A stretch of DNA of 64,000 nucleotides from an uncultured Clostridia bacterium (GCA_947589595.1 CANQBV010000001.1:810-64809), one strand, 5' to 3'. Shown: positions 1-64,000, counted from the first letter of the stretch. Notes: generated by a model not told the origin, from the sequence alone. Made by a program: numbers and translations.

Positions 1-63
1 GAGGCGAGCCCTTTTCAAATGTAAAATTGTGTGGTAGAATAAAAAAGGAAACGGAGGAACACA

Positions 64-240
64 ATGGTATTTGAGAGAATTGATGGAAAAGGCGCCTTTG
101 GCGGTGATTATAAAGAAATCTATTATTTCAACGACCAAATGTTTCCTACGGAAAAGGAAGAAGCCACGCGCGCCATTGTGCGGGAATGCAAAGCAAATGG
201 AGCGCTAATCAATGAAGAAATTCTGGTATTACAAAAATAA
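64..240 (+). CDS. hypothetical small protein (58 aa); below the length cutoff of the supplied ORF track
   Basis: ATG at 64 preceded by GGAGG at 51-55, open to TAA at 238-240. Translation MVFERIDGKGAFGGDYKEIYYFNDQMFPTEKEEATRAIVRECKANGALINEEILVLQK. No family recognised. Confidence 0.35.
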   Translation: MVFERIDGKGAFGGDYKEIYYFNDQMFPTEKEEATRAIVRECKANGALINEEILVLQK

Positions 241-260
241 AGAGGGGAGGAGGAGCTTTC

Positions 261-2879
261 ATGCGTGCGTTGAATCAGAAAAAACTGACGACCGTTTTTT
301 CGGTGGCGGCGTTTGTCCTTCTTTTGCTGCTAGGGATCGTTTTTTCTTCCTATTATATTTTGCAAAACGATTCAAATTTGGTGCGCAGCACCTCGCAGAT
401 TTTGGTGCGCCACCGGGAAGTGACCTATTTTCAGGACGGGGAAACCTATAGCGAGCTGCCTGCCGGTGAATACACGTTCACGGTGGAAAATCAGGGAAAG
501 CTCGATTCCGACCTGCAGCTGATTTTTTCCCAAAATTGCACATTTGAACAAACGTTTTACGAAGCGTATACGCCCATTTCGGTGCAAATCCCGCATGAAT
601 CCAGAACGCATTTTGCCTATTCCTGCGAGGAAATTGCTGATTTCGGCTTTGTGGAAGTGGGGCAGAATGAATTTTCTTTTGTTTTCGATGGGGAAAGCTT
701 TGCGGTGGCGCAGGAACTTTGCGATTCGCTTTCCGATATCGTTTTCATCAAAGCCACGGAAATGGATACCATGCGACTGGAAAAACCGCTGCGCATCTTT
801 GGAGACTACACCTTTCGGGAATTTTTTGTTTCCTCGCATGAGGAAGGACGGATCGTTGTAGCGCCGGATCGGGAATTCCAGGCGAAGTTTTTTGCCTATT
901 GTCCGGCCGTGCAGCTTTACACTTACCGCGTTACCCCCTCTACGGATGCAGCTGTTCAGGATTATTATTTCAAGGTGAAATCCTTCAACGGCAAGGCGGT
1001 CGATCTTGCGTCCTATCCCGTTGCCGATTTCGAAATGCTTGTCGCTCTGTCGGAAAACAGCTATTTTCTTTCGGATCCGCAGGATGTGAAGGTTTCGTTT
1101 GTGGCGCCCATTGTGTTTGAGGATAACGTGCATTGGAACCGTGTTTGCAATTTGGAAGTGCTGGCGCAGCCGGAAATGGGTGAATTTGTGCTTTCCATGC
1201 GCTCACTTTCAGAGGTTGCCCTGCAGCTCACCCTGGCAGACGGTGTGGAGCTGGCGGCGGAGAATTTGTATTATCATGCGCCGTTTTGCGATCTGACCTG
1301 GGAAAGCGCCTCGCCGATCCCGATTTTAGAACGGGTGGAGGGGACACAGAATTTACGTTCCTTCAACGGCCAGGCCTGCCGCCTCGGCGGATTGGGCGAG
1401 GGGGAAGTGACTCTGAAGCTTGCTGCCGGTTCGGTTCCCGGACTGGAAGAGGATATTCTGCTTGAAAGAAAGGGCAATCTTCTCACCGCTGCTTTTCCCT
1501 ATGATATTACCATGTCCGCGCTCAGCGCCGTTCAGCCGGAAATTCTTTCCGAAAACCGCTGCTATTTTGAAGAGACAAATGAAGACGGAAGCGTCGATTT
1601 TTCCGCGTCTCCGATCTTGGTTTTGCAGGACGACAACGGCAATCTGCTGCGTCTGAAGGTAAAGATTCTGCGCGAGACGAAAAATCTTCCCGTGATTTAT
1701 CTTGAAACGGAAGACGGCGCCGAGGTGAAGTCGAAAGAGCAATATATCTCTGCCACCTTTGTGCTGGACGCCGGAACGAGCGGGTTTGAATCGATCCCGC
1801 TTTCGCATATTCGTCTTCGCGGCCGGGGCAATTCCACCTGGAATTGGGATAAAAAGCCCTATAAAATTCATTTCGACACTCCCGTTTCCGTGTTCGGACT
1901 GACGGCGGGCGAAGAATGGGCGCTGCTTGCCAACTATGCCGATAAATCGCTGATGCGAAATCATGTGGCACAGCTTATGGCGGCTCAGCTTTCCTTTGAC
2001 TACGCCCCCACGCAGAACGCAGTGGATGTGTTCCTGAATGGGGATTACATCGGCGTTTATTCTTTCGGGGAGCACTTGGAGGAAGGCGAAGGGCGCGTGG
2101 AGATCACGCACGATATGAAGAAAGTAGACTGCGGTTACTTTCTGGAGGTCGGCGGCGTGGTGAGCGGTGTGGACGTCCAGGGAATGAACTATTTCCACGC
2201 CGGGCTTTTGAAATTTGTATTGGTGAAGGGACCGGAATTCAATTCTCTGACCTCGGCTCAGTTCGATTATATTAAAACCTATCTGAAAGAAGCCAATGAC
2301 GCGGTCGTCGCGGGCAAGGGATACGAAGAATATATCGACATGGAATCGCTCATTGATTGGCTGATCATGATCGAATTGACCAATAACACCGACTGTGCGT
2401 TCCGCCGGAGCTGCTATTTTACCAAAGACAGCGGCGGAAAGCTGAAATTGGGCCCTGTGTGGGATTTTGACCTGGCGTTTGGCAATTTCAGCAGGGACGT
2501 GCAGGACTATTCGACCTGGGCAAGCTATAATATGGACGACGATTATGTGGGCGAAACCTGGTCGTACTACCTGTTCCGCGATCCTAAATTCCAAAAGCAG
2601 TTTAAAGCTCGTTGGGACGAAGTGCGCGATCTTTTGCTGGATACGGCTTTCGAAGCGATCGATGCGGAGTATGAAAGGATCGCGCCGTCTGCTGCGGATA
2701 ACTTCCGTGTTTGGGATATTTTGGGGAAAAAGGTGGCGTTTGAACGGCGCGATACCAACCTCTACCCGACCTACGATTCTCAGATCCGGTATTTAAAAAC
2801 CTTCCTCAAAAATCGCGCCGCCTGGATCGATAAAACCACCGCTTCCTGGAAAATCGAAACCACGGATATGGAGTCGTAG
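261..2879 (+). CDS. CotH-family (spore-coat protein H-like kinase fold) protein with N-terminal membrane anchor and ~480-aa unassigned N-terminal region
   Basis: 872-aa ORF; RBS GGAGGAGG upstream of ATG 261; hydrophobic N-terminus TTVFSVAAFVLLLLLGIVF. The C-terminal half carries CotH-like motifs: RLRGRGNSTWNWDKKPYKIHF, LLANYADKSLMRN, GPVWDFDLAFGN. Confidence 0.8.
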   Translation: MRALNQKKLTTVFSVAAFVLLLLLGIVFSSYYILQNDSNLVRSTSQILVRHREVTYFQDGETYSELPAGEYTFTVENQGKLDSDLQLIFSQNCTFEQTFYEAYTPISVQIPHESRTHFAYSCEEIADFGFVEVGQNEFSFVFDGESFAVAQELCDSLSDIVFIKATEMDTMRLEKPLRIFGDYTFREFFVSSHEEGRIVVAPDREFQAKFFAYCPAVQLYTYRVTPSTDAAVQDYYFKVKSFNGKAVDLASYPVADFEMLVALSENSYFLSDPQDVKVSFVAPIVFEDNVHWNRVCNLEVLAQPEMGEFVLSMRSLSEVALQLTLADGVELAAENLYYHAPFCDLTWESASPIPILERVEGTQNLRSFNGQACRLGGLGEGEVTLKLAAGSVPGLEEDILLERKGNLLTAAFPYDITMSALSAVQPEILSENRCYFEETNEDGSVDFSASPILVLQDDNGNLLRLKVKILRETKNLPVIYLETEDGAEVKSKEQYISATFVLDAGTSGFESIPLSHIRLRGRGNSTWNWDKKPYKIHFDTPVSVFGLTAGEEWALLANYADKSLMRNHVAQLMAAQLSFDYAPTQNAVDVFLNGDYIGVYSFGEHLEEGEGRVEITHDMKKVDCGYFLEVGGVVSGVDVQGMNYFHAGLLKFVLVKGPEFNSLTSAQFDYIKTYLKEANDAVVAGKGYEEYIDMESLIDWLIMIELTNNTDCAFRRSCYFTKDSGGKLKLGPVWDFDLAFGNFSRDVQDYSTWASYNMDDDYVGETWSYYLFRDPKFQKQFKARWDEVRDLLLDTAFEAIDAEYERIAPSAADNFRVWDILGKKVAFERRDTNLYPTYDSQIRYLKTFLKNRAAWIDKTTASWKIETTDMES

Positions 2880-2884
2880 GATTT

Positions 2885-2948
2885 GGGGTTCCACCCAAAC
2901 TTAAGAACCTTTTAAAAAGGTCCTTAACGATTCTCAAAACTTTTAGGA
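2885..2948. repeat. short intergenic element, copy A (related to 7617-7689)
   Basis: Colinear blocks GTTCCAC (2888-2894), A/T palindrome ACCTTTTAAAAAGGT (centre ~2914) and CTCAAAACTTTTAGGA (2933-2948). The same three blocks recur in the same order and spacing at 7624 / ~7652 / 7673. Confidence 0.35.
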
Positions 2949-2950
2949 TG

Positions 2951-2991
2951 AAAAAACAAAGGAATCTGCATTTACATGCAGATTCCTTTTG
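2951..2991. terminator. bidirectional rho-independent terminator between the CotH-like gene (+) and clpX (-)
   Basis: Perfect 11-bp stem GGAATCTGCAT (2961-2971) / ATGCAGATTCC (2976-2986) with loop TTAC, flanked by an A-run upstream and TTTT downstream. Confidence 0.8.
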
Positions 2992-3130
2992 CCGTTATTA
3001 CCGGTGGGTCACAGAGCAATATTCCGGCAATACCGGAGTGGAATTGCGCCCATGTGGCTGCGGGCAACCCGCTTTCAGGCGAATCAAGCTGCGTTTTGCG
3101 CTTCTTACGGGGCGGAGACTTGCAGCGTAC

Positions 3131-4387
3131 TCAGTCCGCGCTTTCGGAAATGGATTTGAGCACAAGCTCCGGAGAGCCGGTGGCAACGGTGTCTTTGGTG
3201 ATGACTACCTTTTCCACGTCGGTACGGTCGGGGATCTCATACATGATTTTCTGCAGAAAGCCCTCTAAAATCGCGCGCAGACCGCGGGCGCCGGTATTGC
3301 GCTCGCGTGCGAGCCGGGCAATTTCCAAAAGCGCATCCTGGCGAAATTCCAGTGTGACGCCGTCCAGCTCAAACAGCTTGACGTATTGCTTGGAAAGCGC
3401 GTTTTTCGGCTCGGTTAAAATACGCACCAGGTTTTTTTCATCCAGCGGATCCAGCGGCACAATCACCGGGATTCTGCCCACCAGTTCGGGAATGATGCCG
3501 TATTTGACCAGATCATGCGGAATCACCTTGCGGATTACGCCGCTGTCTTCTTTCTCTTTTTTCGTTTCGACTTTCTGGTCAAAGCCGATCGCGGCTTTGC
3601 CGTCCCGCTTGTTGATCAGATCGGCAATGCCGTCGAAAGCGCCGCCGCAAATAAAGAGAATGTTTTTGGTATCGATCTTAATAAATTCCTGGTTCGGGTG
3701 CTTTCGACCGCCCTGCGGCGGTACGTTGGCAACCGTGCCCTCAAAAATTTTGAGCAGCGCCTGCTGGACGCCCTCGCCCGAAACGTCCCGCGTGATGGAG
3801 CGGTTTTCACTTTTGCGGGCAATTTTATCGATCTCATCGATATAAATAATCCCGCGTTCGGCCTTCTCCACGTCGAAATCCGCCGCCTGAATAAGCCGGA
3901 GCAGAATGTTTTCCACATCCTCGCCCACGTAGCCCGCCTCGGTCAGCGTGGTCGCATCGGCAATGGCAAAGGGCACCTGCAGGGTTTTGGCCAGGGTCTG
4001 TGCCAAATAGGTTTTGCCAACGCCCGTAGGGCCGATCAGGAGCACGTTGCTCTTCTGGATCTCCACGTCGTTTTTATCTTTCTGCATCAGACGTTTATAG
4101 TGGTTGTATACCGCTACGGAAAGGGCAATTTTGGCATTGTCCTGCCCTACCACATACTCGTCCAAGGACTTTTTGATCTCGGTAGGCTTGGGAAGATAGG
4201 CCAGCTCGAACGTCTGTTTTTTCTTTTGACGCTTCTGTTCCCCCAAATAATCCTGCAGAAGTTCATTGCATAGGGAAACGCAGTGATCGCAGATATACAC
4301 GCCGTTCGGACCGGGAATGAGAAGAGCGGCCTGCCTGTCGCTGCGCGAGCAGAACGAACAGGTGGGATTGTTTTTTTGGTTTGCCAT
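3131..4387 (-). CDS. clpX: ATP-dependent Clp protease ATP-binding subunit ClpX
   Basis: 418 aa. N-terminal zinc-binding CSFC...CDHC; Walker A GPTGVGKT; characteristic IYIDEIDKI and ClpX C-terminal region; located immediately downstream of clpP. Confidence 0.97.
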
Positions 4388-4442
4388 GTCAACTCCTATG
4401 AGAAATCGAAGGCGTAAGACAAAATCTTACGCCTCGTGAAGT

Positions 4443-5027
4443 TTACGCCCTTTTGTCGATGACCTTGTCAATCAATCCGTACTCAAGCGCTTGCTGCGCG
4501 GTAAGGAAATTATCGCGGTCGGTATCTTTTTCAATCACCTCAAGCGGTTTTCCGGTTCGCTCCGCTAAAATGCGGTTCAAAGTATCGCGCGTGCGCAGGA
4601 TATGGTCGGAATGAATCTTAATATCACTTGCCTGACCCTGCATACCGCCCAGGGGCTGATGGATCATGATCTCGCTGTGGGGCAGAGCGATTCGTTTGCC
4701 CTTGGCGCCGGCGGCGAGCAGGAAAGCGCCCATGCTGGCGGCCATACCGACACAAATGGTGGATACGTCGCACTTGATGTAATTCATTGTATCGAAAATG
4801 GCCATACCGGCGGAAACGCTGCCTCCGGGGCTGTTGATGTACAGCGCAATGTCTTTGTCGGGATCCTGCGCTTCCAGATAGAGCAGCTGCGCCACCACGA
4901 GCGAAGCGGTGGTGTCGTTGACTTCGTCACTAAGGAAAACAACACGATCGTTCAAAAGACGGGAATAAATATCGTAGCTTCTTTCGGAATGTCCGGTCTG
5001 TTCAATGACCATGGGAACTAATGCCAT
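4443..5027 (-). CDS. clpP: ATP-dependent Clp protease proteolytic subunit ClpP
   Basis: 194 aa. Typical ClpP sequence with [18 protein letters not shown] and the catalytic Ser context [14 protein letters not shown]; tig-clpP-clpX order. Confidence 0.97.
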
Positions 5028-5050
5028 GTTCTACCTCCAAATTCGGGAAA

Positions 5051-6475
5051 TTACTCTTTATCCGCCGTTTTTTTAGTGGTTTTTTTTGCGGCGGGCTTTT
5101 TCGCAGCGGTTTCTTTCTTGGTTGCGGTTTCTTTCTTTTCGGCAGGAGCCTTTTTCGCGGGGGCTTTTTTGGCTGCGGGCTTTTTCTCTTCCGCCTTTTC
5201 GGTGATTTCGGCGCTGGACTTCAAAAGCTCAACCGCTTTGCGGGCGGCGACGTCTTTTTGAATCAGTTCACGCGCAATGAATTCTTTGGCCTTTTCCGGC
5301 TCGATCTGATAGGCTTCGGAAACTCGCTTGTACTCGGCTTCGATTTCCTCGTCGCTGATTTCGAATTTTTCTTCTTTTGCGATTACTTCCAGCGCCAACT
5401 GCGCCTTGACCTGCTTTTCAGCCTGCGGCTTGAATTCTTCTTTCATTTTCGGAAGCGTCATGCCGGTGTACTGCAGGTACGTTTCCATCGAAAGCCCCTG
5501 CTGAGCCAGACGGTTTTCGTAGTCGCGCAGCATATTGTCGCACTCAGTGTCGAACATACATTCGGGAATATCGCCTTCAATGTTTTCGATCAGCGCGTTC
5601 AGAAGCTGTTCTTCCACCTGGTGCTCGGCGTCTTCTTCGTTTCTCTTTTCGATTTTTGCCCGGATATCTTTTTTGTATTCATCCAGCGTGTCAAATTCGG
5701 AAACGTCCTTGGCAAATTCATCGTCCAGCGCGGGAAGCTCGATATGTTCAATGCCGTTCAGTGCTACTTTGAAAACCGCTTCCTTCCCCTTGAGCTCTTC
5801 CGCGTGGTAGTTTTCGGGGAAGGTCACGGTTACGTCGAACGCATCGCCGATTTTGTGACCGACGATTTGTTCTTCAAAACCGGGAATAAACTGGCCGGAA
5901 CCAAGGCGCAGGTGATGTCCCTCGTCTTTTCCGCCCTGGAAAGGTTCGCTGCCGATGAAGCCTTCGTAATCGATCACGGCAACGTCGTCCATCGCGGCGG
6001 CGCGATCGGTTACTTCAATGGTGCGGGAATTTCTTTCCTGCACACGGGCAAGCTCGGCTTTTACTTCTTCCGCAGTAACCTTCTTCACGGTCTTTTCGGC
6101 TTTCAGTCCTTTGTAGGCTTTCAGCTTCAAATTGGGCTTGGTGTAGTAGGTCGCGGTGAGCGCCACGCCGTTTTCATCGATATCGCCCAGATCCAGCTCC
6201 GGCTGGCTGACCGCTTCAATACCGGCCTCCTGCACCGCTTCCTCCAATACGCCGGGAAGCAGCGCGTTCAGCGCATCTTCGTAGAACACGCCCTTGCCGT
6301 ACATTTTTTCAATGATCGGCTTCGGCGCTTTGCCCTTACGGAAGCCGGGAATGGTGATTTTCCCGACCTGCTTTTTGTATACCTTCATCACTTCGGCGTC
6401 AAAGACGTCCTTGGGGATGGTGATCTCCAGAACCGCCTTGTTCTTTTCTTCGGTTTTTACTTGTTTCAAGCTCAT
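5051..6475 (-). CDS. tig: trigger factor (peptidyl-prolyl isomerase) with a Lys/Ala/Glu-rich C-terminal tail
   Basis: 474 aa. N-terminal ribosome-binding motif GFRKGKAP and a central FKBP-like region; synteny with clpP-clpX; RBS AGGAGA upstream of the ATG at 6475. Confidence 0.95.
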   Translation of the reverse strand: MSLKQVKTEEKNKAVLEITIPKDVFDAEVMKVYKKQVGKITIPGFRKGKAPKPIIEKMYGKGVFYEDALNALLPGVLEEAVQEAGIEAVSQPELDLGDIDENGVALTATYYTKPNLKLKAYKGLKAEKTVKKVTAEEVKAELARVQERNSRTIEVTDRAAAMDDVAVIDYEGFIGSEPFQGGKDEGHHLRLGSGQFIPGFEEQIVGHKIGDAFDVTVTFPENYHAEELKGKEAVFKVALNGIEHIELPALDDEFAKDVSEFDTLDEYKKDIRAKIEKRNEEDAEHQVEEQLLNALIENIEGDIPECMFDTECDNMLRDYENRLAQQGLSMETYLQYTGMTLPKMKEEFKPQAEKQVKAQLALEVIAKEEKFEISDEEIEAEYKRVSEAYQIEPEKAKEFIARELIQKDVAARKAVELLKSSAEITEKAEEKKPAAKKAPAKKAPAEKKETATKKETAAKKPAAKKTTKKTADKE

Positions 6476-6674
6476 TTTTTTAATCTCCTGAAAGACTTAA
6501 TAGATATTGATAGTTCTTATCCTAACAATTATATCTGTCCCGTTTTATTTTGTCAAGACTTCCCGCCCGAAAAAGAAAAGGGGCGCCGATTCAACGCCCA
6601 ATAATATCATTATATACCAAAACGCAGATTTGTGCAAGTAGAAAAATTTCCTGAAATTTTGTGCAAAATGTGAA

Positions 6675-6703
6675 TTTACAAAAAAGATAACATGTGCTAA
6701 GAT
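6675..6703 (+). promoter_or_regulatory. candidate sigma-70-type promoter for the intergenic transcript
   Basis: TTTACA (6675-6680), 17-nt spacer, TAAGAT (6698-6703), with TG at 6695-6696 (extended -10). Confidence 0.4.
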
Positions 6704-6709
6704 AAAGAC

Positions 6710-6996
6710 ACAAAGAAGAGGGCAAACAAAAAAGGAAGAGCAAGGAAGCGCTTCCGCCAATCCAAATAGGAGGTACGGTCCCAAAAAAAGTGTACAGTGA
6801 CCCGAAAGCTCGGAGGAACTAAGATTCCCAAAAATCAAAGAAAGGGTAAGGTACAGTCCTAAGGAAAGGTTACAGTGACCCGAAAGTTCGGAGAAATGAA
6901 GGCCTGAGGACTCCGCAGAAAGAAGAGGTACGGTCCCATGAACAGTGAACAGCAGAAATAACCCCGATCCGGAAAAAGGATCGGGGTTATTTTTTT
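6710..6996 (+). ncRNA. candidate ncRNA or protein-binding leader: purine-rich ~290-nt unit made of three degenerate ~78-nt repeats and ending in a strong terminator
   Basis: The upstream gene (tig) is on the opposite strand, so a + strand terminator at 6960-6996 implies a transcript starting inside this spacer. TAC(G/A)GT cores at 6774, 6793, 6852, 6871, 6929 (plus AACAGT at 6941). GTGACCCGAAAG(C/T)TCGGAG occurs twice (6796-6814, 6874-6892). There is no credible ORF on the + strand. Confidence 0.4.
6960..6996 (+). terminator. rho-independent terminator
   Basis: 11-bp stem AACCCCGATCC (6960-6970) / GGATCGGGGTT (6978-6988) with loop GGAAAAA, followed by ATTTTTTT. Confidence 0.85.
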
Positions 6997-7010
6997 CGGG
7001 GAAATTCCCC

Positions 7011-7039
7011 TTTACACGCGGCTCTTTTTCGGTTACAAT
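7011..7039 (+). promoter_or_regulatory. candidate promoter of the nitroreductase gene
   Basis: TTTACA (7011-7016), 17-nt spacer, TACAAT (7034-7039); lies 33 nt upstream of the ATG at 7072. Confidence 0.45.
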
Positions 7040-7071
7040 AGGGGTAGAAAAATGAGAAAGGAAGAAAGGAA

Positions 7072-7608
7072 ATGACCTACGAAGCCTTTTTGCAGCTTGC
7101 CGAAACGCGCCATTCCTGCCGGGAATTTACCGGGGAAGCGATCGAAGAAGCTGAGATTGAAAAAATATTGGCCGCTGCCCGGCTGACGCCTTCGGCGTGC
7201 AACAGCCAGCCCTGGCGGATCGCCGTGGTGACAGAGCCGGAGAAAAAAGAAAAGGTCGCGCTTGCCCTGCAGGACGACGGGATGAACCCGTATGTGGCAA
7301 AGGCGGGGGCGTTTTTGTGCCTGTATCCGAACGGCGCCGCGATGAAAAAGCGCGACAATCCCAAACACCCGGACGATCATTTTGTAAAATACGACGTCGG
7401 CGAGCTCTGCGCCTACATCACGCTGGCGGCCGAAACGCTCGGCGTTGCCAGTCTTATTGTGGGCTGGGTGAATCCGCAGAAAGTCAATGAGGCTGTTGGC
7501 TATGAGGGCGAATACACCTGCGACCTGGTGATCGCGCTGGGCAAAAGCGCCGAGGCTAAGCTCCCCCGCAAGATCCGCAAGCCCATGGACGAGATCGCCT
7601 TTTCATAA
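7072..7608 (+). CDS. nitroreductase-family oxidoreductase
   Basis: 178 aa. N-terminal RHSCREFTGEAIEE..IL.AARLTPSACNSQPWR is the typical nitroreductase-fold signature. Confidence 0.85.
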   Translation: MTYEAFLQLAETRHSCREFTGEAIEEAEIEKILAAARLTPSACNSQPWRIAVVTEPEKKEKVALALQDDGMNPYVAKAGAFLCLYPNGAAMKKRDNPKHPDDHFVKYDVGELCAYITLAAETLGVASLIVGWVNPQKVNEAVGYEGEYTCDLVIALGKSAEAKLPRKIRKPMDEIAFS

Positions 7609-7616
7609 TTTTATGT

Positions 7617-7689
7617 GGGACGCTGTTCCACACCTTGTTCAGGGGACTTTTTCCAAAAAGTCCCCTGAAAACCCTCAAAAACTTTTGAA
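7617..7689. repeat. short intergenic element, copy B (related to 2885-2948)
   Basis: GTTCCAC (7624-7630), palindrome GGGGACTTTTTCCAAAAAGTCCCC (7641-7664) and CTCAAAAACTTTTGAAA (7673-7689). Like copy A, it lies directly downstream of a + strand stop codon. Confidence 0.35.
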
Positions 7690-7693
7690 AAGA

Positions 7694-7733
7694 CTTGCTT
7701 GAAGATGCTTTCCAAGCAAGCCTTTTTATTTTT
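7694..7733 (+). terminator. rho-independent terminator of the nitroreductase gene
   Basis: Stem CTTGCTTG (7694-7701) / CAAGCAAG (7713-7720), followed by CCTTTTTATTTTT. Confidence 0.6.
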
Positions 7734-7774
7734 GAAAAGTTTTCTTGCGGGGTTTGGGGCGGAGCCTCATGGAT

Positions 7775-9490
7775 CTACGCTCGCAAAAGCCGGAGCTTTT
7801 GACTAAGAGAAAGGAGTTTTTCGCCCTTGGGCAGCATGAGAATCTCTTCCTTTTCAATTCCTTTGATCGCAAAGATCAAAAGCACATACACCACCGCCGC
7901 CAACAGAATTGCCAGGATCGTGGCGGGTTTTTCCCCCACACGGGAGGAAAGGAGCCAAAACGAAAGAGCGGCGGTAACACCGCAGCCGGCGGCAGCCAAA
8001 AGCGGCTTTAAAAGCACCTTGCGAATCGAAAAGACGTAGTGCGTATGCTTGGCAAGAAACGTCATATTGAAGAAAAACATGACCGCATAACAAAGCAGCG
8101 TGGAAATGGGAATCCCGAAAGCGCCGATCGCCGGGATCCCGATCAGCACCCACGAGGAGACGAGCTTTGTGAAAACGCCGCAGCAGGTGGAAAAAATACT
8201 TTTACGCTCAAAGCCATAACCCTGCAGCATGGCGCCCGAAACCGAGATCAGCCCCGAAAACAAAATCGCCGTCGCCAGTATGGACAGCATGGGCGCGGCA
8301 ATTTCGTTGGAGGTCACAGCGATCCCGCGGGCGTCGGTATAAAGCGTTTCGTTGGTGGAAAAAAGCAGCCGGATGATCGGCCCGGAAAGAACGCTCAGCC
8401 CCACCGCTGCCGGCAGGCAAATGAGCGAAACGATCCGGAAGGTGAAATCCATGGTGCGGTGCAGATCCGCGCGATCCGCACGGCTTTTGGCGGCGCTGAT
8501 CGCCGGAATGATACTGATCGCAAAGGGATAGATCAACGTCGGCGGCATATTGAAAAGCGTGACCGCTTTCGCGGTATAAGCGCCGTAAATCGAAACCGCG
8601 GCGGTGTTTTCCTCCACGGGCGCCGCTACGGCGCGCAGCGAGAAGAGCATGCTTTGAATACTGGAAAAATCAATGTGCCGCCCCAGTTCGATTTCCTTCA
8701 TCCGGCGGACAGCTACCATGGAATCGATCACGCTGGTCAGCGAAAGTACGCTCGAAGCGATCGTGATCGGCACGGCAATGGCAATCAGCTCCCGTACCAC
8801 GTCGCGGGTACGGCGCTCGCTTTTCTCCTTTGCTTCCGGAATCTCCTCCCGGGCGGACAGCATTTTGGCAAAAGAAAGGTAAACGGCCGAAGCGATCACC
8901 CCAACGGTGATGCCGACCAGCACGAACGAAGCCACTTCCGCGGGCGCGCGCCCTTTCTTTGCCGCCCAGACCCCGAGCGTTAAGCCGACGCCGAGGTTTC
9001 CCAGGGCTTCGATTACCTGCGAGACGGCGGTGGGAACCATGTTCTGACTGCCTTGAAAATAACCGCGAATGCAGGAGGACAGGCAAATAAAAAATAAAAT
9101 CGGCGCGATTGTCTTGAAACAAAGCGCCAGCTCCGGTTCCTGCGGGATTGCGGCAATTTGTTGTGCCAAAAAATACAGCAAAAGGGAAGAAGCCAGCCCA
9201 ATGACAAGAAAAAGACCAAGGCTCGCCCGGAAGATCCGGCGCATTTCGCCCGCTTTTCCCTGCGCGCGGGCAGAGGCGATCATGCGGGAAATCGCGACCG
9301 GCAGCCCGGCGGTGGAGATCAGAAAAAGCATAGAGTACACACTGTAAGCGGAGGAATAGTAGCCCATGGCAGTATCGCCGATCACATTTGCCAGCGGAAT
9401 TTTAAACAGCGCTCCCACCACTTTCACAACAAGATTGGAAAGCATCAAAATGAAAGCGCCGTATACAAAACCCTGATTCTTTTTTGCCAT
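7775..9490 (-). CDS. MOP-superfamily flippase (MurJ/SpoVB-like polysaccharide or lipid II flippase)
   Basis: 571 aa, polytopic (about 14 hydrophobic segments). The N-terminus GAFILMLSNLVVKVVGALFKIPLANVIGDTAMGYYSSAY resembles MurJ/SpoVB-family proteins. Confidence 0.75.
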   Translation of the reverse strand: MAKKNQGFVYGAFILMLSNLVVKVVGALFKIPLANVIGDTAMGYYSSAYSVYSMLFLISTAGLPVAISRMIASARAQGKAGEMRRIFRASLGLFLVIGLASSLLLYFLAQQIAAIPQEPELALCFKTIAPILFFICLSSCIRGYFQGSQNMVPTAVSQVIEALGNLGVGLTLGVWAAKKGRAPAEVASFVLVGITVGVIASAVYLSFAKMLSAREEIPEAKEKSERRTRDVVRELIAIAVPITIASSVLSLTSVIDSMVAVRRMKEIELGRHIDFSSIQSMLFSLRAVAAPVEENTAAVSIYGAYTAKAVTLFNMPPTLIYPFAISIIPAISAAKSRADRADLHRTMDFTFRIVSLICLPAAVGLSVLSGPIIRLLFSTNETLYTDARGIAVTSNEIAAPMLSILATAILFSGLISVSGAMLQGYGFERKSIFSTCCGVFTKLVSSWVLIGIPAIGAFGIPISTLLCYAVMFFFNMTFLAKHTHYVFSIRKVLLKPLLAAAGCGVTAALSFWLLSSRVGEKPATILAILLAAVVYVLLIFAIKGIEKEEILMLPKGEKLLSLSQKLRLLRA

Positions 9491-9509
9491 ACAAGAAAAC
9501 TCCTAATTC

Positions 9510-10970
9510 CTACACCCCGCGAAACGGAATTTTCCGGAACGGTTTTCCTCCCTCCAAAAAAGCGCGCATTTCCTGCAGATTCCGGCGGATTTTTTCGGGA
9601 TCGGCAAGATATTCGTACGGATATTTGTAGGAGGAAAAGCGGCGGATCCTGCCGCCGTCCGGCGGGATCAGCTTGGTGACCGCCCCGGCGCCTACGGCGA
9701 AAACGTCGCATAAATCTTCCATCATGGCCAGGTTATACAGGCAAAGATGCCCCTTTTGGGCAAAGCCCGCGTTTTCCAGATTGGCGGTGGTGTTTTTTTG
9801 TCTGTATAAATAATATGGTTCGAATCCGTTTTTTATACAAAGTTTATGGGCTTTTTCCATCGCTTCCGCCTGCCGCGGCATGGGTTCCGCCGTTTTGTTT
9901 TCGGCGGCGTTTTTGCGACAAAGCGAGTGAAGGGTAATATTTTCGGGAGAAAAGGAGAGAACCTCCTCCACCGACCGAAGAAAGCCCTCAAGACTATCGC
10001 CGGAAAGTCCGCAGATCAGGTCGCAGTTGATGGTATCAAAGCCGATTTTCTGAGCCAAGCGCATGGCGGCAAAAAAGTCCTCGGCGCTGTGCCGGCGACC
10101 AATGGCGGAAAGAACCTTGTCGGAAGTGGTTTGCGGATTGATACTGATCCGATCCACGCCGTGCTTTTTCAAAATAAGAAGCTTTTCTTCGGTGATCGTA
10201 TCCGGCCTGCCGATCTCCACCGAAAGCTCCGTGCAGTATTGCAGATCAAAATGCGCTTTCACCGCCGTCAGCAGCAAGTCCAGCTGCTGTGCGCTCAGAA
10301 TCCCCGGCGTGCCGCCGCCCATGTAGACTGCGCGCAGCTTTTTCGTTTTCTCGCGGAAAAGAGCGCCGGTGAGACGAAGCTCCTCTGTCATCTGTTCCAA
10401 ATAGGACGGCAGAAGCTGCAGGTGCTTCGGCGCTGAGGAGGAAATGAACGAGCAGTACGAGCACCGGCTCGGGCAAAAGGGGATCGAAAGATAGAGCATG
10501 GCGTCTTCCTTTTCAAAAGAAAGGCTCTGCTCCAGCGCGGCAAGCTCCGTCAATAGAGCGGCCTTTTCGGGAAAAACAAAATATTCCCGCTGCAAAAGGG
10601 AAGCGACGTCTTCCTTTTTGACTCCGTTTTGCAGGTAAAAAAGCGCGACCTTCACCGGTTTAACGCCGGTCAGAGTGCCGTAGGGCGGAAGCGCGGCGCC
10701 CTGGACTTCGGCGGCTTTGTGAAAGGCCTTCCCCAGCGCGCAGGAAGCCGCCCGCGCGGGCGAAAAGTGCGCGGCAAGAGACGCCGTTTCCCGGGTGCGA
10801 GCGGCATTTTCCCCGCAGGAAAGAAAAATTTCAGCCTCGGCGGCGTCTCCGTTTTGTTGGTGGATGGCTTCGATGCTGAAATTATTTTCTTCGGAAAGCA
10901 GGGGAAAATAGAGCTTGGCTAAATGAAAAAGATCCAGTTTTGTTTTTTCGCTTGCAGCTGTAATATTCAT
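9510..10970 (-). CDS. radical-SAM HemN/HemZ-like (oxygen-independent coproporphyrinogen III oxidase family) protein
   Basis: Radical-SAM cluster motif CPSRCSYCSF. I place the start at ATG 10970 (MNITAASEK), which forms an ATGA overlap with the dtd stop. The longer track ORF (to 11084) would run into dtd. Confidence 0.8.
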   Translation of the reverse strand: MNITAASEKTKLDLFHLAKLYFPLLSEENNFSIEAIHQQNGDAAEAEIFLSCGENAARTRETASLAAHFSPARAASCALGKAFHKAAEVQGAALPPYGTLTGVKPVKVALFYLQNGVKKEDVASLLQREYFVFPEKAALLTELAALEQSLSFEKEDAMLYLSIPFCPSRCSYCSFISSSAPKHLQLLPSYLEQMTEELRLTGALFREKTKKLRAVYMGGGTPGILSAQQLDLLLTAVKAHFDLQYCTELSVEIGRPDTITEEKLLILKKHGVDRISINPQTTSDKVLSAIGRRHSAEDFFAAMRLAQKIGFDTINCDLICGLSGDSLEGFLRSVEEVLSFSPENITLHSLCRKNAAENKTAEPMPRQAEAMEKAHKLCIKNGFEPYYLYRQKNTTANLENAGFAQKGHLCLYNLAMMEDLCDVFAVGAGAVTKLIPPDGGRIRRFSSYKYPYEYLADPEKIRRNLQEMRAFLEGGKPFRKIPFRGV

Positions 10971-11440
10971 GAAAAATCCTTTGTGTCGATGATGATCGTA
11001 ACGGGGCCGTCCCCCGTCAGCTCCACTTTCATATCGCCGCCGAACACACCCGGAAAAATTTGGGGCGCGGCATGTTCTCCGCAAAGCCGGTTTGCCGTTT
11101 CCTGCATGGTTCGCAGAAAGTCATGGTACATTATTTCGGCTTCCCGGTATGGCATGGCGTCCGTAAAATCCGGCCGGCGGGAGCGGAGGTTGGCGGAAAG
11201 CGTGAAATTGGACACCACCAAAATATCCGCCCCGACGTCGAGCGAGGAAAGGTTCAATTTGCCGTTTTCGTCCTGAAAAATACGCAGCTTTAAAATTTTA
11301 TCGATCAGAAGCGCCGCTTCCTTTTTTGTATCCTCGCGGCAAAAACCCAGCAGCACGCACATGCCTTTTTTGCAATCCGAAATCAGGCGCCCTTCGCAAA
11401 GCAGGCGCGCTTTTTCGGTGATCTGAAGAACGGCCTTCAT
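10967..11440 (-). CDS. dtd: D-aminoacyl-tRNA deacylase
   Basis: 157 aa with a typical Dtd sequence (MKAVLQ..., SNFTL, GDGPVT); sits directly downstream of relA, as is common in Firmicutes. Confidence 0.93.
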   Translation of the reverse strand: MKAVLQITEKARLLCEGRLISDCKKGMCVLLGFCREDTKKEAALLIDKILKLRIFQDENGKLNLSSLDVGADILVVSNFTLSANLRSRRPDFTDAMPYREAEIMYHDFLRTMQETANRLCGEHAAPQIFPGVFGGDMKVELTGDGPVTIIIDTKDFS

Positions 11441-13636
11441 TTACTTCAACCCGCTGGTGATCCGAATGATATCCTTGCACTTTTTCAGCCGCTCCACAAT
11501 GGCGTTTAAGTGGGTGCGGTTGCGCGTGCCGACAGAAATCACAATGCTGCTGTAGGTTTCTCCGAACGGCTGCGCGCTCAGGCTGATCACCGGTACGCGC
11601 ATTTCCGCCAGCGCGGTGGAGATATCCGCCATCACGCCGATCTTGTCGTTGGTGAGGATCGAAAGGCTGGCTTCATAGGTATTGGCGGTGTTTTCCGCGG
11701 CGCTCTGATCCCAGCTTGCCCGTACCCAGCGGTCCTTTTCGGGACTGTTGAGGCCCTTCATGGCGTTGGGGCAGTCGTATTTGTGCACGGAAACGCCGTA
11801 CCCGCGCGTAATGAAGCCAATAATCTCGTCGCCCGGCAGGGGAGAGCAGCACTTGGCAAATTTGACCTGGCAGTTTTCCAGCCCTTCCACAATAACCTGG
11901 CTTTTCGCTTTCTTGCGGTTTTTCTTTTCCGCTTCGGTTTGAGTGACTGTCAGCTCCACCGGCTCCTGCGACAGGGCGCGGCGATCAATTTCATCGCGGA
12001 TCTTCACCTGCAGCTTGGAAAGGGCAATGCCGCCGTAGCCGATGGAGTTATAAAGATCGTCCAAGCTTCCCAGCCCGTAGCGTTTGGCAATGGTTTCCAT
12101 AATCCGGTCGCGCTCCTCTTCGGAAAGTCCCTTGCGGATCTTATCGAATTCCTTATCCAAAAGCTCTTTGGCAAGCTGAATGTTTTCTTCGCGCTTTTCC
12201 TTTTTGTACCAGGAGCGGATCTTGTTTTTCGCTTCGCCCGTTTTTGCCAGCTTCAGCCAATCACGGCTCGGGCCTTTGGCGGCGGAGGAAGTCAGGACCT
12301 CCACGATCTGTCCGGTTTGCAGCACGGTGGTGATCGGCGCAATGGCGCCGTTAATCTTCAGTCCCACCATTTTATTGCCCACACCGGAGTGAATGGCGTA
12401 AGCAAAGTCAATACCGTTGGCGCCGCTGGGCAGGTTGATGACGTCGCCGCGCGGCGTAAATACAAAGGTTTCTTCCCCGAAAATATCGATTTTTAAGGGG
12501 CTGATATATTCCTCGCTGTCCAGTGAATTCTGTTCGCTTTCCAGCAGCATGTGAATCCATTCCAGCTTTTTGGAGAGGGATTCGCTGGCGCTTTTCACGC
12601 CGCTTTTGTACTTCCAGTGCGCGGCGATCCCGTATTCGGCGACTTCGTTCATTTCCGCCGTGCGGATCTGTACCTCAAAAGGAATTCCGTCTCGGCCGAT
12701 CACCGTGGTGTGCAGCGAACGGTAGTTATTGGGCTTCGGGGTAGAGATATAATCCTTGAAGCGCCCGGGGATGGAATTGTACGCTTCGTGGATCAGCCCC
12801 AAAACCGTATAGCATTCGATCTCGTTCTGCACGATCACGCGCACGGCGTAAAAGTCGTAAATTTCATCGAAGCTTTTGTTTTGCCGGTACATTTTCCGGT
12901 AGATGGAATAAATCGTTTTGACACGGCCTTTGATGGTAAACTGCAGGCCCTGCTCGGAAAGCTTTTGGGCGATCTCGCTCTGGATTTTATCGATAAAGTC
13001 TTTGTTCTGGCCGTATTTCTGTTCAATATAGCCACGGATTTCTTCATATCCGATCGGATCCAGATATTGTAAAGCAAGGCTTTCCAGCTCCTGCTTGATG
13101 CGCTGAATCCCGAGCCTGTGCGCTAAGGGAGCATAGACGTGCATGGTTTCCAGCGCGATCAGGCGCTGCTTTTCCTCCTGGTGCGAGGAGAGGGTGCGCA
13201 TATTGTGCAGGCGGTCGCAGAGCTTAATGAGAATCACGCGGATGTCCTTGGACATGGCCAAAAACATTTTGCGCAGGTTTTCAATGTGTTCTTCTTCCTT
13301 GTCTTCAAACGGGATCGCCACAAGCTTTGTCAGTCCGTCCACCAGCATTTCCACTTCGGGCCCGAATTCGGCCTTGATCTTATCCAGATTTTCGTCGGGG
13401 CAGTCCTCTACAATATCGTGCAGAAGCGCCGCGCAGATCGCATCGGTATCCAGCCCCATTTCCGCCGCGATCTCCGCCACTGCCAGCGGATGGGTAATAT
13501 ATTCCTCGCCGGATTTGCGGTACTGTCCGCGGTGCGCTTCTTCGGCGTACAAATAGGCTCTTTGTATTTTTTCGCGGTCGTATTTTTTGCCGCTTTCGTC
13601 TAGAATCTGCATCAAACGTGTAAGGTCCAAAGCCAT
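11441..13636 (-). CDS. relA: bifunctional (p)ppGpp synthetase/hydrolase RelA/SpoT homologue
   Basis: 731 aa. HD hydrolase motifs (HPLAVA, LHDIVED), synthetase region (YRSLHTTV), and TGS and ACT-like C-terminal regions. Confidence 0.95.
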   Translation of the reverse strand: MALDLTRLMQILDESGKKYDREKIQRAYLYAEEAHRGQYRKSGEEYITHPLAVAEIAAEMGLDTDAICAALLHDIVEDCPDENLDKIKAEFGPEVEMLVDGLTKLVAIPFEDKEEEHIENLRKMFLAMSKDIRVILIKLCDRLHNMRTLSSHQEEKQRLIALETMHVYAPLAHRLGIQRIKQELESLALQYLDPIGYEEIRGYIEQKYGQNKDFIDKIQSEIAQKLSEQGLQFTIKGRVKTIYSIYRKMYRQNKSFDEIYDFYAVRVIVQNEIECYTVLGLIHEAYNSIPGRFKDYISTPKPNNYRSLHTTVIGRDGIPFEVQIRTAEMNEVAEYGIAAHWKYKSGVKSASESLSKKLEWIHMLLESEQNSLDSEEYISPLKIDIFGEETFVFTPRGDVINLPSGANGIDFAYAIHSGVGNKMVGLKINGAIAPITTVLQTGQIVEVLTSSAAKGPSRDWLKLAKTGEAKNKIRSWYKKEKREENIQLAKELLDKEFDKIRKGLSEEERDRIMETIAKRYGLGSLDDLYNSIGYGGIALSKLQVKIRDEIDRRALSQEPVELTVTQTEAEKKNRKKAKSQVIVEGLENCQVKFAKCCSPLPGDEIIGFITRGYGVSVHKYDCPNAMKGLNSPEKDRWVRASWDQSAAENTANTYEASLSILTNDKIGVMADISTALAEMRVPVISLSAQPFGETYSSIVISVGTRNRTHLNAIVERLKKCKDIIRITSGLK

Positions 13637-13821
13637 ATTTTTGCCTTTCTCCTGATCGGAACCGAGTCCTTTTTGAATAAAAGAAGATCCAAATTATAGT
13701 ATACAACATTTTTTTACAAAAAACAAGTCGAAATCGTGCTTTCCCGCACGGCGATAACGATTTTCACCGGACGGCATATACTAAAATCGTGAACGCCCGT
13801 AAAATTCAGAACATAGGAGAA

Positions 13822-14253
13822 ATGGTTATGCTGTTACCGATCGCTTTGGGAACCGCTCTTTTTTCGCGCGGGAAGGACAGAAAAAAACCGACGTGCCCCT
13901 GTACGGAAAAGAAACTGGGGTGCTACGACGTTGAAAAAATCTGCTGGAAGACAGACCTTGTAAAAGAAACGAAAAAACAGCTCTGCTGCGTGTCGGAGTT
14001 TGCCGACCGTGGCCTGATGAACTGGCGGACGGACCCGGTTTTGACCGCTGCCGCGTATCTCAATCAGCCGTTTATCAAGCGCAATTTCCGCGGCAGGGAA
14101 TGCTACCTTGCCGAATGCAGTACAAAAGGAGAGCTGACGTACGTTCTTTTTACGTTTGACAACGGCGGCGATATGGCGTTTTGCCTGACCCGGCCAAAGG
14201 GCTGCGGGAAGATCTGGCGCGTCGTCGCCTACGCTTATCTTTCAGCCTGCTGA
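13822..14253 (+). CDS. hypothetical Cys-rich protein (11 Cys in ~143 aa)
   Basis: Within ORF 13789-14253. AGGAGA at 13815-13820 favours ATG 13822 or 13828 over the GTG at 13789. Followed by its own terminator. No family recognised. Confidence 0.5.
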   Translation: MVMLLPIALGTALFSRGKDRKKPTCPCTEKKLGCYDVEKICWKTDLVKETKKQLCCVSEFADRGLMNWRTDPVLTAAAYLNQPFIKRNFRGRECYLAECSTKGELTYVLFTFDNGGDMAFCLTRPKGCGKIWRVVAYAYLSAC

Positions 14254-14256
14254 AAA

Positions 14257-14280
14257 AACGGAGCTGCGGCTCCGTTTTTT
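14257..14280 (+). terminator. rho-independent terminator
   Basis: Stem AACGGAGC (14257-14264) / GCTCCGTT (14269-14276) followed by a T-run. Confidence 0.75.
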
Positions 14281-14400
14281 CGTTTGAAAACCAAGGGTTT
14301 CCATTTTGAGCTCCACGGGAAATTGTTTACAAAATATTCATGAAATGCGGGCTCCTTTTTGTTTATAATGAGAGAACTATCTTTTATGATAAGGAGTACT

Positions 14401-16434
14401 ATGATGAAACGCATTTTTGTCTTTTTCTTGGCAGTGTGCATGGTGTTCAGTCTGGTTGCCTGCTCCGGGGATCCTCTGGTTCAGTCGACGACCAATGCGG
14501 GTACCGCGACCGAAGAACCACAGGGCACTTCCGGTTCTCTTCAGGATTCCAAAGGAAATTATATCCTGGATTCGGTCGAAGATTTGGAGCTTCTTCGCCA
14601 GTTTCCCACGGCGACCTTTACCGTAGCTGCGGAGATCGATCTCGGCGGCGCGACCTGGGAACCGATCGAATCTTTTTCCGGGAAAATTTCCGGTCAGTGG
14701 AACGGCACCTTTAACCATACCATTTCCAATTTTGTCATTGAAGCCAAAGCGGGCGACACCGAAGTCGGCTTTATCCGCAATATGACGGGTTCGATCACCG
14801 ATCTGATCTTTGCCGACGTCACGGTCAAGGGCAGCGGCCTTTCCTCCGCAGCGGTAGGCGTGGTCGCGGGCACCGCGACCCATTCGTTTACCGACGTGGA
14901 CTTAAAGGACGCCGTCATTGAAGTCGCGGGGAGCGATCTTTCCGTCGGCGGCATGGTCGGCAGCATGAAGGGCTCGGCGGTCGAGTGCTTTGTCTCCGGC
15001 ACCCTGAAAGCCGACCTTTCCGGCAAAGAAAACTATGTCGGCGGGCTTTTCGGCAGCACGAAAAGCGCGATCAACACGACCGATTCCCGCATGAATCTGA
15101 ACGTTCAGATCGCCGGCGATACCGGCTATATCGGCGGTCTTGTGGGCTCTTCGGAAGGCTCCGCTGCTTTCAGCGAAGTGGATTACGGCGGCAACCTTTC
15201 CGTCAACAGCAGCGCTTCTTCCGTTCTGGCCGCGCCGTTGGCCGGCAAATCCCATTGCACGATCAAGAACAGCTATTCCTCCGCCCGCTCGGTGAGCTAC
15301 ACCGGTTCGGGGATCGTGAAGGCCGACTACGTAGCGCAGTTTGATGGCAGCGCCAAGGTGGACGGTTGCTATATCCGCGACGTTTCCAATATTGATGAAA
15401 CGCTTCCCGCTGCGGAATACGAGATGCGCAAGACCGTGGTGGATTATATGTACGCGGAGGTTACCGTGCCGTGGACGCCGACCAAGGATATGTCCTACGA
15501 GGACACCTGCTCCTCCCACCACGCTCAGAACTATAAGGCCGGTGTGACCTATTTCGGTCTGCCGTACGTGCACACCTGCGGTTCCCTGGAACGCTTCAAC
15601 AACTATCTGGACGAAAACCACCAGGTTCTGGATACGGTTCCCGCCGTGGGCTGGAACGCCATGCTCGGCAACGACTGCGTAGACGCCATGTACTGGGCGT
15701 GGTCGCGCGTGTCGGCTTCGGTTTCCTATACCCTGACCAACAATATGATCTGGGAAAACGGTATGATCCCCGTGGGTACCTACACCAAAACCAGCAGCAA
15801 CTCCACCACCAAGATCTGTACGGATAACGGCGAAAAAGTAATGTACGAAGCCTACGCGCAGATAAAGATGGGCGACGGGGTCGTTTTTGCCGAGCCCAAC
15901 GGTCACGGCCGCATGGCTTCGGAAGCCGCCTATGTATACCGCAACGCGGACGGTTCGATCAACCCCGATAAGAGTTATGTTCTGATGCACGAGCAGGGCG
16001 CGCGCATGGTGACCAAGCCGTCAGACGCCTCTACCTGCAACGCCAACGAAAAATACACCTTTAAGCAGCTCTTCAGCAGTCACTATATCCCTGTCACCAT
16101 TGCGGAATTTGCCGAGGGCAAAGCCTCCGAGATCCAGGTTTCCTGTGACAATACCAACTTTACCGCGACCGGCTTCAGCGAAGGGACCATCACCTCCAAC
16201 TACCGCATCAACTGGGTGCGCGCCGCGATTCTGGATGCGAACGGCGCCGTCATAGACCAAAAGATTTCCTACCCCTCCCCCGGCCAGCATAACGTCACCT
16301 TTTCGATGATCTTCTTCCGCAGCGCGTTCCGCAGAACGCCCTTGACAAGCGGCACGAAGTATACCTACAAGGTTTACGTCGGGGTGGGCAACGGCATTGA
16401 AGCCGAAGCGGAATCGTTTGAATTTACCGCGTAA
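14401..16434 (+). CDS. lipoprotein, paralog 1 of array: GLUG-like beta-helix repeats + uncharacterised Cys-His-Glu module + C-terminal beta-rich domain
   Basis: Start at ATG 14401 (RBS AAGGAG at 14391). Signal peptide and lipobox MMKRIFVFFLAVCMVFSLVAC. Repeats VGGMVGS/VGGLFGS/IGGLVGS. Module motifs LGNDCVDAMYWAWSRVS (Cys codon 15676-15678), GDGVVFAEPNGHGRM and VLMHEQ. Confidence 0.85.
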   Translation: MMKRIFVFFLAVCMVFSLVACSGDPLVQSTTNAGTATEEPQGTSGSLQDSKGNYILDSVEDLELLRQFPTATFTVAAEIDLGGATWEPIESFSGKISGQWNGTFNHTISNFVIEAKAGDTEVGFIRNMTGSITDLIFADVTVKGSGLSSAAVGVVAGTATHSFTDVDLKDAVIEVAGSDLSVGGMVGSMKGSAVECFVSGTLKADLSGKENYVGGLFGSTKSAINTTDSRMNLNVQIAGDTGYIGGLVGSSEGSAAFSEVDYGGNLSVNSSASSVLAAPLAGKSHCTIKNSYSSARSVSYTGSGIVKADYVAQFDGSAKVDGCYIRDVSNIDETLPAAEYEMRKTVVDYMYAEVTVPWTPTKDMSYEDTCSSHHAQNYKAGVTYFGLPYVHTCGSLERFNNYLDENHQVLDTVPAVGWNAMLGNDCVDAMYWAWSRVSASVSYTLTNNMIWENGMIPVGTYTKTSSNSTTKICTDNGEKVMYEAYAQIKMGDGVVFAEPNGHGRMASEAAYVYRNADGSINPDKSYVLMHEQGARMVTKPSDASTCNANEKYTFKQLFSSHYIPVTIAEFAEGKASEIQVSCDNTNFTATGFSEGTITSNYRINWVRAAILDANGAVIDQKISYPSPGQHNVTFSMIFFRSAFRRTPLTSGTKYTYKVYVGVGNGIEAEAESFEFTA

Positions 16435-16446
16435 AGAGAAAAAGCA

Positions 16447-16487
16447 AAAGCGCTTTCACCTTTCCAAGGCGAAAGCGCTTTTGTTTT
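16447..16487. terminator. bidirectional terminator shared by paralog 1 (+) and tRNA-Thr (-)
   Basis: 11-bp stem AAAGCGCTTTC (16447-16457) / GAAAGCGCTTT (16471-16481), with T-runs on both strands. Confidence 0.8.
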
Positions 16488-16492
16488 GATTC

Positions 16493-16568
16493 TGGAGCTA
16501 GTGATGTGACTTGAACACACGACCTGCTGATTACGAATCAGCTGCTCTACCGACTGAGCTACACTAGC
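16493..16568 (-). tRNA. tRNA-Thr (anticodon CGT), CCA encoded
   Basis: Reverse complement GCTAGTGTAGCTCAGTCGGTAGAGCAGCTGATTCGTAATCAGCAGGTCGTGTGTTCAAGTCACATCACTAGCTCCA folds by hand as a 76-nt cloverleaf: 7-bp acceptor stem, anticodon loop TTCGTAA, T-loop TTCAAGT. Confidence 0.9.
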
Positions 16569-16577
16569 GTGAGTCTT

Positions 16578-16606
16578 ATTCTATCATAAAGTTTCGCAAT
16601 TATCAA
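16578..16606 (-). promoter_or_regulatory. candidate promoter of tRNA-Thr
   Basis: On the minus strand: TTGATA (16606-16601), 17-nt spacer, TAGAAT (16583-16578), 9 nt upstream of the tRNA 5' end. Confidence 0.55.
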
Positions 16607-16674
16607 GTGTTTTTCAAAAAAATTTACTTGTCGTATTTGTTTTCCCGGTGCGGACGGGATGAATTTATGGAAAG

Positions 16675-16703
16675 TTTACAAAAAGATTTACAAAAAGTTT
16701 ATG
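16675..16703 (+). promoter_or_regulatory. direct repeats TTTACAAAAAG x2 plus a TTTATG half-site upstream of the paralog-2 promoter (candidate response-regulator site)
   Basis: TTTACAAAAAG at 16675-16685 and 16687-16697 (12-nt period), then TTTATG at 16698-16703. The repeats end 19 nt upstream of the -35 at 16722. Confidence 0.3.
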
Positions 16704-16721
16704 TTTCCCCCCGAAATGACC

Positions 16722-16750
16722 TTGCATTTCGCCCTGTTTTTCACTATAAT
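16722..16750 (+). promoter_or_regulatory. candidate promoter of paralog 2
   Basis: TTGCAT (16722-16727), 17-nt spacer, TATAAT (16745-16750). Confidence 0.55.
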
Positions 16751-16792
16751 AACAATACGAGTATCCAATTTCTTTTGAGGTGAAAAGAAAAT

Positions 16793-18121
16793 ATGAAAAA
16801 ATTCTACAGATTCTTATGCCTGCTGCTTGCGACAATCCTTTTGTTCTCTTTGGAGGGCTGCGTCTCCGGCGAAAATCCCGACAATACGACCGGCGAATAT
16901 TCCGACAATACGAAAAATACAACGGCGACCGAAGCCGATCCCACGGAAGAAAAAACGCCCTCCGGTGTGAAAATTCCCAAAGTTCCGAACCCGCTGAAAA
17001 AATCGGAAGTGGCGGCTCTGCCGGTGGCGTCGAATTCGATGTCGAACGAAGAACTGCGCGACCTTTGCGTGCGCTTCATGGAAATGCAGGGCTCTTTCCA
17101 GTGGACCGCTTCTGCTGATTTCCACTACCAGCACGCCAGCGCCGCCGCCGCCGACGCCAACGGAAACTTAAACTTCAGCAAAGGCGTCATTTACGGCGGT
17201 CTGCCCTATACGCCCGCTTCCTCCAACCTCTATTCGATGCTGGATTATTACGACGATGAAACCGGGATCTTAGACGTATCGACCCTGAAAACCAATTTCG
17301 GTTCGATCCTCGGTAACGACTGTGCCGACGCGGTCTTCTGGGCGTGGGGGCGCGTTTCCAATTCTATCAGCTACACGCTGACGCACAATATGTTTCCCTA
17401 CAACGGCTGCTTAAAGCTCGGCAATTACACGTATCCCGACAACATTACCAGCTGGAAGGATTATTACACCAGACAGGTCTGCGAAGATAACGGCAAAGAC
17501 ACCATGTACGAAGCCTATGCGCTGCTGCGCAAGGCGGACGGCGTAGTTTGCTACAATTCCGGCGGCGGTCACGCCATGATGTTGGCTGAAAATGCGCACG
17601 TCGTACGCAAGGCCGACGGCTCGATCGACGAAAAAGAAAGCTATATCGTGGTGATGGAGCAGGATTCCACCCTGCGTCCCACTACGGTCGACGGCGTTAC
17701 CGTGCAGGTCGAGGGCGGCATCCGCAACAAGTATTCTTTCCAGAAACTGTTCAGCCAGAGAGGCTTTCTGCCGATCCAGATCGCCGAGCTTGCCGGCACC
17801 AAAGCGATCGATAAGGCCGCCGTTTCGCTCGACGCCGCTGACGGCAGCGATCTGGATGCGGTCATCGCTTCTAAGCTGAAATCCAATTACCGCATTTCCA
17901 AAGTGATCGTGACGTTCACCGACGCCGATGGCAAAGTCGCTTACGAAGGCTTTAGTTACGGGAAGGAAGCAACGATGTATGAAATGCCTATGAGCAGCGC
18001 GCTGCGCAGAGCAACTCTCTCCCGCAGCCTGAAAGAGGGGCAGGAATATACGCTCACGGTTTCCGTCCTGGTCAGCACCGGCGAGACTCTGACGGCTTAC
18101 ACCGGAGCGGTCACGTTCTAA
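16793..18121 (+). CDS. lipoprotein, paralog 2 of array: single Cys-His-Glu module + C-terminal beta-rich domain
   Basis: 442 aa. Signal peptide ending LFSLEGC. Motifs LPVASNSMSNEELRDLCVRF, LGNDCADAVFWAWGRVS (Cys codon 17321-17323), ADGVVCYNSGGGHAMM (His codon 17570-17572) and IVVMEQ. Confidence 0.85.
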   Translation: MKKFYRFLCLLLATILLFSLEGCVSGENPDNTTGEYSDNTKNTTATEADPTEEKTPSGVKIPKVPNPLKKSEVAALPVASNSMSNEELRDLCVRFMEMQGSFQWTASADFHYQHASAAAADANGNLNFSKGVIYGGLPYTPASSNLYSMLDYYDDETGILDVSTLKTNFGSILGNDCADAVFWAWGRVSNSISYTLTHNMFPYNGCLKLGNYTYPDNITSWKDYYTRQVCEDNGKDTMYEAYALLRKADGVVCYNSGGGHAMMLAENAHVVRKADGSIDEKESYIVVMEQDSTLRPTTVDGVTVQVEGGIRNKYSFQKLFSQRGFLPIQIAELAGTKAIDKAAVSLDAADGSDLDAVIASKLKSNYRISKVIVTFTDADGKVAYEGFSYGKEATMYEMPMSSALRRATLSRSLKEGQEYTLTVSVLVSTGETLTAYTGAVTF

Positions 18122-18137
18122 ATTTTACGGTTTTCTA

Positions 18138-18166
18138 TTGCATTCAGAAAGAAATCCTTTTATAAT
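18138..18166 (+). promoter_or_regulatory. candidate promoter of paralog 3
   Basis: TTGCAT (18138-18143), 17-nt spacer, TATAAT (18161-18166). Confidence 0.5.
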
Positions 18167-18219
18167 GCTTTCGGAAAAGGCACTCGTTTTATTACCTGTT
18201 TTTTAAAGGAGAAATTTCA

Positions 18220-19533
18220 ATGACGATGAAAAGAATGTTGGCGCTCTTATTTGCGCTTGTTATGCTGGTAAGTGCGGTTTCCTGCGGGGGACCCAGCCTT
18301 TCTTCCACCGGCGCCGGCGAAAACCCGGCTACCGCGGCAGAGACCAAAGAAGATGCCCCGCCGGAAAAAAAGTACCCGACCATCAGCCACCCGCTGACAA
18401 AGGCGGAAATCGATGCACTTCCCATTGCCAATTCTTCCATGACAAACGAAGAATTGCGCGACCTTTGCGTGCAGTACACAACGCTCATGACCTCGGTGGT
18501 CTGGACGCCCTCGCAGAGCTTTCGCTATGAATGCAGCTACGCCGGCGACGCAGACGCCGCCGGCTACATCTCCATCTCCGACGGCGTCCGCTACGGCGGC
18601 CTGCCCTATACCAGCGCCGCGAGTGATCTGACTCCGTTTATGGATCTTTACGACGAAAAAACCGGCGTTCTGGACGTCAGCAAGCTCGGCAGCAACGTCG
18701 GCAACGTCATTGGCAACAACTGCGCCACCTGTGTGTTCTGGGGTTGGTCGCGCGTTTCCGGCTCGATCAACTATTACGGCACGGTCACCATGACGCAGGC
18801 CAACGGCTGCTTAAAGCTCGGCCCGTACACGTATGATCTGACCCAGACGGACTTCAGGACCGTGGGGACCGGTAAAATCTGCGAGCAGAACGGCGAACAG
18901 ACCATGTACGAATCCTACGCGCTGCTGCGCAAAGCGGACGGCGTGGTGATGTATAACGGCGGCACCACCGGCCACACCCGCATGGTGCGGGAAAACGCCC
19001 AGGTTGTGCGAAATGCCGACGGTACCATCGACGGCGACAAGAGCACCGTGAAATTCGTGGAGCAGTATTCCACCCAAACCTCCGTGCAGACGGAGGACGG
19101 CAACGTGCAGTTCATCGGCGGTATGGAAAGAGAATATACCTTTAAAAAGCTTTTCAGCAACCACTATATCCCGTTTGAAATTGCAGAACTGGCCGACAGC
19201 TCCAAGATTCAAAAAGGCGCCGTTTCGCTGGGGCTCGACAAAGATACCGTTACGGTCGAAGAGGTCTCAAACGCCAAGGTCCAGGCAAACTACGCCATTT
19301 CCAAAACTACCGTCCGCGTTTTCGAAGAAAACGGGGAACTCGCTTATGAAAATTCCGCCTATGGCAGCGCCAAAGGGATCGGTATGCAGAGAACCATGGA
19401 AATGAGCCGCATCCTCAGCGCCGTCAACATCCGCCGCAACCTTAAAGCCGGCACAAAGTACAAGATCGAAGTACAGGTTCGCCTCGGCAACGGCGAAACG
19501 ATCACCGCCTACAGCGGTTCCGTACAAGCATAG
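18220..19533 (+). CDS. lipoprotein, paralog 3 of array: single Cys-His-Glu module + C-terminal beta-rich domain
   Basis: 437 aa. RBS AAGGAG at 18206. Signal peptide MTMKRMLALLFALVMLVSAVSC. Motifs LPIANSSMTNEELRDLCVQY, IGNNCATCVFWGWSRVS (Cys codon 18721-18723), ADGVVMYNGGTTGHTRM and KFVEQ. Confidence 0.85.
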   Translation: MTMKRMLALLFALVMLVSAVSCGGPSLSSTGAGENPATAAETKEDAPPEKKYPTISHPLTKAEIDALPIANSSMTNEELRDLCVQYTTLMTSVVWTPSQSFRYECSYAGDADAAGYISISDGVRYGGLPYTSAASDLTPFMDLYDEKTGVLDVSKLGSNVGNVIGNNCATCVFWGWSRVSGSINYYGTVTMTQANGCLKLGPYTYDLTQTDFRTVGTGKICEQNGEQTMYESYALLRKADGVVMYNGGTTGHTRMVRENAQVVRNADGTIDGDKSTVKFVEQYSTQTSVQTEDGNVQFIGGMEREYTFKKLFSNHYIPFEIAELADSSKIQKGAVSLGLDKDTVTVEEVSNAKVQANYAISKTTVRVFEENGELAYENSAYGSAKGIGMQRTMEMSRILSAVNIRRNLKAGTKYKIEVQVRLGNGETITAYSGSVQA

Positions 19534-19538
19534 TTTCA

Positions 19539-19583
19539 AAGGCAACCGGTGCAAAAAAACTGCATTGGTTGCCTTTGTTTTTG
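19539..19583 (+). terminator. rho-independent terminator after paralog 3
   Basis: Stem AAGGCAACC (19539-19547) / GGTTGCCTT (19567-19575), followed by TGTTTTTG. Confidence 0.7.
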
Positions 19584-19603
19584 TATAGAAGGAGAAAAAA
19601 ACA

Positions 19604-21910
19604 ATGCAGCAAGAAGAAAAGGAGCTCACGATCGAAAACGGATATCCGGTGATCCGGCGTCCGTTCAAAAGAGCAGAACTTGAATCTCTGCCGATCGCGA
19701 ACGACCAAATGACCGAAGACGAACTGCGCGAAATCTGCGTGCGCTATGCGCTGATGGAAACTTCCATTCCTTGGACGCCGTCCCGGGATCTCGTGTACCC
19801 TTGCCCAACGGCGAAGGGCGCCGATAAGTATGGCAATATCACCTGCCTGAAAGGCAATCTCTACGTGGGCATTCCCTATACCCACGCCGGGCGCGACTAT
19901 TCGAATTTTCTGGATTTTATCGATGAAGAAACCGGCGTCCTGCAGGTCGATAAGCTTGGCGAGCATCCCGAAAAAGTGATCGGCAACAACTGTGCGACCT
20001 CCGTTTTCTGGGGGTGGGCGAGGGTGACCGGCAGTCTTTCTTATTCGCTCACACGATTTATGATGCCCAGCCACGGATGCACAAAGCTCGGAACCTATGA
20101 ATACGACATGAGCATCAAGGATTTTGCCGATTTCGGCACCAAAAAAATTTGCACGAATAACGGCGAGCAAGTGATGTTCGAATCCTACGCGCTGGCGAAA
20201 AAGGCGGACGGCGTGGTGAAAAACAACGGCGCCGGTCACGCTATGATGGTCATGGAGGACGCCGTGGCGGTTCGCAATGAAGACGGCACCATCAACGGGG
20301 AAGAGAGCTATCTCTACGTTGTCGAGCAGTTTTCCGTGCGTTCCGTGACCGAAACCGAAGACGGCGCGGCCGAACGAGTCGGCGCGGTGCGCAACAAAAA
20401 GACCTTCCTGGATCTCTATAAAGACGGGAACATCGTCTTCCGGATCCCTGAGCTCGCCGGGCTTTTGCCGGTGCAAAAAGCGTGGGTTAAGCATACTTTC
20501 CCGGAGGGAGAATTGACGCTTCCGGATCTGGCGATGGCGCGCGTATATGCCAACTACGCCATTTCCCGCGTGGATCTTTCTCTTTCGGCCAACGGGAAAG
20601 AACTGCACCACGCAGTGGGCTACGGCAGAGTCTGGGAAGAGAATCGCAGTTTTTCCCTCATGGAGCTGGATCTGCCGGAAACGCTGTCCGAGCCGGCTGC
20701 CGACGTGAAAATCGCCGTGCGCCTCGGCAACGGCGAAAGCTTCACCGCCTACGAGGGCAAGGTCATAGCGAGCTGCGAGATCCCTAAAATTTCCCACCCG
20801 ATCACCAAGTACGACGTGGACGCGCTGCTGCCGGTAGCGAATGACGAAATGACCGAAGACGAGCTGCGCGATTTGTGCGTGCGCTACGCCGTGCTGCAGG
20901 CCTCCATGCCCTGGACGCTCTCCCAGACTGCCTATTACCTCTGCGCTTCGGCTCCCACGGCCGACAAAAACGGCAATATCCGCTTGCCGGCCGGCAGGCT
21001 CTACGGCGGCTTGCCCTACACCCACGCGGGGCACGATCTCTATAATTTCCTCGATTATTGCGATGCTTCGACCGGCGTTCTGGATACGGAGCGCCTGGGA
21101 CTTGGCATGGGCAGGATCCTCGGCAACAACTGCGCGAGCGCCATGTACTGGGCGTGGGGGCGCATTTCCAGCCACGTGCGCTATTCCTATACCGGTACTA
21201 TGCTGCCCGCCCGCGGCTGCTTGAAGCTCGGCCCCTATGAATACGATACCACCATTTCCAATTTCAACCAGTTCGGTACCAGAAAGATCTGCAAGGCCAA
21301 TGGGGAACAGGTGATGTTCGAGTCTTATGCGCTCATGAAAAAGGGCGACGGCTTTGTTCTTTCCAATGACAACCATGGCCACGCCAGCATGGCCATGGAG
21401 GACGCCGTGACCGTGCGCAACGGAGACGGCACCATCAACGGCGACGAAAGCTACGTCGTAATCGTGGAACAGCATGCGCCCCTGACCTTGCGCGAATCCG
21501 AGGACGGCCCCGTTTACAACGTGGGCGGCGTGGGAAATCAATTAAGCTTCAACAAGCTTTTCCAGCTGAGCGATATCCCGTTCCGCGTGCCTGAGCTCGC
21601 CGGGCTCATGAAGGTTTCCAAGGCCAGCTTTGCTTTCACGCTGGAAGTGGTCGGAGCGCCTACCTACGCCCAGCTCGGGGACGCCAAGCTCACCTGCAAT
21701 TACCCGATCTCGCAGGTGTGGCTGACCGTGAAGGACCGCACCGGCAAGACCCACACCTTCACCGGCTACGGTACGGTGGCAGACGCGAACGTTTTCCCGT
21801 TGAACCGGCTGAATCTTCCGCAGTCGCTCCCCGCCGGGAAACTCACGATCACGGCGCGCGCCGGCAACGGCGACGTTCAGACCGTCTACGAAAAATACCT
21901 GCTGAAATAA
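19604..21910 (+). CDS. paralog 4 of array: signal-less protein with two tandem Cys-His-Glu modules (residues 1-390 and 391-768)
   Basis: 768 aa. RBS GAAGGAGA upstream of ATG 19604; no hydrophobic N-terminus. Module motifs occur twice: IGNNCATSVFWGWARVT (Cys codon 19991-19993) and LGNNCASAMYWAWGRIS (Cys codon 21131-21133); GAGHAMM and NHGHASM; YVVEQ and VIVEQ. Confidence 0.85.
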   Translation: MQQEEKELTIENGYPVIRRPFKRAELESLPIANDQMTEDELREICVRYALMETSIPWTPSRDLVYPCPTAKGADKYGNITCLKGNLYVGIPYTHAGRDYSNFLDFIDEETGVLQVDKLGEHPEKVIGNNCATSVFWGWARVTGSLSYSLTRFMMPSHGCTKLGTYEYDMSIKDFADFGTKKICTNNGEQVMFESYALAKKADGVVKNNGAGHAMMVMEDAVAVRNEDGTINGEESYLYVVEQFSVRSVTETEDGAAERVGAVRNKKTFLDLYKDGNIVFRIPELAGLLPVQKAWVKHTFPEGELTLPDLAMARVYANYAISRVDLSLSANGKELHHAVGYGRVWEENRSFSLMELDLPETLSEPAADVKIAVRLGNGESFTAYEGKVIASCEIPKISHPITKYDVDALLPVANDEMTEDELRDLCVRYAVLQASMPWTLSQTAYYLCASAPTADKNGNIRLPAGRLYGGLPYTHAGHDLYNFLDYCDASTGVLDTERLGLGMGRILGNNCASAMYWAWGRISSHVRYSYTGTMLPARGCLKLGPYEYDTTISNFNQFGTRKICKANGEQVMFESYALMKKGDGFVLSNDNHGHASMAMEDAVTVRNGDGTINGDESYVVIVEQHAPLTLRESEDGPVYNVGGVGNQLSFNKLFQLSDIPFRVPELAGLMKVSKASFAFTLEVVGAPTYAQLGDAKLTCNYPISQVWLTVKDRTGKTHTFTGYGTVADANVFPLNRLNLPQSLPAGKLTITARAGNGDVQTVYEKYLLK

Positions 21911-21918
21911 CCGAAAAA

Positions 21919-21949
21919 GGCTTTCCGAAATGATCGGAAAGCCTTTTTT
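21919..21949 (+). terminator. rho-independent terminator after paralog 4
   Basis: 10-bp stem GGCTTTCCGA (21919-21928) / TCGGAAAGCC (21934-21943) followed by TTTTTT. Confidence 0.85.
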
Positions 21950-21986
21950 GTGCAAGCGGGCACGGGGCACGGCTGCAATTTTATGG

Positions 21987-22015
21987 TTGTGTTTTTACGG
22001 GCGCTATGGTATAAT
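21987..22015 (+). promoter_or_regulatory. candidate promoter (extended -10) of the permuted papain-like gene
   Basis: TTGTGT (21987-21992), 17-nt spacer, TATAAT (22010-22015), with TG at 22007-22008. Confidence 0.4.
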
Positions 22016-22053
22016 ATTTTCAGGCCAAAGTCGAAATCAAGGAGGCAGCAGAA

Positions 22054-22704
22054 GTGCCGGAAGAAGCATACTTATACGTCATTTTTTCCTCAACGCCCTG
22101 TAAGGTCGGCGCGTCTATCCGTTTTTTTACTCATCACTTTTACAACCACGTTTCGATCGCTTTCTGCAAGGATCTGCGGGAAATGTATTCCTATGCGCGT
22201 CACTTCCACGATACGCCGTTTTACGCCGGCATCGTTTGCGAAAGAGCCAATCGATTTCTGCGCCGCGGCACAAGAAAAACCAAGATCAAAGTCATGCGCC
22301 TGCCGGTGGAAAAGGAAAAACTAGCCGCTCTGCAAAAGCACTGCGAAAGTCTCTATGCCGCGCGCGAACGAACCGTTTATAACTTTTATTCTGCCTTTCT
22401 GGTGCCGCTCGGAAAGCGGGTGCTTTTGAAAAACAGCTATACCTGCGCGGAATTTTCGCTCGATTCCATTTGCCGCGCGGGGGATTTCGGGCTTAACCCC
22501 GAAGCGTTTTACAGCATAGCCGAAATGGAAAAGCGCTTGGCTGCGTTTTGTATCTATGAAGGGGATTACCCCGAAACCACGCCGCTTCTGACCGATGATT
22601 TCGACACGCCCCACAGCTTTTTTGCCATGCTCGGCCTGTCGCTTGCTTTGCAGGGGCGGCTGTGGAAAAAATTTTTGTCGGAAAAAATCTTAAAAAGTTC
22701 TTAA
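22054..22704 (+). CDS. circularly permuted papain-like (YiiX/YaeF C92 or LRAT-like order: His then Cys) protein
   Basis: 216 aa. GTG start 8 nt after AAGGAGG. N-terminal YLYVIFSSTPCKVGASIRFFTHHFYNHVSIAF (His codon 22147-22149) resembles the GD..F....I...T...Y.HVGI motif of YiiX-type enzymes. The later SYTCAEFSL (Cys codon 22444-22446) would supply the nucleophile. Confidence 0.6.
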   Translation: MPEEAYLYVIFSSTPCKVGASIRFFTHHFYNHVSIAFCKDLREMYSYARHFHDTPFYAGIVCERANRFLRRGTRKTKIKVMRLPVEKEKLAALQKHCESLYAARERTVYNFYSAFLVPLGKRVLLKNSYTCAEFSLDSICRAGDFGLNPEAFYSIAEMEKRLAAFCIYEGDYPETTPLLTDDFDTPHSFFAMLGLSLALQGRLWKKFLSEKILKSS

Positions 22705-22764
22705 AACATTTGGCGCTTGTTTCTTAAAAAAATATCTGCTATGCTTTTTTCGGAGGGCAAAACG

Positions 22765-23469
22765 ATGACCAATATTTTAATTTGCGATGATGAAAAAGAT
22801 ATCGTTGCCGCTTTGAAGATTTATCTTTCCGCCGAAGGGTACCGGATTTTTGAAGCCTACAACGGAAAAGAAGCGCTGGCGGTGTTGGAGCGCGAGGAGA
22901 TCCATTTGATTTTAATGGATATCATGATGCCGGAAATGGACGGGATTACCGCAATTTCCAAACTGCGCGAAACCTACCGGATCCCGGTGATTTTCCTGAG
23001 CGCCAAGAGTGAAGACAGCGATAAAATTTTGGGTCTGAACATTGGCGCCGATGACTATATTACCAAGCCGTTCAATCCCGTAGAGGTAACGGCAAGAGTC
23101 AAATCTCAGCTCCGCCGTTATTTGAATTTCGGTACGGCCGAAAAAAAGCCGGAGCAGGAAAGCCGCTATTCCGTAGGCGGCCTGGAGCTGGACGACAAAA
23201 GCAAGGAGTGCTTTCTGTATGGCGAAAAAATCAACTTAACGCCGACGGAGTTTGATATTTTAAAGCTTTTCATGCAGCACCCCGGAGAGGTGCTTTCCCC
23301 GAAAAATATTTACCAAAAGGTGTGGAAGGAAGCGCCCTACGGCGCCGAAAGCACCGTCGCCGTGCACATTCGCCATATCCGTGAAAAAATTGAAATCAAC
23401 CCCGCCGAGCCGCGTTTTCTGAAGGTCGTGTGGGCGCAGGGGTATAAGCTGGAGAAAGATGTGAAATGA
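22765..23469 (+). CDS. OmpR/PhoB-family response regulator
   Basis: Start at ATG 22765 (GGAGGG at 22752). Receiver motifs ILICDDEKD and LILMDIMMPEMDG. C-terminal winged-helix region LTPTEFDILKLFMQHPGEVLS..VW. Confidence 0.93.
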   Translation: MTNILICDDEKDIVAALKIYLSAEGYRIFEAYNGKEALAVLEREEIHLILMDIMMPEMDGITAISKLRETYRIPVIFLSAKSEDSDKILGLNIGADDYITKPFNPVEVTARVKSQLRRYLNFGTAEKKPEQESRYSVGGLELDDKSKECFLYGEKINLTPTEFDILKLFMQHPGEVLSPKNIYQKVWKEAPYGAESTVAVHIRHIREKIEINPAEPRFLKVVWAQGYKLEKDVK

Positions 23470-25427
23470 AAAAAATCACCACCAGTTTAATTCTGAAAAT
23501 TACCGCGTTCTTTTTGGTGACGGTCACTTTCGCTTTGACACTGATCTCCGCCGTGGGGATCGTGGCGCTGCTCGAGATCGGCGCGTATGAATATTCCGAG
23601 GATTTCGTTTTGCGGGACTATACGGAAAGCTATCTGTACAGCGAGGGGTATTCTCTGGCAAACCGCTATCACGACAGCGGCGTCGCGCTCACTCCCGGCC
23701 TGCAGACCAACTACTACTACCAGATTTCGGACGCCGACGGGCAGATTCTGGAAACGAACTTTAACGGCGAGGATTATTTTGTAAAGGTGCAGACGCGCCT
23801 GAGCTTTCGTACCTACGTTTCTCCTGAAGAAAGCTATACGGATTTCTTTTTATATGGAGAGGAGGAAGAGGCGAAGCTGGAGGTACCGGAAGTCGATTAC
23901 GGGAAATATATCGTCGAGGAATACCACATTACGCTCTGGAGCAAAACAGAGCTTGTGGTGCAGGATCGTCTGTATCTGTTTAACACGGTCTACGATCTGG
24001 CCTATTCGCTGCGCTATTGGGCGTTTGTTTTCCTTTTGGTCTTCGGCGTTTCTACCCTCATTTTGATGATCTTTCTCTATTGCAGCGCCGGCCACCGGAA
24101 AGAGGCGGAAAAGCCGCAGCTCAACTATTTGGACCGAATCCCGTTTGATTTGTATTCTCTGTTCTTTTTCGCGCTGGCTTTTTTGGAAATCGCGCTCTTT
24201 TCTGAAAACGGGCTCTGGTTTCTCCCCACGCTCTATGCCGTGGCGTTCCTGTTCGTGGTCGCGGTGGTGGATTTTCTCCTCTTTATGGCCTATACGCTCA
24301 GCTTTGCCACGCGTGTGAAAACCGGCACGCTTTTCAAAAATACCGTGCTCCGGCACGTTTTTCACTGGCTGGGAAAGGGCGTAAAAGCCGTTTGGTCCGG
24401 AATTACCTGGGTGGCGTCGAATCTGCCGCTGATCTGGAAAGCCTGCATTTGGCTGTTTGTGCTGGTTCTTTTTCAGTTGCTACTGGGGATCTTTACGGAA
24501 AATATTGTGGCCTTTTCTGCTTTGGCAATGGAAATGTTCATTTTCGTGCCGTTTGTCATTTACTACGCCATCCAATTGCAAAAGCTGCAAAAAGCCGGAG
24601 AAGAAATTTCCAAGGGCGATCTGAATTACCGTGTGCAGACCGATAATATGACGCCGAATCTAAAAAAGCACGCCGAGAATCTCAACAGCATCAGCCTCGG
24701 CATGTCGCGTGCGGTGGAAGAACGGCTGAAAAGCGAACGTTTTAAAACCGAACTGATCACCAACGTCTCGCACGATATCAAAACGCCGCTTACTTCGATT
24801 ATCAATTATGTGAATCTTTTGCAAAAGGAAGATTTGCAAAACGAAAGAGCCCGACAGTATCTGGAGGTGCTGGATCGCCAGTCGAACCGTCTGAAAAAAT
24901 TGGTGGTCGATCTGGTGGAGGCGTCCAAGGCCTCCAGCGGGGCGATCAAAGTCGAATTTGCCCCGTGCGAAGTCAATATCCTGCTGCAGCAGGCAGTGGG
25001 CGAATATCAGGAAAAATTCCAGAACGCCGCCCTGGAAGTGGTGCTGACTCTGCCGGAGGAACCGATCGTGATCCTGGCGGACGGGCGGCATCTGTGGCGG
25101 GTGTTCGATAACCTGATGAACAACATCGCCAAATATGCGCAAAGCGGAACGCGCGTTTATCTTTCTTTGGAACATCGGGAAAACCGGGTATTTATTTCTT
25201 TCCGCAATATTTCCCGCGCGCCTTTGAATATCCCCGGTGAGGAACTGATGGAGCGCTTTGTGCGCGGCGACAGCTCGCGCAATACGGAGGGGAGCGGACT
25301 GGGGCTTTCCATTGCCAGAAGCCTGGTCGAGCTGCAAAACGGCATACTGACCCTTGTGGTGGATGGAGATTTATTTAAAGTCGTTCTTTCTTTTGAAGCG
25401 TTTCAAAGTCCAAGTCTTCCGCAATAA
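23466..25427 (+). CDS. sensor histidine kinase (large polytopic N-terminal sensor region)
   Basis: 653 aa; ATGA overlap with the regulator stop. N-terminal TM, ~150-aa extracytoplasmic segment, several further TM helices. H-box VSHDIKTPLTSI. ATPase boxes NLMNNIAKY and GSGLGLSIARSLV. Confidence 0.9.
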   Translation: MKKITTSLILKITAFFLVTVTFALTLISAVGIVALLEIGAYEYSEDFVLRDYTESYLYSEGYSLANRYHDSGVALTPGLQTNYYYQISDADGQILETNFNGEDYFVKVQTRLSFRTYVSPEESYTDFFLYGEEEEAKLEVPEVDYGKYIVEEYHITLWSKTELVVQDRLYLFNTVYDLAYSLRYWAFVFLLVFGVSTLILMIFLYCSAGHRKEAEKPQLNYLDRIPFDLYSLFFFALAFLEIALFSENGLWFLPTLYAVAFLFVVAVVDFLLFMAYTLSFATRVKTGTLFKNTVLRHVFHWLGKGVKAVWSGITWVASNLPLIWKACIWLFVLVLFQLLLGIFTENIVAFSALAMEMFIFVPFVIYYAIQLQKLQKAGEEISKGDLNYRVQTDNMTPNLKKHAENLNSISLGMSRAVEERLKSERFKTELITNVSHDIKTPLTSIINYVNLLQKEDLQNERARQYLEVLDRQSNRLKKLVVDLVEASKASSGAIKVEFAPCEVNILLQQAVGEYQEKFQNAALEVVLTLPEEPIVILADGRHLWRVFDNLMNNIAKYAQSGTRVYLSLEHRENRVFISFRNISRAPLNIPGEELMERFVRGDSSRNTEGSGLGLSIARSLVELQNGILTLVVDGDLFKVVLSFEAFQSPSLPQ

Positions 25428-25439
25428 AGGAGAAAAGGC

Positions 25440-26144
25440 ATGAAAAAAGAGTATCTTCCCCAAGAAAAGACCAAAATGCAGCCGCCGAAGCGCCATTTTC
25501 GCCCCGGTTTTGTTCTGCTGATCGCAGTCGTTTTTTCGTGCCTTCTCATCGCGGCAGCGGTTTTTCTTTCCCGGCAGGGCCTTTTGCCGGCGCTGCCGAC
25601 CCCTTTTTCGCCTTCCGAGTCGAAAAATGACGAGGAAACCTTGTCCTTGCCGGAATATGTGCAGGTCGATCTAATCGAGATCGACGGCGAATCGCGGCGC
25701 GGCGTGGAGCTGGAGGCCGTGCGGAATATTGTGGTGCACTATGTAGGCAATCCCGGAACCACGGCCCAGCAGAACCGCAATTGGTTCAATAACCCCGAAT
25801 CGGACACCAGCTCACATTTTGTGATCGGGCTGGAGGGCGAGGTCATTTTGTGCGTGCCGCTTTCGGAAAAATCCTCTGCTTCCAATTACCGCAACGGCGA
25901 CACGATTTCCATAGAAGTCTGCCACCCGGATGAAAGCGGCGTTTTTACGGAGGCAAGCTACAACCGCCTGGTGGAGCTCTGTGCCTGGCTTTGCCAGCAG
26001 TACCGCCTCACGCCGGACTGTTTGATCCGGCATTACGACGTCACCGGCAAACTTTGCCCCTTGTATTTTGTGGAGCATGAGGACGCCTGGAATACCTTTG
26101 TGTCCGACGTGCGCACGCTTTGGAAAAAGAATACGCGAGGATAA
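25440..26144 (+). CDS. membrane-anchored N-acetylmuramoyl-L-alanine amidase (Amidase_2/PGRP fold)
   Basis: 234 aa. TM anchor GFVLLIAVVFSCLLIAAAVFL. Amidase_2-like motifs IVVHYVGNPGTTAQQNRNWF, SSHFVIGLEGE, ISIEVCHPDESG and HYDVTGKLCP. Confidence 0.85.
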   Translation: MKKEYLPQEKTKMQPPKRHFRPGFVLLIAVVFSCLLIAAAVFLSRQGLLPALPTPFSPSESKNDEETLSLPEYVQVDLIEIDGESRRGVELEAVRNIVVHYVGNPGTTAQQNRNWFNNPESDTSSHFVIGLEGEVILCVPLSEKSSASNYRNGDTISIEVCHPDESGVFTEASYNRLVELCAWLCQQYRLTPDCLIRHYDVTGKLCPLYFVEHEDAWNTFVSDVRTLWKKNTRG

Positions 26145-26145
26145 C

Positions 26146-26874
26146 ATGAAAGAATTTTCAGAACGGCAGAAAAAAGGATTCGTCATCTTTGTTTTTTTGA
26201 TCTTTTTAGCCTTTTGCGGTGTGGTATCCTGGTATATCGGCAGACCCATGCTTCGCTTTGTACGGGAACCGGAGGCGTTTCGCCTTTGGGTGGATTCGCA
26301 CGGGCTTTTGGGAAAAATCGCCTTTGTGGGAATGATGGTTCTGCAGGTAATGATCGCGTTCATCCCCGGTGAGCCGCTGGAGCTTGGCGCCGGGTATGCA
26401 TTCGGCGCGGTGTGGGGAACGCTGCTTTGCCTGATTGGAATTTTCATTGGTTCTTTGCTGGTATTTTCCTTTGTGCGGAAATTCGGCGTGAAATTGGTAG
26501 AGGTGTTTTTCCCGGTCGAAAGGATTCAGCAGCTGCGTTTTTTGAAAAACACCAAGCGCTTTCATCGTATTACCTTTTTAATTTTTCTGATTCCCGGCAC
26601 CCCGAAGGATCTGCTTTGCTATGTCATGGGGCTGACCGATATCAGGCTTTCCGCTTTTTTGCTTATCAGTACGCTGGCAAGGCTCCCCTCGGTGGTCACC
26701 TCTACCGTAGCGGGCAATGCGCTGGGCGTGCAGCGCTATTTAGTGGCGGGGATCACGCTGGTGGTCACGCTCATTCTTTCCCTTGCCGGCATGAAGCTTT
26801 ACGACTGGATTTTGAAACGGCAGGCGCAAAAACGACAAGAATCAGCATCTAAAGGAGAAGACAATCATGCTTGA
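26146..26874 (+). CDS. TVP38/TMEM64 (DedA-related, SNARE-associated) family membrane protein
   Basis: Start at ATG 26146, 1 nt after the amidase stop. Motifs FIPGEPLELGAGYAFG and LIPGTPKDLLCYVMGLT are typical of the family. The track ORF from 26068 overlaps the amidase gene. Confidence 0.8.
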   Translation: MKEFSERQKKGFVIFVFLIFLAFCGVVSWYIGRPMLRFVREPEAFRLWVDSHGLLGKIAFVGMMVLQVMIAFIPGEPLELGAGYAFGAVWGTLLCLIGIFIGSLLVFSFVRKFGVKLVEVFFPVERIQQLRFLKNTKRFHRITFLIFLIPGTPKDLLCYVMGLTDIRLSAFLLISTLARLPSVVTSTVAGNALGVQRYLVAGITLVVTLILSLAGMKLYDWILKRQAQKRQESASKGEDNHA

Positions 26875-29617
26875 AACCCGAAATCTAACGAAAATCTACA
26901 CCCCCAAAAAAGGCGTTCCCGTAACGGCGCTGGGGAATGTTTCCCTCCTGTTTCCCAACAGCGGCATGGTATTTCTTTTGGGAAAATCCGGTTCGGGCAA
27001 ATCCACCCTTTTAAATCTTCTGGGCGGGCTGGACGCGGCGACGGGCGGCGAGATCATCATCAACGGCGTTTCCAGCAAGGCTTTTAAGCAAAGCGATTTC
27101 GATTCCTACCGCAATACCTATGTGGGCTTTATTTTTCAGGAATACAATGTTCTGGAGGAATTCACGGTCGGCGCGAATATTGCACTGGCGCTGGAGCTGC
27201 AGGGCAAAAAGGCGACCGATGAAGAGATCGGCAGGATTTTACACGAGGTCGATCTCGACGGCTACGGCGTCCGTCGACCCAATGAACTCTCCGGCGGGCA
27301 GAAGCAGCGCGTGGCCATTGCCCGCGCTTTGGTGAAGAACCCCGAGATTATTATGGCGGATGAACCCACCGGCGCGCTGGATTCCGCCACGGGCCGGCAG
27401 GTGCTGGAAACCCTGAAAAAGCTTTCGCGCGAAAAGCTGGTGATCGTGGTCTCGCACGACCGCGAATTTGCCGAAAAATACGCCGACCGCATTGTCGAGC
27501 TGGCAGACGGCGCCGTGATTTCCGATCAGGAATTTTGTGCCGAAGAAACCCCGGAAACAGAGGGGATTTCCTTTGAGGGAGATTCCTGTCTCGTCAGCGC
27601 CGGGTACCACCTTACCGATTCCGACCGTTTGGCGATCAATGCTTATATCGATTCTTTAAAGGAGGGAACGCTTTCCTTAAAGCTCGATTCCAAGCACGGC
27701 TCCGGCCGGAAATTCGCGCCGACCGATCTTGTGCGGCTCGCCGCTGAAAAGCTGCCTGATTTCCGGCTCATCCGTTCGCGCCTGCCCATGAAAAACGCCT
27801 TTCCGATTGGGGTGAGCGGGTTAAAGTATAAAAAATTCCGTCTGGTGATCACAATTTTGCTTTCCTGCATTGCCTTTGGTCTTTTTGGCCTGGCAGATAC
27901 CTTTGCCGCGTACGACCACGTCAATACCTGCACCAATTCCTTGCTCGACAGCAACATTCCCTATGCCTCCCTGCAAAAAGCGGTACTGGTGGAAAACGGC
28001 GACCACAGTTACTACAACTCCTGGGAGCAGTATCTGAACGACGCGGACCTGGAGGAAATCAAAGCCGCGACCGGCGTTTTGGTGAGCGGCGTTTATGCGC
28101 CGAACAGCCTGGATCTATCCTTCTCCCGGCATTATGATACGGAAGCGGAATTCACCGAAACGGAGTACCACATTTATCCTTACGCTTTCAACGGCTTTGC
28201 CGAAATTTCTTCCGAGGTTTTGCAGCAAATGAACGCCACCTTGGTGGCGGGCAGCTTGCCGGACGGCAGGAAAAACGAAATTCTCATTTCCTCGTACGTC
28301 TGCGAAACCTTCTGTATTGGCGGTTATCGGGCGCCGGGCAGGGAAACGGAATCCTTCGAAAAAATTAAATCCCCGGCCGATATGGTGGGCAAGCGCCTTG
28401 AGCTTGCCGGCGAGGAATACGTCGTTTCCGGCGTGGTCGATACCGGGTTCGATCTGGAGCGGTACCGCTCTCTGACCGAAGAAAAACCGGATCCCTCCAC
28501 GGCAGATCTTTTGGTGGACTACGCGCTGTATTCGGAGCTCATGGATCTGCGCCGCTACAGCCTGAACCAGGTGGCGCTGGTAGGAAACGGCTTTTTGGAG
28601 CGGTATCTGGAAAATCAGCCGACCACCAAAATGATCTCCCGCGGGCGCTTGTTCTTGGAAACCTCCGACGGCGAGTATTATTTCTATCCCGATTATTTCG
28701 GTACAATGGCGGATCTCAAAAATACCGAGATCCTTTGGTTGGGAGACGAAAAGCGGGAGCTTGCCGAAAACGAAGCCGTTGTTTCGCTGGAATATCTCAT
28801 GAACAGCGGCATTCTGGATTCGTTAAAGCTGGAGGGCTTCGGGAGCGATCTGACCCGGGAAGAACTGATCCGCACGGCTTTATCCGGGCATGAGACGGTC
28901 AATCTTTCCTATACGATCTACGAAGGAGAGTACTACGAGAGTCCCAGTAAGGAGTACCGCATTGTCGGCGTCATTGATATTGAAAAATATCCGCAAATGC
29001 AGTGGACGATCGTTTTAAACGAAATACCGGATTCCCGGCTGATCTCCGATACGGACGGCATTTATTCCTATGCGGTCGGTTCCATGCCCAAGGAGCGGGA
29101 AGAAGTGCGCAATCTGGTTTCTTACAGCTACCGCGAAGGAGCGCCGGTACGCTATGAATTGATGAACTCCGTCACCTTTGAACTGGACGCTGTGAACGAG
29201 GTGTTCCAGGTGTTGGCTCGCGTGTTTGTTTGGATCGGCGTCGGCTTTGCCGTCTTTGCCTCCATTATGCTGGCGAATTTCATTTCCACCAGTATTTCCT
29301 ACAAAAAACAGGAGATCGGTATTCTGCGCGCCATCGGTTCCCGCGGGAACGACGTTTTTCGCATTTTCTTCTCGGAAAGCTTTGTGATTGCGATGATCAA
29401 TTTTGCGCTGTCATCGCTCGGCGTTTTCACGGCCACCGTGCTGATCAATGTGCTGGTGCGGAAGGAATTGGGCATTCTCATTACCGTGGTAAGCTTCGGC
29501 CTGCGGCAGCTTTTGCTGCTCTTTGTTGTCAGTGTCGGCGTGGCGTTGTTGGCCAGCTTTTTCCCGGTCAAACGTATTGCCGCCAAACGGCCGATCGATG
29601 CGATCCGCAACCGATAG
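26867..29617 (+). CDS. fused MacB/FtsX-type ABC transporter (N-terminal ATPase + 4-TM FtsX permease with ~430-aa extracytoplasmic domain)
   Basis: 916 aa; 8-nt overlap with the TVP38 gene. Walker [10 protein letters not shown], signature [15 protein letters not shown], Walker [13 protein letters not shown]. One TM near residue 340, a long hydrophilic region, then three C-terminal TM helices with the FtsX-like motif EIGILRAIG. Confidence 0.85.
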
Positions 29618-29632
29618 AATCTGATCAGAAAA

Positions 29633-29658
29633 GGAGCAGGAACCCTGCTCCTTTTTTG
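29633..29658 (+). terminator. rho-independent terminator of the five-gene operon
   Basis: Stem AGGAGCAGG (29633-29641) / CCTGCTCCT (29645-29653) followed by TTTTT. Confidence 0.85.
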
Positions 29659-29727
29659 CGTGGGGAGCTTTTTGAAAAAAAGGATGGAAAAATCGGCTCT
29701 CTTTCGGAAAAAGTTCGCATAAAAGGC

Positions 29728-29756
29728 TTGACAATTGCGGGAGATCGGACTATAAT
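29728..29756 (+). promoter_or_regulatory. consensus sigma-70 promoter of the yerC-like/his operon
   Basis: TTGACA (29728-29733), exactly 17 nt of spacer, TATAAT (29751-29756). Confidence 0.7.
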
Positions 29757-29807
29757 TTACCAAGATAGCGCATTATTACGATAAAGTACTAAAGTGAGGA
29801 ACGCGAT

Positions 29808-30104
29808 ATGAACCGTTGGCATACGCCGGATATTGATATTTTGTACGAAGCCATTCTCGGGCTTCAGACCAAAGAGGAGTGCGCTCGCTTTTTTGAAGAC
29901 GCCTGCACCATCAAGGAAATTTTAGACATCGCGCAGCGGCTGAAGGTGGCGCGCCTTTTAAAAAGCGGCGCCAGCTATACGGCCATCAGTAAGGAAACCG
30001 GCGTCAGCGCGGCTACCATCAGCCGGGTCAGCAAGTGCCTGGAATATGGCAGCGGCGGCTATCAGGTGGTACTTGAGCGCTTGGAAAAGGAAGAAAAGGC
30101 ATGA
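29808..30104 (+). CDS. YerC/YecD (TrpR-like) family DNA-binding protein; candidate histidine-operon regulator
   Basis: 98 aa. Family-typical sequence LQTKEECARFFEDACTIKEILDIAQRLKVARLL and helix-turn-helix SYTAISKETGVSAATISRVSKCL. ATGA overlap with hisZ. Confidence 0.8.
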   Translation: MNRWHTPDIDILYEAILGLQTKEECARFFEDACTIKEILDIAQRLKVARLLKSGASYTAISKETGVSAATISRVSKCLEYGSGGYQVVLERLEKEEKA

Positions 30105-31204
30105 TCGACGAAAAAATTTTAAAAAGCGAAGAAAAAGCCATTTACGCCCTGCGCGCTTTGTATAAAAAATACGGCTATCTGCCGTTTAAAATGAATAAGT
30201 TCGAGGAATACGAACTGTATTTGGAAAACAAGGATTTTTTGGTCAGCAACCGGATCATTACCTTCAACGACACCACCGGCAAGCTTTTGGCGCTGAAACC
30301 CGACGTGACGCTTTCGATCATTAAAAACAGTGAAGACCGCCCGGGATACAAGCAAAAAACGGTCTATAACGAAAACGTTTACCGTGTTTCCGGCAGGACC
30401 GGGCAGTATCAAGAGATCATGCAGACCGGGCTGGAGTGCATCGGGGACCTGGATCTTTACGATATTTTCGAAGTGCTTTCGCTGGCGGCAAAAAGTCTGG
30501 GCTTGATCATGCCGGAATTTGAACTGGACATTTCCCACCTCGGCATTCTTTCCGCCTTGCTGGAGGAAGCCGGCGGGGACGAAGCCTTCCGCAAAAAGGC
30601 GTCCTCCTACATTGCCGAAAAAAACACCCACGATTTAGAGCGCCTGTGTAAAGCGGCGGGCATTGAACCGGAAAAGGCCGCACGCCTTACCGCTGTTACC
30701 GGGATTTACGGCGAACGGAAAACCGTACTGAAAAAGCTTCTGCCCCTTTGCGATAGCCGGGCTGCGAAAGCGGCGTGGGAGGAACTCAAGGCGCTGGATG
30801 CGCTTTTGAGTTTGAGCGAGTTCAGCGAAAGAATCTGCTATGATTTTTCGATCGTCAACGATATGGCCTACTACAACGGCATTGTTTTCAAGGGCTTTTT
30901 AAAAGGGATCTGCGAGGGCGTGCTGGCCGGCGGCCGGTACGACAAGCTCATGCAGAAAATGGGCAAAAAATCCGGTGCGATCGGCTTTGCCCTGTACTTG
31001 GACCTATTGGAAGAAAACAAAGCGCCGTCCGCCGCCTTCGATGTGGATACGCTGCTGCTGTATGACGCCGCGACTCCTCCGGAGGAGGTTTGGCAAACCG
31101 TCCGGCAATTGACGAGCGAAAATTTAAGCGTGAGCGCGCAGCGCGCCGTCCCCGAAAAACTGCGCTTCCGCCGGATTTTGGATTTGAGAAAGGAGAGGGC
31201 ATGA
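30101..31204 (+). CDS. hisZ: ATP phosphoribosyltransferase regulatory subunit HisZ
   Basis: 367 aa, HisRS-like paralog without an anticodon-binding domain, located upstream of a short-form hisG. Confidence 0.9.
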   Translation: MIDEKILKSEEKAIYALRALYKKYGYLPFKMNKFEEYELYLENKDFLVSNRIITFNDTTGKLLALKPDVTLSIIKNSEDRPGYKQKTVYNENVYRVSGRTGQYQEIMQTGLECIGDLDLYDIFEVLSLAAKSLGLIMPEFELDISHLGILSALLEEAGGDEAFRKKASSYIAEKNTHDLERLCKAAGIEPEKAARLTAVTGIYGERKTVLKKLLPLCDSRAAKAAWEELKALDALLSLSEFSERICYDFSIVNDMAYYNGIVFKGFLKGICEGVLAGGRYDKLMQKMGKKSGAIGFALYLDLLEENKAPSAAFDVDTLLLYDAATPPEEVWQTVRQLTSENLSVSAQRAVPEKLRFRRILDLRKERA

Positions 31205-31827
31205 TCAATATCGCACTTCCCAAGGGCAGACTCGGAGAAAAGGTCTACGCCATGTTCGAAGCCGCCGGCTACGAATGTCCCTCCATTAAAGAGGAAAGCC
31301 GCAAGCTGATTTTTGAAAATCCTGAAAAAGGCGTCCGGTATTTTTGGGTCAAGCCCTCCGACGTTTCGATTTATGTGGAGCGCGGCGCGGCCGATATCGG
31401 GGTTGCCGGGAAGGATATTCTCTTGGAATACGAACCGCAGCTCTATGAACTGCTGGATTTAAATATCGGCAAATGCAAAATGGCGGTGGCCGCCAAAAAG
31501 GATTTTTACGATTCGGGCGATTCCACCCTGAAGGTCGCCACGAAATTCTGCAATATTGCCCGGCAATACTATGCCTCGCTGGGTCGGGAGATCGATATCA
31601 TCAAGCTCAACGGCTCCATTGAACTGGCGCCGGTACTGGGGCTTTCCGACGTGATCGTGGATATTGTGGAAACCGGCAAAACCTTAAAGGAAAACGATCT
31701 GGAGGTGCGGGCGGATATTGTCCCGATCAGCGCAAGGCTCGTGGCCAATCAGTCCGCGTTTCGTTTCCAGTCCCAAAAAATCGAAGAAATTGTTCAGGAA
31801 TTAAAGGCACAGGTACAAAAAGTATGA
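31201..31827 (+). CDS. hisG: ATP phosphoribosyltransferase, short form
   Basis: Start at ATG 31201 (MINIALPKGRL), overlapping the hisZ stop; 208 aa. The track ORF from 31090 is an out-of-context extension. Confidence 0.93.
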   Translation: MINIALPKGRLGEKVYAMFEAAGYECPSIKEESRKLIFENPEKGVRYFWVKPSDVSIYVERGAADIGVAGKDILLEYEPQLYELLDLNIGKCKMAVAAKKDFYDSGDSTLKVATKFCNIARQYYASLGREIDIIKLNGSIELAPVLGLSDVIVDIVETGKTLKENDLEVRADIVPISARLVANQSAFRFQSQKIEEIVQELKAQVQKV

Positions 31828-33107
31828 TCCGTATTCTCTCTTTCGGCGAAGTGCCGAACTGTGAAATTTTTGCGCGGCAGGATCCCGTTTCCCACGTGGA
31901 GGGGGTCGTGGCGGAAATTCTTCATGAGGTCAAAGAAAAAAAAGACGCCGCGCTTTTTGCCTATACCGAAAAGTTCGACCGTGCAAAGCTTACTTCTTTA
32001 GAAGTGACGCCGGCAGAAATCAAGGAAGCCGTCTTGCTGGTGGAGCCGTCGTTTTTGGAAATTCTAAAGGAAGCGGCGGCCAATATCCGCACTTTCCATG
32101 AAAAGCAAAAACGAACCGGCTTTCTCCTCAGTGAAAACGAGGGCGTGATCACCGGCCAGAAAATCACCCCGATTGAAAAGGTGGGGCTTTACGTCCCCGG
32201 CGGCAAGGCGGCCTATCCTTCCACCGTTTTAATGGATAGCATTCCCGCCAAAATTGCCGGCTGCAGCAAGCTTTTTATGGTTACCCCGCCGGACGCCGAG
32301 GGCAAGATCAATCCCGCGATTTTAGCGGCGGCGAAAATTGCCGGCGTGGATCGCATTTTTAAGGTCGGCGGCGCACAGGCGATCGCCGCTCTGGCCTTTG
32401 GTACGGAAACGATTCCGAAGGTGGATAAAATTGTCGGCCCCGGCAACGCCTTTGTGGCGGAAGCCAAAAAGCAGGTATTCGGCAAGGTCGCGATCGATAT
32501 GATCGCCGGCCCCAGCGAAATTCTGGTGGTGGCGGACGCGGCTCAGAACCCCGCTTTTGTGGCGGCGGATCTTTTGTCGCAGGCCGAGCACGACCAAAAC
32601 GCCAGCGCGGTGCTTGTGACCGACAGTCGCCTGTTTGCCGAAAAGGTAAGTGCGGAGATCGAAAAGCAGCTTCTGCTTTTGCCGCGGCAGGAAATTGCCC
32701 GCGAATCGATCGATCAAAACGGCAAGATCATTGTGGCGGAAAACGATTTGGAAAAAGCCATTGAAATTGCCAATGAACTTGCCCCGGAGCATTTGGAGCT
32801 TTGCGTGGAGCATCCGTTTGACCTTTTGGATCGCATTCACCATGCCGGGTCGATCTTCTTGGGAAAATACTGTCCGGAGGCTTTGGGCGATTATTTTGCC
32901 GGACCGAACCACACCCTGCCCACCGGCGGCACCGCGCGCTTTTCTTCGCCGCTTTCCGTGGATGATTTTGTCAAGAAATCGCAGTTTACCTATTATACCG
33001 CCGACGCGCTCTCCCGGGTTTCCGAAAAGGTTGCCGCCTTTGCCGAAAAGGAGGGGCTGGACGCCCACGCCCGGAGCGCACGCATCCGTTTTGAGGAGAA
33101 AAAATGA
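31824..33107 (+). CDS. hisD: histidinol dehydrogenase
   Basis: 427 aa with HisD motifs ([17 protein letters not shown]) and operon context. Confidence 0.95.
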
Positions 33108-34171
33108 GCCGCTTTTTTACGTCCAAGCTCTCCGGCCTTTCCCCCTATACGCCCGGGGAACAGCCGAAGGATCAGCAATATATCAAACTCAATACCAATG
33201 AATCCCCCTTTCCGCCCTCGCCCTCGGTGGCAGCGGCGGTGCAAGGGGAAGTGGAAAAGCTGCAATTGTATTCCGATCCGGAATGCACGAGGCTCACGCA
33301 AAAGCTGGCCGAGCGCTATGGGGTCGATCCCGATATGGTTCTCGTCACCAACGGCTCCGATGAAGTATTAAACTTTGCGTTTTTAGCGTTTTCCGATGCA
33401 GCGCGGCCGCTGATTTTCCCGGATATTACCTATGGCTTTTACCCTGTTTTCGCGGAACTGAACCGGATTCCTTATACGGAAATTCCCTTAAAGAAAGATT
33501 TTTCGATTGACGTGCAGGACTACCTGGTAAAGGGAAAAACCGCAGTGATCGCCAATCCCAATGCCCCTACCGGGCTGGCGCTTTCTTTGGCGGAGATCGA
33601 AAAAATCGTGGCCTTCGACCCTGACCGCGTGGTCATTGTGGACGAAGCGTATGTGGATTTCGGGGCGGAAAGCGCGGTAGGCCTTGTTTCCCGCTACGAC
33701 AATCTTTTGGTGACGCAGACCTTTTCCAAATCCCGCTCCATGGCGGGCGCCAGGCTCGGCTTCGGGATCGGCAGCAACGGGCTGATCGCCGATTTGAATA
33801 CCATTAAGTTTTCTACCAACCCCTATAACGTCAACCGCCTCAGCGCGGCGGCGGGGGTGGCGGCGCTGGCGGAAGACGCATATTACAGCGCCAACTGCCG
33901 CACCATCGAAAAGAACCGTCAAATGACAACGTCGGCGCTGACAGACCTCGGCTTTACCGTTTTGGATTCCAAGGCGAATTTTGTTTTTGCGTGCTCGAGC
34001 CGTATCGACGGGGAAGAGCTCTATCGCAAATGTAAGGAAAAAGGCGTTCTGATCCGCCATTTTTCTAAAGAAAGAATTTCGGGTTTTAACCGCATCACCA
34101 TCGGGACCGAAGCCGAAATGCAGGCTTTTATTCAGGTTGTGAAAACCATATTGGAGGAAAAAGAAAAATGA
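33104..34171 (+). CDS. hisC: histidinol-phosphate aminotransferase
   Basis: 355 aa, class-II aminotransferase; PLP lysine context TFSKSRSMAGARLG. Confidence 0.93.
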   Translation: MSRFFTSKLSGLSPYTPGEQPKDQQYIKLNTNESPFPPSPSVAAAVQGEVEKLQLYSDPECTRLTQKLAERYGVDPDMVLVTNGSDEVLNFAFLAFSDAARPLIFPDITYGFYPVFAELNRIPYTEIPLKKDFSIDVQDYLVKGKTAVIANPNAPTGLALSLAEIEKIVAFDPDRVVIVDEAYVDFGAESAVGLVSRYDNLLVTQTFSKSRSMAGARLGFGIGSNGLIADLNTIKFSTNPYNVNRLSAAAGVAALAEDAYYSANCRTIEKNRQMTTSALTDLGFTVLDSKANFVFACSSRIDGEELYRKCKEKGVLIRHFSKERISGFNRITIGTEAEMQAFIQVVKTILEEKEK

Positions 34172-34758
34172 GAGAAGCGAGTATCAAGAGAGAAACCGCT
34201 GAAACGAAAATCAATTTGACCTTGAATTTGGACGGCAGCGGTGTTTTTCAAGGAAATTCGGGCTGCGGGTTTCTGAATCATATGCTCACGCTTTTTGCCA
34301 AGCATGCGAGCTTTGATCTTTCTCTTTCCTGCAAGGGCGATGCCGAGGTGGATTTTCATCACACTACCGAAGATATCGGCATTTGCCTGGGCAAAGCGTT
34401 TTCTCAGGCGTTGGGAGACAAAAAAGGCATCTGCCGCTACGGCGACAGACTCCTGCCCATGGACGAAGCGCTCATTCTTTCCGCCGTAGATCTTTCCGGC
34501 CGGGGCGGGCTATCTATGGATCTTGAGATCCCCGCCGAAAAGGTGGGCGATTTCGATACCGAACTGTGTGAAGAATTTTTTGCCGCCTTCGCGCGCGAAG
34601 CGGGCGTGACCCTGCATATCCGCAAGCTCGCGGGTAAGAATTCTCACCATATCATCGAAGGCGCGTTCAAATCCGTGGCGAGAAGCCTTTGCGCCGCCAT
34701 CGCCATTGATGCGCGCCGCGCCGGGGAAATTCCTTCTACAAAGGGTGTTCTCGGATGA
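34168..34758 (+). CDS. hisB: imidazoleglycerol-phosphate dehydratase
   Basis: 196 aa with IGPD motifs (RETAETKI, HHTTEDIGI, NSHHIIEGAFK). Confidence 0.95.
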   Translation: MREASIKRETAETKINLTLNLDGSGVFQGNSGCGFLNHMLTLFAKHASFDLSLSCKGDAEVDFHHTTEDIGICLGKAFSQALGDKKGICRYGDRLLPMDEALILSAVDLSGRGGLSMDLEIPAEKVGDFDTELCEEFFAAFAREAGVTLHIRKLAGKNSHHIIEGAFKSVARSLCAAIAIDARRAGEIPSTKGVLG

Positions 34759-35372
34759 TTGCGATTTTAAACTACGGCGTGGGAAATTTATTTTCCCTTT
34801 CGTCCTCGCTGGCCTTTCTCGGTGCAGAGGCGAAAATTACGGCTGATCCTGCCGAAATCCGGGGCGCAGATAAGCTGATCCTGCCGGGTGTCGGCGCCTT
34901 TGGCGACGCGGCGACAAAGCTCCGCCAAAGCGGACTGGATGAAATTTTGAAAGAAGAGGCCGCCCGCGGCAAACCCATTTTGGGCATATGCCTTGGCATG
35001 CAGCTTTTGTTTGAAAAAAGTCTGGAATTGGGTGAATATGAAGGGCTGGGACTTTTAAAGGGAAGCGTTGTGCCCATGGAGGGCGTGATTCCCACTCACT
35101 TTAAAATTCCACACATTGGGTGGAATGCGCTGCATTTTCCCAAAGCGCACCCACTTTTTCGCACCGTCAGCGAAGGGGACTGCGTGTATTTTGTGCATTC
35201 TTATTACGCGGCGGATTCGGAGGATGTGATCGCCACGGCGGAATACGGAATAGACGTCACCGCCGCCGTCGCGAAAGGGAATGTTATGGGCTGCCAGTTC
35301 CATCCCGAAAAAAGCGGTACGGTGGGGCTTTCCATTTTGCGCGCCTTTTGTGAATGGGAGGAAAATGCATGA
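34755..35372 (+). CDS. hisH: imidazole glycerol phosphate synthase, glutaminase subunit
   Basis: 205 aa, class-I glutamine amidotransferase; nucleophile context GICLGMQ; QFHPEKS. Confidence 0.95.
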   Translation: MIAILNYGVGNLFSLSSSLAFLGAEAKITADPAEIRGADKLILPGVGAFGDAATKLRQSGLDEILKEEAARGKPILGICLGMQLLFEKSLELGEYEGLGLLKGSVVPMEGVIPTHFKIPHIGWNALHFPKAHPLFRTVSEGDCVYFVHSYYAADSEDVIATAEYGIDVTAAVAKGNVMGCQFHPEKSGTVGLSILRAFCEWEENA

Positions 35373-36082
35373 TTTTGCTGCCGGCAATTGATCTTTACGA
35401 ACAAAAAGCAGTGCGCCTTTTCAAGGGCGATTATCAGAAAATGACCGTCTACAGCGAAAATCCGCTGGCGGTGGCCAAGGATTTGGAAAAGGCCGGAGCA
35501 GAATACCTGCATATGGTGGATTTAGAGGGCGCCAAAGCGGGCGCCACGCCGAATTTAGAGGTCGTACAGGACGTTGCGCAAAAAACGAACTTGAAAATTG
35601 AGATCGGCGGGGGCGTGCGTAGCATGGATGTGATCGAGCGCTATTTGGCATGCGGTGTGGAACGAGTCATTCTCGGTACCGCCGCCGTCACCGACCGCGC
35701 GTTTTTGGAAACCGCCGCCGCGGAATTCCGGGGAAAAATTGCCGTCGGCGCCGACGTCAAGAACGGCAAAATTGCCATTAAAGGCTGGCTGGAGGATTCG
35801 GGCGAAACGACGGATGATTTTCTCGCCCGTATTCAAAAGCTCGGGATCCGCACGGTTATCTGTACCGATATTTCCAGAGACGGCGCCATGCAGGGCGCAA
35901 ATTTAGCGCTCTATCAAAGGCTTTCCCGGACGTATGATTTAAAGCTGATTGCCTCCGGCGGGGTATCGAACCTGGAAGATATCCGCGCGCTGAAAGCAAT
36001 GGGGCTCTACGGCGCCATTATCGGCAAGGCCTATTATACCGGCGCAATCGATCTGAAGGCGGCACTTGAGGTAGCAAAATGA
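35369..36082 (+). CDS. hisA: ProFAR isomerase (1-(5-phosphoribosyl)-5-[(5-phosphoribosylamino)methylideneamino]imidazole-4-carboxamide isomerase)
   Basis: Start at ATG 35369 (MILLPAIDL), an ATGA overlap with the hisH stop; typical HisA sequence. Confidence 0.95.
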   Translation: MILLPAIDLYEQKAVRLFKGDYQKMTVYSENPLAVAKDLEKAGAEYLHMVDLEGAKAGATPNLEVVQDVAQKTNLKIEIGGGVRSMDVIERYLACGVERVILGTAAVTDRAFLETAAAEFRGKIAVGADVKNGKIAIKGWLEDSGETTDDFLARIQKLGIRTVICTDISRDGAMQGANLALYQRLSRTYDLKLIASGGVSNLEDIRALKAMGLYGAIIGKAYYTGAIDLKAALEVAK

Positions 36083-36834
36083 TAACCAAACGAATCATCC
36101 CTTGCCTGGATGTAAAAAACGGGCGCGTGGTGAAGGGCGTCAATTTTGAAGGACTTTCCGACGTTTCTTCGCCTGTGGAGCTGGCGCGCTATTACTCTGA
36201 AAACGGCGCTGATGAACTGGTGTTTTACGACATTACCGCTTCCTTTGAGGGGCGCGCCCTGTTTACCGATATTTTGCGCGAGGTCGCTTCGACGATTTTC
36301 ATTCCGCTCACCGTCGGCGGCGGGATCAATACCGTGGCGGATTTTGACCGGGTGCTCCAATGCGGTGCCGATAAGGTCAGCGTCAATTCCGGGGCGATCC
36401 TAAACCCGCTTTTGATCCGCGAGGCCGCTCAAAAATACGGCAGTCAGTGCGTCGTGCTTTCGGCGGATATCAAGCGTGTAGACGGCGCTTTCCGCGTATT
36501 TGCCAAAGGCGGCCGGGAAAATACCGGCATGGAAGCCATCGAATGGATTCGCCGCGGGGTGGAACTCGGCGCCGGGGAGATCGTCGTGAATTCCATCGAT
36601 ACCGACGGCGTAAAACGCGGCTTTGATCTGGAAATGCTCCAAAGGGTGTGCGAGGCTGTAAAGGTGCCGGTGATCGCTTCGGGCGGCGCCGGATCGAGCG
36701 GCGATTTTATCCGGCTGTTTCAGCAAATTCCCGATATCAGCGCGGGGCTGGCGGCCTCCATTTTTCATTTCGGAGAGGTTTGTATCCCGGACTTAAAAAA
36801 AGAATTGCAAGAAAACCATATTTGTGTGAGGTAA
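36079..36834 (+). CDS. hisF: imidazole glycerol phosphate synthase, cyclase subunit
   Basis: 251 aa, beginning MITKRIIPCLDVKNGRVVKG; typical HisF. Confidence 0.95.
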   Translation: MITKRIIPCLDVKNGRVVKGVNFEGLSDVSSPVELARYYSENGADELVFYDITASFEGRALFTDILREVASTIFIPLTVGGGINTVADFDRVLQCGADKVSVNSGAILNPLLIREAAQKYGSQCVVLSADIKRVDGAFRVFAKGGRENTGMEAIEWIRRGVELGAGEIVVNSIDTDGVKRGFDLEMLQRVCEAVKVPVIASGGAGSSGDFIRLFQQIPDISAGLAASIFHFGEVCIPDLKKELQENHICVR

Positions 36835-36837
36835 AAG

Positions 36838-37488
36838 ATGATCCGTATCGAAGAGCTGAAATTTGATTCCAATGGGCTGATTCCCGCCGTGGTGGTGGAT
36901 GCGATCAGTAAAAAGGTGCTGACCGTGGCCTATATGAACCGGGAAAGCCTCAAGATTTCGATGGAAAAAGGGCTGACCTGCTTTTACAGCCGTTCGCGCG
37001 AATGCCTTTGGCTGAAAGGGGAAACGAGCGGCAATTACCAGCATATTGTTTCCATTACGGCCGATTGCGACGGCGACGCACTGGTCGTTCTGGTAGAAAA
37101 GGACGGCCCCGCCTGTCACACCGGCACGGATTCCTGTTTTATAAAGCCCGTCTGGCAGAGTGAAGAACGGCAGGAATTCAGCCTGGAGGGGCTGTACGAG
37201 CTTTTACAGCAGCGCAACGAGGAGCGTCCCGAGGGCTCCTATACCACCTATCTTTTCGAAAAGGGCATTGATAAAATCCTCAAAAAAGTCGGGGAAGAAT
37301 GCACGGAGGTCATTATTGCCGGCAAAGCCGACGATAAAAAAGAAACGATCTATGAACTGGCGGATCTCGCCTACCACGCCATGGTGCTGATGGTGCAAAT
37401 GGGCATCCGCGTAGAGGACGTGCACAAAGAGCTTGCCTCGCGTCACATCATTGATCACAAAATCAAGCAGGAGAAAATGACAAAATAA
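36838..37488 (+). CDS. hisI: bifunctional phosphoribosyl-AMP cyclohydrolase / phosphoribosyl-ATP pyrophosphatase
   Basis: 216 aa. HisI region (CFYSRSRECLWLKGETSGN, DCDGDAL, ACHTG) followed by HisE region (SYTTYLFEKGIDKILKKVGEE). Confidence 0.93.
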   Translation: MIRIEELKFDSNGLIPAVVVDAISKKVLTVAYMNRESLKISMEKGLTCFYSRSRECLWLKGETSGNYQHIVSITADCDGDALVVLVEKDGPACHTGTDSCFIKPVWQSEERQEFSLEGLYELLQQRNEERPEGSYTTYLFEKGIDKILKKVGEECTEVIIAGKADDKKETIYELADLAYHAMVLMVQMGIRVEDVHKELASRHIIDHKIKQEKMTK

Positions 37489-37507
37489 GTTCCGCTTTCA
37501 AAGCAAA

Positions 37508-37569
37508 ACGTCCACCCGTACGGGTGGACGTTGCTGCAAAAAAAAGGCATCCGTACGGATGCCTTTTTT
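37508..37569. terminator. two tandem GTAC-loop hairpins; the second is a bidirectional terminator between hisIE (+) and tRNA-Arg (-)
   Basis: Hairpin 1: ACGTCCACCC / GGGTGGACGT (37508-37531), no T-run. Hairpin 2: GGCATCC / GGATGCC (37546-37563), flanked by A8 upstream and T6 downstream. Confidence 0.8.
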
Positions 37570-37571
37570 GC

Positions 37572-37648
37572 TGGCCCACCCTAAGAGGCTCGAACTCCCA
37601 ACCTTCAGAATCGGAATCTGATGCTCTATCCAATTGCGCTAAGGGTGG
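37572..37648 (-). tRNA. tRNA-Arg (anticodon CCG), CCA encoded
   Basis: Reverse complement CCACCCTTAGCGCAATTGGATAGAGCATCAGATTCCGATTCTGAAGGTTGGGAGTTCGAGCCTCTTAGGGTGGGCCA gives a 77-nt cloverleaf with anticodon loop TTCCGAT. Caveats: one D-stem mismatch, two G-U pairs in the T-stem, and a C1-G72 pair. Confidence 0.8.
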
Positions 37649-37680
37649 ATAGGAGGGCATCGAAAGATGCCCATGAAAAC

Positions 37681-40215
37681 TTATTCGGTCAGCGAGGGAA
37701 TAATCACCGGGATCATCCACAAAAGCTGATAGACGAGGGTAAAGATCGGTGTGACCTTACTCAATCCGTTGGTGGCAAACAGAAAGGCAACAACGAACGC
37801 GCCGATCAAAAGGGATAAAACCTTAATCCAGGTATTGGTACGGATCAGATGCACCAGCGAATCGCTCAGGACGAAAGTGTGCAGCATATTGGAGATCGTA
37901 GAGCAGCAGGCAATGCCGCTGTCCGATTTTTCCGCCACGGGCGCATCTTTCATGGCGTCGGTGGTTTTGATGATGCCGGCGGGGATTTTGCGGTTCTTTA
38001 AAAGCGCTTTGAACAGATCGCTGTCAATATTCGGGTCGCAGGTCTTCACCGCGGCGCAGATACCGGATTTGTAAAGCGCGTGCAGGGTCTTTTCAAAGCG
38101 GGGACTGAGAGAATAACGAATATAGAATTTCGCGGCCAGGTTTTTACCGATCACCATATACATGATTTTGCCGGCTTTTTCTTCAAAGGCTTCGTCCATT
38201 TCGTCCTTGGTATAGCCGAAATCGTAAGAGAGCAGGTAATCCTTGTTGCCGACGAAAACCTCCGCACCGTCGATTTTGGCACACATTCCGTCCGCCGTGA
38301 TTTCCAGGAAATCGAAATCTTCGGAAATTTCATTCACCACACCGGAAATGGTCTTTTTAAAGACCTGCGAAAGCGGCCCGCCGAGCTTCTGGAAAATCAT
38401 GGCGGCATAGAGAATGGCGCTGTCGATCCGGGTATCGCCATAGGTGCGGATCGTGGTGACTTTCACGCTTCTCGGCGGGAAGATCTCTTTATCCGTAAAG
38501 GATACCAGATCGGCCTGGGCGTAGGCGGAAGCGGCTGCGGGGCTGATAATGGCGCAGTCCTTCTTTTCCGCTTTTTTGGAAAGATGGGCAAACGGCAACG
38601 TAACAGAAAAAATCCCGGAAAGCGGCAGCGTCATCATGGCCATGACCACAAAACGCTCGATCGCCCCGTTAAGGCCGGTTCCTCTCCAGTAGCTGAATCC
38701 GGCAAAGGCCAGGGAAAGCAGCACGGAAAGCAGGATCAAAACGCCGTAAGAAGTGTTGGGAACAGGCTCTTTGATCTTGGTGAAAAAGTTTTCAATAAAG
38801 TCTGCTTTTTTCACTGTATAAATCGCGGGATCTTCCGGCAGATATTCCCGGAAAGAATCCATTTCCGCACTGTCTGTCGGTACTGTTTCGGCAACCAGCT
38901 TTGTTTTGCGGGCGGCGCAAATGCGGAAGGTGCGGTAAACGCGCTTGATATCCATGAAGTTTGCCAGGCAGGTGAGAAACGCAAAGAAAACGGCCACCGT
39001 GCCGAACAGCACAAAGCCTTCAAACGGCAGGAAGATCCGCACCAGCGCATGCAAACCGGCAATCAGCATCACCACAAAGGTGAGCGAATTGCGGTCGGCC
39101 TTCCCGCGGAACAAATTGCGGATTCCGCTTCCGAGCGATGGTAAAATGCAGAGCGCGGAAAGAAAAATGAGCTGCAGATCCACCAAAAGATACACCACGC
39201 CGAAACTGCCGTTCGGCTGCAGCAGCAGGGGATGGTAGATCGAGGTGTAGGAGGCGCTTTCCAAATAAAACAGCGCCGCCGCTAAAAGAAACGTCCAGAC
39301 CGAGGAGCAAAGCGCCCGGAACGAACGGAAACGCAGGTGCTCGGCAAATTCATCGTACTGCTCGGGGGAGGTGTATTCCTCCGGCAGCCCGGTGGCTTTC
39401 GGGTCGACCTCGTTGGTGTTTTCGTACGTATCGGTATAGGGATTGTCGATGTCGCCCATTTTCATTTCACTGTTCAAAATGGGCTCTTCCGAAGGGTCGC
39501 TTTCCGGATGAATGGCGGAAAGCGCGTCTTCAATCTTTTTCGGGTCGTATTCGCGCGTGGATTCCTGCGAATCCGGAGGGGCGGGAATTTCCGTCACGTC
39601 GGAGTCTGTTTCCGCTTCGGCCGCCGGCGCTTCTTCGACCGCTTCCTCGGGAGAACGGAAAATTTCCTGAATTTCTTCCTGAGAAGTCGGGTCCGGAGCG
39701 GTCTCTTTCTTTTTCTTCTTTTTTCTTTTATCGCTTTCGCTGCCGAATACCTCCATTAAAAGAGAAGTAACTTCGTCGTACCCCTTTTGGGAGGTGTTCT
39801 GTGAAAGCGAGCCCTTTGAGTGGTTATATACGGCGTCGATTTTGGAAAAGTCAATTTCCTGTATCGAGCCCAGTCCCGGCAAATCCTCTGCTTCGGAATT
39901 TTCTTCTTTGCCGGTGGCCGCCACCGTGGCGAAAGCCGGCTCTTTTTCTTCTTCCTGCACCGGGGCTTCCTTCGACTCTTCCGGCTGAGGGGCAGGGGTT
40001 TCTTCCTTTTGATCCCAATCAGGTTTCGGCACCCAATCGGCGGCTTTTTCGTTAGGAATTTCAACGGTGTCCAGAAAAAGCGGATAATCCGATGCTTTTT
40101 TCTCCTTGTTTTCGGAAGTTTCAGCGGCGTTATTTGCCGGAAGATCCAAAGCTCGCTCTTTGGCTTTGTCGCTTTCCTTTTTGCCTTTTCGAGTGATTCT
40201 GTAAACTGAAGGCAT
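37681..40215 (-). CDS. degenerate P-type (P1B-like) ATPase homologue with a ~290-aa acidic low-complexity N-terminus; predicted catalytically inactive
   Basis: 844 aa, colinear with heavy-metal P-type ATPases but with altered motifs. DKTGT is DKEIF (38479-38493), TGDN is TCDPN (38029-38043), GDGINDAP is TDAMKDAP (37939-37962). I found no TGES actuator motif. Confidence 0.6.
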   Translation of the reverse strand: MPSVYRITRKGKKESDKAKERALDLPANNAAETSENKEKKASDYPLFLDTVEIPNEKAADWVPKPDWDQKEETPAPQPEESKEAPVQEEEKEPAFATVAATGKEENSEAEDLPGLGSIQEIDFSKIDAVYNHSKGSLSQNTSQKGYDEVTSLLMEVFGSESDKRKKKKKKETAPDPTSQEEIQEIFRSPEEAVEEAPAAEAETDSDVTEIPAPPDSQESTREYDPKKIEDALSAIHPESDPSEEPILNSEMKMGDIDNPYTDTYENTNEVDPKATGLPEEYTSPEQYDEFAEHLRFRSFRALCSSVWTFLLAAALFYLESASYTSIYHPLLLQPNGSFGVVYLLVDLQLIFLSALCILPSLGSGIRNLFRGKADRNSLTFVVMLIAGLHALVRIFLPFEGFVLFGTVAVFFAFLTCLANFMDIKRVYRTFRICAARKTKLVAETVPTDSAEMDSFREYLPEDPAIYTVKKADFIENFFTKIKEPVPNTSYGVLILLSVLLSLAFAGFSYWRGTGLNGAIERFVVMAMMTLPLSGIFSVTLPFAHLSKKAEKKDCAIISPAAASAYAQADLVSFTDKEIFPPRSVKVTTIRTYGDTRIDSAILYAAMIFQKLGGPLSQVFKKTISGVVNEISEDFDFLEITADGMCAKIDGAEVFVGNKDYLLSYDFGYTKDEMDEAFEEKAGKIMYMVIGKNLAAKFYIRYSLSPRFEKTLHALYKSGICAAVKTCDPNIDSDLFKALLKNRKIPAGIIKTTDAMKDAPVAEKSDSGIACCSTISNMLHTFVLSDSLVHLIRTNTWIKVLSLLIGAFVVAFLFATNGLSKVTPIFTLVYQLLWMIPVIIPSLTE

Positions 40216-40238
40216 ACGCTTGAAATCCTTTCAAAAAT

Positions 40239-41015
40239 TTATCTCGATTTGATCGCTTCGTACAAAACGACCGCCGCCGCGCAGGAGACGTTTAAAGAAT
40301 TGATCTTCCCGCGCATGGGTAAAGAGAGGATAAAATCGCTTTTTTCTTTTAATAGCCGGGAAACGCCAAAGCCCTCGCTGCCGAGGATCATGGCGATCGG
40401 CCCGTGATAATCCAGTTCGCGGTAGGGAGTACCGCCCGCTTCGCAGGCATAAATCCAAACGCCGCGCTTTTTCAGTTTTTCCACCGTATCGGCTAGGTTT
40501 GAAACCCGGCAGATGGCCATGTGGTTGGCCGCGCCGGCAGACGATTTCATCACCGCGGCGTTCACGCCGCAGGCGCCTGTTTTCGGCAAAATCACGCCGT
40601 GCACGCCGGCGCCTTCGCAGCAGCGGATCAAAGCGCCTAAATTGTGCGGATCCTCCACGCCGTCTGCGATCACGAAAAAGGGATCTTCTCCGCGGCTTTC
40701 GGCGATAGCAAACAAATCCTCCAGCGAAACGTATTCTTTGATCGCGCCGAGCGCCACAACCCCCTGATGCGCCATGCCGCCGGAGAGGGCGCGCAGCTTT
40801 TCTTTATCGGCATAGGCAACGGGAATCTTTTTTTCCTTGGCAAGCGCATAGATTTTTTTGGCGCTGCCCTCTGCGCCCTGCTGAAAATAAATTTTTTCAA
40901 TACCTTTTCCGGAAGCGATCCGCTCCAAAACGGCGTTGCGCCCGGCAATGATCGTTTCCGACTCGGCGGAAAAAGGTTTTTCAGTCGCTTTCGGATCAAA
41001 ACGGTTGGCTTTCAT
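40239..41015 (-). CDS. rlmB: 23S rRNA (guanosine-2'-O)-methyltransferase RlmB (SpoU/TrmH family)
   Basis: 258 aa. N-terminal substrate-binding region IIAGRNAVLERI and SpoU-type C-terminal motifs (DPHNLGALIRC, LGSEGFGVS, SLNVSCAAAVVLYE). Confidence 0.85.
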   Translation of the reverse strand: MKANRFDPKATEKPFSAESETIIAGRNAVLERIASGKGIEKIYFQQGAEGSAKKIYALAKEKKIPVAYADKEKLRALSGGMAHQGVVALGAIKEYVSLEDLFAIAESRGEDPFFVIADGVEDPHNLGALIRCCEGAGVHGVILPKTGACGVNAAVMKSSAGAANHMAICRVSNLADTVEKLKKRGVWIYACEAGGTPYRELDYHGPIAMILGSEGFGVSRLLKEKSDFILSLPMRGKINSLNVSCAAAVVLYEAIKSR

Positions 41016-41259
41016 ATTCCTACTTTACCCACAAAAAACAGGGATTGTAAAAAGATTATATAATACTTTCCCGTAAAAATCAAGTACCGAATCGAAAGTT
41101 GTAAAAATTACGAAAGAGAACCTTGTAAAACATTGTAAGAAAATGAAAATTCTTCCATCTTAATAATCTTTTTGAAAATTTTGAAGAAAAATCTTGCATT
41201 TTTTCCGCATTCTGGTATATGATAGAAAAACAATAAGGAAAAGGGGGAAGAGCTTTTTC

Positions 41260-42066
41260 GTGGAATGGATTCCGATCACAAGTCGCCAGAACCCGCTTAT
41301 CAAAAAGGTAAGCGGCCTGAAAGAAAAGAAAAACCGTACCGCGGAAAATAGTTTCCCTGTAGAAGGCGCCACAATCCTGAAGGAAGCGCTCCAGGCCGGA
41401 AAAGTGCCGGAAGCGGTTTTTGTTTCCGCAGGCAGCGCCGAAAAGCTGGAGCCGCTTTTGCGGGCGTGTTTGCCGGAAGGCTTTTCCGCCCTGTATAAAA
41501 CGGAAGATTTTGTTTTCGAAAAAATCACTTCCGAAAAGGGAAGCGAGGGAATTCTTTCCGTTTTTTCTTATTCCGAGACCGATCTGCCGCTGCCGTTTGA
41601 TAAGGGCGGGTTTTATCTGGCTTTGGAAAACGTGCAGGATCCCGGCAATATCGGCGCCGTTTTACGGAGTGCGGCAGCCTTTGGCTGCGGTGGGGTTTTT
41701 CTGTGCGGCGGCGCCGATCCTTACGGCCCCAAAGCGGTGCGCGCTTCCATGGGAGCGGTTTTCCGGATGCCGGTCCGGTTTTTTGAAACAAGCACGGCCC
41801 TTTTGGCTTTTTTAAAGGAAAACGGCATTTTTTCCGTGGCGGCCACGCTTTCGTCGCAAGCGGTAAGCATAAAGGAAATTCAATTTCCGGATCCGGTTTG
41901 TGTCTGGATCGGCAACGAAGGGCAGGGCCTTTCGGAAAGCGCCGTGGCGGGCGCGGATTCGCTTTGCATTATCCCCATTGAAAACATGGAAAGTCTCAAC
42001 GCGGCGGCCGCGGCGGCAATCTTTCTGTGGGAATTAAAGAAGAAAACAGGAGAGCGAAATGGATAA
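41260..42066 (+). CDS. TrmH/SpoU-family RNA 2'-O-methyltransferase
   Basis: Motifs QDPGNIGAVLRSAAAFG, IGNEGQGLS and SLNAAAAAAIFLWE. I favour the GTG start at 41260 (purine-rich RBS at 41236-41248) over the track ATG at 41194. Confidence 0.75.
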   Translation: MEWIPITSRQNPLIKKVSGLKEKKNRTAENSFPVEGATILKEALQAGKVPEAVFVSAGSAEKLEPLLRACLPEGFSALYKTEDFVFEKITSEKGSEGILSVFSYSETDLPLPFDKGGFYLALENVQDPGNIGAVLRSAAAFGCGGVFLCGGADPYGPKAVRASMGAVFRMPVRFFETSTALLAFLKENGIFSVAATLSSQAVSIKEIQFPDPVCVWIGNEGQGLSESAVAGADSLCIIPIENMESLNAAAAAAIFLWELKKKTGERNG

Positions 42067-43351
42067 CGATCGTTTGCTGTACTGGATCTGGCTTTCTCTG
42101 GCCTGCAAGGTCGGTTCGGTTTTGCCGTCCACGCTTTTAAAGTATTTCTCCTCGCCCGAAAAAATATATCAGGCCACCGAAGACGATTTCAAAGAAGTGG
42201 CAACGCCCTTTTACGACCATGAAAAAGCGCTTTGCAACAAGGATCTCGGTAAAGCGGAAAGCATTCTGCGCTATTGCCGCAAAAACAAGATCCAGATCAT
42301 GACGCCGGACGATTTCTTTTATCCCGAAAAATTTCGCGTGCTGCCCAATAAACCGATCGTTTTGTATTATCTCGGGAATTTCTGTGATTTTGATAATTCC
42401 TTTGTCGCCGGTGTGGTCGGTGCGCGGGAACCGTCCGAATACGGGATTCACGTTACCAAACGCATTGCCTATGACCTGGCGCGCGGCGGCGCGGTGATCT
42501 GCTCGGGCATGGCCAAAGGGGTCGACGCGGCCGCTCACAAAGCCGCGCTGTATGCCGAAACCTTTACAGTCGGGCTGCTGGGCTGCGGGATCGACAGGGT
42601 TTATCCCAAAGAAAACGCCGCTCTTTATGAAGAGGTGATCCGCAAGGGGCTTCTGATCACGGAATACCCGCCCGGCTCCCCGCCGAACGGCTATCATTTT
42701 CCAATCCGGAACCGACTGATCTCTGCGCTGTCCGACGTGGTGGCGGTAACGGAGGCCTCGGCGGGAAGCGGCGCGCTCATTACCGCCGAGTATGCGATCA
42801 AGCAAAAGAAGGCGCTCTACAGCGTGCCGGGCTCTATTTTCTCACCGCAGGCGGAAGGATCGAATTTCCTTTTGAATATCGGTGCAAAGCCCTTGCTTTC
42901 GGCGGTTGCAGTGCTCGACGTATTCCAGAAAAAGTTCCCGCAGCTAAAGGGCGGCGTGGAATTTTTCGGAAAAGAAAAGGCAGAGAACAAGCCGAAGAAA
43001 AAAGCGCCGGAAATCAAAAAGAAAATCGGCAAATTTGTTTTTGCCGGTTCCCAGCGCGGCGAAGAGAAGGAACCCATTCCGCCGCAGTTTGAATTTGTGG
43101 ATCTTTCCAAAGCGGCGGAAACCGAGGCAAGCCCGAAAAAGGAGAAGGAGATCCCGCTGATTTCACTCTCCGAGGCGGAACGGAAACTGTATATCCGCCT
43201 TTCTTTCGAAGCGGTTTCACCGGAAACGCTGGTAGAGGAAGACGAAAGCGTTTCCGAAATTCTGCAGCTGCTTACCAAATTGGAAATGAAAGGCCTTGTC
43301 CGTAAAATGCCGGGAGGAAAATTCATCCTCACCGACCGGGCAGAGCAATGA
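42059..43351 (+). CDS. dprA: DNA-processing protein DprA (Smf)
   Basis: 430 aa. Rossmann-like DprA core (VGAREPSEYG, SGMAKGVDAAAH, GCGIDRVYPKEN, FPIRNRLISALS); a Lys/Glu-rich linker and a C-terminal winged-helix-like end; upstream of topA, as usual. Confidence 0.9.
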   Translation: MDNDRLLYWIWLSLACKVGSVLPSTLLKYFSSPEKIYQATEDDFKEVATPFYDHEKALCNKDLGKAESILRYCRKNKIQIMTPDDFFYPEKFRVLPNKPIVLYYLGNFCDFDNSFVAGVVGAREPSEYGIHVTKRIAYDLARGGAVICSGMAKGVDAAAHKAALYAETFTVGLLGCGIDRVYPKENAALYEEVIRKGLLITEYPPGSPPNGYHFPIRNRLISALSDVVAVTEASAGSGALITAEYAIKQKKALYSVPGSIFSPQAEGSNFLLNIGAKPLLSAVAVLDVFQKKFPQLKGGVEFFGKEKAENKPKKKAPEIKKKIGKFVFAGSQRGEEKEPIPPQFEFVDLSKAAETEASPKKEKEIPLISLSEAERKLYIRLSFEAVSPETLVEEDESVSEILQLLTKLEMKGLVRKMPGGKFILTDRAEQ

Positions 43352-43365
43352 AAGGAATCAAACCA

Positions 43366-45630
43366 ATGTCGAATCTTGTGATTGTGGAATCACCGTCCAA
43401 AGCCACTACCATCAAAAGCTTTCTCGGCTCCGGGTATAAAGTCATTGCTTGTCAGGGGCATATCCGGGATCTGCCCAAATCCTCCCTCGGGGTGGATTTG
43501 GAGCACAATTTTGAACCGAAATATATCAATATCCGCGGCAAGGGAAGCCTCATTGCCGAACTGAAAAAAGAAGCGAAAAACGCCGACAAGGTGTTTCTCG
43601 CCAGCGACCCGGACCGCGAGGGGGAAGCGATCAGTTGGCACCTTTCGCGTGTTTTGGGACTGGAGGAAAAAAAAGGCGGACGCATTTCGTTTAATGAAAT
43701 TACCAAAAACGCCGTGAAAACCGCCATTGCCAATCCGCGCCCGATCGATATGGCGCTGGTGGATTCCCAGCAGACCCGCCGTATCCTCGACCGCATTGTG
43801 GGGTATAAGCTCAGCCCGCTGTTGTGGAAAAATGTGCAGAACGGCCTTTCCGCCGGGCGCGTGCAGTCCGTGGCGACACGGCTTGTGGTGGATCGCGAAA
43901 AAGAGATCCGCGCTTTTCAGCCTACGGAATTTTGGACGCTGGCGGCGCTTCTTTCCACGCCTGCCGGCAAAGAATTTACCGCCCGGTTTTACGGCTCTGC
44001 CCGCAAAAAAGCGGCGCTGAAAAACAGCGCGGATTGCGACGCCGTTTTAAAGCTTTTGGAAAATGCGGTTTTCACGATTAAAAAAATTGAAACCACCACC
44101 AAAAAGAAGCATCCGCAGCCGCCCTTTACGACCTCGCAACTGCAGCAGGAAACCTTTAAGCGCCTTGGCTTTTCCACCAAAACCACCATGCGGATCGCCC
44201 AGTCGCTGTATGAGGGCGTGCACCTCGGCAAGCGCGAGGAGCACGGTCTGATCACCTATATGCGTACCGACTCGCTCCGCGTTTCCGCCGAAGCGCAGGA
44301 AAGCGCCAGGCAGGTGATTTTGGATCGCTACGGCGCAAACTTTTACCCGGCAAAGGCGCGTGTGTATCAATCCAATTCCTCCAGCCAGGACGCGCACGAA
44401 GCCATTCGTCCCACCGACCCGGCCCGCACGCCCGAAAGCGTGAAGGATTCGCTTACCAGCGAACAGTACCGATTGTATAAGCTTATTTGGGAACGCTTTA
44501 TCGCCAGCCAGATGCAGAGCGCCGAAATCGAGCAGCGCACGGTGGAGATCGAAGCCGCCTGTGCCGACGGCGCCAAGCTCCTTTTCCGCGCCAGCGGCGA
44601 AACCGTGCGCTTTGCCGGCTTTCAAAAGGTATACGGCGAATTGCGCGAGGAAAAAGACGACGAGGATTCCGGCAAGGTCAAGCTGCCGCCGATGGCGGAA
44701 AACGACGTGCTGGGCTTAAAGGCGCTTTTGCCGAAGCAGAACTTCACCCAGCCGCCGCGCCGTTATAACGAAGCGTCCCTGGTGAATGCGCTGGAGGAAA
44801 AGGGTATTGGCCGCCCCAGCACGTATTCGCCCACTATTGAAACCATTCTTGCCCGCGGCTATATTGCCCGCGAAAAGAAAATGTTTGTGCCCACCAAGCT
44901 CGGCGAAGTGACCAACGAAATCATGGAAAAGCATTTTCCCACCGTGGTGGATTATGAATTCACCGCCAATTTGGAAAAGAAGCTCGATGATATTGCCGAG
45001 GGCAAAGAAAATTATGTGGAAATCCTCGGCGATTTCTACGGAGAATTCAAGCGGCTTTTGGATCAGGCGGAGGCGGAATTTGCCGAAACCGGCAAGGTAG
45101 CGCTGCCTGCGGAAACGCTGGACGCCGTGTGCCCGAAATGCGGCAGAACCATGATCGTGAAAAACGGGCGCTTCGGCAAATTTGCCGCCTGCCCCGGCTA
45201 CCCGGAATGCAAAACCACCATGCCCCTGGACGCCGCCGGCAAGGTCAGTGCGCCCGCGGAAGAAAAAGAAGAAATCGTGGACGGGGAAACCTGCCCGCAA
45301 TGCGGCAGCCCGATCGTGAAGAAAAAAGGCCGGTACGGCGTTTTTCTGGCGTGCAAAAACTATCCGGAATGCCGCTATACCAGGCAGATCGTTAAGGAAG
45401 TGGGCGTGAAATGCCCCAAGTGCGGCGGAGAGATTGTGGAAAAACACAGCCGCAAAAGCACGTTTTACGGCTGCTCGCATTACCCCGAATGCCGCTTTTC
45501 GCTGTGGGATCTGCCCATTGGCAGAACCTGCCCGCAGTGCGGTTCGCTTTTGGTGAAAAAGAAAAACGGTAGCATTGCCTGCTCCTCGAAGGAGTGTAAA
45601 TACAAAGAAACCGCGGAGGAGAAGAAATGA
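43366..45630 (+). CDS. topA: DNA topoisomerase I
   Basis: The TOPRIM start MSNLVIVESPSKA is typical (alternative ATG at 43348). DPDREGEAISWH; catalytic Tyr context ITYMRTDS; four C-terminal Cys4 zinc ribbons. Confidence 0.95.
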   Translation: MSNLVIVESPSKATTIKSFLGSGYKVIACQGHIRDLPKSSLGVDLEHNFEPKYINIRGKGSLIAELKKEAKNADKVFLASDPDREGEAISWHLSRVLGLEEKKGGRISFNEITKNAVKTAIANPRPIDMALVDSQQTRRILDRIVGYKLSPLLWKNVQNGLSAGRVQSVATRLVVDREKEIRAFQPTEFWTLAALLSTPAGKEFTARFYGSARKKAALKNSADCDAVLKLLENAVFTIKKIETTTKKKHPQPPFTTSQLQQETFKRLGFSTKTTMRIAQSLYEGVHLGKREEHGLITYMRTDSLRVSAEAQESARQVILDRYGANFYPAKARVYQSNSSSQDAHEAIRPTDPARTPESVKDSLTSEQYRLYKLIWERFIASQMQSAEIEQRTVEIEAACADGAKLLFRASGETVRFAGFQKVYGELREEKDDEDSGKVKLPPMAENDVLGLKALLPKQNFTQPPRRYNEASLVNALEEKGIGRPSTYSPTIETILARGYIAREKKMFVPTKLGEVTNEIMEKHFPTVVDYEFTANLEKKLDDIAEGKENYVEILGDFYGEFKRLLDQAEAEFAETGKVALPAETLDAVCPKCGRTMIVKNGRFGKFAACPGYPECKTTMPLDAAGKVSAPAEEKEEIVDGETCPQCGSPIVKKKGRYGVFLACKNYPECRYTRQIVKEVGVKCPKCGGEIVEKHSRKSTFYGCSHYPECRFSLWDLPIGRTCPQCGSLLVKKKNGSIACSSKECKYKETAEEKK

Positions 45631-46631
45631 AGCTGATCGTAGACGCCATGGGCGGGGATCACGCGCCGGAGGAAATCGTGATCGGCGCCGCACTCGGCAA
45701 AGAAAACTGCCCCGGGCTGCAGATCCTTTTTACCGGCAAGGAGAGCGAGATCCGCGAAATTCTGGACGCCAACCGTATCTCTTCGCAGGGCATTGAGATC
45801 GAGCCGAGCGAAACGCAGGTGGAAATGGAGGACGACCCGCTTTGCATTTTAAAAAGCAAAAAGGATTCCTCCATGGCCAGGGGATTTCAGCTTTTGCGCG
45901 ACGGCGCGGGAGACGCGTTTTTGAGCGCCGGCTCCACCGGCGCGCTGCTTGTGGGCGCCTCCAGCCGGATTTATAAAAACAAGATCCCCGGCGTCAAACG
46001 CTGTGCCATCGGCAGTGTACTGCCGTTCCAAAAGCCCTGTCTTTTGCTGGATTCCGGCGCCAATATCGAAGTGACGTCCGAAGAGCTCTGCCAGTTTGCC
46101 CTCATGGGAAAGGCCTATGCCGAGGACATTTTAGGGGTGAAAAACGCAAGAATCGGCTTGGTGAACAACGGCGCGGAGGAAACCAAAGGCACGCCGCTCT
46201 ACGTTGAAACGCATCAGGCGCTCAAAGCCATGGCGGGGATCCGCTTTGTGGGAAACGTGGAAGCACGGGAAATCCCCTTTGGCGCTTGCGACGTTCTGGT
46301 GTGCGACGGCTTTTCCGGAAATCTGATCTTAAAGCTTGCAGAGGGCATGGGAAAATTCTTTTCCGCAACGCTCAAGGAAATGCTCCTTTCGGATCTGAAA
46401 AGCAAGCTCGGCGCCCTGTTTCTGAAAAAAAAGGTGCTGGCGTTCCGTGAGAATTTTTCCTATGAAAAATACGGCGGCGCGCCGCTTCTGGGGACCAGAA
46501 AGCCCGTGATCAAGGCGCATGGCTCCTCCAAACGATCTGCCATTGCCTCGGCTGTTGTGCAGGCAGAACGTTTCAGCCGTGCCGATTTGGGCGAAAAAAT
46601 TGAAAGTTGGATCGGAAAGGAACAGGAATAA
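45627..46631 (+). CDS. plsX: phosphate acyltransferase PlsX
   Basis: 334 aa, beginning MKLIVDAMGGDHAP; typical PlsX. ATGA overlap with the topA stop. Confidence 0.95.
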   Translation: MKLIVDAMGGDHAPEEIVIGAALGKENCPGLQILFTGKESEIREILDANRISSQGIEIEPSETQVEMEDDPLCILKSKKDSSMARGFQLLRDGAGDAFLSAGSTGALLVGASSRIYKNKIPGVKRCAIGSVLPFQKPCLLLDSGANIEVTSEELCQFALMGKAYAEDILGVKNARIGLVNNGAEETKGTPLYVETHQALKAMAGIRFVGNVEAREIPFGACDVLVCDGFSGNLILKLAEGMGKFFSATLKEMLLSDLKSKLGALFLKKKVLAFRENFSYEKYGGAPLLGTRKPVIKAHGSSKRSAIASAVVQAERFSRADLGEKIESWIGKEQE

Positions 46632-47381
46632 ATGGAAAGTTCCCCTGCTCGGGAAAAGGACTATCCGGCGCCTTTTCTTTCCGGGCTTTCTGAATTGGAA
46701 GGAAAAATCGGATATCATTTTCAACAGAGAAAGTATCTGATTATTGCGCTCACTCATTCTTCCTTTTCCAAAGAAAAGAAAAACAAAACCCTGTTTGAAT
46801 ATAACGAACGGCAGGAATTTTTAGGCGATTCGGTGCTCTCCCTCATCGTTTCCCGCCATATTTTTGCCGATCCCGCGGCGTTCCCGGAGGGGATTCTGAC
46901 CAAGCTCCGCGCTTCCACCGTGTGTGCGGACGCGCTGTTTGAATTTGCCAAGACCCTGGATCTGGGGAAATATATGCTCATCAATCACGGCCTGGAGGAA
47001 AGCGGCGGACGCCACCAGAAAAATATCCTTGCCGATTGCTTTGAAGCGCTGATCGCGGCGATTTTTCTGGACGCAGGGCTTGCGGAGGCGGAGCGCTTTG
47101 TTTTGCGCTTTGCCAAAGAAAAGCTTGTGCAGCTCACCGAGGGCGGCAGGCTCCGCGATGAAGATTATAAGAGTCTTTTGCAGGAAAAGGTGCAGACCAG
47201 TCCCGGCGAGCGTGTGGAATATGTGCTGCTGGAAGCCAAAGGGCCGGATCACAACAAAGAGTTTGTCATGGAAGTGCGCTTAAATTCCAATCCCATCGGA
47301 AAGGGAAGCGGCCGCAGTAAGCGCGAAGCTGAGCAGGCGGCTGCTAAAATGGCGCTGGAAACCTGGTTCGGCGTGAAATGA
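46632..47381 (+). CDS. rnc: ribonuclease III
   Basis: 249 aa. RNase III signature ERQEFLGDSVL and a C-terminal dsRBD (GPDHNKEF...GSGRSKREAEQAAA). Confidence 0.93.
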   Translation: MESSPAREKDYPAPFLSGLSELEGKIGYHFQQRKYLIIALTHSSFSKEKKNKTLFEYNERQEFLGDSVLSLIVSRHIFADPAAFPEGILTKLRASTVCADALFEFAKTLDLGKYMLINHGLEESGGRHQKNILADCFEALIAAIFLDAGLAEAERFVLRFAKEKLVQLTEGGRLRDEDYKSLLQEKVQTSPGERVEYVLLEAKGPDHNKEFVMEVRLNSNPIGKGSGRSKREAEQAAAKMALETWFGVK

Positions 47382-47429
47382 GAGCGGAGAAAACGGCACG
47401 CTGAAAAAATACAAAATAAAGGTGAAAGA

Positions 47430-50400
47430 ATGTACTTAAAAACGCTGGAATTACAAGGCTTTAAATCGTTTCCCGATAAAACGGTCATCGAGTTTGACAA
47501 AGGCATGACCGCCATTGTGGGCGCCAACGGCAGCGGAAAGAGCAATATTTCCGATGCTGTCCGTTGGGTATTGGGGGAAATGAGCGCCAAATCCCTGCGC
47601 GGCAGCAAAATGGAGGACGTCATTTTCAACGGCTCCTCCGGCAGAAAAGGCAGCAATTTTGCGGAAGTCATCATGACGATTGATAATTCCGATTACTTAA
47701 TGAAAATCGACTACGACGAAGTCAGTGTCGGCAGAAAGCTCTACCGCAGCGGCGAAAGCGAATATTCGCTCAATCATAAGCCCTGCCGCTTAAAGGACGT
47801 TGTCGATCTGTTCCTCAATACCGGGATCGGCAGAGAGGGATATTCGGTGATCAGCCAGGGAAAAATTGCCGAGATCGTTTCCATGAAGGGCAACGAAAGA
47901 AGGGAACTGTTTGAAGAAGCCGCCGGGATTTCGCGTTTTCGCTACCGCAAGCACGAAGCCCAACAAAAGCTTGTTTCGGTGAATGACAACGCCGTCCGGA
48001 TCAACGACATCCTTTCCGAAGTGCAGGGGCGGATCCCGCGCCTGGAGGCGCAGAGCGCCAAGGCGAAAATTTATCTGGAGATCGCCGAGGAAAAGAAAAG
48101 TCTGGAGCTGGGGATCTGGGCAAACCGCTTTGCCGAGATCATGGCGCAGAGCGCCCGGGACGCCGCGGCGGAAAAAGCGCAACAGGCGGAGCTTGATGCG
48201 GTGAGTGACGAGATCACCGCGCAGGACGCGCGCCTGGAAAAGCTCTATGTAGAGAGCCAGGAAAAACAAATCGAATCGGAAAAGTTGCGGCAGGAAATTG
48301 CCGATTTGGCCACGCGGGAAAGCGAAATCGTTTCCTCACTTTCCGTTTTGGAAAATGAAATTCGCCACATGGATCTCCGCAGCGCCGAAACACAGCAGCT
48401 CGGCACGGAGCGGAAGGAAAAGCTCCTTGCCCTTGCCGCGGAGCAAGAAAAGGCGCAGGAAAGATTCGGCCTTTTGCAGACGGCGCTTGCCGAAGCGGAG
48501 GAAAGGGAACAGAAATCCAAAGAAGACCAGCTTGCCGCCGCCAAAAAGCTGGCGGATCTGGCCCTGCGCGAGGGGGAAACGGCGAAAAAGGAAAGGGAGC
48601 TTTTCCAGGAGGAAAGCCGCGTTTCGCTGGCTTTGAAAGAAGAGGAAGGCTTCGGCCGCGCCCGCGAGGAGCGGATCGGCGTTTTGCAGGAGGAAATGCA
48701 AAAGTGGGCGGGAAAAAAGGAAGAGCGCGAAACCCGCATGGAAAGTCTTTCCCGGAAAACGCAAACCGCCGCGCAAAAAGAAGCCGTTTTGCGTGAGGAA
48801 AACGGCAGGCTCAATTTGGCGCTCTATGAGATCGGCCAAAAACTGGAAGAAAAAACCGCGCTCTCCCAGCAGGCGCAGCTTTCGATTTTAACCGCTCAGC
48901 AGCGGCGGGAAACGCTTTTGCGCATGGAAAAGCTTTTAGAGGGTTTTTCCGATTCCGTCAAGGAAATTATGAACGCCGCGGAGAAAACCCTTTCCGGCAT
49001 TTGCGGCCCGGTTTCTAAGCTGATCAGCACCGAGGAACGCTACGTTCTCGCCATGGAGACCGCTCTCGGCGGCGCCGTGCAGAATCTTGTGGTGGAAACC
49101 GAAAAGGACGCCAAGGAAGCCATTTCCTATTTAAAGAACAACCGCCTCGGGAGAGCTACCTTCCTGCCGCTGACGACCTTGCGTCCGCAGGTTTACCGCA
49201 CCTTTCATATCCGCGCAAAGGGCTATGTAGGCTTGGCTTCCGAGCTTTGCCGCTGTGAAGAAAAATACCGCCCCGCCGTGGAGTTTTTGCTGGGCAAAAC
49301 CCTGGTGTGCGAGGATATTGACGCCGCTGCCGCGCTGGCGCGGGAGGAAAAATACGCCGTGAAGATCGTTACGCTGGACGGGCAGATTGTGCACGCCGGC
49401 GGCGCTTTCTCCGGCGGTCAGGCACAAAAGAAAAGCGGTGTGCTTTCCCGCACGGCGGATTTGGCGCGCCTGAAAGACGAAATTGAAAAAGCCGCCGCCG
49501 AAAAGGAAGCGCTCGACCGCCAGATCCGGCAGGCGGAGGAGGAAAGAAGCACCCTGCGCGGCCGGCTTTCCGAAAACGAAGCTGCGCTGATTCTGGCGGA
49601 AAAAAACACCCGCGAAGCAAAGAATACTCAGTATTTGGAGGAGGAAAGCTTCCGCCGCAATCTGCAGGGCTTAGAGCAGTTGGAGGAAGAATTCTCCGCG
49701 CTTTGCCTTGCCCGTGAAGAGAAAAAGCAGCAAGCGGAAAAAAGCCGCGAGGCCATTCGCCGGATCGCACTGGAAAAAGAAAGAATCGCCGTCGCCGCGG
49801 AAAAAATCCGTTTGGAAAAAGAAGAAGAAGAAGCCCTGCGCGAGGAGATCCTGGTGCAGGCGACCGAATTTGCCAAAGAAAGAACCGAAGCCCAGCTCCG
49901 GCTGGAGAGCGCCGCGGAGGAACTGAACGCCCTCGGCGCCCGCCGCGAGGAGCTTTTGGACGCCGACCGTAAAAAAGAGGAAATCTTAAAAGAACTTGCG
50001 CAGCAGAAAGAGACCGCGCTCGCCCGGATCGAAGCGGAAAAGAAAGAGCGCCTGGAACTGACCTCCCGTACGGAAGAAAAGCGCGAAGCACAGATCCGCC
50101 TTTCCGGCGAGCTTTCCGCCGCCGGTGAGGAAAGCGCCCGCATCCGCACCGAACAAAAAGGAAAGCAGGCGCGCAAGGAAACGCTTTTGGCCTCTCTTTC
50201 GCGCGTCAGAGGCACGCTTGCCGGCATGGAACGGGAAAAAGAATCCATTGAAAAAGGGCTGCTTGAGGAATATGAGCTGAATGTGGATTCCGAGGAATTC
50301 CGCGCCGCCAAGGAGATCGACACCGAAGCATTGGGCGGCAGCGAGCGCCTGGGAGAATTGCGCGCACAGATCCGTAAGGTCGGCCCCGTAAACCTGGAAT

Positions 50401-50999
50401 CGATCGCAGAGCTGAAGGAAGCCAAAGAACGCTTTGACTTTTTGAACCGGCAGTACAGCGATATTATGGAATCCAAAGAAGAACTGGAAAAAATGATCCG
50501 CGATCTGGAAAGCACCATGCGGGAAATGTTTTCCGAAACCTTCGAGGAGATCCGTTTTACTTTCCGCCGCATTTTCCGCGAGCTCTTTGGCGGGGGCGAT
50601 GCTGATATTGAATTGACCGACGCTGAGGATCTGCTCAACTGCGGCGTGGAGATTCGCGTGCAGCCTCCGGGAAAGGTGATCAAAAATCTGTCCATTCTCT
50701 CCGGCGGCGAGCAGGCGTTTGTGGCGATCGCGCTGTATATGTCGCTTCTGGAGATCAATCCCAGTCCGTTCTGTATTTTCGATGAGATCGAATCGGCACT
50801 GGACGAAGCCAACGTGCGCCGTTTTGCCGAATACATAAAGAAGCACAATGAAAAAACCCAGTTCATTGTGATCACACACCGCCGCGGTACCATGGAGGAG
50901 GCCGATACCCTGTACGGCATTACCATGCAGGAAAAGGGAATCAGCGACTTTATCCGTCTGGACGCCGGCAGTATCAACCGTTTTGCACAGGAGAATTAA
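47430..50999 (+). CDS. smc: chromosome segregation protein SMC
   Basis: 1189 aa. Walker A GANGSGKSN, long coiled coils, hinge region, C-terminal LSGGEQAFVAIAL and Walker B FCIFDEIESALD. Confidence 0.95.
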   Translation: MYLKTLELQGFKSFPDKTVIEFDKGMTAIVGANGSGKSNISDAVRWVLGEMSAKSLRGSKMEDVIFNGSSGRKGSNFAEVIMTIDNSDYLMKIDYDEVSVGRKLYRSGESEYSLNHKPCRLKDVVDLFLNTGIGREGYSVISQGKIAEIVSMKGNERRELFEEAAGISRFRYRKHEAQQKLVSVNDNAVRINDILSEVQGRIPRLEAQSAKAKIYLEIAEEKKSLELGIWANRFAEIMAQSARDAAAEKAQQAELDAVSDEITAQDARLEKLYVESQEKQIESEKLRQEIADLATRESEIVSSLSVLENEIRHMDLRSAETQQLGTERKEKLLALAAEQEKAQERFGLLQTALAEAEEREQKSKEDQLAAAKKLADLALREGETAKKERELFQEESRVSLALKEEEGFGRAREERIGVLQEEMQKWAGKKEERETRMESLSRKTQTAAQKEAVLREENGRLNLALYEIGQKLEEKTALSQQAQLSILTAQQRRETLLRMEKLLEGFSDSVKEIMNAAEKTLSGICGPVSKLISTEERYVLAMETALGGAVQNLVVETEKDAKEAISYLKNNRLGRATFLPLTTLRPQVYRTFHIRAKGYVGLASELCRCEEKYRPAVEFLLGKTLVCEDIDAAAALAREEKYAVKIVTLDGQIVHAGGAFSGGQAQKKSGVLSRTADLARLKDEIEKAAAEKEALDRQIRQAEEERSTLRGRLSENEAALILAEKNTREAKNTQYLEEESFRRNLQGLEQLEEEFSALCLAREEKKQQAEKSREAIRRIALEKERIAVAAEKIRLEKEEEEALREEILVQATEFAKERTEAQLRLESAAEELNALGARREELLDADRKKEEILKELAQQKETALARIEAEKKERLELTSRTEEKREAQIRLSGELSAAGEESARIRTEQKGKQARKETLLASLSRVRGTLAGMEREKESIEKGLLEEYELNVDSEEFRAAKEIDTEALGGSERLGELRAQIRKVGPVNLESIAELKEAKERFDFLNRQYSDIMESKEELEKMIRDLESTMREMFSETFEEIRFTFRRIFRELFGGGDADIELTDAEDLLNCGVEIRVQPPGKVIKNLSILSGGEQAFVAIALYMSLLEINPSPFCIFDEIESALDEANVRRFAEYIKKHNEKTQFIVITHRRGTMEEADTLYGITMQEKGISDFIRLDAGSINRFAQEN

Positions 51000-51001
51000 A
51001 A

Positions 51002-51916
51002 ATGGGATTTTTTGAGAAACTAAAGCGCGGCCTTGCCAAAACCAAAAACGCCATTCTGCACCGGGCCGATTCGCTGTTCCGTTCGCTTTCCGGCGAGATC
51101 GACGAGGATTTTTACGAGGAATTGGAAGAAATCCTCATTTTAGCGGATTTCGGCGTGGAAACGGCGGAGGAGATCATCGAAGCTCTGCGCGAAAAAGTCG
51201 TGGAGGATCGCATCTTTTCCGGCGAGGAAGCCAAAAGCGCACTGAAATCCATTCTGCGCGATCTTTTGCAGAGCGAAAGCGCGGCTTTAACGCTCAATAC
51301 CAAACCCGCTTCGATTTTAATGATCGGCGTCAACGGCGTCGGTAAAACCACCTCAATCGCCAAAATTGCCAATTTTCTCAAAAAAGACGGGAAAAAGGTG
51401 CTGCTCTGCGCCGGAGATACGTTCCGCGCCGCCGCGATCGAACAGATCGCCGTCTGGGCGGAGCGTATTGGCGTGGATCTGATTCGTCAGTCCGACGGCG
51501 CGGATCCTGCCGCCGTGGTGTTTGACGCCGCCGCCGCCGCCAAGAAAAGAGGCAGCGATGTGCTGATCGTCGATACCGCCGGGCGGCTCCACACGAAAAA
51601 GAATCTGATGGACGAGCTGGCGAAAATCCGCCGCGTGCTCGATCGGGAGCTGCCGGGGAGCGATACGGAGGTTTTGCTTGTGCTGGACGCTACTACCGGT
51701 CAGAACGCCATTCACCAGGCCAAGGAATTCAAAGCCAGCGCGGATATCACGGGCCTTGTGCTTACCAAGCTCGACGGCACCGCCAAGGGCGGCATTGTCT
51801 TTTCTTTAAAGAAAGAACTCGGCGTCCCCGTAAAATTCATTGGGGTGGGCGAGGGCATGGACGATCTCCAGCCCTTTGACCCCGAAGAATTTGTGGAAGC
51901 CCTGTTTGCGGAATAG
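51002..51916 (+). CDS. ftsY: signal recognition particle receptor FtsY
   Basis: 304 aa. NG domain with [18 protein letters not shown] and [10 protein letters not shown]. Confidence 0.95.
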
Positions 51917-51920
51917 GCCC

Positions 51921-53135
51921 ATGAAGATCGGGTTATACGGCGGCACCTTCAATCCCCCGCACCGCGGGCATGAAAAAGCGGCCTGTGCGTTTTTGAAAGA
52001 GATCGGTCTGGATCGCCTTTTTGTAATCCCCGCCGGCATCCCGCCGCACAAGGTCGTGGAAAACGCGCCTTCTAAAGAAGACCGGCTTGCGCTTTGCCGC
52101 CGTGCGTTTCTGCCTCTTTCCGAAAAAATCGAAATTTGGGACGGGGAAATTTCGTCCCCGGAAATTTCCTATACCTACCGGACGGTTCAAAAATTCCGCG
52201 AGCGTTTCCCGGAAGACGGCCTTTTTCTTCTGGTTGGAACGGATATGTTTCTCACGTTTGAGCAGTGGCGCGAATTTTCCTATCTTCTTTCCGCCTGTAC
52301 ACTGTGCTGTGCGCCGCGTACGGACGAAAGAGAAGCCATTTTCGAAAAAAAAGCACAGCTCGAAGCAGATTTTGCCGCGCAAATCTTGCTTTTGGAGGAA
52401 AAACCATATATAATATCCTCATCGGAAATCCGGGAGGAGATTGTGAAAACGCATTTTTCCTTTTCTCTTTCCCCGGGCGTGAACGATTGGATTGAGCTTA
52501 CCGGCCTCTACGGCTCCGGGAAAAGCGATCCGCTCCGCCGGAAGATCCTTGCGCGGCTGAAGAAAGAAGTGCCGGAAGAAAGACTGCGGCATATCCTTTC
52601 CGTCGAACGGGAATGCTACCGTCTGACCCGCCTTTTGGGAAAAGAAGAGCTTCTTCCGGGAATTTGCCACGCGGCGCTGCTGCACGATCTGGCGCGCCAC
52701 AGCCCCGTTGAGCGCCAGCTTGAAATCCTGAAAAAATACGGCGTACCCGTGCAAAGGGAGGATCTGAACCCGCCCGTTTTGCTTCACGGCGTCACCGCCG
52801 CCGCGATCGCCGCCGAAGAATACGGCCTTGCGCCGATATTTACCGATGCGATCCGGTACCACACCACCCTGCGCGCCGCCTCGACGGTGGCTGATCGTAT
52901 TTTGTACCTGGCAGACGGGATTGAAGAAACGCGAACCCACGCCGCCTGTCGGAAAGCACGGGCGGATTTTGAAGCCGACCTTCAGCGCGGTATGGCGCCG
53001 CAGCGGGCGTTTCTGCGGGCGAATATCCGCTTTTTAGAGGGCAGCATTGCTCATGAAAAAGCCAAAGGCAGCACCGTTCACCCCGCTTCCTGCGGTGCGC
53101 TGCAAGATTTACAAAAAGAATGGGAGAAAGCATGA
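51921..53135 (+). CDS. nadD: fusion of nicotinate-nucleotide adenylyltransferase (NadD) and a YqeK-type HD-domain phosphohydrolase
   Basis: Start at ATG 51921 ([17 protein letters not shown]). Residues ~1-200 are NadD-like (SSSEIRE near the end). Residues ~215-404 are HD-domain ([37 protein letters not shown]). The reading frame is continuous. Confidence 0.85.
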
Positions 53136-53488
53136 ATTCACTGGAAAAAGCCAAAAAAATCGCCTCTGTGCTGGATGAAAAAAAAGCGAAGGAGATTGCG
53201 ATTTTAAATATTGCAAAGCAAAGCGTGCTGGGCGATTATTTTGTGATCGCCACCGGCACCAGCTCCACACAGGTAAAATCCCTGTGCGACGAAGTGGAGT
53301 ATCGGCTGCGGGAGGACTGCGGCGTGGCTTCGCCCCGCCGGGAAGGGTACAGCAGCGCCAACTGGATCCTGCTGGACTACGGCGATGTGATCGTGCACGT
53401 ATTCGACAAAGAATCGCGCGAGTTCTTTAAATTGGAAAAGCTGTGGGCAGACGCCGAAGCCGTTGAATTTGACGCAAAAGAAGATTAG
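53132..53488 (+). CDS. rsfS: ribosome silencing factor RsfS (Iojap family)
   Basis: Start at ATG 53132, an ATGA overlap with the previous stop. Motifs DYFVIATGTSSTQV and WILLDYGDVIVHVF. Confidence 0.9.
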   Translation: MNSLEKAKKIASVLDEKKAKEIAILNIAKQSVLGDYFVIATGTSSTQVKSLCDEVEYRLREDCGVASPRREGYSSANWILLDYGDVIVHVFDKESREFFKLEKLWADAEAVEFDAKED

Positions 53489-53515
53489 TTTTGCAGGGAA
53501 GGTTTGAGGAAGAAC

Positions 53516-55918
53516 ATGAGTTACGACTTTAAATCAACAGAGAAAAAATGGCAGGATATTTGGGACGAAAAACAGACCTTCGCCGCCAAAGACGACTACA
53601 CCCTGCCGAAATTTTACGGTCTGGTAGAGTTTCCTTACCCGTCCGGGCAGGGACTGCACGTGGGGCATCCGCGTTCCTATACCGCGCTGGATATCGTGGC
53701 GCGCAAAAAGAGACTGCAGGGGTATAACGTTCTGTATCCCATGGGCTGGGATGCGTTTGGTCTGCCCACTGAAAATTACGCGATCAAAACGCATATCCAT
53801 CCCGCGGTGGTGACCGAGCAGAACGTTAAGCGTTTCAAATCGCAGTTAAAATCCCTCGGCTTTTCCTTTGACTGGTCGAGAGAGATCAATACCACCGATC
53901 CGGAATACTATAAATGGACGCAGTGGATCTTCCTGCAGCTTTTCAAGGAAGGGCTTGCCTATAAAAAGGAAATGGCGGTCAACTGGTGCACCTCCTGCAA
54001 GTGCGTTCTGGCCAACGAAGAAGTGGTCGGCGGCGTGTGCGAGCGCTGCGGCAGCGAAGTGGTGCGCAAAGTCAAAAGCCAGTGGATGCTGAAAATCACC
54101 GATTACGCGGAAAAGCTGCTCAAGGGCTTGGAGGATGTAGATTTCATCGAGCGCGTCAAGACGCAGCAGCGCAACTGGATCGGCCGTTCGACCGGCGCGC
54201 AGGTGAAGTTCCAAACCACCGCCGGCGATGAATTGCAGATCTATACCACCCGTCCCGATACGCTCTTCGGCGCGACCTACATGGTCATGGCGCCGGAGCA
54301 CGCACTGATTGAAAAATGGGCGGATCGCCTGGAAAACCTTGCCGAAGTCCGTGCCTACCAGGAAACCGCGGCGCACAAATCCGATTTCGAGCGCACCGAA
54401 GTCGCCAAGGACAAAACCGGCGTCCGGCTGCAGGGGGTAGAGGCGATCAATCCCGTCAACGGTGAAAAGATCCCGATCTTTATTTCCGACTACGTCCTTG
54501 CTTCCTACGGCACCGGCGCGATCATGGCGGTGCCGGCGCATGACGAAAGAGACTACGATTTCGCCAAGTTGTTCCATCTGCCGATCATCGAGGTGGTCAA
54601 GGGCGGCGATATCGAAAAAGAAGCCTTTACCGACTGTGCCACCGGCGTACTGGTCAATTCCGGGTTCCTTGACGGCATGAGCGTGGAAGAGGCCAAAAAG
54701 GCCATTCTCGCCTGGTTGGAAGAAAAAGGAATCGGCGAAAAGAAAGTCAACTATAAGCTTCGCGACTGGGTGTTTTCCCGTCAGCGCTATTGGGGAGAAC
54801 CGATCCCGATCGTACATTGCCCGCATTGCGGCGCCGTCCCGCTGCCGGAGGATCAGCTTCCTTTGGTGCTGCCGGACGTGGATTCCTACGAGCCGACCGA
54901 AAACGGGGAATCGCCTTTGGCGAATATGACGGATTGGGTCAATACCACCTGCCCGCACTGCGGCGCGCCTGCCAAGCGGGAGACCGATACCATGCCCCAG
55001 TGGGCGGGTTCCTCCTGGTATTTTATCCGCTATATCGATCCTCACAATCAGAACGCCATGGCCTCCGAAGAAGCCATGCGCTACTGGCTGCCGGTCGACT
55101 GGTACAACGGCGGCATGGAACATACCACGCTGCACCTTTTGTACAGCCGGTTCTGGCATAAATTCCTTTATGATATCGGCGCGGTCACCTCTCCCGAACC
55201 CTACGCCAAGCGTACCAGCCACGGCATGATCCTGGGGGAAAACGGCGAAAAAATGTCCAAATCCCGTGGAAACGTGGTCAACCCGGACGATATCGTGCGC
55301 GAATACGGCGCGGATACCATGCGCCTTTACGAAATGTTCATCGGCGATTTCGAAAAGGCCGCGCCCTGGAATTCTTCTTCCATCAAGGGCTGCAAGCGTT
55401 TTCTCGACCGCGTATGGGCGCTGCAGGGGGACTGCCGGAAAGGCGGGATCCGAGCGGAGCTGGAAAATTCGTTCCACAAAACCATTCGCAAAGTCACCGA
55501 GGATATTGAAAACCTCAAAATGAACACCGCGATTGCGGCGCTGATGGCGCTTCTCAATGAAATGACGGCTGCCGGCCCGATCACCGAGGAAGAGCTGCGT
55601 ATTTTCCTCTTGCTGCTCAATCCGTTTGCGCCCCATATCACGGAGGAAATGTGGGTGCAAATGCAGTTCGGCGGGATGCTGAACGAGGCTGCCTGGCCGC
55701 AGTACGAGGAAGCAAAATGCAAGGACGCGCAGGTGGAGATCGCCGTGCAGGTATGCGGCAAGGTTAAGGCCAAGCTGAACATCGCGCCCGACGAAGCCAA
55801 AGACTCGGTTCTGCAAAAAGCCAAGGAATTGCCGGCGATTGCCGCACTTCTGGAAGGCAAAACTCTTGTCAAGGAAATCTACGTTCCGGCAAAGCTTGTC
55901 AATCTCGTCGCCCGCTGA
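53516..55918 (+). CDS. leuS: leucine--tRNA ligase
   Basis: Start at ATG 53516 (the track ORF begins at TTG 53504). HIGH-type motif [17 protein letters not shown] motif [10 protein letters not shown]1 editing domain. Confidence 0.96.
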
Positions 55919-55926
55919 AATAAAAA

Positions 55927-55999
55927 GGAGCCGCAGCTTGCCCAAGTGTGTCGAAAGCACACTTGGGCAGGTTGCTTTCGGATTCTGCGGCTCCTTTCG
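55927..55999 (+). terminator. nested double-stem structure after leuS (probable terminator, weak T-run)
   Basis: Outer stem GGAGCCGCAG (55927-55936) / CTGCGGCTCC (55985-55994). Inner stem GCCCAAGTGTG (55940-55950) / CACACTTGGGC (55958-55968). Followed by TTTCGT. Confidence 0.5.
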
Positions 56000-56064
56000 T
56001 ATCCTTCAAAATAGGGCAGAATTTGTCGTAAAACAAAGAAATTCCAACTTTTTGCGAAAACAAC

Positions 56065-56093
56065 TTGACATTTCCATCTTGTTTCGATATAAT
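56065..56093 (+). promoter_or_regulatory. consensus sigma-70 promoter of rpsU
   Basis: TTGACA (56065-56070), 17-nt spacer, TATAAT (56088-56093). Confidence 0.65.
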
Positions 56094-56157
56094 AATAGGC
56101 AGTCGTGAAGACTTGTTGGTTTTTATCTCTTCGCTAAGTGCAAAGGGAGGGAAAAAG

Positions 56158-56334
56158 ATGGCAGAAGTTAGAGTTAAAGAAAACGAATCACTCGACAGTG
56201 CTATTCGCAGATTTAAACGCCAGTGCGCCAGAAGCGGCGTATTAAGCGAACTTCGTAAGCGTGAATGCTATGAAAAGCCCAGCGTAAAACGCAAAAAGAA
56301 GTCTGAAGCTGCAAGAAAACGCAAGTACAAATAA
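56158..56334 (+). CDS. rpsU: 30S ribosomal protein S21
   Basis: 58 aa: [68 protein letters not shown] upstream. The track ORF from 56065 is over-extended. Confidence 0.93.
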
Positions 56335-56394
56335 GTTTGCGGAGTAGCAAAAATAGCGGCCCAGCCGCAGGCTTGCCAAAAGGCAGGATAGTAT

Positions 56395-56434
56395 GCCAAT
56401 TCCGACCGCGGTTTGCGGTGGGAATTGGCTTTTG
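56395..56434 (+). terminator. rho-independent terminator after rpsU
   Basis: Stem GCCAATTCC (56395-56403) / GGAATTGGC (56421-56429), with inner stem ACCGC/GCGGT, followed by TTTT. Confidence 0.8.
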
Positions 56435-56466
56435 TATATGTTCAATTTTTTATGAGGAGAAGAAGT

Positions 56467-57546
56467 ATGGAAAAAGTCAGAGCCGGTATTGTCGGCGCCA
56501 CAGGCATGGTGGGACAGCGCCTGATCACGCTGCTTGCCGATCACCCGTATTTTGAAATCGTCGGGCTTTACGCCAGCGCCCGCAGCGCCGGAAAAAGCTA
56601 TGCGGAAGCGGTAGAAGGCCGTTGGAAAATGCAGAGCGCCTGCCCGGAAGCTATTTTGAAAATGCCGCTGGAGGACGCCGCGAAAATCGACGCGATCGCA
56701 GATGCGTGCGAGATGGTTTTCTGTGCGGTCAATATGCCCAAAGAAGAAACCCGCCTCTATGAAGAGGCGCTTGCCAAGGCGGAGATCCCCGTGGTATCGT
56801 GCAATTCCGCAAACCGCATGGCGGCGGACGTTCCCATGATGATTCCGGAAATCAATCCCGACCACGTCAAGCTCATCGATTTGCAGAAAAAGCGCCTCGG
56901 CACCCGGCGCGGCTTTATCGCGTCCAAGCCGAACTGCTCCATTCAGAGCTATGTGCCGCTTCTGCACCCGCTGATGGAGTTTGACCCGCAGGAAGTGATC
57001 GTCACGACCTACCAGGCCATTTCCGGCGCCGGAAAAACCTTTAAGGAGTGGCCGGAAATGCTCGATAATATTATTCCCAATATTTCCGGCGAGGAAGAAA
57101 AGAGCGAGCAGGAACCCTTGAAAATCTGGGGTACGATCGGAGAAAACGGTGTGGAAAAGAATCAGAAGATCCACATTTCCGCCCAGTGCCTGCGCGTGCC
57201 CTGCAGCGATGGCCACATGGCGGCGATTTTCGTGCGTTTCGGCAAAAAGCCCATGAAAGAGCAAATTCTGCAAAAGTGGAAAGAGTACCGCGCTCTGCCG
57301 CAGGAATTGGAACTGCCCAGTGCGCCGAAGCAGTTTATCACCTATTTTGAAGATGAAAATCGCCCTCAGACCGGGGTGGACCGCATGACCGAAAACGGCA
57401 TGGGCATTTGTGCCGGCAGACTGCGCGAGGACTCGGTTTACGACTATAAATTTGTGGGTCTTTCACATAATACGCTGCGCGGCGCCGCCGGCGGTGCTGT
57501 GGAAATGGCGGAGCTTCTTTGCCGTTTGGGGTATTTTGCAAAATGA
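56467..57546 (+). CDS. asd: aspartate-semialdehyde dehydrogenase
   Basis: Start at ATG 56467 (MEKVRAGIVGATGMVGQR; RBS GAGGAGAAG). Catalytic Cys context KPNCSIQ. 359 aa. Confidence 0.9.
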   Translation: MEKVRAGIVGATGMVGQRLITLLADHPYFEIVGLYASARSAGKSYAEAVEGRWKMQSACPEAILKMPLEDAAKIDAIADACEMVFCAVNMPKEETRLYEEALAKAEIPVVSCNSANRMAADVPMMIPEINPDHVKLIDLQKKRLGTRRGFIASKPNCSIQSYVPLLHPLMEFDPQEVIVTTYQAISGAGKTFKEWPEMLDNIIPNISGEEEKSEQEPLKIWGTIGENGVEKNQKIHISAQCLRVPCSDGHMAAIFVRFGKKPMKEQILQKWKEYRALPQELELPSAPKQFITYFEDENRPQTGVDRMTENGMGICAGRLREDSVYDYKFVGLSHNTLRGAAGGAVEMAELLCRLGYFAK

Positions 57547-58784
57547 CGGCTCCCCTGGCGGAGCGGATGCGCCCGAAAGATCTTTCGGAAGTCTGCGGAC
57601 AGCAGCACATTTTGGGAGAAAACGCACCGCTTTCCAAATTGCTGGCAGCCGGGAAGATCACCAATATGATCTTCTATGGCGTCAGCGGCGTCGGGAAAAC
57701 CACGGTCGCCAATATCATTGCCGAAAAAGCGGGGATGACCTTTCGCCGCTTAAACGCGACCAATGCCGCAGGAAAGGACCTGAAGGAGGTTCTGGAGGAA
57801 ACCGGCGGGATCGAGGGCATTGGCGGGATTCTTTTATACTTGGACGAAATTCAATATTTAAACAAAAAGCAGCAACAAACGCTTTTGGAATATATTGAAG
57901 ACGGCCGCATCACGCTGATCGCCTCCACCACCGAAAACCCCTATTTCTATGTCTATAAAGCCATCCTTTCCCGCTGCGCGGTGTTTGAATTCAAGCCGAT
58001 CCCCAAAGAAGAGATCCGCAAAAACCTTTTGCGGGGACTGGAATTTTTGAACCGTGAAACGGGGCAGGAAAAAAGCATTTCCGAAGAAGCGCTGGACGTC
58101 ATTTCCTCCTACTGCGGCGGCGATGCGCGCAGCAGCCTGAATTCACTGGAAATCTGTTACTACATTTCCGACAGTGAAATTACCGAGGAAACGGCGCTGC
58201 AAAGCGCGCAGAAGACCTATCTTTCCTACGATCGCTCCGGCGACGACAAATACGAGCTTTTGTCCGCTCTGCAAAAATCCATTCGCGGCAGCGATGAAAA
58301 CGCCGCAGTGTTTTATTTAGCAAGGCTGCTCGACGCCGGGGACTTGGCGGGTGCGTGCCGCCGGATGTTGGTGATCGCCGCCGAGGATATCGGTCTGGCG
58401 CATCCGCAGGCGATCGCCGTGGTTAAGGCCTGCGTGGACAGCGCGCTGATGCTGGGAATGCCCGAAGCGCGCATTCCGCTGGCGGAGGCCGCCGTTTTTC
58501 TGGCAACCTTACCCAAATCCAATACCGCGTATCTTGCGATCGGCGCGGCCATGGAGGATATTGCGCAGGGGAAAGGCAAGGATATGCCCTCGTACCTGAA
58601 AAACAACCACTATTTCGGTGTGGGTGAAACGAAAGGCAACTACCTCTATCCGCACGATTTCCCCTACGATTGGGTGAAGCAGCAGTACCTGCCGGACGAC
58701 TTAAAGGACCGCACCTATTACCGCTTCGGCGAAAACAAAACCGAGCAGGCCGCCAAAGCCTACTGGGAAAAAATCAAAAAATAA
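57543..58784 (+). CDS. rarA: replication-associated recombination protein A (RarA/MgsA AAA+ ATPase)
   Basis: Start at ATG 57543, an ATGA overlap with the asd stop. Motifs MRPKDLSEVCGQQHILG, Walker A GVSGVGKTT, LYLDEIQYLNKKQQ, and the MgsA C-terminal domain (LSALQKSIRGSD). Confidence 0.92.
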   Translation: MTAPLAERMRPKDLSEVCGQQHILGENAPLSKLLAAGKITNMIFYGVSGVGKTTVANIIAEKAGMTFRRLNATNAAGKDLKEVLEETGGIEGIGGILLYLDEIQYLNKKQQQTLLEYIEDGRITLIASTTENPYFYVYKAILSRCAVFEFKPIPKEEIRKNLLRGLEFLNRETGQEKSISEEALDVISSYCGGDARSSLNSLEICYYISDSEITEETALQSAQKTYLSYDRSGDDKYELLSALQKSIRGSDENAAVFYLARLLDAGDLAGACRRMLVIAAEDIGLAHPQAIAVVKACVDSALMLGMPEARIPLAEAAVFLATLPKSNTAYLAIGAAMEDIAQGKGKDMPSYLKNNHYFGVGETKGNYLYPHDFPYDWVKQQYLPDDLKDRTYYRFGENKTEQAAKAYWEKIKK

Positions 58785-58838
58785 AGATTTCCTGAATCCT
58801 TTTATAAAAGGGTTCAAGCTCCTGAAATTTTCAAACAA

Positions 58839-58866
58839 GAAGAGGCTGTTTCAGCCTCTTCTTTCT
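58839..58866 (+). terminator. rho-independent terminator after rarA
   Basis: 10-bp stem GAAGAGGCTG (58839-58848) / CAGCCTCTTC (58852-58861) followed by TTTCT. Confidence 0.65.
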
Positions 58867-58947
58867 GAATCCATCCCGCGCGATTCCGGCGCCAACTTTT
58901 TCGGAAGAAAATCGCGAATTTTTTCGCGTAAAAGTGCAGTTTTGCTC

Positions 58948-58976
58948 TTGACAAATTTTTCTTTCTATGATATGAT
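58948..58976 (+). promoter_or_regulatory. candidate promoter of the rpsF-ssb-rpsR operon
   Basis: TTGACA (58948-58953), 17-nt spacer, TATGAT (58971-58976). Confidence 0.55.
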
Positions 58977-59065
58977 TCTTTGATGTATCACGGTAAATAA
59001 TAAGATGCCGTGCTTCTTGTCTCTTTCTTTGAAAAGAGGCCGTATGTCCAAAAGGAGGTAAAGAA
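58977..59065 (+). promoter_or_regulatory. structured 5' leader of rpsF (possible S6:S18 autoregulatory leader)
   Basis: About 90-nt UTR with hairpin CACGG...CCGTG (58990-59013) and CTCTT...AAGAG near the RBS. Assignment rests on position and analogy only; I did not verify it against a motif. Confidence 0.3.
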
Positions 59066-59362
59066 ATGGAAAAGTTGAAAGGCAATTATGAAACCGTCTT
59101 CATCGTCAACGCAGAGCTCGGTGAAGAAAAGGTTCAGGAGCTTGTCGCCAAATTCAAAGGGATGATCGAAGCCAACGCCACGGTCACCAATTTGGATGAA
59201 TGGGGCAAGAGAAGACTTGCTTATCCGATCGAAGACGTGAACGACGGCTACTATGTCGTGATGCAGTACACGTCCGACCGCGATTTCCCCGTGGAACTGG
59301 AAAGAGTCTTCAACATCACCGAAGGCATTCTTCGTTCCCTCACCGTAAAAGTAGAAGAGTAA
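59066..59362 (+). CDS. rpsF: 30S ribosomal protein S6
   Basis: 98 aa, beginning MEKLKGNYETVFIV, with WGKRRLAYPI; typical S6. Confidence 0.95.
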   Translation: MEKLKGNYETVFIVNAELGEEKVQELVAKFKGMIEANATVTNLDEWGKRRLAYPIEDVNDGYYVVMQYTSDRDFPVELERVFNITEGILRSLTVKVEE

Positions 59363-59377
59363 GAGGGAGGACAAGCC

Positions 59378-59818
59378 ATGCCGTCTTTTAATAAGGTCAT
59401 TCTGATCGGAAACCTCACCGCCGACCCCGAACTGAGACAAACGCAGAATGGAATTTCCGTGACTTCGTTTTCCATCGGTGTTTCCCGCAACTATACTTCC
59501 CGCAACGCGGAAAACGGCCAGCCGCAGTCTGATTTCTTCAATATCGTGGCATGGCGAAGCACGGCGGAATTTGTTTCCAAGTATTTTCACAAGGGCAGCG
59601 CGATTCTGGTTTGCGGTTCTCTGCAGAACCGGAGCTGGACGGATCAGAACGGTCAGAAGCGCTACGCGACCGATATTGTGGCCGATGAAGTGCGCTTCGT
59701 AGACAAAAAGAGCGACGGTGCGCCCACGACCGCCGCTGCCGCGCCCGCACCGTACGGCGCCAATCCGAAGGACGTTGCTTTCGAAGAAATGAGCACGGAC
59801 GACGACCTTCCCTTTTAA
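59378..59818 (+). CDS. ssb: single-stranded DNA-binding protein
   Basis: 146 aa. OB fold beginning NKVILIGNLTADPELRQT and an acidic C-terminal tip DDDLPF. Confidence 0.95.
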   Translation: MPSFNKVILIGNLTADPELRQTQNGISVTSFSIGVSRNYTSRNAENGQPQSDFFNIVAWRSTAEFVSKYFHKGSAILVCGSLQNRSWTDQNGQKRYATDIVADEVRFVDKKSDGAPTTAAAAPAPYGANPKDVAFEEMSTDDDLPF

Positions 59819-59843
59819 AATTTGAATTTGGAGGATAAAGTTC

Positions 59844-60083
59844 ATGGATAAAGAACAAAAGGCTTTCAGACCGAAAAGAAAGAAAAAAGTATGCGCTTTC
59901 TGCGCTGAAAAAGTAAACGTGATCGATTATAAGGACGCCGCGAAGCTGCGCAAGTTCGTTTCCGAGCGCTCCAAAATCCTGCCCAGAAGAATCACCGGGA
60001 CCTGCGCCAAGCACCAGAGAGAACTCACCACCGCGATCAAGCGCGCCCGTCAGATTGCCGTATTGCCTTACATCAGCGACTAA
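59844..60083 (+). CDS. rpsR: 30S ribosomal protein S18
   Basis: 79 aa with typical S18 sequence: [32 protein letters not shown]. Confidence 0.95.
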
Positions 60084-60107
60084 ACTGCATGAAGGAGTAA
60101 AAGAAAG

Positions 60108-60533
60108 ATGTTAACAACCATTCTTTGTGTCATCATGGTTATTATGGCCGTATTTCTGGTAGTCGCCGTTTTGATGCAGAGCGGAAAAGAAGAGGGCCTT
60201 TCCGGCGCCATTTCCGGCAGTGCCGATACCTTTTTCGGCAAAACCAAAGGCAAAACCCTCGACCGGGTTTTATCCAGAGTCACCACGGTCGTTTCCATTA
60301 TTTTTGCGGTGCTGGTTTTGGTTGTCTACGTTTTGCAGGCAAGCGAAAGCAACAACACGGTTTCCGGCAACAGCTCGAACCCTTCCGGTTCTTCCGGCAG
60401 CAATGCGCAGACCGAAGAAGTCGTAACCACGGAAGAAGAAAAAGCCCCCACTGAAACCGAAGAAGAGGTAAACGAGACGGAAGATTCTGCCGAAACCACG
60501 GAACAAACGGATAATGAAACCGAAGAAAACTGA
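60108..60533 (+). CDS. secG: preprotein translocase subunit SecG with a ~65-aa Ser/Thr/Glu-rich acidic C-terminal extension
   Basis: Two TM helices flank the SecG-like loop LMQSGKEEGLSGAISGSADTFFGK. The tail runs NNTVSGNSSNPSGSSGSNAQTEE...TEEN. Confidence 0.8.
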   Translation: MLTTILCVIMVIMAVFLVVAVLMQSGKEEGLSGAISGSADTFFGKTKGKTLDRVLSRVTTVVSIIFAVLVLVVYVLQASESNNTVSGNSSNPSGSSGSNAQTEEVVTTEEEKAPTETEEEVNETEDSAETTEQTDNETEEN

Positions 60534-60575
60534 TTCAAAATCTTGGCGCTTTGGCGCAATTTGGAGGTAAAGAAA

Positions 60576-60761
60576 ATGGCAAAGTGTGAAATTTGCGGGA
60601 AGGGCGTAACTTTCGGTCAGAGAGTTTCCCATTCTCATAGAAGAACCAACCATGCTTGGAAACCCAACGTAAAGAAGGTCAGAGCCGTTGTCAACGGCAC
60701 CCACACCAGAGTTTACGTTTGCGCACATTGTCTGCGCTCCGGCAAAGTGGAACGCGTCTAA
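60576..60761 (+). CDS. rpmB: 50S ribosomal protein L28
   Basis: 61 aa: MAKCEICGKGVTFGQRVSHSHRRTNHAWKPNVKKVRAVVNG... RBS GGAGG upstream. The track ORF from TTG 60543 is over-extended. Confidence 0.93.
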   Translation: MAKCEICGKGVTFGQRVSHSHRRTNHAWKPNVKKVRAVVNGTHTRVYVCAHCLRSGKVERV

Positions 60762-60767
60762 AGGAAA

Positions 60768-60793
60768 AGAGCCTGTTTTCAGGCTCTTTTTTT
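60768..60793 (+). terminator. rho-independent terminator after rpmB
   Basis: Stem AGAGCCTG (60768-60775) / CAGGCTCT (60780-60787) with loop TTTT, followed by T7. Confidence 0.9.
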
Positions 60794-60802
60794 GTGCTGT
60801 AT

Positions 60803-60844
60803 AGCCGGGGCCGTCTCGAAAGAGCGGCTCCGGCTTGGTTTTTT
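60803..60844 (+). terminator. second tandem terminator hairpin with a GAAA tetraloop
   Basis: AGCCGGGGCCGTCTC GAAA GAGCGGCTCCGGCT followed by TGGTTTTTT. Confidence 0.7.
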
Positions 60845-60937
60845 ATGCGGAAGTACAAAATCAAAATTCCCATATTTTTTCAATGTCGAATCCATAGAAA
60901 AAAAAGGAAAAAAAGCAAGAATAATTTGTGAACAACA

Positions 60938-60967
60938 ATTGACAAAAAATAAAGCAAAGGGTATACT
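60938..60967 (+). promoter_or_regulatory. candidate promoter of the zinc-ribbon membrane protein gene
   Basis: TTGACA (60938-60943), 18-nt spacer, TATACT (60962-60967). Confidence 0.45.
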
Positions 60968-61084
60968 GGTCATGGAGATTTTGTTTTGGAAAATCTCAAA
61001 AAACAAGAGCCCTTTCCCACTTTTGCGGAGCGGTTTTTTCGGTAATCTAACACTTCGGTGTTTATATTTAAGGAGGACTTTTTT

Positions 61085-62008
61085 ATGTTTTGCAAGAATT
61101 GCGGAAAACAACTGGCAGAGGGCACAAAGTTTTGTGACGGGTGCGGTGCGCCGATAGAAAGTGCGCCCGCGCAGCAGCCCGCACAGCAAGGGTTTGCGCC
61201 CGCGCAGCAGCCCGCACAGCAAGGGTTTGCACCCGCGCAGCAGCCTGTACCGGCGGCTCCGAATCCCATGTTCACAAATTTTGCCGCGGCGATCAAAGGA
61301 TTTTTCTCTCCACAGGTCGTCAAAGCAATGGGCGTTGCTGCCAAGAGCAAAACGCTTGAGTGGATCTTTTTTGTTATTGCTTCGGTACTCAGCTTTGCCC
61401 TGTCTGCGACGATCGATATCCGACATATGCTGTCTTCGCTTTTGCCGGACTTTGCCGGCGCGTCCACGGTGGTCAACTATCTTCTGCCGTTTTTCTCCCT
61501 TTTCGGGATCAATCTGCTGATCGGCCTTTTGACCTACGTTGCCGTTGCGTGCGGTATCTGGGTCGTTACCGCTTGTGTGTATAAAAAGCAAGTGGCTTTC
61601 TTTGCTGTGCTCAACATGGTGGGCTTTGCGTCCATCCCGCTGACGCTGGTATCGATTGTGAATATGGTGGCCGGACTTTGGCTCCCGCTCGGGATCGTTC
61701 TGTTTATCGCCGGCGTTATTATGAGCTGCGTGTTGCTTTACATTGGAATCCAGAAGCTGGAAAAGCTGGACAAAACGCCTTTCTTTTCCTATAGTATTGT
61801 GATGCTGATCGTTGTGGTCGTGGCATTGCTGGCAACTTTCCTGCTTTATAAAGCGATGATCAGCAGTGTGATCTCCGGTTTGCTTTCTGACGTCGGCGGC
61901 CTGCTCGGCGGTTCCAACGGCCTTGACAGTCTGCTTGGCGGTTCCAATGGCCTTGGCAGTCTGTTTGGCGGTTCCGGCGGTTTGGGGAACCTCAGCAGCC
62001 TGTTCTGA
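61085..62008 (+). CDS. zinc-ribbon / Yip1-like polytopic membrane protein with Gln/Pro-rich and Gly/Ser/Leu-rich repeats
   Basis: Start at ATG 61085 (RBS AAGGAGG). N-terminal CKNCG...CDGCG zinc ribbon; (A)PAQQPAQQGFAPAQQ repeat; about five TM helices; C-terminal LLGGSNGLDSLLGGSNGLGSLFGGSGGLGNL. Confidence 0.7.
   Translation: MFCKNCGKQLAEGTKFCDGCGAPIESAPAQQPAQQGFAPAQQPAQQGFAPAQQPVPAAPNPMFTNFAAAIKGFFSPQVVKAMGVAAKSKTLEWIFFVIASVLSFALSATIDIRHMLSSLLPDFAGASTVVNYLLPFFSLFGINLLIGLLTYVAVACGIWVVTACVYKKQVAFFAVLNMVGFASIPLTLVSIVNMVAGLWLPLGIVLFIAGVIMSCVLLYIGIQKLEKLDKTPFFSYSIVMLIVVVVALLATFLLYKAMISSVISGLLSDVGGLLGGSNGLDSLLGGSNGLGSLFGGSGGLGNLSSLF
61163..61245 (+). repeat. in-frame 33-bp tandem repeat (2.5 copies)
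   Basis: GCGCCCGCGCAGCAGCCCGCACAGCAAGGGTTT occurs at 61163-61195 and identically at 61196-61228, followed by a partial variant copy at 61229-61245. Confidence 0.85.
61901..61990 (+). repeat. in-frame 30-bp tandem repeat (3 degenerate copies)
   Basis: CTGCTCGGCGGTTCCAACGGCCTTGACAGT, CTGCTTGGCGGTTCCAATGGCCTTGGCAGT and CTGTTTGGCGGTTCCGGCGGTTTGGGGAAC. Confidence 0.8.
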
Positions 62009-62044
62009 TCGTAACATTTCGGATTCGAAAGGAGCTTTTCAGCT

Positions 62045-63946
62045 TTGAATAAAACAATACGAGCATTTTTGTGCGTGCTTTTGGGGCTGAGCCTGTTTGT
62101 GCTCTCCGGATGCGGCGCAGTGCTTTCGACCAAAATGACGATCGACAAAAATTTTAACGGCACCCGTGAGATTTTTGTCAAAATCGATAACGGCGACCTG
62201 AGCTATGTCGAGGGCGGCCTTGCGGCCCTGGAAACCGTGATCCAAAATCATATTCCCAAAGAAATGACCTACAGCATGACGGCCGATGATTCTTCCTCTA
62301 CGTTTTGCTTTGTTATTTCCTATTCCGGTCTGGAGGATTATCGCGCCAAGGTCGAAAAGATCATTGCTGCCGGTGAACTGGATCTGGAACCGACGGTCGT
62401 TTATGAAAAAGAGGATTCCTACTTCAAAACCGGGATCGCCTATCAGGAAAACTTTACTTCGGCGGATCTTTTGCAGTGGTATTTTAACGCGCTTCAAGAA
62501 GCCAATATCATTTCGCAGTCTTCTTCGGACTGGTATGAATTGGGAACCGATACTCTGATCTTGGAGGATCAGGAATATTCCGGTATGCCGCATCGGTTTG
62601 AAATCGATGAACAGGTCTTTCGTTGTCTGGATAAGATCGAGGTGGAAACCGTACTGAAAACAGACGGCACGATCGAGCGCACCATCGCCATGACCGCTTC
62701 CAAATCGGTCAAAGAGGAATTGGCAAAGGTGGGCTGCCAGCTCGACAGCTACCTGCAGGCGCTGTGCCCCGAGGGCGATTCCTTTATCGCGGAAGAAGAC
62801 GGCGAGTATTCCGGAAAAACCCGCTATCAGTTCACCTTGACGGCGGATTCCGCCGAGGCCATCACAGAAAAAACCAACCGCATCCTGCAAACCGAAAATG
62901 CGCTCAGGATTGAGCTTGCCGTGCGGGAGGAAGAACCGGGCGTAGCGGATGTAAAGGTCACCGAGTCTCTGGACGGTTCGTTCTATTTAAACAGTACCGA
63001 CGGCTATTATTACCAGAATAAGCTTACCAGCGCCATAAAAGTATATGACAACATAACGCTTGCCGAGGATGCGAATTTTTCCTATTCTTTCACGGATGAC
63101 GGCACGATCCGGTATTATCCGAAAGACGGAGAGGAATATTCTTTCAACTGTGTTTGGAAAATCGGTTTTCAGTCGGTGGATCTGAAAGCTTCTGCCTCCA
63201 ATGCCGAGAAGCTTGCGTTGACTTTCGTCTTTACCGATGCCGAAGGGCTGCGCGATGAGGTGAAGGCCTCCGCGCGTACTGCACTGGAGCAGGCGGCCAT
63301 TGCTGCCGGCGGTAATTTCAGCGCCGGCGATACCAGCTGCACCGTTACGTTTTCCGGCCCGATCGCTGAAGTGGAGCAGCAGGTCAATGCCATGATCTCT
63401 TCCTATGTGCCGAAAGAGGAGAAAGAGGAAGGAACCGGCACCCGGTATTTCAGCGTCACGCTGAAAGAATTCGATACTTCTTCCAAATTTACCGGCGGCA
63501 TGACGGGCGAAATCTATTATGACCTCGCGCCCATGCTTGGGCAGGCGTCGCTGCGCTTGATCCATGAAAACGGCCTGTTCCATGACGTCTATTACGTTTG
63601 CCCGCAGTCCAGTGAGGAAGACGGCGTACTGATTGCGCCTGTCAGGGCATCGGTTACGTTCTACGACGTGCGCGTTTCTGCAGTCAGCGTCGTATTGCTG
63701 ATCGTATTTGCGCTTCTGCTGCTGGCCGGCATTGTTTGCACCGTAGTCTTCCGCAAAGAGTTTGCAAAATTCGGCGCCCGATTCGCGTCTGCGAAAAAGC
63801 CCGCCGCTCCGGCCGCCGCACAGCCTTCCACTCCGCAGACTCAGCCGCCGTTGGCCTCTGCACCCGAAGCGCCGCCCGCTGCTTTGCAGCCGACGCAAGA
63901 AAACGCCGAAACCGATTCGGAGAAGGAGGAGGACGAGCTGTTATGA
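62045..63946 (+). CDS. hypothetical lipoprotein with an additional C-terminal TM helix and a Pro/Ala-rich acidic tail
   Basis: 633 aa. TTG start 10 nt after AAAGGAG (62028-62034), which is required to retain the signal peptide. Canonical lipobox LFVLSGC; C-terminal TM VSVVLLIVFALLLLAGIVCTVVF; tail PAAPAAAQPSTPQTQPP...EKEEDELL. Confidence 0.65.
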   Translation: MNKTIRAFLCVLLGLSLFVLSGCGAVLSTKMTIDKNFNGTREIFVKIDNGDLSYVEGGLAALETVIQNHIPKEMTYSMTADDSSSTFCFVISYSGLEDYRAKVEKIIAAGELDLEPTVVYEKEDSYFKTGIAYQENFTSADLLQWYFNALQEANIISQSSSDWYELGTDTLILEDQEYSGMPHRFEIDEQVFRCLDKIEVETVLKTDGTIERTIAMTASKSVKEELAKVGCQLDSYLQALCPEGDSFIAEEDGEYSGKTRYQFTLTADSAEAITEKTNRILQTENALRIELAVREEEPGVADVKVTESLDGSFYLNSTDGYYYQNKLTSAIKVYDNITLAEDANFSYSFTDDGTIRYYPKDGEEYSFNCVWKIGFQSVDLKASASNAEKLALTFVFTDAEGLRDEVKASARTALEQAAIAAGGNFSAGDTSCTVTFSGPIAEVEQQVNAMISSYVPKEEKEEGTGTRYFSVTLKEFDTSSKFTGGMTGEIYYDLAPMLGQASLRLIHENGLFHDVYYVCPQSSEEDGVLIAPVRASVTFYDVRVSAVSVVLLIVFALLLLAGIVCTVVFRKEFAKFGARFASAKKPAAPAAAQPSTPQTQPPLASAPEAPPAALQPTQENAETDSEKEEDELL

Positions 63947-64000
63947 CAAAATTTCCTGTTAAAGTTTGTATCGCCCTGCTGGCGGTTTTGGTGGGTCTGA
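63943..64000 (+). CDS. 5' end of a further ORF encoding a signal peptide or TM start (truncated by the window edge)
   Basis: ATG 63943 forms an ATGA overlap with the preceding stop. Translation begins MTKFPVKVCIALLAVLVGL. Confidence 0.4.
   Translation, partial: MTKFPVKVCIALLAVLVGL

Follow-up and report, generated by a model that had tools for sequence, protein, structure and literature searches.

A conserved tandem array of Shine-Dalgarno-like units in gut and rumen Clostridia is probably a stand-alone RNA gene and may engage ribosomes

Organisation of the locus

The window, by which we mean the whole 64,000-nt stretch of DNA from an uncultured Clostridia bacterium analysed here, contains a spacer of 596 nt (6476-7071) between the trigger factor gene tig (5051-6475, minus strand), which borders it upstream, and a nitroreductase gene (7072-7608, plus strand, PF00881). 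A consensus scan places a sigma-70-type promoter on the plus strand of this spacer at 6675-6703, just as the initial annotation had described it. It comprises the -35 hexamer TTTACA (6675-6680), a 17-nt spacer closed by TG at 6695-6696 (extended -10) and the -10 hexamer TAAGAT (6698-6703), and transcription is predicted to start at ~6710. Further downstream, a hairpin of the form GGAAG...CUUCC (6733-6755, plus strand) is found in both the MFE and the centroid fold and precedes the sequence ...AAUCC-A-rich-GGAGG. The three repeat units first noticed at a distance of about 78 nt are confirmed, with starts at 6771, 6849 and 6926 and a period of 78 and then 77 nt. The array runs into an intrinsic terminator on the plus strand (6956-6999), whose strength had also been recognised; it has perfect 15-nt arms (6956-6970 and 6978-6992) and a T7 run at 6993-6999. 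A second promoter-like site ahead of the nitroreductase gene, likewise annotated before, is recovered by the consensus scan at 7011-7039.

All three units lie on the plus strand and begin with a Shine-Dalgarno (SD)-containing core. In internal unit 1 (6769-6846), the core GGAGGTACGGTCC at 6769-6781 is followed by a frame without start codon, AAA AAA AGT GTA CAG TGA (6783-6800), by the hairpin CCGA-AAGC-TCGG (6802-6813) and then by AGGAAC. Internal unit 2 (6847-6923) carries the weakened core TAAGGTACAGTCC at 6847-6859, the frame AAG GAA AGG TTA CAG TGA (6861-6878) and the hairpin CCGA-AAGT-TCGG (6880-6891). The terminal unit (6924-6961) has the core AGAGGTACGGTCC at 6924-6936 and leads into a mini-ORF of seven codons on the plus strand, ATG AAC AGT GAA CAG CAG AAA TAA (6938-6961), which encodes MNSEQQK and whose stop codon (6959-6961) falls within the 5' arm of the terminator. 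SD sequences are weakened in the window, to AAGG in unit 2 and GAGG in unit 3. The initial statement that the region holds no credible ORF is thus correct for proteins but misses this conserved mini-ORF behind the third SD. The third unit, which had been taken as degenerate, is in fact the best conserved unit of the family.

The A/G-rich character reported for about 250 nt of the body is borne out by a purine content of 68%, compared to 51% for the window, and this purine-rich body is predicted to be largely unstructured. With up to one mismatch, the 11-mer AGGTACGGTCC occurs three times in the spacer, compared to an expectation of 0.3 over the whole 64 kb, and the 22-mer ACAGTGACCCGAAAGYTCGGAG from units 1 and 2 occurs twice, with 0 expected. 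The units have diverged too far for Tandem Repeats Finder to detect the array. A sequence profile built on internal units matches unit 1 with E = 1.5e-15, unit 1 itself being included in the model, and finds no additional copy in the 64-kb window, L008 or L010.

The window holds several further features. A second conserved sigma-70-like promoter (6636-6572, minus strand) is arranged back-to-back with the element promoter; it reads TGCACA-16-TATAAT in the window and TTGACT-18-TAGAAT in relatives (L003, L013, L017, L019, L021, L032). A GC hairpin (6599-6581) and a U-run follow it directly, and this arrangement is kept with or without tig beyond. It may give rise to a tiny divergent RNA or act as a transcriptional insulator before the 12/12 tig promoter (6556-6528). 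The C-terminus of tig (5051-5200, minus strand) encodes a Lys/Ala/Glu-rich tail of ~50 residues (...KKPAAKKAPAKKAPAEKKETATKK...), and some trigger factor homologues are flagged PF07382. Two tRNA genes (16496-16568 and 37575-37648, both minus strand) are the only Rfam gathering-level hits in the window.

Conservation of the element in related species

Apart from one identical sequence, the trigger factor of the window is at most 77% identical to any database protein, and relatives that bear the element have a trigger factor ~72-77% identical to it. L001 and L002 are uninformative because they represent the same strain with an identical spacer. Conservation in close relatives had been set beforehand as a test of the initial proposal, and the element is found in at least 10 related species (family A), in which promoter, units and terminator keep their positions. 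Relatives at this level of trigger factor identity carry the element on the strand opposite tig, with five units in L003 and three in L006. In a scan of one genome per GTDB species, the 20-mer AGGTACGGTCCCRTGAAYAG from the terminal unit is found exactly in 11 GTDB species, all of them gut or rumen Clostridia MAGs. A promoter TTTACA-17-TAnnAT with TG lies at an equal position before the first unit in 10 family-A species. By eye, without a count of covariation, a hairpin of differing sequence precedes the first unit in relatives, for example GAAGGGUGAUCGCCCUUC or CGGGGCAAAAAGGACCCCG. In the terminator stem, 10 of 20 pairs show compensatory changes among 10 species.

The flanking genes are exchanged between species. 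Upstream lies tig or an operon for PNP, phosphopentomutase and pyrimidine-nucleoside phosphorylase, and downstream lies a nitroreductase gene, a cobalamin-riboswitch/DUF4430 operon, ppk, an asnA-like gene or a tRNA gene. L018 and L019 have a downstream operon that is convergent with the element, and in both a cobalamin riboswitch scored by Rfam precedes the DUF4430 operon. Among the loci compared, neither a toxin gene nor any other conserved partner gene is found near the element. Since its positions are conserved while flanking genes change, we conclude that the element is a stand-alone RNA gene and not a nitroreductase leader, in line with the self-contained transcription unit and candidate ncRNA or sRNA of the initial annotation. 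Judged from this comparison of sequences, it is very probable that the spacer holds a real, conserved RNA gene, and by the same comparison the element is an independently inherited gene. Scanning viral contigs with the tandem pattern gave 0 hits, which argues against a phage element. An over-specific two-block pattern likewise gave 0 hits in genome contigs.

The window differs from its relatives in some details. In the relatives L003, L006, L017 and L019 a DUF4430 operon follows the element. The window instead has the nitroreductase gene, which is preceded by a promoter-like site of its own; behind this gene, the murJ-like flippase gene (7775-9490, minus strand) is retained. Most family-A relatives (L003 at ~3350-3240 on the minus strand, L012, L017, L019, L021, L006) contain an extra structured module, CCGCUGUGCGGAAYGCC...GGG, between the last internal and the terminal unit, and also carry the motif AAUAUAGAU. 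The element of the window has neither this module nor a motif of the AAUAUAGAU type. There are 7 copies of ATATAGAT in the 15.6 kb around the elements, compared to 15 in the rest of the ~513 kb (both strands of the loci); L014, L029 and L034 also contain it.

Architecture of the repeat module

The repeat core (G/A)GAGGUAC(G/A)GUCC is composed of an SD sequence and a fixed 8-nt spacer. A short frame opens 1 nt past the core and is closed by an in-frame stop. In the two internal units of the window AAR replaces ATG, the stop is an in-frame TGA and a small hairpin follows. Internal units of family A conform to the pattern GGAGGUACGGUCC - (C/A) - AAR - 12 nt - UGA - CC-NN-loop-NN-GG - AG(U/G/A)AA, with AAR at the start position in 32 of 32 units. 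The CCGA-NNNN-TCGG hairpins pointed out initially are real and covary in relatives. As MAFFT places the 3' arm of the hairpin wrongly when it aligns the units, covariation was counted with an anchored script. Among the 32 family-A units, pair 3 is G:C in 24, A:U in 4 and C:G in 1, and in 5000 shuffles the number of paired units never came up to that observed. Pair 4 is A:U in 20, U:A in 2, G:C in 1 and G.U in 3 of these units; the G.U pairs make the plus strand the more likely RNA strand.

Terminal units follow the pattern GGAGGUACGGUCCC-(A/G)UG AAC AGY GAG GNN CAG ... stop. The peptide MNSE-x-Q is conserved in family A, and codons 2-4 vary at third positions only (10 species). Codon 1 lies 9 nt from GGAGG, within the 6-10 nt observed at real genes of the window that start with ATG. 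A small hairpin, instead of coding, could account for the conservation of AACAGUGAGG in the terminal unit; for this candidate hairpin there is one compensatory change but also one broken pair, and in the window it is weak.

In predicted folds, the SD G's often pair with the UCC of the same motif, which would partly mask the SD. In 26 of 41 family-A units, but in only 2 of 39 units of other sub-families, the spacer GGUC can pair with a downstream GACC. This pairing shows no covariation and is not supported.

A wider superfamily in gut and rumen Clostridia

When metagenomes were scanned for two cores in succession, 15 further loci were obtained, which differ in G+C content and flanking genes. 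Arrays of 2-6 units occur in Oscillospiraceae and Lachnospiraceae. By their flanking proteins, L025 and L036 are placed in Butyrivibrio spp., L027 in Pseudobutyrivibrio, L035 in Lachnospiraceae and L015 in Oscillospiraceae. Most of the further arrays consist of a strong promoter, 2-6 units and a terminator. Across 87 units from ~25 loci only GGAGGTACgGTCC + n + A.g is common. All of the arrays thus have in common the core and the position of the first codon, and the remainder of a unit is specific to the sub-family.

Frame statistics were calculated on 40 de-replicated unit clusters. A stop within five codons is present in 30 of the 40 clusters in the frame that opens 1 nt after the core, and in 9 and 13 of 40 in the other two frames (P ~6e-10). 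Codon 1 is ATG, GTG or TTG in 16 of 40 clusters, compared to ~5% by chance, and mostly AAG, AAA, ACA or CCA in the others. Several arrays contain units in minigene form, that is an SD, a canonical start, 1-6 codons and a stop, and some are made up solely of minigenes of 2-3 codons. The encoded peptides are MF, MY and MR in L022, MKT, VKT, MGM and MER in L034, where four of five units fit this form, MNR, twice, in L015, and MYSD and MG in L030, whose units lie within a tRNA array. In the window only the terminal unit takes the minigene form. Terminal units nearly always have a canonical start and 6-10 codons, and at 15 of 16 loci, which represent at least six sub-families, their stop starts between -12 and +1 nt from the first base of the terminator stem.

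Some members lie close to tRNA genes. In L030 (2407-2786, minus strand), the two units (MYSD*, MG*) are placed amid 13 tRNA genes, and a promoter or terminator of their own is not evident. They directly follow a tRNA-like gene whose anticodon loop has 8 nt and to which ARAGORN gives no assignment. In L023, L033, L035, L027 and L028 a tRNA-Gly(GCC) or tRNA-Leu(CAG) gene follows on the same strand 170-600 nt downstream. For the Lachnospiraceae-type members, this may indicate co-location with genes for stable RNAs. A different variation is seen in the Lachnospiraceae-like array L034 (7900-7995, plus strand), where an exact anti-SD replaces the spacer of the terminal unit, AAGGAGG-CAU-CCUCCA-AUG, so that a 5-bp hairpin can sequester its SD completely. 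The variant is a hint that self-pairing of GGA and UCC, as predicted for the standard motif, may be functional.

Relation to described RNA families

With Rfam 15 the spacer gives no covariance-model match at gathering score, in agreement with the initial view that it belongs to no known family. At E <= 10 only terminator-driven noise is obtained, the best being Thr_leader with 29.8 bits compared to a gathering score of 55, and CsrB, RsmX, RsmY and RsmZ give no match even at this threshold. No match covers the repeat units in 16 related loci or, at E <= 1, in 7 more (23 in total). The 11-mer motif is absent from the ~8 million full texts searched, and literature on ribosome sponge or decoy RNAs, minigenes and Lachnospiraceae RNA motifs contains no equivalent RNA among the works found. 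The family is sizeable and apparently undescribed in the RNA databases and literature searched.

Individual classes were compared with the element one by one. A protein-mediated attenuation leader of TRAP/PyrR/HutP-like logic, as suggested initially, is not supported: the longest run of (G/U)AG triplets at 2-3-nt spacing is 0, and the gene downstream varies between species and is convergent in L018 and L019. The initial annotation also described GGA motifs as frequent and considered protein sequestration through them. GGA occurs 8 times, with 7.6 expected from base composition, so that neither this proposal nor a CsrA sponge of the CsrB/RsmZ type is supported. The second GGA-containing site of each unit (CGGAG) lies half within a stem, and a regular expression for the CsrA-like N-terminal signature found no match in sequences that cover a small part of each genome. 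A type III toxin-antitoxin system was rejected as well, since the flanking ORFs differ (nitroreductase, DUF4430, ppk, tRNA genes and others) and no toxin endoribonuclease lies downstream.

Two classes share features with the element. As in leader-peptide attenuators, an SD-led short ORF overlaps the terminator; the folds contain no alternative antiterminator pairing and the downstream operons are inconsistent. As in STAB-SD elements, units 1 and 2 combine AAA or AAG at the start position with complementarity to a generic Firmicutes 16S tail. By eye, a K-turn, T-box-like pairing with a tRNA 3' end, resemblance to SRP RNA domain IV, a preQ1-like fold and a CRISPR-like array do not fit, and Rfam gives no support for any of them.

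Discussion

The conserved unit of the family is an SD sequence with a fixed spacer and a short frame, and this combination suggests the ribosome, more than a CsrA-type protein, as the partner. Our preferred reading, which we regard as plausible rather than probable, is that the element encodes a ribosome-engaging RNA that engages, titrates or reports on free ribosomes. A stand-alone RNA of ~290 nt would be transcribed from the sigma-A-type promoter, with its start at ~6710 and its end at ~6999. In each module, the SD (GGAGG) and the near-invariant spacer UACRGUCC would place a defined codon at the position of a start codon, with a stop a few codons on. The internal modules, with AAR in place of AUG, would hold the 30S subunit through the SD without productive initiation, in the manner of STAB-SD, yet in tandem and in trans. 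A start-less SD of the STAB-SD type, which is complementary to the 16S 3' end, binds the 30S subunit without being translated and blocks RNase J1 (PMC4113751). The spacer may add contacts to the 16S 3' tail. The last module would be a true minigene of seven codons. A ribosome at the stop of this mini-ORF would have to open the terminator, or 3'-protective, hairpin, which would couple translation to termination or to the lifetime of the RNA. The neighbouring nitroreductase gene would not be regulated by the RNA.

A more far-reaching formulation is possible, and we consider it rather doubtful: the family may represent a new class of clostridial sRNA in which tandem modules with extended SD, of parking or minigene type, hold, titrate or protect free 30S subunits, while the terminal mini-ORF couples termination or stability to translation capacity. 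RNase R starts the degradation of orphan 30S subunits at the 16S 3' tail (PMC10901742). It is speculative that the element forms a duplex with this tail on idle 30S subunits. Pairing of the motif with the tail GGAUCACCUCC, a generic 16S tail and not that of the carriers, is calculated at -19.4 kcal/mol with a 2-nt bulge, compared to -13.6 kcal/mol for the SD alone. With 7.5% of random spacers reaching an equal value, we do not take this extended pairing as significant.

Two properties do not follow from ribosome engagement. Ordinary RBS function does not explain the invariant spacer UACRGUCC. Internal units with AAR cannot initiate, and the model thus leaves their conserved in-frame TGA unexplained unless it is a relic or a fail-safe. 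Alternatively, the spacer might serve to close a small GGA/UCC hairpin on the SD itself. These unexplained features, the spacer and the stops behind non-start codons, leave room for a sponge that acts on a protein or by base pairing.

Of these, a protein sponge is the stronger competitor, although we consider it rather unlikely. Here the invariant 11-13-mer would bind an RNA-binding protein that represses mRNAs at their RBSs, and the array would titrate this protein in the manner of CsrB/RsmZ and CrcZ. Multivalent, near-invariant sites under one strong promoter without a conserved neighbour agree with this, as does the overlap of the motif with the SD, which is also known from CsrA sites. The motif could possibly be presented as a GGA/UCC hairpin with the loop GGUACRG: folding predicts pairing within the motif, and its central 2-4 nt vary in sequence and length while the flanks are fixed, as would be expected for stem-loop recognition. 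However, GGA is not enriched, and the CsrB/RsmX/RsmY/RsmZ models remain without match at E <= 10. The protein sponge also fails to account for starts 9 nt past GGAGG in 40% of the clusters, for frame-specific stops and for the stop-in-terminator geometry. Isolated motifs are absent from real gene starts in ~250 kb of carrier DNA, and a candidate protein is not encoded nearby.

The frame organisation and the terminal mini-ORF are equally left unexplained if the motif is a base-pairing site for another RNA with the sequence GGACYGUACCUCC, for example an anti-SD-like sRNA, with the array as a sponge or multi-seed regulator. We regard this as improbable, even though the invariance of 13 nt in two orders of Clostridia is what a seed or target interaction typically shows and the purine-rich body is largely unstructured. 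A complementary sequence is found neither in the window nor in the other loci examined.

With a similarly low probability, the element could be a small-protein mRNA whose sole function is the peptide of 6-10 residues (MNSEQQK here), with upstream units that are decayed duplicates and provide a long 5' UTR, stand-by sites or stabilisation. The terminal ORF starts with ATG, GTG or TTG, MNSE-x-Q is kept in family A through third-position changes, and distant members encode comparable hydrophilic peptides from different codons (MNTDESKK, MDTQNQMK, MDNEQFEKA, MDQSE). Yet the peptides are very short and unlike each other across sub-families (MGSIFRGGIS, MANEFK, MKLQEIS), and decayed duplicates would have lost the invariant 13-mer, the fixed frame length and the covarying hairpin, which are all kept in many species. 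A cis-acting leader or attenuator of the nitroreductase gene, to which the position upstream of and co-directional with 7072-7608 and a short ORF ending in the terminator, as in ribosome-mediated attenuation, might point, is very improbable given a downstream gene that is not conserved, owns a promoter-like site and is convergent in L018 and L019, and given folds without an alternative antiterminator.

If ribosome engagement is correct, an abundant regulatory RNA directed at the translation machinery is present in major Clostridia of gut and rumen. An RNA decoy for the ribosome was not found in the literature searched. Under more conservative readings the element would, to our knowledge, be the first multi-site sponge RNA in Clostridia and would define a 13-nt recognition element with conservation in two orders. 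As members of the family occur in cultured strains, such as Butyrivibrio sp. AC2005 and WCD3002 or Pseudobutyrivibrio ruminis, the idea can be tested directly. The family also illustrates a limit of structure-based discovery, as purine-rich, weakly structured RNAs built from repeats can escape such pipelines.

Comparison with known systems

Leader-peptide attenuators, with pyrBI-type coupling or with uORF-terminator motifs like ilvB (PMC11109978), share with the element a short ORF that is sterically incompatible with an adjacent terminator; the element differs in having no conserved downstream gene, antiterminator alternative or regulatory codon run. Antitoxin RNAs of the type III ToxI kind are similarly built from a promoter, tandem RNA repeats and a terminator. 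ToxI repeats are pseudoknots of 34-36 nt, whereas the units of the element measure 52-82 nt and are RBS-like, and no toxin gene follows the array.

The sponges CsrB/RsmZ and CrcZ resemble the element as stand-alone, strongly promoted sRNAs with repeated RBS-like motifs in a copy number that varies between species. In contrast to CsrB/RsmZ, the recognition element here is 13 nt plus a reading frame and not A(N)GGA in hairpin loops, with no GGA enrichment and no Rfam match. We know of no Csr sponge RNA in Clostridia.

The lambda bar minigenes, the erythromycin-resistance pentapeptide minigenes and E. coli start-stop sites have the same succession of a strong SD, a start, 1-6 codons and a stop as units in L022, L034 and L015. 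The minigenes known so far occur as single sites, as fragments selected in experiments or within mRNAs, and not as conserved tandem arrays with an invariant spacer. In the window, initiation is possible at the last unit only. For alternative start sites and start-stops, we follow the terms used in bioRxiv 10.1101/520783.

The closest parallel to the internal units of the window, which are start-less SDs, are the STAB-SD elements of Bacillus thuringiensis cry3A and other SD stabilisers of Firmicutes (PMC4113751). STAB-SD acts in cis as a single copy at the 5' end of a long mRNA. In the family described here, a short stand-alone RNA contains 2-6 units in tandem, and each has an invariant 8-nt spacer, a short frame of fixed length and an in-frame stop.
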